From Lytechinus pictus (Eukaryota): DNA of 64,000 nt. Location of the stretch: contig NC_087250.1 in the NCBI RefSeq assembly GCF_037042905.1, forward strand, positions 18,292,001-18,356,000. The letters run 5' to 3'. Positions 1 to 64,000 of the stretch are shown one piece after another; the first letter of the stretch is position 1, and each line of letters begins with the position of its first letter. The notes under the pieces were generated by a model. It worked only from the letters and a program-made list of their open reading frames with translations, did not search any database and was not told the origin of the DNA. A program made the translations under genes and the position numbers.

Positions 1-558
1 TTAAAGTAATTTGTCACTTTTTAGTTCATTTACATGAACATAAACAAACAATTGAAAATTTTTAACACTGAATTAAAAATGAAATATAGATATATGTTTT
101 TGTTTTAATCGTAGTTCGGTAATTATATTTTAGACTTGTAATCGATAAATCAAATTTTATCACAGGAAGAACATTAATTCTGCATCAAAATCATCAATTA
201 TCAAATGTTAAAATATTCTGTTGCAGGTCAATGTTAAGAATGACATAGAATTTACAATAAAGAATCTTCAAAATAAATTAATTAATAGATGATTATTCAT
301 TGCATTCTGTTGGCGAAACATTTACAGTGGACGTTCACCCAAGCGTTAGTATGTTTTACTTTGATAAAGGTAGAAAATACTGGCAAAGGTTTGGTGAAAC
401 TCCATAAAAAAAGGGTTAAGCTTTGTTTCAAGTGTTTTATTAAAGAAGTCATGTGCGAGCAGTATTCCCAAATATTAGTGAATTCTATTTGTTTTGATAT
501 TTTATATGACGAATACAAATATTGTTCTCATAGAAAGCTGTGGTATGAACTGTTGTGT

Positions 559-780
559 CTGCTGGCGGATTCATGGGGGGCACATTTTTTCTAGGAAAAT
601 TTGACAAGCAAAAAAATAAAAATCAGTCCAGGATCACAAATATTTCATATGACTCTAAGAGGGGGGGATTACACTTGTGTATACCGGCAAAGTTGCATTG
701 AAAATATTGAATATGGCTCTCAAAAGGGGGGGGGGGGTACGAACTGGATGTACCCCCTCCCCCCACCGGATCCGCCACAG
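559..780. mobile_element. hAT-like MITE fixed in a subset of array units (also ~12361-12584, ~29744-29943; truncated at ~18523 and ~22982)
   Basis: TIR-like CTGCTGGCGGAT...ATCCGCCACAG. It is absent from the diverged unit at ~34265 (ATGAACTAATATGTCGGGTGATAT). Confidence 0.6.
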
Positions 781-985
781 GCATGTCAGATGATATTTCC
801 AACGCAAATATAAAATCACTGGAGAAGCTTTGATAATTTTTTCCCCGCGGGAGGGGGGGGGGCGGTGCCCGTTGTCTTCTCTCTCAGTATTTTTTTTTCG
901 AAAATGACCATTTTGATCCCTTATATGATACACGTCATTGTAAGAAAATTCCTAAAGTATTAACCGATCACAAACTTTATTTTGA

Positions 986-1590
986 GGTGCCGTGGCCGAG
1001 TGGTCTTAAGGCGACCGCACACCTTACGACTGGTCTGCGACCCGATTTAGGAACAAATCGCATTTTGCTCATTTTCTAAAGATGTGAATGGAACATATCA
1101 TTTTATTTGAGGTTGAAATTAATTGAAATAACAATATTATAACAATTTTGAAAGATTGCAAGCCCTTATTTTGGAGTAAAGTCCAAATTAGGTTCAAATC
1201 GTAGCCAATCGTAAGACTGCTATGACGTCATTACGACTAGATATTAAATTCGCTTTTATTCTAAGAAGGATGATAGCATAGTCACAAATTTGATCGTAGG
1301 TATTCGTACGATGATTTCGAACATTACACAGTAAGATATTCCAAGTCTCAATATTAGCATCAAATTCTATTACATTTTATTCTGAAATCGGGTCGCAGAC
1401 CAGTCGTAAGGTGTGCGGTCGCCTTAAGGCGCCTGGCTATACATGGAAAGTCCGGGATTCGATCCCCGGCCGCGGCACCTATGCCCGTGAGCAAGGCATG
1501 TAATCCACAATGCTCTTTTATCTTGCTTTTAAATAAATGGAAATGCTATATGCATTATTGGTAATTAGGTGTGCACTTGTTTTTTTGTTT
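986..1590 (+). mobile_element. tRNA-derived SINE, interrupted by a MITE at 1009-1424
   Basis: Head GGTGCCGTGGCCGAGTGGTC..TAAGGCG..GGATTCGATCCCCGGCCGCGGCACC has A- and B-boxes. An intact copy lies at 12791. The unit at ~30140 lacks the SINE (TTTATTTTGATCCGTC). Confidence 0.85.
1009..1424. mobile_element. PIF/Harbinger-type MITE (416 bp) inserted in the SINE D-loop
   Basis: TIR AGGCGACCGCACACCTTACGACTGGTCTGCGACCCGATTT and its exact reverse complement at the right end. Flanks are TTA/TAA. The empty site GTCTAAGGCG is seen in the 12791 SINE. Confidence 0.9.
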
Positions 1591-4299
1591 TGTTTTATCG
1601 ATCCGTCATCGATTCAAAATATTGTCGATTCCTCTAAAAAAAAACCATAAGATTGAACACATTTTTTTTTATTATTGACACAGTCAGGGACAAAAATGAT
1701 TTTTCTATTATTTGTAATATTACAAAGAAATCGAAATTTCAATGCAATTTATTTTTTTTTTTAATAAAAAGTTTAAATTTATGAAGAAAGACAAATTGAC
1801 GCTTTTCAATTCAATCAAATGTATAGGCCCGAATTCACAAAGGTCGACTAAAGTTATACCCGGGGTATAAAACGCGTCATTTGACGTCATTTTAATCCAT
1901 GGACTAAAGTTAGCACCTAGGGGCTAACTTTTGCGATTCACAAAGGTCGACTAAAGTTATACCGGGGTATAAAACGCGTCATTTGACGTCACGATTTAGT
2001 CAGCTCTTTGGGGTGGACTAAATCGGTGGGTTAAAGTTAGTCCACTGTTTTAACCAATCAGAGAGCAGCATTTCGATTGCGGAAAAGTTTGCTGCAAGAA
2101 AAAAGTGTTTTGGGCAGAGACGAGATTCGGTGTGATCGGCTTATCTAAAGCTTCATATTTCACGACTTCGACCGAGATTGTAAGTAAATTACATAATTTT
2201 TGGAGCTTAAATCATGACGGAGCCTTTAGTTCCATCTGTAACTATTATTGATAGCTTTAACTTTCCAAAAGGTATACTCGAAAACTTGAAATGGTATCTG
2301 AATCATTGTTATCGTCGCGTCTCTAAGCTGCTCAGTCCCAGCCATGTACTTTTGTGTGCGTTCATATCTATGAGCATTGCAGTGCGAGACGCAATTAGCG
2401 TACACTACACAGGCCAGGTAGGCGTGATTGAAAGGTCGATACTATTTGCTAGTTATGTCAGGCAGTGATTTTCGATTTCGTGTGATTTTCATGGAATTTT
2501 TGTTGTCTACGATACCCCTGCCACTCCTCCTGGCCTGCCACTCCTCCTGGCCCTGCCAACACAGCTACTGTGCATCTAATTTTGTCTGAGACTGAAGCAA
2601 GGCCAAGGCAAGTCCAGGAGAGCAGCAATACAAATAAGTTTTTTTAACACTACAATACAGAGCCGGTCTAACTTAGACATTCTACTCTGGGCTGGCTTTG
2701 TCTTGGCTTGGATAGATGGTCAAGCTATGAAGCTTACCTGGTAGCCATGTTAGAGTTAGTCCTACAACATCGTTGGAGTAAAAAAAAATATTTTAATAAG
2801 GGTCAACTCTAACTTAAGGCTAAGCCCTGATTAAATTATTTTTTGAAAAAATATTCAATAAAGATTGGGTTCCACTCACCGCTGTTTACTCCAACAGCTA
2901 TAAATGAGCTGATTTTACTTTTACTAAAACTAAGTTTTACTGACCTTCGGCATTGCATTTGCGATCACTTATAGATTTACGGTGTCGTCAAAACATTAAA
3001 AAATAATGGAAATCCTAGGCCTAATTGATTATTTGAGTAGATCTAACTGAGGTCTAACTTTGAAAATTCTCTCTTTTGGGGGTTATTATAAACTCTACCC
3101 CACCCTCTTTGTTTCAAGTATTTTTTTTTCACAAGGAGTCCCAATGTTATATTCACATGAGACCACAGACAAGTGCATTTGATCTTCAGTCCTCTACATT
3201 TGTAGTAGACCGATAAATAGGTTTATTTCTGTCAGGGATATGCTCCCCTGAGATTTCATGTGGCTCCGCAGCATCCCGTCCCACCAAAAAAAAATCAGAA
3301 AATGTTGAACGACTCCTCTGAAACAGCGGATTTTATCAATCTACATTTGTAGCTGCTTTATTATTTTTTTCTTTGATATACCTTGACATTGCAGTATGAT
3401 TGATGAATAAATATTTTTTTCCTTATTTTTTTTCTTCCATATCAGCAACAGACCATACATACTCGGCAGATTGTGCTCAATCAAGACAAAGCAAACATGG
3501 CTCACAATTTTGAACTGCTGTGCCGTCTTGCAAGAGAGTGAGGTATGCCTTATCAATTCATATTTAAAAAAAATTAAATGTCATTAAAATGGCCTTTTTT
3601 AATAAAATATTATTTCTGGGATTTGAATTCATCATGTAATTGTAAATGTATCATGTGACATGTATGTTACTTTTTCATTCTTGTCATAGTAATTGACAAA
3701 AAAGAAGAGGGGGGGGGGACCTTGCTTGTGTGTTATTAACATATATATTTGTCTAGTGGTCACTAGGCTTGTTGATCTCCAATTAATCCTGACATTTTGT
3801 TGAATATTTATTTAAAAGAGAGAAAGAAAGCATTGTCAGTCTGATGAATGCCGGGGGGGGGGGGGTAGAAAAAAAGGTTTAATGAGACTTTGATGAAGAT
3901 TCATGAAAATATGTTTTATTCGAAAGTCACTCGCAAGCAATAACCTCTATTTGTGTAAACAAAGTTCCATAAAATTAGTGCCTTGCCTTCATTATTAAAG
4001 CCAATTGAAAGTGATTCAGTAAATCAGTTTTCATAGAAGCATCTCTATGACGTGCGTGGTTTGATCAATGATGATGATCAGCAACAATTGGCAGGTTTTT
4101 TTTCTTCACTTTTACAAGTAGGTAAATAGAAAAGCTACTCATGTCAATTAGAATTTTTATCCTATCTTTTTTTAAGGATTTCTGTATAATCTTTCACATT
4201 CTGTTCCTCATTTTAAACACTTTTGAATTAAATGAAATTCAAAGAGTAAATTGCCCATTCATGGTGACTCTTAAACACAATCTTTTAACTTCCATGCAG

Positions 4300-4460
4300 A
4301 TTCAGCAACACATAGAAAGACCACAGCATGGATTAAGAGACAGGAAGAATCCATTTGAATACTACGAGGATGAACCTCTCAGAGTGGGGGTACCAACAGA
4401 GAGAACCACACATTGCCTGTCATGTTACAGGTTTTGACAGGACTTTGTTTTATGTCATTG
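4300..4460 (+). pseudogene. Harbinger (HARBI1-like) transposase, degenerate N-terminal exon
   Basis: AG/GT-bounded segment encoding LRDRKNPFEYYEDE...YRF, matching the RDRxNPLxxYxDxEFxxRYR N-terminal motif of Harbinger transposases. Frameshifted. Confidence 0.75.
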
Positions 4461-5532
4461 GTGAGTTTTCATGTGCGAATTATAAAGCAGAGGGTAATTG
4501 GGGGGGGGGGTCAAATTATGTTCTATGAAAGTGATTTTCCAGGCCAAAAATGATGAGATTTTGATAAAGAACAATTCGATTAGCAAAAACCATCAATATT
4601 GGATGGAGAATTATGAATTGATTCAGTTTTAAAGTTTTACATAACTTGGGGGAAACAGTTCTGTGTATCTCATATGCAATATTCATATCCCCACTTGTTC
4701 TCTAGTGATCTGAAATCATAATCATTATTTTTTTTCCTCCAGGAATGTAAAAATGGGGTTGACTGCTGATTATATATTTAAGATAGTTATTGCGAGTTCA
4801 GAATAATGTAAGGATCAAGGATTGGAAGTATCTAGTCATGAAAATTAAGTTTTATGTTTTGCTTAGCATGCAGATTTTCCATTGAGTAATTGTCGCCAGA
4901 GCAAATATCATGGAACCCTTGTACATTAATGTGTGGAAAATGTGTGGATGTGACATCATCAGGCTATTTCTTGCATATTCATGAAAACATGCACATGTTT
5001 CACAGAAATAATTAATGCAAAACCTAATATTCATTATTAATCATCCAAATTGTATGATTTTTGTTTCTGCTTTCAGCCAGGAGTACTAGTAACCCCTTAC
5101 AGGGGAGGGGGAGTGTTGGGGGTATTTCACAGAAAGGTTTTTGTCGGAATGAAACATGTAACCCTTTGGGTTGGAAATAGGTGGGGATTTTATTTTTCTC
5201 TCATTTTTTACAATGTAGCAACATTTTTTAATACAAATATGTCATATTCAAGTGGGAAATTATCATGAAGGATGATTTATAACCACCCAAAAAGAAATAT
5301 TGGTATGTCATTTCAGCTTAACAGAGATATTCTCCATTTTGCATGGATTGTTATTGCAGTAGAGTTTTTTTTTAATGAATCGAAGAAAAATCTCTTTAAG
5401 CAGTTCCAGTGCATCATAAACATCAGGTCATAACAGAAGCACAATGTTTGCAAACGTAAATGGTAAAGTATCAATTGGCTTTCATATCAATAAACCAATT
5501 ACATAACATCACTTATCATTCGATAATTAAAG

Positions 5533-5816
5533 GTACCTTTTAGAAGATGCAAGCAGACGAAGCAACTATATCACAGTCATCCGTGTGCAGAATCATCAAA
5601 GATTTTTCTGAGGCAATAGCAAGGAGTAACAGTCAATGAAGTTTCCGATGACGAGAAATTCAAACCACCCAGCGACAATTTGATGATTGCTACAGGTTTC
5701 CAAGAGTCATAGGTGCTATCGATTGGGGCCAATCCAGGCCATGTCTGCATCAGGAGTCCTGATGGGGAACAAGCCCTGTACTTAGCAGGAAGAACAGGTC
5801 TTCTGTAAATGTATAG
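5533..5816 (+). pseudogene. Harbinger transposase, degenerate HTH plus first catalytic-D exon
   Basis: Translates in shifting frames to GTF*..ISQSSVCRIIKDFSEAIAR, FPRVIGAID, HVCIRSP and RKNRSSVNV*, matching GSFQ..GISQSSVSR / FPGVIGAIDCTHI / NRKGxHSINVQ of DDE_Tnp_4 transposases. Contains stops and frameshifts. Confidence 0.88.
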
Positions 5817-6185
5817 GTTGGTATACTCACTCAGTTTTTAATGTGGTATTCTCTGTATTCAACACCTACTAGAGGTATGTGATAATGAAGAAAAAATATA
5901 TTGGCCCCTACTACATACTGTCTTTTATCAAGTTTCAATCTTGTTGTTGGTCAAATTTTCTTAATATGTGAAATAAGACAATTTTAAAGATTTCACTGAA
6001 GAAAAAAATATAGATAATCTGCTAACTTTCCTATTGCAGGAGAAATGAAAAATAGGGAAAAAAAATGCATTTTGCTTATTCAGGTAAAGGAGGTATTAAT
6101 TGCTTGATCAATGAAGATATATTTGCAGAAAGAATACCGAAGAGCAAATTTTCTAATATTCATTTTGTTTTGATCCTTATTGCAG

Positions 6186-6310
6186 GTATCCGTTGCTCCC
6201 CTCTTTGATGAATTCCTGCCTGCATTCTGTTGTCAATAGAAAAGGACGGTGTGCTACGGGTATAAGCATTCCATTGGATTATCTGTGCATGAAAGTGGAC
6301 ACTTGTGATA
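6186..6310 (+). pseudogene. Harbinger transposase, degenerate exon (GYP..LM motif)
   Basis: After the acceptor TTATTGCAG the sequence reads (G)YPLLPSLM, matching the conserved DSGYPLxPWLMTP motif. Confidence 0.6.
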
Positions 6311-6329
6311 AAAAATGGTAGCTTGGTTG

Positions 6330-6570
6330 TAGTGGCGTACCTAGGATTTTCCACAGGGAGGGCAAAACCGTTTGGCCGAAAAATTTTACAAGTAAAAAAA
6401 AAAAGGTCTTCAATCACAAATAAAGGATTTCGTACCAGAAATAAAATTGACAAGCAAAAAAAAAAGTTGTTCAAGCTCGTCAGGGGGGCAGGTATACGTC
6501 CTTTGCATGGGTTGTGGCTCGTCAGGGGGGGGGGCAGAGTGCCCCCCCCCCCCCCGTAGGTACGCTAGTG
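6330..6570. mobile_element. hAT-type MITE nested in the Harbinger element
   Basis: Ends TAGTGGCGTACCTA...TAGGTACGCTAGTG. Perfect 8-bp TSD CTTGGTTG. Confidence 0.85.
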
Positions 6571-7333
6571 CTTGGTTGATAGGATGTATTCATGCATTCC
6601 GATTTATCATTAGTGATCAAATGACCATCTTGCTTTTTAAAAACCCAAGTTCACAACATTTTTCTTGTTTGATAAAAGGTTTGGGACGTGAATTCCACGA
6701 TATAAATGACACATATGATGGGCTAATGTATAAGCAGGGACATGAGAGGTATAAGCAACATTTTTTTCATGCTTAATTAAGTTTGGCATGAGATGGACTT
6801 GGTCTTTCTTATGATTCAAGTCTATTTTATACCAATTTTGTTTTAATCAACAATCAATGTTTTAAGTCTCATGATTTCAATTTCAAAACATCTTTGTTAA
6901 TTAAATATTCATTTTTTCCTTAGCATTTGCATCTTCTTAATTTATCAAATTTAAATTATAAGATATCATTTTTGCTGAATATCCTTTTTTTCACCTATTT
7001 TCATAGGCCCTAAGATACATTTCTGTAGTAAGCACTATAAATACATTGCAAGCTATTATCATTTGTTTGATATTACTATTTTATAGAATCATCTTTTAAT
7101 TTCTTTCAGAAAGATATTTGACAAATTACTTGTGATATCCATGCTTTAGCTGTAGAGTTTAAAATCTTCATTAAACTTTATTTAATCCGTTGTTTATCTA
7201 TTTTCATTCAGAGTTTCTGAAAACGTAAACATATCATTTGTATCATGTAAAGAATTTCAATCTACCTTAAAAAGTAATGCACTAAATAAACTGCTCTGTC
7301 TACTACACATGTACATATAAGTTTTGATTTTAA

Positions 7334-7790
7334 AGGTCAAGCGGCCTCCCCAGAAAAAATTCGATTTGAATTAATAGAAAAAAAATCAACCGAGCATAAT
7401 GCTGAGAATTTCATCAAAATCAGCGTCGGTTGTAAAATAGGAACGTTATGAAATTTTCAAGTTTGGCTTATTTTTCACAACACAGTTATATGCACAGATC
7501 AGTGACATGCAAATGAGACAGTCAATGATGTCCACATGTTCAGGGGGGGGGGGGACTAATCTTGGTTTCACTTGACAATGAAGAGAAAATTTAAATATTT
7601 CATCTCGTAGAATAAAAAGAAATAGTTTGCATGCCGACTGGGATGTACATATAAGTTTGTAGTCAAGCAAAACTTTAAAAATGTCATAACTTAATATCTT
7701 TACATCAGATTTTGATGAAATTTTCAGTGTTACGCTCGTTGTGTTTTTCTCTTTTTATTCAAATCAACTTTGTGGGGGTGGACTTGTCCT
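7334..7790. mobile_element. Kolobok-type MITE (relatives at ~56285-56878 and ~61521-62127)
   Basis: TTAA|AGGTCAAG...GACTTGTCCT|TTTA, with long imperfect inverted arms. Confidence 0.7.
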
Positions 7791-10252
7791 TTTATATTGT
7801 TTTCAAGTAATTGTGTCAGGAGAAAACAAAAATGAAATTCTTTTATCAATTCTGTCCATATGTTGCATGGTTCATCGTTCTTGCAGGAGGCAAAAAATAA
7901 ATTTATATAAGAAAGTCTTATTTTATTTACTTTCAGATAAAAATTGTGCTAAGGAGAGATTAAGGTTATGTGTAAGACAGGGGTGGTGGTAATGGTATGT
8001 TGGTTAAGGTTGTGTATGAAGAAAGTCAAGTGATTGCTTGCTTGTGCAGGAGGATATACTTCAAGAAACTTGTTGTAAGGCATAATGCAAAATTATTTAT
8101 AATAGAACTTAATTGAGAGAAAAGTATTTGGCACGTTAAGATGCACAATAATGTACATGTGATTGAAGCAAATGAGAAATGAAAGGAGTAAAGGTAGCTA
8201 CATGTGTCACTGAGAGAATTGCCTGTGGTGTTATATTTATAGCATAAATCTTTATTTTAGGAAATTTAGTCCCTTCAGTTTGAAAGTATAGAGGGCGGAC
8301 CATGGACCACTGACCATGGAAAAAAGTCCCCCCCCCCCCCCAAAAAAAAAAAAAAAAAAAAAAAACATTACCAAGAAAAGAAAGAAAGGTGAAACACATT
8401 ATTTTCTGAATATTATGTCAAATCTATCACAAAATTGGATATTTGATATTAAAATTTTGAATATTTTTCCTTGCTCGCAAGTTTTTATTTTACCTGATAT
8501 GCCATATTTAGCCCACTGATATTTCCCCAATTTCAAATATATTATTATGATTGGGTGGAATACCCTTTACACTTATCCAGGATTGATAAGTCTTTATTTT
8601 TCTGATAAGGAAATTGTGTTTCCTTTAAGGAAAAAAATACTGCAAGCATATGGTGAATAGCTTGACCCCCCCCCCCCCCCCCTCCAAAGCAAACTGGAGT
8701 AGGTTAAGGTTGGGAATAATGCGATTGCAAGAGTGACCAGTGAGTGTGGAGGAGCTACTAATGAGTATCTCAGCTCCTTTTAGAGATGTTGGTAGAACTG
8801 ACGTATATAATACTAATAGGGAGGGGGGGGGCTCTTGCCCCCCCCCCCAAAAAAAAAAAAAAAAAGATGTGAAAATCTAACACAAACTAGGATTTTAATG
8901 TCAATTTAAAAAAAATAAATTTTGCTCGCTTAATTTATTTTTTAAATCAATTTACCGAGATACACCATATAAAAAGACAAGAATAAATAAATGAATTGAA
9001 AATATTACTTCGAATGGGAAAGTCAATTCTGAGGGAAAGGAAAAGAGGCACGCTTGTGGACGCGAGATCAGATCAAGGTCATGTCGCTTCGCCCCACGCG
9101 ACGCTGGCCCCACCATTTACCAAGACCAAGTACATAACCCAAACAAAGATTCAATTCCACTGATATTTCCATTTTCTATCAAAGCTAGCTCCGGGCAAAG
9201 TTCCACCGGACTTCGATAAGGTAGGTAGGATTATACAATCAGATTGGTTATGATTCAATTCAAACAAATGTGCACTTGATCTAGATGTAATTGGCGTGTA
9301 ACGTTAGATTTATTTTTCCGTAGATCTAAGTAACTTCCTCAGGCCTAAAACGCAGTTACGGCACGCTATTATAGGCCTAGATCCATGTCTAACTGCACTG
9401 TAATACGATGGCGATCGATCTGGACTTCATATTAGACCAAAAAGGAAAAAAACAACAACTTTGGTCTCTGTCATTGTTCCGCTGGACTCCGTTGCCTCCA
9501 CTAACCAATTGAGAAATAAGAAATTGAAAAAAAATGTGTAAAACCCCCTCGAAAAAGCCGGCTGCTGCAGCTGTCTAAAAAAGGTTAAAACTTCTTCACG
9601 TTGCAGTGCACCTACCGCACGGTACCGTACATTGACGGAGTTTGAACTTCTCGATACGGTACGATGCTGCAGGCGCAGTCGAGCTAGCTCGCACGCAGGC
9701 AGCGCTAACGTTAGTCCGAACCTAAGTTGGTAAATATTAACAAATAAGTAATGACAATGTTCGTTGTCAACACCTCATTGCTAAGAAATTCAAGTTCATG
9801 CTGCTGATACATGATTTTGGGGTTGAGTTCTGCTTCCTAACTCATGTGATGCAATGGCGACATTTCATATGGCCCTAGCAGACGAAACTCTCAAATACGG
9901 CACTGAGCATGCTCAGTACTGCTTTATTACACTGAGCATGCTCAGTGCAGTGTTATAATAGTATGCTAGCTTCAGTCCATGATTTAATCCATGGACTAAA
10001 GTTATGACCGGGGTATAACTCAGCCGTGGGTTAAATTTAGCACCGGGTGCTAAAGTTAGTCCATGGATTAGTTAGTCCACCGTTTGTGAATAGCGCGGTG
10101 GACTAACTTTATACCCCGGTATTAGTTAACCCCCGACTAAATTTAACCCCGGTATAACTTTAGTCGACCTTTGTGAATTCGGGCCATAAATTTATGATTC
10201 TAAAGATCAATTTTTTATTTTTTATGTAATCAACACTGAATTTGAAATGAAT

Positions 10253-10617
10253 CCTTGGCAGTTCTGGCCGGGGCTTTGGGTTTAAAGGGAAAGTAATAAA
10301 TTTTAGAGAATGGCAAGTGTGCAAGCCTTGATTCATAAGCGGGTAGTTTTAAAGGGAGTGAGTACATCACTTGGCTTAGAGTAATGGTTGGGGGAGGGCC
10401 TTTTCGTCGAATTAGGCTACGTACAAAGGTGCCAACTTGTTACCGTGGTGGTTTTACACTTGACTGTTTACTTTTGTTGATGTTCTTACTTTAAGTTTTC
10501 TGTTATAGCGTTTGGAGTGTAGTATTTTATTGGTATGTATATTACATGTACCGAGTGTATGTAAATATTGTATATATGTTGATATTTTGATGAATAAAAT
10601 TATTGAAAGAAAAAAAA
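10253..10617 (+). mobile_element. 5'-truncated non-LTR retrotransposon 3' end (L1/Tx1-like, tentative)
   Basis: Insert between GAAATGAA and CATTTGAAGC that is absent from the paralogous unit (~13285). Ends in AATAAA plus an A-rich tail. Confidence 0.55.
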
Positions 10618-12790
10618 CATTTGAAGCATATTTTTCATATTAATCGTAGTTCAGCTACGAATGCGCATGTACTTTGAACTTGTACATAAGACTGTATTGG
10701 GCAGCCTGTCATCTGGATCGCAAAATCAAATATTTCTTCCTTCAATATCATTCTTAGATGATTTTTTTTATCAATTCTTCACCAATACATGTCTGTATGT
10801 TCTCTTATTTTCCATCATTAAAGAAAAGTATAAGAAACGTATGTGTGTTTGGGTATTTCAGTACAGACGCGTATCTATCAGATATGATTCTTCACGTCTG
10901 GGACCGACCTTTAACGTCACCATCCGAGAGACGTGATCAGGCCTTGAACCTCTGGATCAGTATATAACTCCCCCCCCCCCCCCACATAACTTGGATTAAA
11001 GGCCCTCAAGAAATAAAATAAAATATAAAACAGCCAATCTCAAACTTTCTTTCGCTTGAGCACTGATACGAAATATTGTTGAGTGAGTGTAATATTGTAA
11101 AATAGTGTGAAGCACAATTTTTTTATTTTTCTTTCAAAGAAACGTAGATTAAACACTTTAGTATTGCGTAATATGGATGTTTGAATTTATTCCATATAAT
11201 TATAAAGAATTTGTTTGCAAAAAGGGTTAGATCCACTTTAAACTATTCCCCCCAAAAAATCTTGTCTCTTTTTATGAATTCTCCCATATTGCAATAGTCG
11301 TATGTGAAAATAAATTGCCATGATACCCTACCATGCCAAACATAAAATTGGATATAAAATAACTCTTCTTGTCCTTCATATCTTTTAAACATTAAAAAAA
11401 AATACTTTTGTGGATGTAGCCCTATTTGCCAATAATCTGAAATGGATCTAACCCCTTCGGAAAAAGCGATATTTTTTCTTTGCCTATTTTTTAATTTTTA
11501 ATGGGAGTTTCGACTTTGTTTCGGTATCATGTTATCGAGCTTCAAAGTAATTACATATTGTGATCAGAAACAAATCATATGTAAATATTGATCTATTATT
11601 TTTCATACGGACCAGCATATTTCTGAAGTCCGTGACAAAATTAATTGAAGATTTTGGCGTGTTTCATAACCGCTGGATAGGTACTTTAAAAAAGTATATA
11701 TATAATATAATGTAATAAAAAAAAAGTTTATTTAAATTTACCCACATTCAAAAATATTATACATTTCAATTTATTCAATTTAAAAATGCTTATCAAATAT
11801 ATTATTTTAAAAAAAAAATTCTTTCATTGATATGAACATGAACATTTTTTTGAAAATTTTCAACGCTGAATATAAAATGAAATATAAATACCGATTTTCT
11901 TTTAATCGTAGTTCGGTATTGTACTTTAAACTTGTAATCGATAGATCAAATGTTATAAGAGGAAGAACATTAATATTCTGCATCATAATCATCAATTAAC
12001 AATGTTAAAATATCATTTTGTTGTAGGTCATTGTAAGAATGACATAAAATTTACAATAAAGAATCTTGAAAATAAATGAATTAATAGATGATAATACATT
12101 ACATTCTGTTGGCGAAACATTTACAGTGGACGTTCACCCAAGCGCCATTAAGTTTTACATTAATAAAAATAGAAAAGTAGTGGCGAAGGTTTAGTAAAAC
12201 TCCATAAAAAAGGGTTAAGCTTTGTTTTAAGTGTTTTTATTAAAGAAGTCATGTGCGAGCAGCATTCCCAAATATTAGTGAATTTTGTTTGTTAAGGTGG
12301 TATGTATATGACGAATACAAGTATTGTTCTCATAGAAACCTGTGGTATGAACTGTTGTGTCTGCTGGCGGATTCATGGGGGGGGGGGCACATTTTTTCTA
12401 GAAAAATTTGACAAGCAAAAAGTAAAAATCAGTCCAGGATCACAAATATTTCATATGACTCTAAGAGGGGGAGGGGGTTACACTTGTGTATACCGGCAAA
12501 GTTGCATTGAAAATATTGAATATGACTCTCAAAAGGGGGGCTACGAACTGGATGTACCCCCTCCCCCCACCGGATCCGCCACAGGCATGTCAGATGATAT
12601 ATCCAACGCAAATATAAAATCACTGGAGAAGCTTTGATAATTTTTCCCCGCGGGAGGGGGGGGGGGGCGGTGCCCGTTGTCTTCTCTCTCAGTATTTTTT
12701 TTTCGAAAATGACCATTTTGATCCCTTATATGATACACGTAATTGTAAGAAAATTCCTAAAGTATTAACCGATCACAAACTTTATTTTGA

Positions 12791-12985
12791 GGTGCCGTGG
12801 CCGAGTGGTCTAAGGCGCCTGGCTATACATGGAAAGTCCGGGATTCGATCCCCGGCCGCGGCACCTATGCCCATGAGCAAGGCATGTAATCCACAATGCT
12901 CTTTTATCTTGCTTTCAAATAAATGGAAATGCTATATGCATTATTGGTAATTAGGTGTGCACTTGTATTTCTTTTTTTTTTTTTT
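12791..12985 (+). mobile_element. tRNA-derived SINE (uninterrupted copy)
   Basis: tRNA-like head with a 7-bp acceptor stem GGTGCCG/CGGCACC and A/B boxes, followed by a non-tRNA body and a T-rich end. Confidence 0.85.
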
Positions 12986-13607
12986 CGATCCGTCATCGAT
13001 TAAAAATATTGTCGATTCCTTTATAAAAAAAACGATAAGCTTGAACACATTTTTTTTATTATTCACACAGTCAGGGACAAAAATGATTTTTCTATTATTT
13101 GTAATATTACAAAGAAACCAAAATTTCAATGCAATTTATTTTTTTCTTGATAAAAAGCTTAAATTCATTAACAAAGACAAATTGACGCTTTTCAATTCAA
13201 TCAAATATATTACTTATACATATAACTTTAAGATTCTATAAATCATTTTTTGTATTTTTTATGTAATCAACACTGAATTTGAAATGAAAATTTGAAGCCT
13301 ATTTTTCATATTAATCGTAGTTCAGCTACGAACGCGCATGTACTTTGAACGTGTACATAAGACTGTATTGGGCAGCCTGTCATCTGCATCGCAAAATCAA
13401 ATATTTCTTTCTTCAATATCATTCTTAGATGATTTTTTTAATCAATTCTTCACCAATTCATGTCTGTATGTTCTCTTATTTTCCATCATTAAAGAAAAGT
13501 ATAAGGAGCGTATGTGTGTTTGGGTATTTCAGTACAAACGTGTATCTATCAGACATGATTCTTCACGTCTGGGACCGACTTTTAACGTCACCATCCGAGA
13601 GACGTGA

Positions 13608-15537
13608 CTATGTTTAGGTAATGGAAGTCTTTTTAGACTCATTTTGAAAGCGATCTTTAGATAATAGGTAAAATGGGCAGCTTCATACCATTGTAACTAA
13701 TCAAAAAGTATTACTTAACCCTTGAAACCATAGTGTAGACCCCAAAATCTCCCAGATGGATTCTAAATAGATCATGTCAATTTTTAAGTATCAGCAGCCA
13801 TTTTAGACTCCTCAATTGGAAGCCATCTTGCATTTCTATACAGACGGGACCATTGATTTCCCTTGTAACTTATCCTAATGTATTACTTGACCATTTAAGC
13901 CAAGGTTTAGACAACAGAATCATACACAGGCGGATATTAAACAAACCAAGTCAGTTTGTAGGTAACAATAGCCACTTTAGACTCCAATTTTGGAAGCCTT
14001 TCTGAATTCCTGGACATGCTGGACCTGACTAACCATGAAACTTGTCTTAATTTATTACTTGACCCTTTAAACCATGGGTTAAACACCAAAATCATATACC
14101 CCAGACTGATATTAAACCAACTATGTCAGTTTTTCGGTAAGAACGGCCTATATAGACTCCATTTTTTGAAGCCATTGTGAATTTTTGGACATACTGGAAC
14201 CACTAACTCTCCTTGTAACTTGTTCCAATCTACACTACCCTTTAAACCATGCTTTATACTAAAAAATCATATTCTCCAGGCGGTTATTAAACAAACTATG
14301 TCGATTTGTAATTAACGAGAGACATTTTATACTCCATTTTTGCAAACCATCTTGGATTTTTGGACATGAAGGACCATAGACTATCTTTGTTACTTGTCCT
14401 AACGTATTTCTTGAGCCATTAAACGATGGGTTAAGACACCAACATCATATCCCCAAGGCAGATATAAAACAAACTATGTCGAGTTTTAGGGTTTTTAGAT
14501 AATAACAGCTATTTTAGACTCCAATTTTGAAAGCCATCTTGGATTTTTTTTTTTGCATAGTGGACCGTTGACTGTCATTGTAACTTGTTCCAATCCAATA
14601 CTTGACCCTTTAAACCATGCGTTATACTAAAAAAAATCATATTCTCCAGGCGGTTATTAAACAAACTATTTCGGTTTTTAATTAACGACAGACATTTTAT
14701 ATTCCATTTTTGCAAACTATCTTGGATTTTTGGACATGGAGGACCATAGACTATCTTTGTTACTTGTCCCAACGTATTTCTTGACCCATTAAACGATGGG
14801 TTAGACACCAATATCATATCCCCCAAGGCAGGTATAAAACAAACTATGTCGGGTTTTAGGGTTTTTAGATAATAACAGCTATTTTAGACTCAATTTTGAA
14901 AGCCATCTTAGATTCTTTGGACATAGTGGACCGTTGACTGTCCTTGTAACTTGTCCCGGTTTACTTCTTGACCCTTGAAAATCACCAATGAATAAAGCCC
15001 AAATAAAAGACACTAAAATAGGGAATAGATGAATTGTGAATTTTTAGGCCATGGCAGCCATTTTTACGCAATCTTTGATTTTCAGGTACCCTGGAGTGCT
15101 TACGTTCACTCTTACCTTTTACCCCCTACACCATTAAATATATTTATGCACCAAAAAAGGTGTCTAGGGTAGATAAAGTGCCGGTTATTTCAATTTTCAG
15201 TCGGTGGCGGCCATCTTAGACGCCATCTTTAAAATAACCACTTTCCCGGATCCGGATTTTGGTGGATTTTTAGTATGTTATTCCTGAGATCAAATAGTAA
15301 CAAAAATCGTTGACAAACATTTTTGTTACAAGTTTTGAGGGTCAGAATAGAGTAAAAATGGGTGTAGAATGGCGGCCATATTGTTTTTGCCAATTTGAGG
15401 ATTTTAACATCAAAATCAAGGTTGGTAAACAGCAAATTTGGACTCGGCGCCCTCAAATTATGCGAAAACACTTCTCAATTCAGCATTAACACGATTTGCC
15501 TAAGGCAGTCTACTTTTCTCAAATCTGGACCTGACTA
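13608..15537. mobile_element. Non-autonomous DNA-transposon-like element built of ~170-187-bp tandem subrepeats
   Basis: TTTTAGACTC...GCCATCTTG units at 13631, 13801, ~13976, ~14152, ~14326, 14512, ~14696 and 14882. GGCGGCCATCTT motifs. Ends GGACCTGACTA. Confidence 0.6.
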
Positions 15538-15553
15538 CCAGGAATGTTTTCAG

Positions 15554-15729
15554 AGGGCCGTTTCATAAAGCTGTTCGTAAGGTAAGAGCGACTTTAAGAA
15601 CGACTGGTGAACCTTTCTTACGCGCTAAACCATCGCCAATTAATGGTGTATACCATTTACCAAAAGAAAGGATCACCAGTCATTCTTAAAGTCGCTCTTA
15701 ACTTACGAACAGCTTTAGGAAACACCCAC
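15554..15729. mobile_element. Harbinger-superfamily MITE with CWG TSD (family copies at 20628-20792, 39771-40135, 41727-41910)
   Basis: TIR ...GTTTCATAAAGCTGTTCGTAAG. TSD is CAG here and CTG at 41727. Confidence 0.85.
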
Positions 15730-16329
15730 CAGGTTACCCTTGAAGGTGGCCACTGATGTATGGGTTTTCTAATTCTGAGGAAGAGAGTTCCACCTGCCAA
15801 TAGAAAACCTTACTTATTATACGGATCAGCATATCTTCGCGATCCGTTTCAAAAACTTTAGAATTACTTAAATATTTGACATGCTTAAATACAGCTATCG
15901 CCATTATATATATATATATTTAATACAATAAGAGATAGTTTGTATAAATATACCTAAATGTTAAAAGATTTATTCCTCAAAGTCATGCAATCTAAAATTA
16001 TTACTCATGCATATTACATTTAAAAAATCGTAACCTTTTTAATTCGTCAAAATGAACATACACAAACTTTTAACAATTTTCAACTCTGAATTTTAAATGA
16101 AATGGAGAGCAATTTTGTTTTAATCGTATTTCAGTATTTATTTTTTAGAGTTGTAATCGATAGATCATATTATATAATAGGTAGAATCTATATTTTTTGG
16201 TGGGGTTGTTAATTCTACATAAAAACAATAAATTAACAAATATTAAAATTTCTGTTGTAGAATTTTTGTAAAAAACTAACATTAAAGTTACAATAAAAAA
16301 TCCCCCAAATAGATAAATCAACAGATGAT

Positions 16330-16690
16330 TAGCTGTCAACTGCTAACCATGCCATACGCTCCCTTTCTTTTCTCATATTGATTTCTGTAACGCACTCTAT
16401 ACTACGTCACATTAATCGTCCCCAGCAACTTCACAATTGGGCTTCTCGTCTTTTATATTCCGTCATGACACACCTCCTGAACCACTGTTCTATAAATTGC
16501 CCTGGCTCTCTAATAGACATTGGATTATTTTGAAATTGCTTCGTTTTGAATACAAATCACTCTATAAACTATCCCCCAAAATACTTGTCTGATTGTTCAG
16601 AAATTTACATCCCAGGTAGAAGAACTAGATCCTCTGAAGACCCACTTAAATCAACATATCCAACTAATAGAAAACAGACCAGAACAGAAC
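16330..16690 (+). mobile_element. L2/CR1-clade LINE ORF2 C-terminal fragment (duplicated at ~21410-21710)
   Basis: Translates to SHIDFCNALY..QQLHNWASRL..LFYKL(P/H)WLS..KLL..YKSL..PKYLSD..YIPGRRTRSS, typical of the L2/CR1 RT C-terminus (LDYCN..LQ..QNxAAR..LHWLP..P.YL..R.LRS). Confidence 0.8.
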
Positions 16691-17452
16691 ATTATTTAAT
16701 ATGTCATTTTGTTCTATGTTTTTTTTAATAAATAAGTTACACTGAAATTGCGCGCAATTTTCTGCCATGTGGGATAAGCTCGTTATAAATATCTTATTAT
16801 TATTGTGATTATTATTATTGTTATTATCATTATTTTTTATTATTATTTTCATTATTATTATTATTTGTATTATTATTTTTTTTCTATTTTTAGCATTCCA
16901 TTGGCAAATCATTTATAGTGGACGTTCCACCAAGCGTGATATCTTGTCCTTCATATCTTATATACGACTTTTTTCAAAAAATACTTTTGTGGATCTAGCC
17001 CTATTTGCCAACAAACTGAAATGGATCTAACCTCTTTTGAAAATAACGATATTTTTTCTCTGCCTTTTTTGTTTTGTTTTACTTTTTAATGGGAATTTCA
17101 ACTTTGTTTTGATATTATCTTATCGGGGCTTCCAAGTATTTTTATAGTGTATAAAAAATCATGTGTAACAGTATTTTTTCTAAAACGGACCATTATAATT
17201 CCTCAGTCCGTGACTAACTTAATTGAATAATATTTGACATGTTTCGTTCGTGAATGAAAATCTTAAAACTATATATATATAATATTATATAATAAAAAAA
17301 GTTTATAAAAGTTTACCCACATTCCAAAATATCATACATTTGAATTCAGAGAATTCAAAAATATTACTCATGTTTAATACATTTAAAAAAAATTTAATTC
17401 ATTTAAATGAACATAAATAATTTTTTCGATTTTTTTTTTACACTGAACTTAA

Positions 17453-18036
17453 AGGAGAATGAAACCCTTGAAACCAGCTGAATCCATATCAAAGAGAAAA
17501 ATCAAAGAAACATATTGTTGAAAGTTTGAGGAAGATTGAATGAATAATAAGAAAGTTATGAGCATTTGAATGTTGAGATCACTAATGCCATGAAGTTCCC
17601 CCAATTGGCAATGCGACCAAGATCTGTGATGTCACACACGTACAACTCCCTCATTACTTTAGTACTTATTTCACTTATATTCTCACTTTTATAGAGTCTA
17701 TCACAAGGTGAGGTGTTCTCTTTATGAGAGGACAAGTACAGAGGTTTCACAACATTATATCATTGATGAATTGTTTGTCATATGATTAGAATGAGCAAAA
17801 AGAGATGTTTTGGGGTATATTTTCAGTGTCCAAAAGGGGAAAGTTGTTCATCTGTGACATCACAGATCTTGGTCGCATTGCCAATGGGAGGATCTCCATA
17901 GCATTAGTGATCTCGACATTCAAATGCTCATAACTCTTCTATTGCTAGTCCTATTTTACTCAAACTTTTGTTGATCTTATTCTTTGATTTTGCTGCTTTC
18001 ACAAAAGCTAACTTGCTCCAAGAGTTTCATTCTCCT
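17453..18036. mobile_element. Kolobok-type MITE
   Basis: TTAA|AGGAGAATGAAAC...GTTTCATTCTCCT|TTAA. Other array units show the empty site CTGAATTTAAAATGAAAT. Confidence 0.88.
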
Positions 18037-19747
18037 TTAAAATGAAATATAATACTGATTTTTCTTTTAATCGTAGTTCGGTATTATATTTTAGACTTGT
18101 AATCGATAGATCAAATTCAATAAGAGGAAGAACATTAATATTCTGCATCATAATCATCAATTAACAAATGTTAAAATATCTGTTGTAGGTCATTGTTAAG
18201 ACTGACATAAAATTTACAATAAAAAATCTTAAGAATAAATGAATTAATAGATGATTATTCATTGCATTCTGTTGGCGAAACATTTACAGTGGACGTTCAT
18301 CCAAGCGTCATGAAGCTTTGCTTTAATAAAGGTAGAAAAATACTGGCGAAGGTCTGGTGAAACTCCATAAAAAAGATGGTTAAGCTTTGTTTTAAGTTTT
18401 TTATTAAAGAAGTCATGTGCGAGCAGCATTCCCAAATATTAGTGAATTCTATTTGTTTTGATATTATTTATGACGAATACAAATATTGTTCTTATAGAAA
18501 GTTCCGTCATGAACTGTTGTGTCTGATGACGAATTCGTGTTTTTCCAGAGGGGGGCACATTTTTTCTAGGAAAATAAATTTACAAATATTATTTAATATC
18601 AATTGAAGTTCCATGGTAAAGACTGACATGAAAGTGCAATAAAAAAATATACAAAGTATGTAGACTAATAAATTATCTATTTGGTTGGTTGGTGTTGGAG
18701 TTAAGTTGGCGCTCTTCAATCTGGTAGATTATCTGCTTGGCGACTTAATTATTGTGGACGTTTGAACAGGTGTCGTGAAGTTCGCTTTAATAAGAGGGGG
18801 AAAATAGAAAAATATTGGTGAAGGTTTTGTGAAGAAATCTTTCCAAGAAAGAGAGTTGTAATGAATTTCTAAAGCTTTTAATTTGTGACGTCATGCACCA
18901 TCCCATATAATATGAGCAAACTGTATTAATATGCTTTAAATTCATCGTTATATATCAGCAATTTTCACATTTTTCAACCTGGTGTCGAAACGAACGAAGA
19001 ACTTCAATTTGCTTTGTGGTAATATTCAAGTACTACTGGGTAGAAATGCAAAAAATTGAATACCAAGAAAATTACATTTGTTTTATCATAGACAAAATTA
19101 ATATTTCATTGCAAAAGCAGTCGGCTAGGAAACTAGAAATAAGAGCAACCTTGCTATTTCTACAGGCCTGGTTCATAACTGGCCCGTTACAAAATTGTTA
19201 CTAAAATTAGTATCTTAAAACTAATTTATTGGCACAATAACATGTATATATAACTTATTCAATATATTTAAAAAATAGTTAAAATAAATTAAGCTATACC
19301 TTAAAAGATTATTCCTTTAAAGTCATAAAATCTGATATATTACTCATACATATAAATTTATTAACAAAAATTACGTTTTTTAATCTTCATGTTTGTCAAT
19401 GGTGAGTCTCCATCGACATTTTAAACCTTTCAACACTGAATTTGAGACGAACTCTTGAAACATGTTTTGAAGTTAATCGTAGTTCTGTGTTTTGTAGACC
19501 CGTAATCGATTAATAAGATTTTAGAAGCAAGCATTTTCCCCCCCCCCCCCCCCATTTTATTCCACATCAGAATCATACATTTACAAATATTATTAAATAT
19601 CAATTGAAGTTCCATGGTAAGACTGATATGAAAGTACAATAAAAAATAATATTGAAAGTAAATATACTAATAGATATTATCTATTCCATCCTCTTGGCGA
19701 CTTAATTATTGTGGACGTTCGAACAGGTGTCGTGAAGTTCGCTTTAA

Positions 19748-20141
19748 AGATAAATTCCAGTTCTGGTAACGATCTCAAAATGACTTTTTACAGAATCTAA
19801 TATAATGACCACCCAAGTGTCTGTTTGTATGAATAAAAAATATGTGCCAAAGGATTCTGAAAGAAATTGTGTAATTGCTGAGAAATAAGCAAAATAAACG
19901 CGGATTCAGTCACTTCCGTCGGGTCTTTATTCCAGCAATAATAATTCACTGTCCCATGTGTGCCTATCTGTGTTGGTGATCTTCAGTGTGAACATTTTTC
20001 AGCGTAGATTTCAAGATTTCACAAAGTTCAGTTTATGTAACTGTACCAGATCTAGATCCTCGATGATATACTGACAATTACGCCTGGTTTTACAGACTTT
20101 CTCATGAAATCAGTGTTTACTGCAACTACTGGCATTTCTCT
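19748..20141. mobile_element. Kolobok-type MITE (another copy starts at 63882; fragments at ~47320-47595 and ~59030-59130)
   Basis: TTAA|AGATAAATTCCAG...CTGGCATTTCTCT|TTAA. Empty site CGCTTTAATAAGAGG at ~18785. Confidence 0.85.
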
Positions 20142-23100
20142 TTAATAAGAGGGGGAAAAATAGAAAAAATATTGGTGAATTTTTTGTGAAGAAATCTTTC
20201 CAAGAAAGAGAGTTATAATGAATTTCTGAAGCTTTTGATTTGTGACGTCATGCACCATTCCCATATAATATGAGTAATCTCCCCATACAAATTTGCAGTG
20301 CCAACTGTCTTAATACATGTAAAGTTATGTTTAAAGGTCAAGTCCACCTCAGTTAAGTGTAGATAAGAATCAATGGTAAAACCAGACAAGCAAAATGCTG
20401 AAATTTGTGGAGGACACTCCAACCCGGTTTTGAATCGATTACTTTATGATGGGAGAATATAAAAAGAAGAATAAAAGAGCTTTCAATTTGCCATGGGGTA
20501 AGAAGGGCCAAGGAAAGACGAAGTCGATTGCAGAAATTGCAACACTTCTCAATTCAGCATTAACACGATTTGCCTAAGGCAGTCTACTTTTCTCAAATCT
20601 GGACCTGACTACCAGGAATGTTTTCAGAGGGCCGTTTCATAAAGCTGTTCGTAAGGTAAGAGCGACCTTAAGAACGACTGGTGAACCTTTCTTACGCGCT
20701 AAACCATCGCCAATGGTGTATACCCATTTACCAAAAGAAAGGATCACCTTAATTTCGCTCTTAACTTACGAACAGCTTTAGGAAACACCCACCAGGTTAC
20801 CCTTGAAGGTGGCCACTGATATATGGGTTTTCTAATTCTGAGGAAGAGAGTTCCACTTGCAAATTGAAACCCTTACTTAATTTACGGATCAGCGTATCTT
20901 CGCAATCCGTTTCAAAAATTCTAGTATTACTTAAATATTTGACATAATTAAATGCAGCTATCGCCATTATATATATATATATTTAATACAATAAGAGATA
21001 GTTTGTATAAATATACCTAAATGTTAAAAGATTTATTCCTCAAAGTTATGCAATCTAAAATGATTACTCATACATATTACATTTAAGAAATCGTAACCTT
21101 TTTAATTCGTCAAAATGAACATACACAAACTTTAAACAATTTTCAACTCTGAATTTTAAATGAAATGGAGAGCAATTTTGTTTTAATCGTATTTCAGTAT
21201 TTATTTTTTAGAGTTGTAATCGATAGATCATATTATATAATAGGTAGAATTTATATCTTTTTGGTGGGGTTGTTTAAAAAAAAGTTAATTCTACATAAAA
21301 ACAATAAATTAACAAATACATGTATTAAAATTTCTGTTGTAGAATTTTGTATGAAACTAATATTAAAGTTACAATAAAGAATTCCAAAAATAGATAAATC
21401 AACAGATGATTAGCTCTCATCTGCTAACCGTGCCATACGCTACCTTTCTTTTCCAATATAGATACTCGTCTTTTATATTCCGCCGTGACACACCTGCTAA
21501 ACCCTTGTTCTATAAATTGCACTGGCTCTCTATTAGACATTGGATTATTTTGAAATTGCTTCATTTTGTATACAAATCACTATATAAACTACCCCCCAAA
21601 ATACTTGTCTGATTGTTTAGAAATTTACATCCCAGGTAGAAGAACTAGATCCTCTGAAGACCCACTTAAATCAACATATCCAACTAATAGAAAACAGACC
21701 AGAACAGAACATTATTTAATATGTCTTTTTGTTCTATGTTTTTTTTAATAAATAAGTTACACTGAAATTGCGCGCAATTTTCTGCCATGTGGGATAAGCT
21801 CGTTATAAATATCTTATTATTATTGTGATTATTATTATTGTTATTATCATTATTTTTTATTATTATTTTCATTATTATTATTATTTGTATTATTATTTTT
21901 TTTCTATTTTTAGCATTCCATTGGCAAATCATTTATAGTGGACGTTCCACCAAGCGTGATATCTTGTCCTTCATATCTTATATACGACTTTTTTCAAAAA
22001 ATACTTTTGTGGATCTAGCCCTATTTGCCAACAAACTGAAATGGATCTAACCTCTTTTGAAAATAACGATATTTTTTCTTTGCCTTGTTTTTGTTTTGTT
22101 TACTTTTTAATGGGAACTTCAGCTCTGCTTCGGTAGCATCTTATCGGGCTTCCAACTATTTATATATTGAAATAAGAAACAAATCATTTGCAGTGACATT
22201 TTGAAATAACTTTTTTCCTCATACGGACGAGGATAATTCCTCGGCCCGTGGCAAAATTTATTGATTATTTTCGTAAGATTCCAATTCTCAAATAAATATT
22301 CATGTATAAATATTTAATATAAAATAATTAAAAAACAGTTTACATAAATTCACCTACATTTTGAAAAAAAATTCCTCCAAAGTCATAAAATCTAAAAATA
22401 CTACTCATACATAATACATTTTTAAAGTAATTTGTCACTTTTTAGTTCATTTACATGAACATAAACAAACAATTGAAAATTTTTAACACTGAATTAAAAA
22501 TGAAATATAGATATATGTTTTTGTTTTAATCGTAGTTTGGTAATTATATTTTAGACTTGTAATCGATAAATCAAATTTTATCACAGGAAGAACATTAATT
22601 CTGCATCAAAATCATCAATTATCAAATGTTAAAATATTCTGTTGCAGGTCAATGTTAAGAATGACATAGAATTTACAATAAAGAATCTTCAAAATAAATT
22701 AATTAATAGATGATTATTCATTGCATTCTGTTGGCGAAACATTTACAGTGGACGTTCACCCAAGCGTTAGTATGTTTTACTTTGATAAAGGTAGAAAATA
22801 CTGGCAAAGGTTTGGTGAAACTCCATAAAAAAAGGGTTAAGCTTTGTTTCAAGTGTTTTATTAAAGAAGTCATGTGCGAGCAGTATTCCCAAATATTAGT
22901 GAATTTTGTTTGTTATGGTGGTATGTATATGACGAATACAAATATTGTTCTCATAGAAAGCTGTGGTATGAACTGATGTGTCTGCTGGCGGATTCATGGG
23001 GGGGGGGCACATTTTATCTAGAAAAATTTGACAAGCAAAAAGTAAAAATCAGTCCAGGATCACAAATATTTCATATGACTCTAAGAGGGGGAGGGGGTTA

Positions 23101-23313
23101 CACTTGTGTATTACTAACGGCAAAGATTCATCTAAAATATTGAATATGGCTCTCAAAAGAGGGGTCGAAGTGGATGATCATAAAATTAAAAAATACTTTA
23201 AAATATCTGAAAATACTAACCGTGCTTTATCAAGCTGTGTAGACTTGGGTCGAAACGCAGAGTATACAACGAATGTATCACTATGAGGAGGGTTTGGGGC
23301 TGAAATGATTCTA

Positions 23314-23395
23314 CAAGATTCAAGATTTCAAGATTCAAGATATATTTTATTCAATTTAGCAGCCACGAAGGCTGAATTGCCGTTGAATTTACAAG
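23314..23395 (-). mobile_element. Very short LINE/SINE 3' end
   Basis: Minus strand reads stem-loop CAGCCTTCGTGGCTG, then AATAAA, then a (TCTTGAA)n tail. Confidence 0.55.
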
Positions 23396-24055
23396 CAATT
23401 TTATCTCTGGAATAGGGGTGGGTAGCCCTTATATGCGTTATCAACCTTCATTTTGTTTAACATCATGCCCGGAATTCATGTTATTTTCATGGAATTGAAG
23501 GGAATCGACCTCGCCGTGCAAAAATGAACAGCAATGTACACCCCATACGGTGCGCTGCGATGACTGCGCGGTATAAAAATGAACGTTATGGGGGTGATTT
23601 GTCAAGTAAAATCGGCTCTAACATAAAAACGGGCAGCTAAATTTGGTATCAACTTAAAGCTTAGATATCGGAGAAAATTATGTTGATAGAATTTAGACGG
23701 AAATCCACGGAAATCTAAACGTTTCTAATGTAAATGCAAAAACCATGGATTATCAGCCTATTTCGATGAATAATTATCCTATAAACCTCCTGAAAGGTGT
23801 CTTTTATCTACTTTGAACCGTTTCACACGAAAATAGGATATATCAGGATTATATGGGAGCCATTCCAGATTCCTACATGAAAAACCTCTTGTGAAATGGC
23901 CTGTTTTTCAACTAGGTTGTCATATACGCGGCCTTTCGCAAAATAACTAACTAAAATTTGTCTGGAGTACAACTTTTTCTTTTTCTTTCCAACAAACGTA
24001 GATTAAGCACATCAGCATTGCATAATATTGATGTATAACTTTATTCCATATTTAA

Positions 24056-24649
24056 AGGGGAATCCAGCCTTGGCCATAAAATGTTGTGTTGGGGAGGAGA
24101 AAAATAAATTAAACAGAATGGTGAAAGTTTGAAAGAAATCGGACAAGCAATAAGAAAGTTATAGCTGCTTTCAAATTGAGATCACTAATACTATGTAGAT
24201 TTCAAATTGGCAACTGGGTAAGTAAATTATGACAAGGGCAAGGACAACTTTCCCATAGGCCATGTACTTTATTATCAGGGATTTGTGGTTTTCTCCTAAG
24301 TACTCATTCCCCTGGGGCAGAAATCTAAATATAACCCAGGTAGTATATTGTTTCATGTCCTCATGAAAGAAAAATATAATTTGAAATGAAACTTTTGGGG
24401 AAAATGACATTTTAACCATAATATGTATTGGAGTACATGGAAGAGTAGTCCTTGCCTTACATCACTATGACATCCCATATGCGGCCAATTTGAAGTCTCC
24501 ATGGGTATAGTGATTACTAATATTTACAACTTAAAAAAAATCATAACTTTCTTGTTATTTGTCCAATATTGTTCAAACTTTCGCCAATCAACTTGTCTGA
24601 TTTTTATTTTCCTTATAAAAACAAGTGTTCATTTGGGTTGGATTCCCCT
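24056..24649. mobile_element. Kolobok-type MITE
   Basis: TTAA|AGGGGAATCCAGCC...GGTTGGATTCCCCT|TTAA. Confidence 0.88.
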
Positions 24650-25095
24650 TTAAAGAATTTGTTTGCAAAAGGGGGTTAGATCCACTTTAGACCATTCCGA
24701 AAAAGAAATCATGTCTCTTTTTATGAATTCTCCCATATTGCAATATTCGTATGCGAAACAAAATTGTCATGATACTCTACCATGCCAAACATAAAATTGG
24801 ATATCAAATATCTCTTCTTGTCCTTTGTATCTTTTAAACGTTGTTTTTTTTTCAAAAAATACTTGTGTGGATCTAGCCCTATTTGCCAACAAACTGAAAT
24901 GGATCTAACCCCTTTTGAAAAGAGCAATATTTTTTCTTTGCCTTTTTTGTTTTTGTGTACTTTTTAAAGGGATTTTCGACTTTGTTTCGGTATCATCTTA
25001 TCGGGCTTCCAAGTATTTATATTTTGATAAATCATATGTATAATAACAAAGATACTACAAGGGGAAGATCGGACACTTCGACGATTTTTTGAAAC

Positions 25096-25652
25096 CCCGG
25101 GGGGCCACTTCCATTGACGAGTGGATACCATGCGCGACCATGAGGTCTCGAAAAGCACCCTAAACACGTATTTTCCATATTCTGAAAATGCACCCCTTAA
25201 CAAGTATTGGCGTGTGAAACCCTACCCTTAACAAGTATTGGAAACAAAACGATACTCTTGGCAAGTAGTCCCTGAAATGAACCCCTAAACAAGTACAGCG
25301 ATATTTTATTGTTATGTCACGGGTCCGTCAGTTTTACCTTTACACATCATTTGGTTTGGTAGGGCCCCACACCTCGCGCAAATCGGACTCTAAATACGTA
25401 ATGTTTGGGGCAAAAAGGACATCCTTTATAAAATATTTTAATTTTGTTTTATCATCCCGCAAATTTGACCCTAAACACGTATAGCTGTCTCAGCGAAATA
25501 GATACCCTTTTTAAATAATTTGTGTGTTTTTGACACCCTTATCACGTTACGTACGTAACGTGCCCTATCTTTAAAAAGACATCCTTTTTACGTGTTTTTT
25601 TGGTCGCGCAAGGTATTCACTCGTCAATGTAAGTGCCCCCCCCCCCCCCCGG
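25096..25652. mobile_element. CCCGG-terminal MITE (copies at ~54081-54640 and, partial, ~58677-59027)
   Basis: TIR CCCGGGGGGCCACTTCCATTGACGAGTGGATACCATGCGCGACC. 8-bp TSD TTTGAAAC. Confidence 0.85.
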
Positions 25653-26426
25653 TTTGAAACGCTCGATAAATGCTGTGGGGAAGGGCGCCCAACAGCGTTG
25701 AGTAAGTAAACCTTCGCATATCGGCACGCGACTGTGTTTAAAACATATGGGGAAAATGAGAGAGGGGAGTTTGGAGAGGGCTCAAGGGTGGCACATGGGA
25801 ATAATTCCACGTTTTATTACCAAGAAACCTCTTAAATATATTCAAAGTGGGAAAAATTGAATGAAAAAATTTAAAGCGACTTTACATTGACAAATCATGG
25901 GGAAATCAAGGCTAATCTAAAAAAAAAAAACAGAGAAGGGATTCAAGTCTTTCACTCGGCTGCATGTCTGGGGTGTTACGTAATAGACACCGGCGTGTCT
26001 GGGAGGTCTAATCTTAGGAGAGCAATAGTTAGTAGACTAACCAACCAGAAGTAACCTGCATGTTTTCACTTTGAAACATGTAACTCCACAGAGGTTATTT
26101 ATTTTGCTTTAGCAATCAAGAGACCTGCTATGAGTCTAGGAATTGGGATTGTTGGAAGCTAGAACTGCGACGACCCGAAGTAAATAACCATCGGTCATTC
26201 AAATTCGTGTGCTGTCCGAATTTTATCGCATTAGTCCGACGGGCGCTCATGACGGACGGATTATATTATGCAAGTCAATTGGCCTTTTGCAAATTTCGTA
26301 TTGATTCAATTTCCCCATGATTTGTCAGTTGCCAGGCCCTTTAAGATGTAAGAATCGTCTATTCATTCACCCCTTCACCATTTCTCTCATATGTTTTGTA
26401 CACAACCATCTCGCGATACTCAAAGG

Positions 26427-28386
26427 CAGTGGCGTAACTACGGGGGGGGCATGGGGGGCACGTGCCCCCCCCCCCCCCCCCAATCGGCTGGCCAAAAAAA
26501 AAAAAAAAAAAAAAACGGGGAAAAGGAGAAAAAGAGGGAAAAGGGAAAAGAAATGTAGAGGGGAAAGAAGACATTATTGTTCATTATAATGTTATATTAT
26601 ATTATGTATTACATAAGAAGCATTTTTTCATAACTTTACGAAACATTATATGCTTCATTGTGTCTTCATTGTTCCTGGTGCTCGCATAGACTGTTTAACG
26701 AGATTTATATGACACCTAGATAGATCCTTGTGATTTGATTGGTTGTTTGATATCGATCATTCAGTCCATTTTGCAATGACGTCATCAACCGTGCAATTTT
26801 GGATCCATTCATCGTGCAATTTTAGATCCATACGATTTTGTCCATTGCACTCGCGCACACAGAGTGCAGCTGCAGCATAGAGCTGCAGGCACCAACAGTG
26901 CGCATGTTGCAATGACGTAACAATCAACAGACCGAACTCGCACTGCATGAGCGTGTTTTGCATCGAAATTCATTAATTTCATATGAAAAAAAAAATCAAT
27001 TTTTAGGTGTCATATTATACAAATAATGAATGTTTATGAGTGCAATGGACAGAATACTTCATGAGGTGAAAGATGAAATGATCCATTCAACGAGGCGTAG
27101 CCGAGTTGAATGGATCATTATTTCATCTTTCACCGAATGAAGTATTCTGTCCATTGCACGAATGAAATTACATTCATTATTTGGTTTATATGACACCTAA
27201 AAAATGTTGTTGTTTTTTCATATGAAATTCATGAAATTTCGATGCAAAACATGGTCATGCAGTGCGAGTTCGGTCTGTTGATTGTTACGTCATTACAACA
27301 TGCGCACTGATGGTGCATGCATGAGCTGCAGTCTCGGTGCGCGAGTGCAATGGACAAAATCGTATGGATCCAAAATTGCACGATGAATGGATCCAAAATT
27401 GCACGGTTGATGACGTCATTGCAAAATGGGCTGAATGAACGATATCAAACAACCAATCAAATCACAAGGATCTATCTAGGTGTCATATAAAAACCAAATA
27501 ATGAATGTTTTTTTCATTCGTGCAATGGACAGAATAGTTCATTCGGTGAAAGATGAAATAATGATCCATTCAACTCGGCTACGCCTCGTTGAATGGATCA
27601 TTTCATCTTTCACCTCATGAAATATTCCGTCAATTGCACTCATAAACATTCATTATTTGTATAATGGTGAGATATGTATACTCTTAATGGATTCTTAAAA
27701 AACATAGTCCTTAAAATATCCATGTTTGGGGTCAATATATCCAAAAATTTCAGCTCGCGCTTCGCGCTCGCAGCATTTGGTTAGCTGAGATATACGTACG
27801 GTTTTAGGGAATTCCTACAAACAAGCCTTAGAATGCCCCTCAGGTCTGAATTTCCTAAATTTTCGGCTCACGCTTCGCGCTTGCAGTATTTGATTAGTAA
27901 GATGCGTATGATAATCATGATTAATGACTACAAAAGGTGCTTCATGACTGTGTTTAGATGTAATTCTAACAAAATCAGCAAAGGATGGCACTAGCATTAG
28001 ATGACTATGGTGAGATAATTATACTCTTAATGGATTCTAAAATATAGTCCTTAAAATTTCCCTGTTTAGGGTCAATATATAAAAAAATTTAAGCTCGCGC
28101 TACGCGCTCGCATTGTATGTTTAGCGAGACAGTTACGTATCATGATTACAGAAAATTGCTTATAATGTCCCTTTTTAGCTCTGAATATCAAAAAATTTCA
28201 GCTCGCGCTTCGCGTTCGCATTATTTAATCAGTGAGATACATATCCGTTTAATGGCACTGCATGTCCATAAAATATCTCTATTAGGTCAGTATACTTGAC
28301 AACTGAGCGCGCGAACCTTAGTGACTCGAAATTTTTGCTGGTGCCCCCCCCCCCCCCCCGATGCCGTGACCCACGGTACGCCACTG
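26427..28386. mobile_element. hAT-type MITE with GCTCGCGCTTCGCGCTCGC internal repeats
   Basis: CAGTGGCGTA...TACGCCACTG ends. CTCAAAGG is on the left and recurs 5 bp beyond the right end. Same family as 57664-58486. Confidence 0.8.
26706..27662. mobile_element. Compound foldback element (A-B-A'-B')
   Basis: 26706-27015 is inverted at 27186-27490, and 27017-27185 is inverted at ~27493-27662. Confidence 0.8.
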
Positions 28387-28418
28387 AACTACTCAAAGGT
28401 CAAAAAGGTCGTTACTTA

Positions 28419-28869
28419 TACCGTGTTTACACTTAATCGGCATTTGAATCGGCTCGCGGTTCTGAACCGCGAGCCGATTCAGCATCGGCTTTTTCATAGC
28501 GTGTAAACGCGAGCAACTTGAATCGGCTCGCGGTTCAGAACCGGCAATTTGCACCACCAAAGTAGTAGGTTCTGAACCGCGAGCCGATGCAGAATCGGCT
28601 TTTTTACTAGGTGTAAACAGAAAGCCGATTCTGCACCGGCAATTTGTGCGCATTTCAATTACTTTACCATTGTGACGTAATTGTAAGCGCACTGATCCAG
28701 TGTTGTCTTTATTATGACGTATATTGTTGGTACGCGTATCATTTCAGGTTTTTGCATCGGCTCGCGGTTCTGAATCGCGAGCTGCAACAACGTGTAAACG
28801 CAATCCAAATGCCGATTCTGAATCGGCATTTGGTTCAGAACCAAATGCCGATTAAGTGTAAACACGGTA
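28419..28869. mobile_element. PIF/Harbinger-type MITE
   Basis: TIR TACCGTGTTTACACTTAATCGGCATTTG. TSD TTA. Internal GAACCGCGAGCCGA repeats in both orientations. Confidence 0.88.
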
Positions 28870-31277
28870 TTACTCAACGCTGTGGGGCGCTCTTCCCGAG
28901 CGTTTCATTACGCGGTCTATGAACTATCCGATCTTCCCCTTGTGGCATCTTTGGTGATAATTATGTTGATCTAAATGTTTTTTCATACGGACCAGTTTAC
29001 TATCCTAGCCCGTGACAAAATTATTTGATATTTTTCTTTAAATTTGATTCAGAAGAAAAAAAAACATATATATATATTTAATATAATATAATAAAAAAAC
29101 ATTATATTTAAATTTACCTTCATTTCAAAAGATTATTCCTTTAAAGTCATAAAATCTAAAAATAATACTCATACACAATACATTTTTTAAATAACTTCTT
29201 ACATTTTAATTCATGAGCATAAACAAACTTTTGAAAAATTTTAACACTGAATTTAAAATCAAATGTAAATACCTATTTTTGTTTTAATCGTAGTTCGGTA
29301 TTTATATTTAGACTTGTAATCGATAAATCAGATTTTATAAGAGGAAGAACATTAATATTCTGCATCAAAATCATCAATTAACAAATGTTAAAATATCTGT
29401 TGTATGTTACTATTAAGACTGACATAACAATTTACAATAAAGAATCTTAAAAATAAATGAATTAATAGATGATGATTCATTGCATTCTGTTGGCGAAACA
29501 TTTACAGTGGACGTTCACCCAAGCGTCATTAAGTTTTACTTTAATAAAGGTAGAAAAATACTGGCGAAAGTTTGGTGAAACTCCATAAAAAAGAGGGTTC
29601 AGCTTTGTTTTAAGTTTTTTTTTATCAAAGACGTCATGTGCGAGCAGCATTCCCAAATATAATTGAATTCTATTTGTTTTGGTATGTTATATGTCGAATA
29701 CAAATATTGTTCTTATTAAAAGCTGTGGTATGAACTGTTGTGTCTGCTGGCGGATTCATGTTTTTCCAGGGGGGGGCACATTTTCTCTAGGAAAATTTGA
29801 CATGCAAAAAAGTAAAGATCAGTCCAGGATCACAAATATTTCATATGACTCTAAGACCGGCAAAGTTGCATTGAAAATATTGAATATGGCTCTCAAAATG
29901 GGGGTACGGACTGGATGTGCCCCCCCCCCCCGATCCGCCACAGGTCAGATGATATTTCCAACGCAAATGTAAAATCACTTGAGAAGCTTTGAGATTCTTT
30001 TCCCTGCGGGAAGGGGGGGGGGGCGGTGCCCGTTGTGTTCTCTCTCGGTATTTTTTTTTTCGAAACTGACCATTTGATCCCTTATATGATACACGTCTTT
30101 GTAAGAAAATTCCTAAGGTATTAACCAATCACAAACTTTATTTTGATCCGTCATCGATTCAAAATATTGTCGATTCCTGTAAAAAGAACAAAAAAACATA
30201 AGCTTGAACACATTTTTTATTATTATTCACAGTCAGTGACAAAAATTATCTTTCTGTTATTTGTTACATATGATATTTGTAATATCATAAAGAAATCGAA
30301 AATATAGAATTTGTTTGCAAAAAGGGGTTAGATCCACTTTTAGACCATTCCGAAAAAAGAAATCATGTCTCTTTTTATGAATTCTCCCATATTGCAATAT
30401 TCGTATGCGAAACTAAATTGTCATGAAACTCTACCATGCCAAACATAACATTAGATATAAAATAACTCTTCTTGTCCTTCATATCTTTTAAACATTGTTT
30501 TTTTCAAGAAATACTTTTGTGGATCTAGCCCTATTTGCCAGCACACTAAAATGGATCTGACCCCTTTTTTCTTTGACTTTTTGTTTTTTGTGTACTTTTT
30601 GATGGGAATTTCAACTTTGTTTCGATATTATCTTACCAGGCTTCCAAGTATTTATATTTTGATAGGAAATTATATGTAATAACATGTTGATCTATCTGTT
30701 TTTCTCATACGGACCAGTTTAATTACTTAGCCCGTGACAAAATTGGTTATATTTTTTTTCTTTAATTTGATTGGGAACAGAAAAAACATATATATATTTT
30801 TAATATAATATAATATAAAAACAGTTTATTTAAATTTACCTACATTTCAAAAGATTATTCCTTTAAAGTCATTAAATTAAAAAAAAAAGTACTCATACAT
30901 AATATATTTTTTAAATAACTTCTTATTTTCTAATTCATGAATATAAACAAACTTCTGAAAAAATTTTAACACTGAATTTAAAATCAAATATAAATACCTA
31001 TTTTTGTTTTAATCGTAGTTCGGTATTTATATTTAGACTTGTAATCGATAAATCAGATTTTATAAGAGGAAGAACATTAATATTCTGCATCAAAATCATA
31101 AATTAACAAATGTTAAAATATCTGTTGTAGGTAAATGTTAAGACTGATATAAAATTTACAATAAAGAATCTTAAAAATAAATGAATTAATAGATGATGAT
31201 TCATTGCATTCTGGTGGCGAAACATTTACAGTGGACGTTCACCCAAGCGTCATTAAGTTTACTGCAACTACTATCAT

Positions 31278-31945
31278 TTAACCGTAAATAGACTGGGCTA
31301 TTTTAATGCCGGAGAAGACTGGGGGGGGGGGCTAATTCAGCCCCCCCCCCCTATGATCTCGGCCGTCGACCGCGCGATCGCGACGAAAATTGGCATGTGC
31401 GTTACCCATGGCATAATCTCCAAGACTGTATGATCAAATTTTCCGAAAAATCTCATTATTCATTAATTATGCTAATTTATGCGTAAAATCAAAGATTTGC
31501 TCTAATTAACTAAATAAGGCCTCTAAACTGCGAATTTCTTATTCACAGACTCTTTGTAGGATTCTGATCAAATGTACTTTTAAAAAAATTCAATATCACA
31601 ATTTTTTCTTATGTATTTTATTGTTTTTAAAATTTCTTATGTATTTCATTGTTTTACGACTTTTTGTTTTTTATTGTTTTTTCAATGGAAATCGTCCGCT
31701 ACTTTATTCTGACCATAAACAAGATGAAATTAATTGAGTTTGATTTGTAAAATTGAAAATAATGATACATTTATTAATTTTGGCTAAAAACACAATTTGC
31801 ATTGGATTTGTACACAAATTCACGTTTTTGAGCAATTTCGGGTCGACATGCACTTACAAAATGTTGCGTAATTTCGGAACCACGTACCCAGGCATCGCAA
31901 ATTTGGTCTCAAAAGTTGCGCAAGACTTGAAAAAAAAAAGTCATG
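31278..31945. mobile_element. piggyBac-like non-autonomous element, truncated (diverged relative at ~41108-41940)
   Basis: Begins TTAA|CCGTAAATAGACTGGGCTATTT, followed by a G-run/C-run hairpin. The complementary end AAATAGCCCAGT is seen at ~41920. Confidence 0.5.
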
Positions 31946-32519
31946 GAATGGTGCTTCTTTGGAATCATCAGAGCGACAAAAAATTTATACATTGAGACCA
32001 AAAACAAATTTCATGAAAAATGGATCTAGATCTAACCCCTTTTGCAAATGAATTTTTCAGGAGGATTTGTTTAAAAAGGGGGTTAGATCCACTTTATACC
32101 ATTCCGAGATAATCATGTTTTTTAATATTCCATATTGCAATAGCATGCGAAACTAAATTGTTATGATACCCTACTATGTGAACATAAAATTGGATACAAA
32201 ACAAATCTACTTGTCTTCATATATTTTTTTTACATTTCTTTTCGAAAAATGACCTTTGTTGGATCTAAGCCCCTCCTGCCAACCAACTGAAATGGATCTA
32301 ACCAATTTTGAGGGAAAAAATATATTTTATCTTTGCCATTTTTGTTCACTTTTCTTCGGTATCATCTTATCGAGTTACTAAAAATTTATACATTGAGATA
32401 TAAACAAATCAAATTTGCTGAAACATTGATCCAACCGTTTGGCAATTGAGCTCTTCATTAAGGGGCTTTCACAATGGTGAATTATCGGATGGTCTAATAC
32501 CACATAGTCTAAACTCATT

Positions 32520-32830
32520 GGCTCGTATTCTGAAGTCAGGTTTAAGTTAAACTCAGGTTTAAAGTTGTGGTTTAAGTATGGACAGCCAAAAGTATCAATT
32601 TTTTTATTAAGTTGTACGTTTCTTATGTTTGATGTGCTCTTTCTTGATTCATCGACGGTGAAGACAATAATCTATATATACTTCCTAGACAACTATGAAT
32701 GATTTGAGAGCCGAATGAGCTGAAATATGATATCTCTACTTTTAGTGATTTATGTAACAATTGGCTGTCCATACTTAAACCACAACTTTAAACCTGAGTT
32801 TAAGTTAAACCCGACTTCAGAATACGGGCC
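32520..32830. mobile_element. Harbinger-superfamily MITE
   Basis: TIR GGC(T/C)CGTATTCTGAAGTC(A/G)GGTTTAA with ~65-bp inverted arms. Flanks ATT/AAT. Confidence 0.8.
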
Positions 32831-34519
32831 AATTTCGTCTACAACCAGATCGTCTAATATCCAATTCGTCTAATTCCCACTTGGTCTAATATCCAATTCG
32901 TCTTATTTTATTTCTTGTTTGTTTTGTTTGTTTATTTATTTTCCGATTATCAAAAAAAACACAATACATAAATATATATAACATAAATAAATAACATAAA
33001 TGACATAAATTGAAATAAATAAAATGAATTGCAAATATGTGGAATAGATAAAATATATAAAATAATCGAAAGGATTGCCCATTTCAGAGTTATTGACATA
33101 AATTACTATGTTCTTCCATGGGGTCCATAATAAAATATTAAAAAATAGTTTACATTGCAATATATAGGAAATTTGATATGGAAAAAAAAAGATCACACTC
33201 ATTTGTACAATGTAATATCATAGAGCTATAGCTCCATGGTAATATGATAGAAAACCTTAATGATGATACGGGCCTCGTTCATAACTGGCCCGTGACAAAA
33301 TTTATTAATTGATTAAGATCGTAATAATCAGACTATTTATATTACAAGATAAATTATAATTTATTTATTATATTAGAAAATAGTTTGAGTAAATTTACCT
33401 ACACCTTAAAAGATTAATCCTTTAATGTCATAAAATCTGATTTATTGCTCATACTTTTTTCTAGTTTTTCAATGTTCATGTTTGCTAATGTGAGTGTCCA
33501 TCAATATTTTAAACTTTTCAACACTGAATTTGAAACTAAAACACGAAACACGTTTTGAAGTTAATCGTAGTTCTGTGTTTTGTAGACCCGTAATCGATTA
33601 ATCCACATCATTTTATTCCACATCAGAATCATAAATTTACAAATATTATTGAATGTTAATTAAAGTTCCCTGGTAAGACTGACATGAAAGTACAATAAAA
33701 AATATATTGAAAGTAAATAGACTAACAAATTATCTATTGCATCCTCTTGGCGAATTATTTATAGTGGACGTTCAAACAGGCGTCATTAAGTTCGTTTTAA
33801 AAAAATAGAAAAATATTGGTGAAGGTTTTGTGAAGAAATCTTTCAAAGAAAAAGAGTTATAAGAAATTTCTAAAGCTTTTAATTTGTGACGTCATGCACC
33901 ATCCCCATATAATATGAGCAAACTGTGTTAATACATTTAAAGTTATGCTTAAAACTCATCTTTTTATATCTTCAATTGATCATGTCAGATGTTTATTGAC
34001 CAATTCGATGGTATTTCTTTATTCATGATCTGGTGAGAACTAGTTGTAAATTGGAATATTAGTCTAGGTACGTTTTCTTGTGCGAAGTATTTCTATTACT
34101 ATCTCCTTTACACTTCATATTTCCTTTCTCTTAAACCGCTTAGAGGCAATTTGCGAATTTGCGGTATATGAAATTAATATTATTATTATTATTAATTCCC
34201 AAATTTTTGGTATGTGATATGGCGAAGATAAAAAAAAAAGTTGTTCTCATAGAAGGGTTTATGAACTAATATGTCGGGTGATATATATATCGCATGTATG
34301 AAATCACTTGAGAAGCTTTGAGAATTTTTTTTTCCGGCGGGGGAGGTTGCCTATTATCTTGTCTCTCAATAAGATATCGTTGTAGTTTTTATTTTTGTTC
34401 TCCGCGAAAATGCCGACTTAAACCCTTATATGATAAATGTGATTAGCAAGACAATTCCTAAAAATGATAACCAATCGTAAACTTTAATTTGATCGGACAC
34501 AGATTCCATTGGAGGTGGA

Positions 34520-35100
34520 GGTGCCCTCGCCGAGTGGGTCTAAAGGCGACCGCACACCTTACGATTGGTCTACGACCCGATTTCAGAATAAAATGTTGTA
34601 GAGTTTGATGCTAATATTGAGACTTGGAATATCTTACTGTGTAATGTTCGAAATCACCGTACGAATACCTATGTTCAAATCTGTGACTATGCTATCATCC
34701 TTCTTAGAATAAAAGCGAATTTAATATATTGTCGTAATGACGTCATAGCAGTCGTACGATTGGCTACGATTTGAAACTAATTTGGCCTTTACTCCAAAAT
34801 AAAGGTTTGTAATCTTTCAAAATCGTTATATTGGTATTCTTTCAATTAATTTTAACCTCAAATAAAACGATATGTTCCATTCACATTTTCAGAAAATGAG
34901 CAAAGTGCGATTTGTTCCAAAAAATTGGATCGCGAACAGTCGTAAGGTGTGCGGTGGCCTTAAGGCGCCTGGCTATACATGGGAAGTCCGAGGTGTGATC
35001 CCCGGCCACGACACATATGTTTTGTTATCCTACATTCAAATAAATGGAATGATTTAGGCATTATTTGTAACTAGGAGGTGTGCACTTGTTAAAAAAAAAA
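34520..35100 (+). mobile_element. tRNA-derived SINE (same family as 986/12791), interrupted by a MITE
   Basis: GGTGCCCTCGCCGAGTGGGTC|TAA...TAA|GGCGCCTGGCTATACATGG, ending GTGCACTTGTT(A)n. Confidence 0.8.
34544..34960. mobile_element. PIF/Harbinger-type MITE (417 bp), same family as 1009-1424 but in the opposite orientation
   Basis: TIR AGGCGACCGCACACCTTACGA. Perfect TSD TAA. The internal sequence is the reverse complement of 1009-1424. Confidence 0.9.
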
Positions 35101-35264
35101 TAGATATTTGTAAAATTGAATTTGGAAACTTTTGCTCGCGCACAATTTTAGTTGCCTAACTTATATTAAAATTTTCTTTGGATTTCTTGATCAGTGAAAA
35201 AACGATTTAACAGATCGGGTCGTCTTTTGCTTCGTTAGTGTGTGCGGCGTGCTTCATGTTGATG

Positions 35265-35461
35265 CCATCATCATCACCATCATTGCCATCATCATCACCA
35301 TCAACGCCATCACCATCATCATCACCATTACCATCATCATCATCATCATCATCATCACCACCATCATCATCATCATCACCACCATCATCATCATCATTAC
35401 CACCATCATCATCATCATCACCACCATCATCATCATCACCACCATCATCACCATCATCATC

Positions 35462-35532
<71 letters not shown>

Positions 35533-35572
35533 CACCACCATCGCCATCATCATCACCATCGCCATCATCATA
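35265..35572. repeat. (CAT/CAC)n trinucleotide microsatellite
   Basis: Seen directly. It generates the spurious poly-S/poly-I/poly-M ORFs. Confidence 0.95.
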
Positions 35573-36082
35573 CGATATGTACGGAGGCTACTCGCATATG
35601 ACGTCACAAATCAAATAATTAAAATTCTAATAACTTTGTTTTTCTTTGATTTTCCTCAAACCTTCACCAATATGTTCATGGTATTTTACAATAAAATTTT
35701 TGTCAGGGTAAACTTTCCCCTTAACTGTTGTATATCTGAAGAATTTGTTTGCAAAAGGAGTTAGATACTCTTTAGACCATTCCGAGAAAATCGTGAATTT
35801 TTTTATTCTCTCATATTGCAATATTCTTATGCGAAACCAAATGCACCCTTCCATGTAAACATAGAATTGGGTAAAAAGGAAATCTACCTGTCTTCATATT
35901 TCTTTCAAAAAATTCCATTGAAGATTTAGCCCCTTTTGCAAACAAGATGAAATGGATCCAATCCCTTTTGAATAAAAAAAGTGATTTTTCTTTGCCCTTT
36001 TTAATCACGATTTAATGGAAATTTCAACTTTTCTTTGGTATCATCAGAGCGACTAAAAAATCTATACATATTGAGACAACCA

Positions 36083-36319
36083 CACTGCAAAAACTCCGGT
36101 GTTGATTTAACACCAGCCCGGAATCTATATATGTCCACACCAGAGAAGTATTGAAACAACACCAGTTTGGAATCAAACCGATGCTGTTTTGATACTAATT
36201 GTTGTTGTATAAACACCTATCTGGTGTTAGACCAAAACGAAACTGGTGTTGTTTAACACTTCTCTGGTGTGATATAGATTCCGGGCTGGTGTCAAATCAA
36301 CACCAGAGTTTTTGCAGTG
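36083..36319. mobile_element. CACTA/EnSpm-like MITE (copies at 36500-36740, 55136-55389, 59991-60201)
   Basis: TIR CACTGCAAAAACTCCGGTGTTGATTTAACACCAGCCCGGAATC. 2-bp TSDs: CA here, TA at 36500 and 55136. Confidence 0.85.
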
Positions 36320-36499
36320 CAAAAGAAAATCAAATTTGATGAAAAATGGATCTAACACCTTTTTCAAATGAGCTCTTCAGAAGAGTTTGTTTGCAAAAGT
36401 GGTTAGATCCACTTTATACAATTCCGAGAAAATCATTTTATTCTCCCATGGTGCATGCAGTATTGCAATATTCTCATGCGACACTAAATTGTCATGATA

Positions 36500-36740
36500 C
36501 ACTGCAAAAACTCCGGTGTTGATTTAACACCAGCCCGGAATCTATATATGTCCACATCAGAGAAGTATTGAAACACCTGTTTCGAATCAAACCGATGCTG
36601 TTTTAATACTAATTGGTGTTGTATAAACACCTATCTGGTGTTAGACCAAAACGAAACTGGTGTTGTTTAACACTTCTCTGGTGTGGACATATATAGATTC
36701 CTGGTTGGTGTTAAATCAACACCGGTGTTTTTTTGCAGTG
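36500..36740. mobile_element. CACTA/EnSpm-like MITE
   Basis: Same TIRs as 36083. TSD TA. Other subunits show the empty site GTCATGATACCCTACC. Confidence 0.85.
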
Positions 36741-37816
36741 TACCCTACCATGTGAACGTAAACTTGGTTGTAAGAGAAATCTACCTCTCTTCATATTTAA
36801 AAAAATATTTTCCCCCAAAAGTACCTTTGTGGATCTAGCCCCTTTTGCAAACTAACTGAAGTGGACCCAACCCCTTTTGAAAAAGTGATTTTCCTTTGCC
36901 AATTTTTCATTTAATTGGGAATTTCAACTTTTCCATGGTGTCATTTTACAGAGAATAAACAACCTATTCATTGAGACAAACAAAAAATCAAATTTGATGA
37001 AAACGGATCTTACCTCTACTGATAATGAGCTTTTCATTTGTTGTAACCATTCTTATAATCAGCCTGAGTTTCACCTTATTGTGAAAGGAGCACTATAAAG
37101 CTCCTTCCGACAAAATTATAATAACTAGCGTAAGTTTGCGCATTTCTACAGTAGGGGAATTTCCTAATTATATAAAAAATATATTTATATATATTAACTA
37201 GTGAGTAATATAATTGTTTTTACCTCACGATTTTGTTTGTATTTTAATTGACTAAAATCAATAGAAATCACTTTATAATAAAATGTGGTTGATGACAATG
37301 CCTGCTTATTGTGTATCCAAATACAGTTAATACAAAATATAGAAATGAAAAAGGAAAAAATATGAAGAAAAAAAAATTGAAAACGATTACAAAACAGACA
37401 TCGATTATAAAAAGATTTCGAGCCCTTCTGGTTAAAAAAAAATATATATTTTAATTCCAAATCGTGATGATCATATGGTCGGCTGCCACTTGAAGCTGAT
37501 TGGACTTTAGTCCGACCACAAGGCTTTATAGCAAACTACAATTCTGATTTTAGGATACCCATCTTTATGCCGAACTTCAAATGCAAATTTTCTTGGGATT
37601 TCCTGTTCAATGCAAAATGCGATTTTGTTAAAAAATCGCATCGTCTTTTGTTCGTGTAGTGTGCGGCATGCTTCATGTTGAGGACATCATCATCATTATT
37701 ACCACCACCGTCATCATCGTTATCATTCTATCATTAATATTATTTAGTTATTTATTTTAATTACTAGTATTATTGTCATAATAATAAATATTAATGGAAG
37801 ATGAAAATGATGGGGG

Positions 37817-38058
37817 GTGGTGATGATGATGATTAATGATGGTGATGATGATTAAGGTGGTGATGATGATGAAGGTGGTGATGATGATGATGATGACGAT
37901 GATGGTGGTGATGATGATGATGAAGATGGTTGTGATCATGATGATGATGGTGGTGGTGATGATGATGATGGTGATGATGATGGTAATGGTGGTGATGATG
38001 ATGATGATTGTGATGATGGTGATGATGGTGATGATGGCGATGGTGGTAGTGATGATGT
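37817..38058. repeat. (ATG/GTG)n trinucleotide microsatellite
   Basis: Seen directly. Confidence 0.95.
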
Positions 38059-38602
38059 TAGTGACAATAATATGTTGGGGTCTCACAAAAACTTCAAAAC
38101 ATATCTTTCCAGTTTTCATTTCAAAATTTCATTTAATCACGGTTGCATCATCGAGTACAAAAAAACAGTATCTCTACACCCTGATTTATCACTCGTTTTA
38201 AAATAATGCAAAGTTATATTTCTGTTTATTGTTTACAATTACTCCACATTTTTATAAAATATGCATTACATTACAGTATTATAGTGCCTTGATGCTCCAT
38301 CTTGGCCCAAAAGGCCGATATTTTTCAAAGCCTTGGCCTTGCCCTTGAAGTTTTTGAGCTTTGAAATTTCAAAGCATTTTCAAGACATTTTATTTTTATT
38401 TTGTACTTTCAACAGCTTTTTATGTACTAAACTTATTATTTTCATTGTTGTGTATGTTTAATGGCAATAATGGCAAATATTACCATAAAATACCCATCAG
38501 CAGCAGCAGTAGTTTAAGTGTAGTAGTTTTACCTCCTAAGTTGTTATTATAATTGTCACCATGATGATGATATCAACTGAAAGGTCAATTAATAATATCA
38601 TT

Positions 38603-39074
38603 AATAATAATAATTGGCATTTATATAGCGCTTTATCAGTCTACGACTGCTCAAAGCGCTTCACAATTATTATTACCCGGTCATTGGATTCATAGCATTT
38701 CAAGCAGCCTGTTAGGCACACATTTGCTAAACCAACCACAATGGCAGTAGTTTCCTAGTCTGCTGGGCAAACCCTTCACTCGAGTTAAGGGTCTGAATGT
38801 GCAGCCTACTCATGCCTTGTGTACTGAAGGCTCTCTCGCTGTTTTGTATGTGCTAGTCTTTGCGTGGAGGCACACTTATTGATCAAAGTTCCAATCAGGG
38901 TCTGTGCCTGCAGACTAGTCGTTTCCTACCGGTACCCAATTAGCACCTGGGTGAGAGTGGCAAAGTGTGGATTGACGCCTTGCCAAAGGACGCTAGGCCA
39001 TGGTGGGATTCGAACACACGACCCTCTGATTTAATACAAGGCAAGAGTCGGAACCGCTACACCACGGCGCTTCC
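38603..39074 (-). mobile_element. tRNA-derived SINE with Nin-like central domain and L2-like 3' tail
   Basis: Minus strand: GGAAGCGCCGTGGTGTAGCGGTT...GTTCGAATCCC head, CACTCTCACCCAGGTGCTAATTGGGTACCGG core, AAAGCGCTATATAAATG(ATT)n tail. Confidence 0.85.
38756..38917. mobile_element. Short TAG...CTA MITE with 9-bp TSD (Academ-like)
   Basis: TAGTCTGC...GCAGACTA flanked by GTAGTTTCC / GTCGTTTCC. Confidence 0.7.
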
Positions 39075-39898
39075 ATATATTAATAATAATATTAATATGT
39101 TACTGTAACATAACTTGAAGCAAGCCGATGGAAAGAGTTAGTAAGCAGTGGGAGCAATTTAGTATATGAAGAGTTTAGTTGCAAAAGGGGTTAGGTCCAC
39201 TTTTTACCATTCCGAGAAAAACCAAGTTTTTTTTATTCTCACTTACTGCAATACTCTTATGAGAAACTAACTTGTCATGATGTACTACCCTATCATGTGA
39301 ACATAAAATTGGGTATAAAAGAAATTTACCTGTCTTCAATTGTTTTCTATTTTTGCAACTAAACTGAAATGAATCCAATCTATTTTGATTAAAAAAGTGA
39401 TTTTTCATGTGAATTTCAACTTTTTGTTTTCATCAGAATGACTAAAAATTTAGAGGTTTTCAGACAGAATACAATAAAAATTTATGAACAATGGACCTAA
39501 CCTCTTTTGACAAATTAGCTCTCATTTTAGAATAGTTTGTTTTCAAAAGGGGTTAGGTCCACTCCAAGAAAATCATTTTTTTTAATTCTCCCATATGGCA
39601 ATATTCTTATGCGAAACTAAATTTTCATGATACCCTACCATGAGAACATAACATTGGGTATAATATAAATCTACCTGTCTTCATATTTTTTTTAATATTC
39701 TTTTCCAAAAAAATACTGTGTGGACCTACCCCTTTTGCGAGAGAGCTCTTCATATGTAAAATGGAACCAGGTGGGTGTTTCATAAAGCTGTTCGCTAGTT
39801 ATGAATGACTTCAGGCACGAGTGGTGACCCTTTCTTGTAATCAATGTCATATCCCTATATAGATGTCTTAGCAACTAAGATTGCATTCCAGTCAAGCA

Positions 39899-40083
39899 CA
39901 GGGGTGTGAGTGGTCACAAATAAAAAGATCTGAAAAAAGCTGAAGAGTATTGAAAAAGTCTGACATAGAAAGAGCTCCCATATTTTTTGTACAGAGGAAA
40001 GCCAGATATAAGCTGAAATTCAGCTGAAAATCAAAACAAAAAAAATCTGAAATCAGATAAAAATCTGAACTCTCACACCCCTG
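39899..40083. mobile_element. hAT-type MITE nested in a Harbinger MITE
   Basis: CAGGGGTGTGAG...CTCACACCCCTG. Perfect 8-bp TSD GTCAAGCA. Confidence 0.88.
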
Positions 40084-41951
40084 GTCAAGCATTACATCAG
40101 GCGTACCTTTACAAACAGCTTAATGAAACACCCACCATTTTGTGGGATAGAGGTGTAAGCAGAGAAAAAGAATAAGTTTTTAGCCATGAAAACGAGTCAC
40201 ATGTATAAATCACATGTCATGCGACCTTATTAACTGCTCCTTTTTCAAAGCTTATCATAATCCACGTTTCCCAAGACATTTGCTCCAGCGACAATATCAT
40301 TTCCTTTCACACATTAATGGGATTACCAACTTCAACCCTGGATTTTATCCTAAACCTAACGAAAAACCCTTTTGCAACCCTAACCCTATATCTTAGATGA
40401 AATAAGGCCTGGAGCAATTGTCGCCAGAGAAAATGTTGTGTTACCATAATCCAGTCACGTTGCAGAGCACCAAATAAAGAACTACCAATGTAATGACTGA
40501 ATCAGACGAAATAAGGCCAGGAGCAAATGTCGTGTCATAATAATCCACAGTCACTTTGCAGAGCATGAAATAAAAAACTAACAATATGACTGAATCATGA
40601 ATAGTCTGCGGACACAGACCCCAATTGAAACTTTGATCCACGGTTGGGTCTTCACACGAGACTAGCACACGCATATAAAGCTTACTGTTTGAACGAGAGA
40701 GCCTTCTGTACACATTGTAGGCTGCATATTCAGACCAGACCACTGAACTCAAGTGAAGGGTTGCACAGCAGACTACATCATCTTGTCTACGGACATGTAT
40801 GCAATTTACCCGGGTTATTTTAATCTAAATTACTGTACATGTATTGTCATAATAATAATGAACATTACTCGTACAGTGCATATTCACAAACATAACAACG
40901 CGCCGATGCATGCAACTAATCATATCAGAAATACATGTTAGAAAATAAATTATATAAAATAATCAAAACTGTGATGTCAATTGTATGCGTAGGATTACAT
41001 GTATATTTTTTAATAAATTACAATTGCATAATTCATTTACACTAGTATTCAAAATTAATATTCAAAATAATACATCCAAACTGTTACTTTGACTGGATAC
41101 TTATCTTTTAAACCCTTACTTAATGAGGGTTGAACCACCCCCACCCCCTCCCCTTTCGACAAAATTTGGTGAAAACTCTTCCGTCAAAAATCGTGTGCAT
41201 GTTTTGAGACCATTTTCATGAAAAATCTGATGCAAATTCCTAACTTTTCTATACATGCATCTCAACCTTAAAATTGTTCAGAAATATGATTTTGTGTATA
41301 AAATCAAAGCAAATTGTGTTATCAACCAAAACTCAGAAATCTAAGATGATTTTTGCTTTATCCCGAAGATAGGGATTTATTTTTTTACACTTTATCATTG
41401 TAAAAGGTCTCAGACAAAATTCATTGATAAATTATTAAGAAACAGAGAAGAAATGAAAAAATAATTACACACTTAGAAAATTAATTCTAATTTGCAGGTA
41501 GCTGTAAGAGAGTCAACATAAATAAATAGCATTTTACTACCTATTGTGAGTTTATAGGAAGAAAAAAATACTTCTGGGGATCGTTAATTAGGTATACATG
41601 TACTTATATAAATATATTTTTTTATATCTTTATGTGCACGCAGATTTCCAGGGTAGCTGAGATCTGATGGGCTGGTGGGGGGGGGGGGGCATATTCACCC
41701 CCCTTCCCAGTAAAATAAAACACCTGGTGGGTGTTTCATAAAGCTGTTCTTAAGTTAAGAGCGACTTTAAAAAACGACTGGTGAACCTTTCTTACGCTCT
41801 AAATAATCACCAATGAACATTTAATGGTCAATATCATTTACCACAAGAAAGGATCACCAGTCGATCTTAAAGTCGCTCTTAACTTACGAACAGCTTTATG
41901 AAACACTCATCTGGTTTTAAATAGCCCAGTTAAACTAGAATATGCCCTGGC

Positions 41952-42201
41952 TATGCTGCCCAACTTTGGCAAAAGGAAGCAAGTGACACATCAGTCATAA
42001 TTCAATTATTGTTAACACCCTTTGTATGCCCCACGTTGAGGCAATAATTGGGGGAAGAAATGATCGTTATATGGAGAGATATTGAAGACAATATGCTGTT
42101 AAATTGCATTGACGCCTATGTAAATCACAAAAACACATTGCTCATTTATAACAAATGATACTTTTGTAACTTGCTTCCTTTTGCCAAAGTATGGCAGTAT
42201 G
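41952..42201. mobile_element. MITE with ~35-bp TIRs
   Basis: CTGCCCAACTTTGGCAAAAGGAAGCAAGT ... ACTTGCTTCCTTTTGCCAAAGTATGGCAG. Confidence 0.7.
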
Positions 42202-42454
42202 GTACCAAACTATATAACTATGCAAATTATAACTAGACGATACGAACGTGTGTGCCTTTTAAATGGTTGTGATGTAAAAGATCTATTGGAATAATTAACT
42301 GATTAAACATCAAAATAAATTCTTTTTGTACTTTTGTCTTGTCTCGTCCCTTTTCATGCATGGAATGGGTAGAAAATTTCAGGAAATAATCTATGTCTGT
42401 AGATTTAAGAGCTCATTACATTACCAAGAGAGGAAGATACAGTACATGTAGATG

Positions 42455-42606
42455 CCAAATTTGAATTCCAACAGCTGAAAAAATGCAAAGTTTGAATTCA
42501 AACGGCTGAAAAATGCCAAGTTTGAATTCTAATGACTGGAAAAAATGCAAAATTTGAAGTCTAGCAGCTGAAAAAAATTCCATATTTGAATTCTAACAGC
42601 TAAAAA
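42455..42606. repeat. ~30-bp minisatellite (5 copies) in the probable 3' UTR
   Basis: Repeating TTTGAATTC(Y)AACAGCTGAAAAAATGC(A/C)AA. Confidence 0.85.
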
Positions 42607-42777
42607 TCATCCAACGACCAACACACCTTTGTGTATTGGTCACATCTACTCGCAGACGGCTTTTGATGTTGTAAACCAACATTCACAAACAGTTGCAACT
42701 CTTTACAAAAGTTTGCAAATCCCAACATGGTTGCACTCATCCCTTGGTGAGATAGGGTGGCAACTGATTGGAGTGAC

Positions 42778-43823
42778 TTAATCGATGTCAAACTTTGATA
42801 GATCAAACTGATCAGACATATCTCTTTGCCAGTGGCTGGATGATGACGTCCCTTCCGTGGCATTGAGGGAAGGCTTTCGATCGATCTCATATCCAAAACT
42901 CGCCATATCATCATCGACATCCTCATCGTCATCATCATCAGCATAATCCAAGTCACCATTTGCGGTTTCATCGGGCATGTTGCTATCGGTGTCACCAGGG
43001 CCGGACGGATGTCCCCAGATTACTTCGCAGAGTTGATAGAGAGGCCCAAACTTCCTCTTTCGGTTGTTATGCTCTAGATCATAATGCCACTTCTTTCGCA
43101 GGTACTTCAGCTTGTTGCGGATAACCATTGTGCCTTTCATGATCCCGCACTCGGCCAACCTCTCTTCAATTTGCTGGTAAACCACGTGGTTCTTGCACGT
43201 CCCGTCCATTTGATCCGTTATGTCCTTCTCAGCCCTTAACTTCAAAAGCAGGAGCTCCTCCTCTTTCGTCCAACTTGTATTAGGTTGTCGAAATGATGAG
43301 GGTTTAGTATGGCTTCTTTCTCCTGGACGTTGTAGCGGATGATGGTTTGATGGAATGCTTTGGCCAGGTTGCGGTCTTGTCAGATGATGGTTTAATGGAG
43401 CTCCTTGGCCAGATTGACGTTGAAGCGAATGATGATTTACTGGAATGCCTTGGCCAGGTTGCGGTTGCAGCGGGTGATGGTTTAATAATGGAACGCCTTG
43501 GCCAGTTTGAGGCCGTGGCGGATACTGCACCCCAGGAGTCATCAAGCCCATGGCCTTGGTGAACATGTCCATGAACTGCTCTTGCCCCGCTCTCAGTTCA
43601 CCGATGAGCTTCGCTTGCGATTCTTGGTGGATCCTTTCCATTCTCTTTTCCCAGGCTTGTTGAGCGGTAAGATGCTCATCCTCCTCCGTCTCCTGGCGAG
43701 GATTTTGATGAACTTCGCTCTCATGGATATCATTGGGTTCTTCCTTCACCGACGCGGTTGCTGCCAGCATTGTCCCCTGGTGCCCAGACTTCTCCAGTTC
43801 ATCCGTATTCTTCACAGAGGATG
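42778..43823 (-). CDS. Triple Myb/SANT-like (trihelix) protein, coding exon 4 (coiled-coil, Q/P/H repeats, third Myb/SANT domain, stop)
   Basis: Acceptor TAAACAG|CATCC in phase 1 continues the frame. Encodes WTKEEELLLLKLRAE..MDGTCKNHVVYQQI..L..G..IRNKLKYLRKKW..LCEVIWG. TAA at 42780-42778. Confidence 0.9.
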
Positions 43824-43914
43824 CTGTTTATATGTAAAATAAACATAATTTGGAAAAAGGTTTAGCATACTCAAAATAAAAATAAGAAAAAGTAGGGGAT
43901 TAATAGAAGTAAAG

Positions 43915-44150
43915 AAGAGGAGGAAGGAGGGGGATGGAGAGGAGGAGGAAGAGAAGGATGAGAAACAGAATACTGAGAAAAATATGAAGAAAGAGGAGGA
44001 GAAAAAAGAGAGGGAAGAGGAGAAGGAAGAGGATAAGGACAAGATACAAAAGATGTAGGAAAAGAAGGATAAAATAATGGAGACAGTTAGACAAGAAAGG
44101 ATTAGAAGGAGAGGAAGGAGGAGAGGGAGAGGAAAGGGAGGAGGATGAGA
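43915..44150. repeat. GA-rich low-complexity intronic tract
   Basis: GAG/GAA-rich purine tract seen directly. Confidence 0.8.
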
Positions 44151-44942
44151 ACAAGGTGGTGAGACTGGCCTGATATCTTGATCGATAAAAAATGCAATAT
44201 GATCTTTTGACCCCTAGGGGACCTCTGACCTCATCATCCTCATGAACAAACATATCTACCAGGTGTAAACACAATTAATGCAGAAATAAGAGCAAGCAAA
44301 ACAAAAACTTGAACATCTGTCTAACAGAATAATAGGAAAAGTGACCCAACTGTCGAACTTTGTTCAGGCAAGACAAACAAGGAGACAGAAGAGGAAGAGG
44401 GGAGAAGAAAAAAACAAAAATCAAATGAGTTAGTTTCCTCATAAATTTAACAACATTAGTCATTCCCTATAAAAATTGTCTTTTATTTTCTTTTTTTCTC
44501 AATAGTGAATGTCAGTGTCTTTAAACTAAGGTAAAATCAGTACCCCCTGTAAATTTATAATCGTGAAATTTGTATTACGGACAAATATAATGAAAACAAA
44601 TAATTCATTTTGATTTTGTGTTACCAACCCATATATTGATGGTCACAATTTATAGAATGACGTTTTATTTATCCATCCTGGCTATAACAACCATGACTTG
44701 TAGATCCATGGCTATACTTGTGGTTTTAAATACCCTAATCACTTTCATAAAATTCTGAGCAGGGGCGAAAAATACATGGGGCTCGGGGTGATTTAGTCAC
44801 TGGAATGCTCAAAAGAGCCCGAAAAAAAGTGCCCAAGATAATCCCAATTCATTACAGTCTTAAAGCTTATTCAATGCTGAAGATTATTTTGGCAGTAGTT
44901 TGTGAAAAGTACCCCAAGAAAATAGAAATATTTTTTGGACCA

Positions 44943-45157
44943 GGGCCGCGTCTTACAGAGAGTTACGATCGATCCGATCTATCACAACTGTGGATGACCA
45001 TTAAGTCAACATCTAAAAATGCAAATTTGTTCAATATATTTTTCTAGATATGATGTACATTCATACATTTATCTTTCTCTTGAAGATTCAGTATGATGAT
45101 GGATTTCCAGAGTTACGATTGATTTGATCAATTGTAACTCTTTGTAAGACGGGGCCC
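44943..45157. mobile_element. Harbinger-superfamily MITE (intronic)
   Basis: GGGCCGCGTCTTACAGAGAGTTACGAT...ATTGTAACTCTTTGTAAGACGGGGCCC in a CWG context. Confidence 0.75.
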
Positions 45158-45510
45158 TGATTCTGCTGAGGATATTTTGTGTTGGAATTGGTTCTACAAC
45201 CCAAGAACTATCCAAGAAGCACATCTAAGGACAGTGATTTCATAGTTTAATTTTTTTTTTCCATTCCCGAAAACCTATAATTCAAACTTGATCTAAAATG
45301 GTAATTCTGTTTTTGGATTCCCTTTTGTAAAGTTCTCCAAAATTCAATTCACATGAAAAGTAAAGAACCAAAATGTATTTTTCAATGGATTTTCACATGA
45401 AAAGGAAAGAACCAAAATGTAACCAGAAAACCACTGTACCTACATACATATGAAGGCCTGCTAATATTTTGATCAACACAGAAACGATAAAACTTCTAAC
45501 AGAAACCCAC

Positions 45511-46401
45511 CATTGCTTGCATCTGAATGAGTCTTCAGGTCGTCACCGATGGCACAACGGGCCCCCTCGTCGGTCACTGAACATGATCTAATGTTAGAGC
45601 CTGATGGCGATGAAGATTCTTCCTCCCAGCCAGGCTCTCTGGCATCAACACAGGCAATGGGCTTTTCTTCCTGCTCTACAAGTTCTTTATCGTCGTCGTC
45701 ATCATCGTCATCATCATCCTCACAATCCGAGTCTATCATTTTTTTAGGCAAACCATCACTCATACCACCAGGGTTATGCCCCCATATTGCCGCGCACAGT
45801 TCCCTGTGATAAATCTTGACTTTCTTTTCGCCCTCGCATCGGCTACCTTCCCTGAGCAACGCCTTCTGCCACTTGCTTCGGAGATACTTCAGTTTGTTTC
45901 TTACCACCTTGGCCTGTTTCACCACTCCACGCTCGGCCAGCTTCTTAGTAATGTCCCGATAAACGTGCTTATTATTGCACGTACCGTCCAGCCGCTCCCT
46001 CACCCGCTTCTCCGCCCGGAATTGCAGAAGCAATTTCTCCTCTTCAAGCGTCCAAACTCCCGTAACATGTTGCGTATGATGATTCAGTGGAACGCCTCGG
46101 CCAGGTTGCGGTTGCGACGGATGCTGTGCACCAGAAGTCATCATACACATCGTCTTGGTGAACATTTCCATGACTTGCATTTGGCCGGCGTTGAGTTCTT
46201 CTACGAGTTTCCGTTGCGATTCTTGGTGCCTTCTTTCCATTTTCTCTTCCCAGGCTCGCTGGGCGGCAAGACTCTCCTCCTCCTCCCGGCGGAACCTCTC
46301 GTGAAGTCGATCAAGCTGGACCCCAACCACTCTGGATACTGCAGAGGTTATCTCCTCAAGCCGAGTGTCCCTTACTTTCCTCCGTTTCCGAGCAGTAAGG
46401 G
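45511..46401 (-). CDS. Triple Myb/SANT-like protein, coding exon 3 (coiled-coil plus second Myb/SANT domain)
   Basis: Acceptor CTAAACAG|CCCTT and donor AATG|GTGGGT. 891 nt, phase 1-1, open throughout. Encodes WTLEEEKLLLQFRAE..LDGTCNNKHVYRDI..VRNKLKYLRSKW..LCAAIWG. Confidence 0.9.
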
Positions 46402-46667
46402 CTGTTTAGGCCAGAGACAAATGATATTGAGAAAAATGTTAACAATTTAGTAAAGAAAAAAGCATATCACTACAAAGTCAAAACAAAAAATGATAAATGT
46501 AAATGTTTAAAAAATTTGCTGAAGTCCGTTTGTGTAGTGTGTGGCAAGCTTTAGAATTCTTTTTTAAAGATAATGCCAGTTGTGGTAACAATCTCAAAAT
46601 GAGTGCAAACAGAATCCAATAAAAGGCCACCCTAGTGTTTAAAAATATGTGCCAACTGACTCTTGGA

Positions 46668-47317
46668 AAGAAGTGGAATGCCCCTGGCAGCCTCGCCTGC
46701 ATAACGCAATTCAATGTAGCAGCAGTGCTGACTTTGAAAATAACTACTGTAGTGAATAATTATTCATAAAAGAAAACATTCATATGATAATAAAACATGT
46801 TCATTGCTCCATTGACCCAAAATAACCTTTGACCTTGATCATGTAACCTAAGACTTGTGCTAAACAATCATGATATATGATTACCCGTATGTCTGTGATT
46901 CATGAACTAGATCCATAAACTTTCTAAGTTATCTGGCAATTTAACAATACCCCCAACACAGCCAAAGTTCATTAACCTTAAATGACCTTTGATCTTGGTC
47001 ATGCGACACAATGCACACATGGTGTTCAGGGATACATGGTTGCTCTTATGTCAATGGTTCATTAGCTAGATCCAAATATCCCTGCATGGCCAAAGTTTGT
47101 TGATGCTAAATGACCTTTGACCTTGGTTGTGTGACCTGAAACTCAGGTAGGATGTTCAGTAATACTTGATTACCCTTATACTGTATGTGCAAGTTTCATA
47201 TAGTAGGTCCATATACTTTCTAAGTTATGATGACATTTCAAAAACTTGACCTTGGTTAAGATTTCAATGTTGACGGCAACGCCTTTAGTATCACTCTGCT
47301 ATGCAGGCAAGACAAAA
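46668..47317 (-). mobile_element. Helentron/HINE-like non-autonomous rolling-circle element (intronic)
   Basis: Subterminal inverted CTCGCCTGCAT / ATGCAGGCAAG, tandem TGACCTTTGACCTT subrepeats, end GACAAAA, no TSD. Confidence 0.65.
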
Positions 47318-47655
47318 TGCTTAATTGCTGAGAAATTATCAAATTACATGTAAGCACAGAATTCCATTAAATGTTGGGTATTTTTCCGAGTAATACCAAT
47401 ACACCGTCCCACATGTCGTTTTATGTCAGTGATCATCATCAGAATTATCGGTTTACAGCTAAGATTTCATGATTCCACAATGATAAGTTTATTTCAATGT
47501 ACCAGATCTAAATCTATGATAATTCGGTGGCAATTAACCTTGATTTTAAAGACTTTCTCATGAAATAATTGTTTGCTGCAACTACTGTCTTTAACCTTTA
47601 AGCCCAATAGATTTAGAATTATTCTAATTATTATTATCATTATCATCATAGTTAC

Positions 47656-47835
47656 CTCTCATACTGCTATTTATACTGGAACCCGGTTCTTCAGAAAACT
47701 TCCTGATGTTCCTCTGGTCTTCTATGGTCAGTTCTCGCTTCTTAGCAGCTAACGAAAGCATTAGGCACTGGCGATCTAAGGGACCATCATTGTCATCTTC
47801 GGATTCACTTTCACTCATCCTCCTCTTTTGTTTAA
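47656..47835 (-). CDS. Triple Myb/SANT-like protein, coding exon 2 (basic NLS-like/acidic linker)
   Basis: Acceptor TTTTTTGAACAG|TTAAA and donor GAGAG|GTAACT. 180 nt, phase 1-1. Reads VKQKRRMSESESEDD.., in frame with both neighbours. Confidence 0.8.
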
Positions 47836-48074
47836 CTGTTCAAAAAAATATATTAAAACGGGGATGGGTAACTCTGCCTGCCCTAGTCTGATTTCTTCAA
47901 ACACAGAAATCTGTATCACTTTTAAAAATTAACTAAGAACAAGCGAATAGTACATTTAACAGTGTTGGTTACTACATGTAGGTCTGAATTTTTTTTATTT
48001 AATCCAATGCAGGAAAAAAATTACACGGGGGTGGGGAGCAATTTAGCCCCTTAATATTTGCAAAGTAGAGCCCC

Positions 48075-48230
48075 GGGGAATGTTTCATCAACATTTCTGT
48101 CCGACAAGATGTCAGATCTGACAACTTTCCTTGATTTTGATCGGCTGACGAGCAGTTACTATGGTAACTGTCGGATAAAATGGGACTTGTCAGATAAAAC
48201 GTCTGACAGGTCCTTTCAAGAAATGCTCCC
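48075..48230. mobile_element. Harbinger-superfamily MITE (intronic)
   Basis: GGGGAATGTTTCATCAACA...TTTCAAGAAATGCTCCCC with internal inverted TGTCCGACAAG motifs. Confidence 0.6.
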
Positions 48231-48906
48231 CAGGGAACTAAAAAGAAGCCCTGGAAATCCCAATTCATCAAAGCTTATCCAATGTTGAAGATTTAGAATG
48301 TAAGTTGTGCAAAATAGCACCTGGAAATTTTAAAAAATGCCTGATCCAGTGTAACCTTGATCACTGCACTCCAAAAAAAATTTCATTTTAGATTATTATT
48401 GCTCAATGAAGGCTGTGACTGCTGTCAGTAGCAAAATTAATTCACTTTGCTATCAAATGTAAGGAATATTTGACTTTGAAAGTATTTCATATTTTCTTAT
48501 CCTCTGTATATTCTTTGTACACTGAGTGATTTCAAGTTCAATGTTGACCTTTTGGTGTTGGTGTTAGGTCAATTTTTACAATTATAACACCACACATAAA
48601 ATGATGATGGTACCGAAAAGTCACTCACTAGTTGTTGAGATGTCAATAATGTGATCTGGATCAGTTTTACAAACTCTGAATAAGTTTTGGAGCTAGGGGA
48701 AGCAGTCCACACTTCAACACCAACACCAAGGACAACACCGGACTTGAAACCACCTAATTGTCTACCCGTCATTTTTGTACTTTACTGTATCCTTTGTATA
48801 CATTGTAGCTTTCTTATTTCTAATTTGATTTGTTTATGCTGTATATTTTTAATGCGAATGTGACAAGCTCTGAACTTTGAAATTCAAACATTAAGTGCAA
48901 ACTTAC

Positions 48907-49453
48907 CATTAATCTTCATCCTCTGATCAAATGCATGTTGTTGGTCTTCATCTTCAGTTGCTGAAACTGAGCCAGATAGGGGAGAGGAATCTTCTTCCCA
49001 ACCGAACGAGGGTTCGTCCCCATCACCATCAGCAGAGTCGATGGAATTGACTTCTTGCTTCACCAGTACATCCCTGCTAAGAGCACTCTCCAGGCCCCTT
49101 GCTGCGTTTTCATTGGTCACCCTGTCCTTACTATCATTGGCTTCTGGATTTGTGCACAGAGGATCATCACCCCATATCGCCTTGCACAGTGCGTCAAAAG
49201 CACCCACTTTCTTTTGGCACCCACTCTTGACGTTCCTTAGTGACTGAAACCACCTTACCTTGGTGTATTTCAGCTTATTTTTCACTTGCAGTCGGGTTTT
49301 CCGGACTCCGCACTCCGCTAAAGCCTTGGCGATCTGTTGATAGACGTACTGATTTTTACTCGTCCCGTCCATTTGAGCCTTCACGTTCTCATCGGCCCGG
49401 AATTCCAAAAGCAGTCTAATAGCATCTCTGGTCCAAGCTTCATTGCACGACAT
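48907..49453 (-). CDS. Triple Myb/SANT-like protein, coding exon 1 (start plus first Myb/SANT domain)
   Basis: ATG at 49453 with an in-frame TGA 10 codons upstream. Encodes WTRDAIRLLLEFRAD..MDGTSKNQYVYQQI..L..G..QVKNKLKYTKVRW..LCKAIWG. Donor AATG|GTAAGT, phase 1. Confidence 0.9.
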
Positions 49454-51078
49454 CTTTAGAACACTTTTGATTATTCCGCGTCAGAGAATCAGAAACAGGT
49501 ATGGCACCGCTGCAGTCAAAAGCCATCGACCCGCATGATTGTGAACCTCATGATATTGCATCAATTGAATGGTTAATGTTGCCTTGCTAATCCAGCTCAT
49601 CAAATTGTTTAGCAAGCAAAGGCAAACTTGCCAGTTGTACAGCACAGTATATTACAAGTTGTTAATTTCAGTTTAAAGGCACATGCCATTCAAAAGTGAA
49701 TATTTACACCTGATCATCAAAAAATTATTTTTATTTCACAAAATATATTTTTCAGGAACTGCAAAATTTGACAGTAGGGTATCAATTTATTTGTCTCTGC
49801 TTGTCCATTTGTCCTTCCTTCTTGTTGAAGCATTACTATTACATGTATTTCAGAAGGGCTAAACCACATAATAACCTATAAATTGAAAAGAAACAAGAAC
49901 AAAAATGAAAATCAGTTAAGAGAAAAGTCTCCATTAGACATTTTACATAATAACATTATTTAACGCTTTGCACGCTTAATTAATTTTAGGGGGATAATAA
50001 TGACAATTGTTTCCATGTCATTTTCTTTAAAAGACTTTAATTCCAGATATCCATATTTCACCTAGCCTTACTCCATGATGATATTTTCTTAATATTCTGA
50101 CATATACTTCTTCAACATGGAGCCTTGAACCGCCTCCCATATACAAGAGACACATCAAAACAAAGATGGATTTCTGCACTGGTCCACTGCTACCATCCAG
50201 TCTGTTGAGAATCTACAGGTAGGACTATGGTATGCCAATGCTGTATTGAGCACACACTTTAAAAAAATCATTAGAATATCACTTTTGTGACCAAAATTAT
50301 TAATTTCCATACAGTTGCAATTCAATTTTCATTAGTAACTTAGAATCATTTTTGTATTGACCAGAGCACTCAAAAACTTGAATTTTGGGCATATATTTGT
50401 GTTTACAAGCCCTCTATTGGTGGAAAGTAATATGCCAAGAAAATTTTCATTTTTCAAGCTCTATCTTTAATAAAGAAAAAATAATTTAAAGAATCATATT
50501 TACTTAAGAGCCAAGTTATAAAATGAAAAGCTGTAATGGAAACTGACAGTGTAAAAAAAATCAAGCATTTGTCCAAAAGAAAAAGAGAAAATAATCCAAA
50601 CATTGTCAACCTTATTTTGCCACACATAGAGATGTAACTGAGAACAAGGTTATATCATAACCTTGTTCATTGAATGAGTGGATTTCTGTAGGAAATCCAT
50701 CTTTGTAGATTAGAAACCAAGCAAATGTTTGTGATGTTATTTATTTTTACACATTCATACGCCTAATGCGTATGAAGGTGTAAAACAATTGGTAAATAAA
50801 AAGGTGAAAAATTGAAGGTTTCGTATCAGACCGATCTCGTGTAGATCCCTCGATCTGTTTGTCAACAAAGCAAATACTTAGTTTTAGGTCTGACCCTTGA
50901 ACCGCTTCGTTATGACGTACCTTTGATTCGCGATGTTACAAAATGCCGTTTTGAAGAACAATTTATAGATAAAAATTATTATTCAACGAATACTAAAATT
51001 CAATACATGATTATGAATGATTATTATAAAAATAATAATTACTTATAATCACATATCAAATTTTAGGAGAAAACTTAA

Positions 51079-51485
51079 TTACTTCTACTTCTACGACGAT
51101 ACTCAGCAGGATCCATAAGTCAGGATGTAGTGCTAAGGAAATGTCTTGGGTGCTTATCTGCAGTGCATACTTGTTGGGGCTTTTAAAACATTGTGCTGTT
51201 TGTGCAAGTAAAAATCTAGTTCCTTGGTTTAGATGTTGGTTGGAAGCACCCCCCTGAAGGCCTCCAATGAAGGGGCATCAAGGATGGTTTTGGGAAGCGC
51301 ATTCCACGCAGTCACTGTCCTGGGAAAATAGGAGTTCTGGTATAGTTGGGTGCGGCATGGAATAGCCAACAACTTCTTTGGATGATATTGCCGAGTATTG
51401 CTGGCAACCATAAGAGCTGTGTAGTGGTCTGCATTTAGTACCATCCTGTGTTGAATTTTGTACATGAGGTAGACTAGCCTGGAGG
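51079..51485 (-). mobile_element. CR1/L2-clade LINE 3' fragment
   Basis: The minus ORF ends LMYKI...NSYFPRTVTAWNALP..SLEAFR (FFPRT..WN.LP motif), followed by a 3' UTR and a (GTAGAA)n tail. Confidence 0.88.
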
Positions 51486-51560
51486 CGTCTGGGGAGTAAA
51501 AGTCATCTACTCTACGTAGGCTTACTCCCCACTGACGCCTGGCTTGCTTACGCATTGGTC

Positions 51561-52486
51561 TATACACACCGTAGGTTTTCCCACGGTGAAAGTAGACCTA
51601 AATTATAAGTTTTGGTTAGGATTTTGACCCCCAAATTTAATATTAGGGTGTCTGAAGCCACACTGAAAAGTGTCAGCATAAAACAGGCTGATTTAGGGGA
51701 AAATATGGCACATTTTTTCGGGAAGTTCAGGCTGCTAGAAAATGTGATCTGAATTGATAATTTACTTGTGTTTGGCATGTATGGAAAGAGAAAATTCAGG
51801 GGCTTCTTTTGACAGTAAGGACAAGTTCATATGATCATTTTAAATAAGGATTTAGAGATAAATTGCAAACCCTTATTTGTGTGTCGAAATTGACATTTCC
51901 CCATGCATTTTCTATGGGAAAATGAAATGTCTGTTTTGCACAATTTTTTTCACTTTGTCGCAATTTTTCTTTGTGATCTGGTTTCCAAATCTTTATAAAA
52001 ATCATACCATCAGAAAGAGCATAAAAAATCCTATTGGACTCTTTATGGACAAGTTTTTTGGCATTAATGATAAATTTATAACAGCTCTCGGAAGCTAAAA
52101 ATTTGGAATTGTGTGTGTCCATTTCTTAACTACACAGTCTATGGCAGAGAAATGCTGAAAAATGACCTTATTTCATTCTTCGTTTTTGCAGCCAATAATT
52201 GGATTTTTTTTCAAAAATGTTACATTTCTGTCAATCTGAAGGTCATTGCTTTTCAAATTCACAAAGAAAATGTGATATTTTCTTGAAATAAGAAAAATAA
52301 TTTTTTTCTCCAGACACACTATTAATAATATGTTTGTATATATTCCTTCAATAAATATTAGTTAATATGAAAAATAATTAAGAGCACGAGCGTTGACTTA
52401 CCAAGTCTGTTTTGGTCGCCATCTTGATGTCTTTGTTATCGATACCTAGAATCTGGCTAGATACCACACGTGTGACGGTGTGTATA
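51561..52486. mobile_element. Non-autonomous DNA transposon with short TIRs, containing a nested element (~51644-52321)
   Basis: TATACACACCGT ... ACGGTGTGTATA ends. Inner TAGGGTGTCTG ... CAGACACACTA. Confidence 0.6.
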
Positions 52487-52494
52487 GGCTAGGA

Positions 52495-53472
52495 TAGACA
52501 GCTGGCAGCCGTCTGTTTCGAGGAGTTTTTTAATTTTTTTAAATATTTTTATTTCTCCTCGTACACAGACGGCTCGCTATCGTGCAGCCACCATTAGGGG
52601 ACTTACAATGCGAAATCCCCCCGTCGGGGCTCTTCAATTTTTGTCTTTAATGAATCAAACTTTTGAAAATTAATGCGACCAAAATGCAAATTAATATTCC
52701 CTCTTGGCCTTAATTGCCAAAAAACGGGGAAAAAATCATGTTAAAACTAGCAAAAACAGTGACTTACCTCGGCTGTCGCGCAACTTCACTTCCCTGTTTT
52801 ATCCAAACTTAGTACATAAACATATGGCCATTGAGTCCCCTGTACAGATCGGGCTAGAACTTCAGTCTCTGTATTTGGTGAGTGAAGCCAACGGAGTTCA
52901 GCTGAACAACCAACGTAACAGAGACCGAAGCTTTTGGTCTAAGGCTAGTAGTAGTATAGCTGCCAATTTGAATTTAATACTTGCATCGGCAGACATAGCA
53001 GATAAATATCTAGACCAAAAGCTTCGGTCTCTGTTATGTTGGTTGTTCAGCTGAACTCCGTTGGCTTCACTCACCAAATACAGAGACCGAAGTTCTACTT
53101 CTAGCGCGATCTGTACAGGGGACTCAATGGCCATATGTTTATGTACCGGTATATAAGTTAGGATAAAACAGGGAGGTGAAGTTGCGCGACAGCCGAGGTA
53201 AGTCACTGTTTTTGTTCCTTTTAACTTGATTTTCCCCCGTTTTTTGGCAATTAATGCCAAGACAAGAGGGAATATTAATTTGCATTTCGGACGCGTTAAT
53301 TTTCAGAAGTTTGATTCATTAAAGACAAAAATTGAAGAGCCCCGACAGGGGGATTTTGCATTGTAAGTCCCCTAATGGTGGCTGCACGATAGCGAGCCGT
53401 CTGTGTATGAGGAGAAATAAAAATATAAAAAATTCAAAAAACTCCTCGAAACAGACGGCTGCCAGCTGTCTA
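52495..53472. mobile_element. Long foldback element (~445-bp arms, ~70-bp spacer)
   Basis: TAGACAGCTGGCAGCCGTCTGTTTCGAGGAG...CTCCTCGAAACAGACGGCTGCCAGCTGTCTA. The arms are reverse-complementary over their whole length. Confidence 0.92.
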
Positions 53473-53901
53473 ATATAATAATATTAAATATCATGAATCA
53501 TAAAATACTTATTACTTGCATCGGTTGATAAATATCATAAAATTTGCTTTATGATATTTATCAACCGAGGCAAAGTTACCCCCATTCTGCCCAATGAACA
53601 ACTCACAACTCAGGCCAACCTTGTTCATTGAATGAGTGGCCAGGTTGAGATCTCAAGTCATGACATGAGTCTCAGCATGCTCAGTCTCAGTCACAAACAC
53701 CGAAAATGAATAGGTGGGACCAAAGACAATTTTAATCGTGTTAATTGTTAAAATGTCCTAACTACTGACAGACGTAGACCGGTCCAAACTCAAAAGTCAG
53801 TCTATTTATTGAGCTGGAGCGGTAAAAAAGATCACACAAAAAGATTATGTTTATAAATATCCGTGATTCCAAGTTTATATAAAGGAAAGAAATAGTAGAC
53901 T

Positions 53902-54055
53902 ACTTACACAGTCACAGGAAATTGCCAGATACAGCTAGCTACGCCTACGGTACGGTAGCTCCAGCGGTACCGGGTATATCGATATCGGCAATCAGAGTTG
54001 CACGCATGCGCTGATACGTTTACGATACGGGGCCTGGCTATCGTCATGCACGGTT
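53902..54055 (-). promoter_or_regulatory. Probable promoter and non-coding first exon of the Myb/SANT gene
   Basis: Local CpG cluster, NRF1-like GCACGCATGCGC at ~54000, and a minus-strand donor TGT|GTAAGT at 53907-53902 facing the gene. Confidence 0.5.
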
Positions 54056-55135
54056 AAAAGTGTTTGATGGGGGCAGGGGGCCCAGGGGGGCCACTTCCAT
54101 TGACGAATGGATACCATGCGCGACCATGGGGTCTACATAAGCACCCTAAACACGTATTTTCCTTTTTCTGAAAATGCACCCCTTAACAAGTATTGGCGTG
54201 TGAAACAAACGATACTCATGGCAAGTTCCCTGAATTGACCCCCTAAACAAGTACAGCGATATTTTTATTGTTATGTCACGGACGTCGGTCGTCGGCCCAC
54301 CTTCACCCACATCATTGGGTTTAGTACAGCCCCACCTCCCACATCTCGCCCAAATCGTACTCTAAACACGTGGTGTTGACTGTTGGGGCAAAAGTACATC
54401 TTTATAAAACATTTTAATCTTAATTTTTTACACCCTCGCAAATTTGACCCTAAACACGTAGCTTTCCTAGCGAAAATAGATACTCTTTTTTCATTATTTT
54501 AGTGTTTTTGACACCCTTATCACGTTACGTACGTAACGTGTCCTATCTTGAAAAAGACATCCTTTTTACGTATTTTTTGGGCCGCGCATGCACTGGGCTC
54601 GTCAATGTAAGTACCCTGCGCCGCCGCGCGGGGGGGGGGGCCTTCTGGGGGCTTGGGAAATTGTTGATGTTGGTTTATAGAATACAATGAAAATGGCCTA
54701 TTGTAGGTATACTGACCAAGCAGCTAATCCCCTAATAATTCTAATATCATGCGAATGAGCGTAGCGACCGAGCGAAAAAACACACCACATTTTTCATATT
54801 ATTATGCATCAGCCTGATGGGTGTAATCACTATAGATGAGGGCATTTAACGATAAGGGGGGGGGGTAGGACTGATATCTGGAAATGGGTTTGCGGATGAT
54901 CTTATATACGCTCTCCGGCCGTTTTTGGTGGGCGATTTTCTCAAAATTTAGAGATTTTGAATGTAAAAATTAGGTATAATTGAAGTGATACCAGGGGACG
55001 AGGTTTTAATGTCAATGACATCCCTTAAAATAAGCTAATGAATGGATTGACCGAGCAAAAATGTTTGAAGTGAAACCTTGCATTCTGGAGGATATACACA
55101 TCCTTAACGTACTGAATGGGATACTCAAATGCATA

Positions 55136-55389
55136 CACTGCAAAAACTCCGATGTTGATTTAACACCAGCCCGGAATCTATATGTCCACACCAGAGAAGT
55201 ATTGAAACAAGTTCAAACAACACCAGTTTGGAATCAAACCGAAGCTGTTTTGATACTAATTTGTGTTGTATAAACACCTATCTGGTGTTAGACCAAACGA
55301 AACTGGTGTTGTTTAACACTTCTCTGCTGTGGACATGATAGATCTATTTCGGGCTGGTGTTAAAAATCAACACCAGCGTTTATGCAGTG
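55136..55389. mobile_element. CACTA/EnSpm-like MITE
   Basis: CACTGCAAAAACTCC...TGCAGTG, TSD TA. Confidence 0.85.
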
Positions 55390-57237
55390 TATATAAACTG
55401 CAAAAAAATACGACCCAATGGTCACTGCCCTGTATAAAATAAGGTCTACACAAAAGAGAATGATATTGTCAATAGAGTCAAATCATTCCACATATGTTGC
55501 TTCTTTCACGGGCGAAGTCAGGGGCGATCGCCATTAAAATATTGGGGATGCGGCAAATGTATCGATTTGCCCTGCGCAATAATTTTGACAAAATGAAAAA
55601 TTTAGGAATCCATTTTTGCAAAAATGTGTTTGAAAAACATTTGAAAGCGCTCTAAAACCATCAAACTTGATATACCCTGTTAATTTTGTTGTAAAATAAT
55701 AGGGAAAGTAATTTAAAAAATATTGGTTAAGGTTCGAGGTCAATCAATCAAAGATTAAGAAAATTAGAGAATAACACATTTTTGACGTTACAAATGCATT
55801 ATGCTTCTTTTTTTTTCAATAAACTTTGATTATTTTGAGATTTATTCAATTATCATATCTCATAGGTTGGTTTCCATTATATTCAAGGTTTATTACTTTT
55901 TTACCAAAAGGATCTTAAATTAATTACTATAAGTTCATTGCCACGAAACTAAAATACTCCTATATCTTTTTGGGACGGTAAAGACTTCTCTGTCAAAAAA
56001 AGGGATACCCTTCCAATTATTTGGAACAAAATATAATTTGTTTGTTTTATTTTTCACCATACATTACAAGAAATAAATTGACAGAATGTGATGTTATATT
56101 GAAAATAATAATACGCAGTATGACATAAGCATATACAAAATGTTTTTGAAGTATTAGTGATGACTTACCTACCCATTTCTTTGTTTATATGCTTTTTTTT
56201 AAAATCTTTGTAAAAATAGAAAATGTTTATATGAATTATACAGTGTGAGTAAAAAAAAAATTACACGCTCAAACCCCCAATTAATGAACAAGTTCACTTT
56301 AGCAGGAAGTTGATTTGAATTAAAGAAAAACTCCAACAAGCATAACACTGAAATTTTTATCAAATCGGATGAAATATTAGAAGATTATGACATTTTCAAG
56401 TTTCGCTTATTTTTCACAAAACAGTTATACGCACATCCTGGTCGGTATGCAAATGAGAGGACCGATGACATCACTCACTGACTATTTTTTTTGTATTTTG
56501 TTATATGAAATATTCGAATTTTCTCCTCATTGTCCTGCGAAAAAAAAGTATTATTTCTCCCTGAACAGGTGGAATTACCATTGTTCAGCATTTTATGGTT
56601 CAGTCGAGTTGGTCCTTATTGTCAAATCTGCAAAAATAAAATAATAATTCATACAATAAAAAAAAAAAAAATAGTGAATGAGGGACATCATCGACTCTCT
56701 CATTTGCATATCACTGAGTGGTCCATAATCCTGTTTTGTGAAAAATAAGCGAAATTTAAATATGTCATAACTTTCTTATTTTACATCCGATTTGAATGAT
56801 ATTTTCAGCGTTATGTTTGTCTGATTTTTCTCTATTATTTTATTCAAATCAGTATTTTTCTGGGGAGAACTTGACCTTTAGGGGAAAACATTTCATGAAT
56901 ACATAATTATTATTTATGGCCTGAAAGAGTATCTTCTCCCACATAAAGATACCGATTTACGTGGTTTGCCTTCACGCTTGGATAATTAGTAGGTATTCTT
57001 TGCAGTGACGTCATTTTTCACTTACGCCAAAGTAAACCAGGACTCAACTTAATGAATTCAGTCTGAATTCATTACGTTGAGTTCTGCTTTACTTCAGATT
57101 TGGGTGCGTCATGGTCTAGTGGTTCTACTGACTTTCGTCTTTCAAACAGAGGGCCGTGGGTTCGAATCCTAGCCATGGCGTGTTTTCCTTCAGCAAGAAA
57201 TGTACCCACAATGTGCTGCACTCGACCCAGGTGGGAT

Positions 57238-58588
57238 CACTGGCGTAAATCCCGGGGGGATGGGGGGATATATCCCCCACTTTTCGAGGAGGGGGGGATG
57301 GCCTGTACAAACATCCCCCCCCCCCCACTTTTTACGAAAGAAATGAAAAAAAAAATCACAAGAGATAATTGTTTTATTGGTGAAAATTCTTCCAAAAATA
57401 CCGCTTAACAAATAAAATAATATTATTGAATCATAAAATGCAAATAAAGAGCCAGTTCACCATTTCCAAACGAAATACTTATGTCCTTTTTATAACATTG
57501 AAGAGAAACCCCCGTTTCTTCCAATTCATCAATGTTGGGGTCTTTGGGAAGGGATTAAGATGGAATGTCAAATTTTTTTTAATGTAATCTCTAATAAAAC
57601 CATTAAACCATCATGGGGTAAAAAAGATAATAATATTGGAGGGGTATTTGCCATATGGACATACAGTGGCGTAACTACGGGGGACATGGGGGGCACATCC
57701 CCCCCCCCATCGGCTGACCAAAAAAAACAAAAAAAAACGGGGAAAGGTGGAAAGGAGAAAAGAGGGAGAAAGGAAGAGAAAAGTAGTGGGAAAGAAGAAA
57801 ATATTATTCATTATAATGTTATATCATATTATAATTATGTTAAGTTACATTACATAAGAAACATTTTATCATAACTTTATGAAACATAATTTGTCCAGGG
57901 CCTACGTCTTCATTGTTCCTGGTGCTCGCATTGTCTGTTTAACGAGATATATAATCCTGTTGTACTAAAACATCCCGTTTTCAAGTCGATATAAACCAAA
58001 TATATTTCCTAGCACTTGAGTTATCATTGTTTTATGTAGTGACATATGCTTCTTTTTCGTGACTCAAAAGTGATTGCCCCATGTTAAGGTCTTCGTATAT
58101 ATGAAACATTTCCTGTCCGTGATTACGTTCGCATTAGTGGATTGGTGAGATATGTCTGCTCTTCATGAATTCCTAAAATCGGTCCTTAAGTCCCTTCTTC
58201 TGATCTGAATATCAAGAATTTTCAGCTCGCGCTTCGCGCTCGCATTGTTAAGCGAGACAGGTACCTATGATGATTACACAAATTTGATTATAATGTCCCT
58301 TTTTAGGTGTGAATATAAAAAAATTTCAGCTCGCGCTTCGCGCTCGCTTTATTTGATCAGTGAGATACATATCCGTTTAATGACATTGTCCTTAAAATGT
58401 CTCTATTAGGTCACTCACTCAGTCATTCAAAAAAATTGCTGGTACCCCCCCCCCCCCCCAATGCCGTGACCCACGGTACGCCACTGTGGACATATCAACG
58501 ACAATTCCTTATCTAAAAACATGATTGCAAAAAAATGCCAAAATATTTTAGTCATCCCCCCACCCATCAACACGGATTTACGCCAGTG
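57238..58588. mobile_element. hAT-type MITE
   Basis: CACTGGCGTAAATCC...GGATTTACGCCAGTG. Perfect 8-bp TSD GGTGGGAT. Confidence 0.9.
57664..58486. mobile_element. hAT-type MITE nested in the previous element
   Basis: CAGTGGCGTA...TACGCCACTG. Perfect 8-bp TSD TGGACATA. Confidence 0.9.
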
Positions 58589-59990
58589 GGTGGGATTAAT
58601 GGGTACCCGGCAGGATCAATTGCTTACATGCACTGAGCGCCGGAGTGATGGTAGCTCGAGCTAAAGCCGGGGCAAGTATTTCCTGCATTGAACCCAAACA
58701 AGTACAGCGATGTCACGGACGTCGGTCGTCGGTTTTACCTTTACTTATATCATTGGGTTTAGTACGGCCCCATCTCCCACACCTCGCGCAAATCCTACTC
58801 TAATCACGTACGTAGTGTTGACTGTTGGGGCAAAAAGTACATCCTTTAAAAAAAATCATTTCAGTCTTAATTTTTTATACCCTTGTAAAATTTGACCCTA
58901 AACACCTATCGAAATTACTCTTTTTTTCATTATTTCAGTGTTTTTTTTTTACACCCTTACGTGTCTGTTTGGTCGCGCACGGACGGTAACCACTTGCCAA
59001 TGTAAATGCCCCCCCCCCCCCCCCCGGATTAATGTACCAGATCTAGATGTATGATAATATTTTGACAATTAACCTTGATATAATAGACATTTTCATGAAA
59101 TAATTGGTTGCTGCAACGACTGTCTTTCACCTTTGTTAAGAAAAGACCTTTTCATTCGTATGGAACTTATTCTTAACTCTCAATATCGTGAATTTTGTAC
59201 GGGTGGTTTTGTTGATACCTTCATTGCTAGCTACTTATAGTCTTAGCATACATTTTCTAATTAGAGGGCAGAACTGCACAATTCTGCCCAGTCAAAAAGT
59301 GCTAGTATATTCGTGTACGTACTTAGTACTTAAATTGAGAGAAAAATCTCTAAATATGAAACTTTTCTAAATAAATTTAAGCAAGTTTATGAAATAATAT
59401 ATCATTACAATAATACATTGATTATAAGAAATTGATTATAAACAAATAAATTATTAATATAGAATAGAAATTTTTATACTATATCAAATATAATTTGGAA
59501 TTTATATTTACCAACATTGTTTATATATTTTTATGTCCTTGAACATTGCTTTTTCGACTGCAAAGCTGCTATAATCGATTACAAATAACAATCGATTAAA
59601 GGTTTATTTCTTGCAACTGGAATAAATAATTGACAATTGTCATCGTATTAGATGCCCATACTAATAAAAATGTAAAGATAATAGCGCAATCATTATATAA
59701 CTACAGTCCATTCCAATTCGATACTCTATGATATTCAGCTTTGATATAATTGACTATACTAAGTAGAACGATGTAAAATGATCTAATAAAAGAACAAGTT
59801 CACACAGACTATAATACAGAAAAATAGAGAAAAATGTTAATGGTTTGATCATGTTGATCGGAAATCTAACGATGAATAAAAGACATGACTTATTTCAAAC
59901 GTTTAATGTAATGTGTGATGCTATATACGGTCACGAATCACGCATTATGAATTTCATAAATCTCCTCTTTTCAAAGGGGTATGATTCGTA

Positions 59991-60201
59991 CCCTGCAAAA
60001 ACTCCGGTGTTGATTTAACACCAGCCCGGAATCTATATAATGTCCACACCAGAGAAGTATTGAAACAACACCAGTTTGGAATCAAACCGATGCTGTTTTA
60101 ATTCTAATTGGTGTTGTAAAAACACCAATCTGGTGTTAGACCAAAACCAAACTGGTGTTAGTTAACACTGGTGTTAAACCAACACCGGTGTTTTTGTAGT
60201 G
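59991..60201. mobile_element. CACTA/EnSpm-like MITE (internally deleted)
   Basis: Same family as 36083. Confidence 0.8.
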
Positions 60202-60626
60202 CAAATACGGAGGTGTTACTCGTCTGTGACGTCACATAATCAAAATGCAAAATATTAGCACAGTCTCATTATGAATACACTCTATTATATTTTGATACAG
60301 TAATTGCTTATGCAACAAACGAGAAATAATCTACTTAAATGGGAATTTTACCATGGAGGCGAGTTCCTTTTGATAAAAGCACAAACATTAGACAAAAAAT
60401 GTACCAGTGAAGGTTTGATGGAAATCCATCAAAGGAATATAGTTATGGCGTCTTTACCCCGAGAATTTCCTTCAAAGTGCAAACAAATATAGGAAGAGAA
60501 AGATTTATTAAGTGTTGATTGATATGGTGCCTTCAATGTTACTTTAGAAATAAATCAAAAATATTAGTATTGCAAAGATATGATATTGTAATAATGGCAT
60601 GTTTCTTGGTTTTCCACGTTAAAGAT

Positions 60627-60893
60627 GGTAATAACGGTATATATACCCAGGGTAGCCACTTCATTTCCTTAAACCGTTCTCCCAGTGGGCCCTGTTATTA
60701 ATATTTCTCCGGCTTTAGCCCGGCTACCTACAGGTGCTTAAACATTCAAGGAATTTCTTCCTACTGGGTACCCATTCAACTCGCCTGGGTTGAGTGCAGC
60801 ATTCTTGCTGAAGGAAAACACACAATGGTTTGGAATCGAACCCACGTCCCTCTGATTGAGAGATGAGAATCATAACCAGAGCACGGCCCCTCC
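60627..60893 (-). mobile_element. tRNA-derived SINE (family of 57101)
   Basis: Minus strand: GTGGGTTCGATTCC B-box, GCACTCAACCCAGGCGAGTTGAATGGGTACCC core, (TTA)-type tail. Confidence 0.8.
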
Positions 60894-60900
60894 ATTAGTC

Positions 60901-61110
60901 CACTGACGGATCCAGGGGAAGGGGCAAAGCCGGCCAGTGCCCCCCCCCCTTGAGAGGCACAATTAATTTTTTTATGTAAAAATACCATTAAAACAGAAGT
61001 GTGCCCCCCCCCCCTTTGAAAGTTAAGACTTTTTTTTTTGCTTGTCAAATTTTTCTTCGGAAAATATGCCCCTCCACCCCTCCCTTTGGAAAATACTGGA
61101 TCCGCCCCTG
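60901..61110. mobile_element. hAT-type MITE
   Basis: CACTGACGGATCCAG...CTGGATCCGCCCCTG with an imperfect TSD. Confidence 0.7.
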
Positions 61111-62429
61111 ATCAAGTCCTTGGTAATATTTATATCACAGTTGGCTCTTACTTCCTTACTGCCTCGCTCGGGTTTGCTCTTTTGGATCATAACCAGTAGA
61201 CCACGACGCCCCCACATATAATACTAATACTATAGTGAATATCTCACTATGAATGCAAGTACAGTATGATTAACACGCTAAACATAGCAGAATTTAGCAG
61301 ATTTGATTGGTCGATTTTTTTTCTCACCCAACCCATGCAGTTCCCGGGATTTCCTGGACCCCTTAACTGATGCTTTCATTCCATATCCAATCTGCTCTTG
61401 ATATTGACGTAATTCCTTACAATGTGGGCACAATGGTATAACATTCTACCCTTTCAAAATTTGTTAAATGCAATATTTTGCAATATTATGAACGTGCACA
61501 ATTAAATAATTTTTATTTATATTCCACCCCGGAAAAATGTTGATTTGAATAAATAGAGAAAAATCAAACTAGCACAAACTGAAAATTTGATTAAAATCGG
61601 ATGTAAAGTAAGAAAGTTATGACATTTTAAAGTTTCGATTATTTTTCACTAAACAGTGATATGCACAACTGACATGACTGAGTGACATGCAAATAAGATA
61701 GTCGATGATGTCCCTCACTCACTATTTCTTTAGTTTTTTATTGTTTAAATTATGAAATATTTCATTTTTTACAAATTTGGCAACACGGACCAACTTGACT
61801 GAACCATATCGTATTAAACAATGCTAATTCCACATGTTCAGGGAGGAATTAATCGTTGTTTCGCTTGGCAATGAGGAGAAAATTAGAATATTTCGTATTT
61901 CATATAATAAAATACAAAAGAAATAGTGAGTGGATGACGTCATCAGTTTTCTCATTTGCATACAGACCAGGATATGCATATAACTGTTTTGTGAAAAATA
62001 AGCGAAATTTAAATATGTCATAACTTTCTTATTTTACATCCGATTTTGATGAAATTTTCAGTGTTATGTTTGTTGGATTTTTCTCTATTTATTCAAATCA
62101 ACTTTTTCTTGGAGTGGACTTGTCCTTTTAAGAAAGTTTATGAAATGTTTAATTATAAAAAAGAATGTATTATATATATAAAAAAATATTTTCAATCAAA
62201 TATTTTTTTATGTAATTGCAATTTAAATGTCATATTCACTTATTATTTAGATGTATCATTGAACTATGTGACTGAAAAACCAAATTTGACTGTATTTTTA
62301 TTATATTCGATTATAAAATCATAGATAACTATCGATTTAAGGTTTATTAGTTTGCAGCCAGAGGAAATGATTTGCAATTTTCGTTTCATGTCAAAAGCGC
62401 CACATCTTTTTAATAGACTTACAGACAAA

Positions 62430-62978
62430 TGTAAGAGTACCAAAGCGATGACGTCAGTTGCCGTGGTGTCATGACGGCCTGGTTCTAAACAAATGAACCC
62501 GCCAAATGAAGCGTGTGTTTCTCATAGGAGAAAATGGCTGCTATCGGAATTTGATCGCTTATAACCTATTTTTCAGACGAGCCAACTTTCATATACAAAT
62601 GTTTATTTCCAATTCGTCTAATGCCAATTCGTCCAATTGCATATTCGTCCACTCACCACATGGTGTACTTTCATTTAATCTAATGGAATTCCATCTAATA
62701 ACCTGCAGTTGGTCTAATAGCCATTTAGTCCCGCTTTTAGTCCATATACCATTAGGTCTAATTGTGTTAAATTTTGCTAAATGAATGAAAATGAAATGGA
62801 TATTAGACCAACTGGTCATGTTGATGGACGGAATGGCAGTAGACTAAATGAAAGTAGACCATGTGGCGAGTGGACAAGTTAGCAGTAGACGAATTGGCAA
62901 TTGTCAGCTGCGACTCTGTTTACAACCAGCCCGCCATGATACCATGGCAACTGACGTCACACTTCGGGACTCTACACT
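62430..62978. mobile_element. MITE with ~60-bp TIRs containing a TAGAC/GTCTA-repeat insert
   Basis: TGACGTCAGTTGCCGTGGTGTCATGACGG ... CCGCCATGATACCATGGCAACTGACGTCA. Confidence 0.6.
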
Positions 62979-64000
62979 AATCTACTTAAAGGGGAACCTC
63001 ACCCTGACAATAAACTGGTCTAAATCAATAGCCAAAAATGGGGTAAAGTTTTTGATGGAAAATCAATCCAAGGATTAGAGTTGTGAAATTTTCTTTAAAT
63101 AAAGAGAATTTTGGTCTGGTATTCGGCAACTCTAATGACGGCCTTTCAGAATATGCACCCCCCATAAAAAAAAAAAAATATCTACATTTAACCCAAAGTT
63201 AGGTTTATGCCGGTTCATGTAACTCCAGCTAACACGATGAGCACGGATTGACACGTGAAAAAATACTTGGAATGAAAGCGTGTGCCCCTTTGGGAAGTAT
63301 TATACATTAATGCTCTTCTGCATTGAGTGGTCAATGAGCAAAAGGAGTTACAAAGCGTTAAAATGACTTATGTATAGTGATTGTGCTATCATATTATCAT
63401 GGTAGTCTGTCCCACGGATAATCGAGAATGAAAATATAAAGTTATGATATAGAAAAACATGTAACTTGTCTCTAATACCGATTGAAATTAAGAATATAGA
63501 ACAATAAGAGAGGAAAAACTATAGGAAATAAGGGGGATGTTTTTAATCGATTGTAATCTTTAATTAATAATAGATTATATCTAATGCAGTATCTTTTTAT
63601 TTCTTTCATTACGTAGTATTAACAAAGAGTCCAAAACGACAGTATGATGAAGGTTAATATAAATTTAAGTACAATTTATCAAATTTGTGTCCATTTTTGC
63701 GGAAAAGACAATTAAATATCGATATTTTGCTCTTTATGAAGTTTTACTTTATCATAAACTTGTTTATTTTTTTCCTTCATAATTATATACATAAAAAATT
63801 TACTAATGAAACAAGTATTACTGATAGAATATAAAAGTTTAAAAATTTTGATAAGGGAAGATTCTTTCATTCTCCCTTTAAAGGTAAATTCCAGTTTTGG
63901 TAAAGATCTCAAAATGACTTTTTACATAATCCAATCTAATGACCACCCAAGTGTCTGTTTGTATGAATAAAAAATATGTGCCAAAGGATTCTGGAAGAAA

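Follow-up and report, generated by a model that had tools for sequence, protein, structure and literature searches.

A spliced Lytechinus pictus gene with three SANT/trihelix domains, probably derived from a Harbinger Myb-like protein

The window analysed here, a stretch of 64,000 nucleotides of Lytechinus pictus contig NC_087250.1, carries on its minus strand a gene of four coding exons (Table 1). The exons (547 + 180 + 891 + 1046 nt) join through three introns, all bounded by GT..AG and all in phase 1, into a single open frame of 2664 nt encoding 887 amino acids and one stop, as the preliminary description had predicted. The spliced protein is identical at 887/887 positions to RefSeq XP_054757599.2 (L. 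pictus LOC129263719), whose product is named 'uncharacterized protein', and the same protein is present under four RefSeq accessions. The gene model is correct, yet it is already public and not new: the open reading frames, which had been called 'separate', are annotated in RefSeq as one gene. No mention of the accession and locus names of the Lytechinus proteins was found in the literature searched.

Table 1. Positions in the window of the exons, domains and putative transcript ends of the gene.
Feature	Position	Strand	Remarks
Candidate upstream first exon	52402..52450	-	ends at GTAAGT donor; short stretch between two dispersed repeats
5' untranslated part, first coding exon	49454..49875	-	422 nt; contig pieces from 49873 (X15) and 49840 (X8); acceptor
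Coding part of exon 1	48907..49453	-	SANT/trihelix domain 1 (~49438-49163; PF13837 40.7 bits), followed by an acidic tract that contains the GWEE block and by a phase-1 donor; covered by contig
Exon 2	47656..47835	-	60 codons, phase 1-1; basic start, acidic after; without domain
Exon 3	45511..46401	-	RKRRK basic motif, long helix A (~46399-46124), short Q/P linker
Exon 3, rest	45511..46401	-	SANT 2 (46057-45773; 36.6 bits, trihelix fold), acidic tract, phase-1 donor
Exon 4	42778..43823	-	helix B (~43686-43540), Q/P/H linker (43486-43326)
Exon 4, rest	42778..43823	-	SANT 3 (43275-43006; 33.7 bits), acidic tail, stop
Probable 3' UTR	41000..42777	-	inferred; end approximate

That the exons are spliced into a single gene was borne out by a public contig, X15/4 (2985 nt; from a library of unrecorded type), which lies on 49873-48907, 46401-45511 and 43823-42924 with the exons joined at the predicted borders. 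Exon 2 is unlisted as a contig piece; because the contig leaves a gap of exactly 180 nt between its first two pieces, matching this exon in length, the exon is probably included in the transcript. It is also present in the RefSeq proteins of both Lytechinus species. Stranded RNA-seq gave depths of 12.6-28.7x on the coding strand of four exon-only bins versus 0-0.44x on the other strand, and 0.7x in an intron bin. No single junction read of the gene was found among the 15 joints listed, 855 others standing behind repeat-derived joints. The spliced contig, together with the identity to the RefSeq protein, rules out three separate genes or pseudogenes; the locus carries a single-copy gene that is spliced and transcribed and whose domains are conserved.

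The earlier delimitation of exon 1 was right for its coding part and wrong for its start, which lies near 49875, about 420 nt upstream of the ATG and after an upstream exon. Such an exon exists, because an acceptor AG (49877-49876) stands ahead of the first coding exon and 47 further 5' bases of X15/4, unplaced, precede it. The segment 52402..52450 is a candidate for this exon; an alternative donor lies at 50921/50920 and a possible one near 53905. The leader contains 12 upstream ATGs versus 8.5 expected from composition, which is unremarkable, and a 52-codon frame in it gave no Pfam match. On the 3' side, a strand-biased low depth was observed in the bin 41020-41563, with a contig piece of similar depth at 40056-41749, and poly(A)-type hexamers occur at 41825, 41381, 41014 and 40824.

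Three matches to PF13837 were expected, and a profile search returned three above the curated cut-off of 27 bits, in exons 1, 3 and 4; exon 2 had no real match. The proposal of a triplicated module holds for the three SANT domains and fails for the SANT alone as the repeated unit. As judged from sequence comparison, this unit is a whole Harbinger-type Myb-like protein, present in about 2.5 copies, in which a SANT domain and an acidic tract are followed, after a phase-1 intron, by a basic motif, a long helix and a Q/P tail. The coiled-coil homology of exons 3 and 4 was recovered as a helix region of 199 nt that is 77% identical (E 1e-40), and their collinearity extends over the SANT domain and acidic run that come after it, which supports exon duplication. 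In exon 4, the basic N-terminal part of helix B is not kept, and the Q/P/H linker consists of 45-nt repeats (families D10 and D11). Exons 1 and 3 share, as had been noticed, the GWEE block (9/12 aa identical) and the donor AAT G|gt.

The three SANT domains are mutually 45-51% identical, with synonymous sites near saturation, and dN/dS between the internal repeats is 0.20-0.31 where dS is finite. Their mutual identity about equals that to P0163 (49-54% with the three domains), one of the closest single-unit relatives, and this, together with the weak clade described below, would suit an origin of the three modules from distinct insertions of a single transposon family, lying side by side and spliced into one gene afterwards. 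We consider this origin very improbable: exons 3 and 4 share an unusual fusion of helix to SANT within one exon, collinear in both, and two independent identical fusions are unlikely; moreover, the introns yielded no remnants of a transposase or of TIRs. We also considered SANT 2 as an unequal-crossover hybrid of SANT 1 and SANT 3, for which the identical-codon counts (13/28, 13/28 and 19/34) give no support. The features that SANT 2 shares with SANT 1 or SANT 3 are ancestral, because they are also found in P0163.

We then examined copy number and transposon context. A DNA search with exon 3 recovered this locus alone, plus D-run microsatellite matches, and protein searches of the genome found no intact close paralogue, the counts of both searches being lower bounds. 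No bracketing TIR pair surrounds the gene, seven inverted-match rows being distant dispersed repeats, and no transposase was found in the window or within 9.9 kb on either side, in agreement with the preliminary description. An active PIF/Harbinger element was rejected, there being no TIRs with a 3-bp duplication, no linked DDE transposase and one copy rather than many TIR-flanked ones. The nearest scored DDE_Tnp_4 match on NC_087250.1 lies about 0.69 Mb from the gene, as judged from the 150 of 402 candidates that were scored, and the genome carries at least 150 such matches. A non-autonomous Harbinger element, still mobile or recently dead, whose Myb gene is transcribed by chance would be compatible with Myb-like content and expression taken alone, and with the two loci of L. 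variegatus. The single copy, the lack of bracketing TIRs and transposase, the domain-biased conservation and the age of internal repeats with an intact frame make it extremely unlikely.

The same genome harbours a live Harbinger family of 17 copies, 9.8 kb long with 16-bp TIRs, two of which were compared and are 99.7% identical over 9.8 kb. Perfect 3-bp target duplications (TAA/TTA/CAA) flank 5/8 copies, and a DDE_Tnp_4 exon lies 5-6 kb from the Myb ORF in 17/17; the TIR of this family is absent from the 64-kb window. The phase-1 intron of our gene recurs in the Myb gene of this family, ahead of a basic motif and helix. Compared pairwise with the Myb protein of the family, our gene shows 25-32% identity over the SANT exon (E 6e-10 to 8e-14) and 20-23% identity over the helix (E 4e-4 to 1e-3). 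Domain, gene structure and this identity support the proposed Harbinger origin as a probable descent. The low identity and the position of the live family outside the clade of the gene count against the domestication that we favour below.

The closest single-unit relatives, P0163, P0020 and P0031, are unnamed gene calls, and two metagenome scans for such relatives beside a transposase (591 and 376 pattern matches) gave no confirmed locus, which keeps the Harbinger origin at the level of a probable descent. On C2, a frameshifted relic shares about 50% identity with each of the three domains and falls into one group with them and P0163 (82/90); no transposase was found within 9.9 kb around it. 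In a first tree (75/296 domain hits, P0163 left out), the three domains formed one clade (97/75). When P0163 was included (23 rows), this clade appeared in 8% of bootstrap trees, with monophyly not rejected (p-AU 0.27); a single clade of the three domains was then no longer resolved, which also weighs against our preferred explanation.

Annotated single-unit proteins occur in other echinoderms: P0024 and P0081 in L. variegatus and P0015 in a crinoid. P0024 and P0015 each align twice with the Lytechinus gene over whole units (~aa 7-345 and 359-672/716, E 1e-21 to 1e-26). The occurrence of annotated single-unit proteins would suit an origin of the unit in a host Myb/SANT gene of earlier date, whether domesticated in the distant past or at no time mobile; our gene would be a copy of it that was later multiplied internally, with no fresh domestication. 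The two scans, which placed none of the nearest relatives beside a transposase, would agree with this. We regard such a source as improbable, since P0024 has no close counterpart in the L. pictus genome (best matches 28-38%), single-unit relatives occur patchily and some of them are decayed, as is the case for transposons, and the gene structure agrees with that of a proven element.

Open frames are present in both Lytechinus species. The L. variegatus orthologues, LOC121417113 and LOC121417099, are about 90% identical to the L. pictus protein; they are two near-identical loci (886/899), a pair that counts against the domesticated host gene as best explanation. Identity between the two species is concentrated in the domains, with 401/412 positions conserved in SANT plus helix versus 411/464 in linkers (Fisher p=3.7e-7). 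This bias and the dN/dS of the internal repeats support purifying selection on the gene. A rough dN/dS of 0.20-0.27 for exon 3, from 55 nt differences in the organism-B contig and 24-28 assumed aa changes in P0002, takes this contig and P0002 to be alike and serves only as an indication. Outside Lytechinus, the searches made recovered no orthologue, which fits the suggested, apparent restriction to this lineage.

We propose that a Harbinger subfamily, since decayed, probably supplied the Myb-like gene that the host domesticated at this locus; tandem duplication would then have lengthened it, and its product would act as a multivalent DNA-binding regulator of transcription or chromatin. The captured unit would have comprised an exon A (SANT and acidic tract), a phase-1 intron and an exon B (basic motif, long amphipathic helix and Q/P tail). 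In-frame fusion of the B end of one unit to the A start of the next would have produced a B-A exon, whose duplication as a phase 1-1 exon would give the order A, x, B-A, B-A. The basic motifs suggest a nuclear protein. Its three trihelix domains on flexible linkers may read DNA with avidity for clustered short sites, and the two helices may bind the protein itself or chromatin partners; among the sites bound there may be sequences descended from the ends of the parent element.

The same origin could instead have led to transposon control, the protein binding Harbinger or MITE ends and its helices tying up transposase, as a dominant negative or a silencing adaptor. Harbinger Myb-like proteins bind TIRs and transposase, NAIF1 has kept the ability to bind Harbinger transposase as well as HARBI1 (PMC9392472, excerpt), and in humans the factor JRK binds the Tigger elements from which it derives (PMC13538051, excerpt); the genome, moreover, holds a very young Harbinger family besides its many DDE_Tnp_4 matches. 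We nevertheless find this job unlikely: the parent subfamily survives in the genome only as a relic, the live family is just 25-32% identical, and the divergence of the domains, with their nearly saturated synonymous sites, fits new targets. A similarly low likelihood attaches to a single-chain multimer of whole Harbinger Myb-like proteins in the Lytechinus lineage, with three diverged DNA readers and two interaction helices, which might serve as a built-in Harbinger repressor or a developmental rewirer of Harbinger-derived MITE sites.

Precedents for domesticated Harbinger Myb-like genes are MSANTD1-4 and NAIF1 (PMC9392472, excerpt), and HDP2, ALP2 and SANT1-4 are found in chromatin complexes (PMC8616336). 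MSANTD1-4 and NAIF1 resemble our gene in their trihelix Myb-like domain, single copy, splicing, lack of TIRs and purifying selection, but they carry a single domain and date back 430-500 My according to the same excerpt, whereas the Lytechinus gene has three domains and two helices; we infer an independent origin. With the PIF/Harbinger Myb-like protein, as in the live 9.8-kb family, it shares the SANT-to-Q/P unit with its phase-1 intron; it differs in that a single chain contains about 2.5 such units and in that the gene is present once and lacks both TIRs and a transposase. Tandem Myb_DNA-bind_4 arrays are also found in teleost and tetrapod multi-PF13837 proteins (with TINF2_N, SCAN, KRAB or C2H2 domains; ZSCAN20-like). 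All those scanned (24/24) have 3-8 domains, and the 6/6 looked up are teleost. These proteins repeat SANT plus linker, whereas the repetition of a whole unit with helix is seen only here; a helix profile had no match in them, a weak test with one profile row in the wrong frame.

The gene would probably be an echinoderm example of a process, the domestication of Harbinger Myb-like genes, that has recurred in vertebrates, flies and plants, the retention of a transposon protein by its host being an ordinary route to new gene regulators. It suggests a simple path by which a transposon gene of two exons could become a regulator with several domains: in-frame B-A fusion followed by phase 1-1 exon duplication. 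Since the gene seems young and L. pictus is an experimentally tractable urchin, it could reveal the role of such a protein soon after capture. To specialists the case may be tidy rather than surprising, the gene model being public and tandem PF13837 arrays common in teleosts.

Structure prediction placed SANT 2 (model pLDDT 84) closest to GT-1 trihelix and Sap1 DNA-binding domains, which made up the top six fold matches (probability 0.92-1.00, TM 0.53-0.69, but E 0.2-0.6, none below 0.001). A full-length fold computed without alignment was of low confidence (pLDDT 46, pTM 0.28), and only helix positions were used from it (helix 240-331). The predicted complex of helices A and B, also without alignments, scored 0.04 versus a mark of 0.34, which speaks neither for nor against their association, and the matches of 0.86-0.88 from an atlas search are leads only. 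In plants, GT-2 has a second trihelix domain, and members of the trihelix family dimerise via a long helix (PMC6686422, excerpt). The likeness to GT-2 noted previously is sound as an analogy, plant GT-1 (2EBI/2JMW) being the nearest solved fold at only 24% identity, and does not extend to membership: the gene has three trihelix domains rather than two, it is an animal gene, and its nearest relatives are animal single units. Its resemblance to GT-1 and GT-2 would thus reflect convergent design.

Re-reading of the sequence agreed exactly with the preliminary description as to gene structure: four exons of the stated lengths, GT-AG introns in phase 1 and an open frame of 887 aa. The protein was identical at 887/887 positions to RefSeq XP_054757599.2 of Lytechinus pictus (LOC129263719), a sequence carried by four RefSeq accessions. 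The model of one gene thus holds, and the public record already contains it, under a protein that has no name. As anticipated, exons 1, 3 and 4 each gave a PF13837 match above the curated cut-off; exon 2 showed no PF13837 domain in this profile scan. LOC129263719 is a spliced, transcribed, constrained and single-copy gene with three folded trihelix domains. The observation is confirmed and its first reading supported, with refinements. For L. pictus, the RefSeq protein versions P0001 and P0003 differ at 24 of 887 residues, with only 2 differences within the 273 SANT positions, pointing to high polymorphism outside the domains.

Four runs were mapped to positions 38300-54600 of the window, two of them recorded as RNA-seq, about 6% of each being read. 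The public contig X15/4 (library type not on record) aligns to 49873-48907, 46401-45511 and 43823-42924, in this order, and the gap between its first two listed pieces measures 180 nt, the same length as exon 2. A contig of organism B likewise links exon 1 with exon 3, and another spans exon 4. Since no processed copy of the gene was detected in the genome search, the intron-less contig most plausibly represents mRNA. In the two RNA-seq runs, plus-strand first-mate depth in four exon-only bins was 12.6-28.7x against a minus-strand depth of 0-0.44x, the pattern that a stranded library gives for a minus-strand RNA; an intron bin reached 0.7x. Splicing across the proposed junctions is thus supported by contig order and stranded depth, the use of exon 2 being deduced from the gap.

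The first coding exon starts near 49875 and is preceded in X15/4 by 47 further bases, which imply an upstream exon; a candidate donor for the end of this exon lies at 52402/52401. Use of this donor would add a 59-codon upstream frame, which begins at an ATG in good context and ends some 265 nt ahead of the main ATG. No Pfam match was obtained for the 52 codons of this frame that lie in the leader, and conservation of the leader in organism B about equals that of the coding exons. One end of the fold-back element lying directly upstream of the candidate first exon (Table) matches other places in the genome. The minus-strand frame inside the presumed first intron resembles the end of a LINE ORF2 and has no Pfam match.

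Positions of the gene and of associated features (window positions, unless a fetched locus, L, is named)
Feature	Position	Remarks
Exon 1, coding part	49453-48907	minus strand
Exon 2	47835-47656	minus strand
Exon 3	46401-45511	minus strand
Exon 4, coding part	43823-42778	minus strand
Q/P/H repeats, exon 4 linker	43326-43486	45-nt (15-aa) units; one unit more in L. variegatus
Putative upstream frame	52402-52422 + 49720-49875	
Frame in presumed first intron	51229-51597	122 codons, minus strand
Fold-back element	52495-53472	978 bp, 88% self-complementary
Trinucleotide arrays	35212-35634; 37810-38093	long, ATC/ACC-type, opposite orientation
Tandem duplication	L061:655-5017	just past right end of window
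9.8-kb Harbinger example	L029:2682-9901, continuing into L035 (G000:C11:32054181-32064010)	16 further places
SANT relic	L031:5033-5279 (G000:C2:19764030-19764280)	frameshifted, truncated
SANT ORF and different Myb-like ORF	L033:4879-5316; 6823-7350 (G000:C1:27034878-27037349)	1.5 kb apart

The protein reads SANT1-acidic / exon 2 / basic motif-helix A-Q/P-SANT2-acidic / helix B-Q/P repeats-SANT3-acidic. A low-confidence full-length model predicts long helices at 240-331 and 586-634. SANT2 was modelled with a pLDDT of 84 (47-row alignment); in a structure comparison, the first six places went to the GT-1 trihelix and Sap1 DNA-binding domains, at high probability but with E values of 0.2-0.6. Each of the single-unit echinoderm proteins P0024 and P0015 can be aligned with two whole units along the protein and, a third time, with SANT3, so the gene amounts to about 2.5 copies of an entire Myb-like protein. 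At the DNA level, exons 3 and 4 are collinear (helix 77% over 199 nt, SANT 68% over 191 nt, acidic run 81% over 53 nt); exon 1 matches them by blastn in the SANT domain only. We regard assembly by fusion of separate insertions as very improbable. Between internal repeats, dS is 0.7 for helices and at least 1.8 for SANT domains; this partial or full saturation places the duplications well before the L. pictus/L. variegatus split. The dN/dS values are 0.20-0.31 where finite, and the reading frame has been kept.

Constraint is also seen between species: SANT and helix regions are identical to L. variegatus at 401/412 positions versus 411/464 for linkers (p=3.7e-7). L. variegatus has two loci, identical at 886/899 positions and found on contigs of equal length, which could represent a tandem duplication or a pair of alleles. 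Microsatellite hits aside, exon 3 DNA matches this locus alone, as opposed to the many dispersed copies of a live transposon. In agreement with the preliminary description, no TIR pair was found to bracket the gene, and no transposase matched the window or 9.9 kb on either side; the seven inverted matches spanning the gene are distant dispersed repeats. Of the DDE_Tnp_4 candidates that were scored (150 of 402), the nearest one on the contig lies about 0.69 Mb from the gene. We therefore rejected an active Harbinger element, and a still-mobile one is extremely improbable.

Of 41 candidates in the exon 3 genome search, 28 matched: 4 fall within this locus, 17 are dispersed, near-identical ORFs, and 7 belong to neither group. 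All 17 of these Myb ORFs have the same match score and form part of a 9.8-kb element (99.7% identity between two compared copies) with 16-bp TIRs, a DDE_Tnp_4 exon 5-6 kb from all 17, and perfect 3-bp duplications (TAA, TTA or CAA) in 5 of 8 examined copies. This is a young Harbinger family with TAA/TTA-type target sites, in which an intact two-exon Myb gene converges with a two-exon transposase; it is possibly still active. Its Myb gene (SANT-acidic exon, phase-1 intron, exon opening with basic motif and long helix) has the plan of the unit in LOC129263719. With no more than 25-32% identity in the SANT exon and 20-23% in the helix, this family is a cousin and not the parent. P0163, an unnamed gene call, is closer (41% over aa 357-539; 49-54% per domain), as are P0020 (SANT) and P0031 (helix), each on an ENA contig of 7818 nt, probably the same one. 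The closest relative in the L. pictus genome is the SANT relic, which shares about 50% identity with each of the three domains and lies amid other transposon debris. From these comparisons the proposed Harbinger origin has good support, short of proof. Descent from an older host gene is unlikely. The SANT ORF of L033 closely resembles P0081 of L. variegatus, and a search within 9.9 kb of it yielded no Harbinger transposase.

Word-index protein searches (longer than exon 3, 2/2106 candidates; near full length, 2/7999 scored; shorter, 1/4924) matched only two Lytechinus clusters and P0163. None of 194 proteins in a search of all 50% representatives was an orthologue, although one more than 50% identical would be hidden there. 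Among annotated proteins, these searches suggest restriction to Lytechinus or its family. Related MADF genes are described as expanded lineage-specifically across animals (PMC10027918). Multiple domains are not rare: PF13837 occurs 3-8 times in all 24 multi-match proteins chosen for scanning, and teleosts are the source of all 6 whose origin was looked up. Repetition of the whole unit, helix included, was seen here only, helix-profile comparison being a weak test. Title/abstract and accession/locus searches, whose scope excludes most subscription journals and supplements, found no paper on the gene; urchin transcription-factor lists in supplements could include it.

Harbinger Myb-like proteins are reported to bind element ends and transposase and to carry the latter into the nucleus, abilities that NAIF1 retains (PMC9392472, citing Sinzelle 2008); the plant derivatives HDP2 and SANT1-4 are described in histone acetylase or deacetylase complexes (PMC8616336). 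LOC129263719 may be likened to MSANTD/NAIF1-type genes and agrees with them in every testable respect, except for proof of transposon-borne nearest relatives. The suggested GT-2 likeness holds in that a second trihelix domain is present in GT-2 factors, whose family dimerises through a long helix (PMC6686422), but the gene is not a GT-2 member. We consider it probable that the protein acts in the nucleus as an adaptor with multivalent DNA binding, that its helices would bring in partners or self-associate, and that its role is most likely the regulation of host genes. That it instead controls transposons is unlikely, if somewhat less so than the other alternatives. Elsewhere in the window, the trinucleotide arrays give spurious low-complexity ORFs, and repeated frames beyond its right end reveal the tandem duplication, whose period is about 3260 bp.
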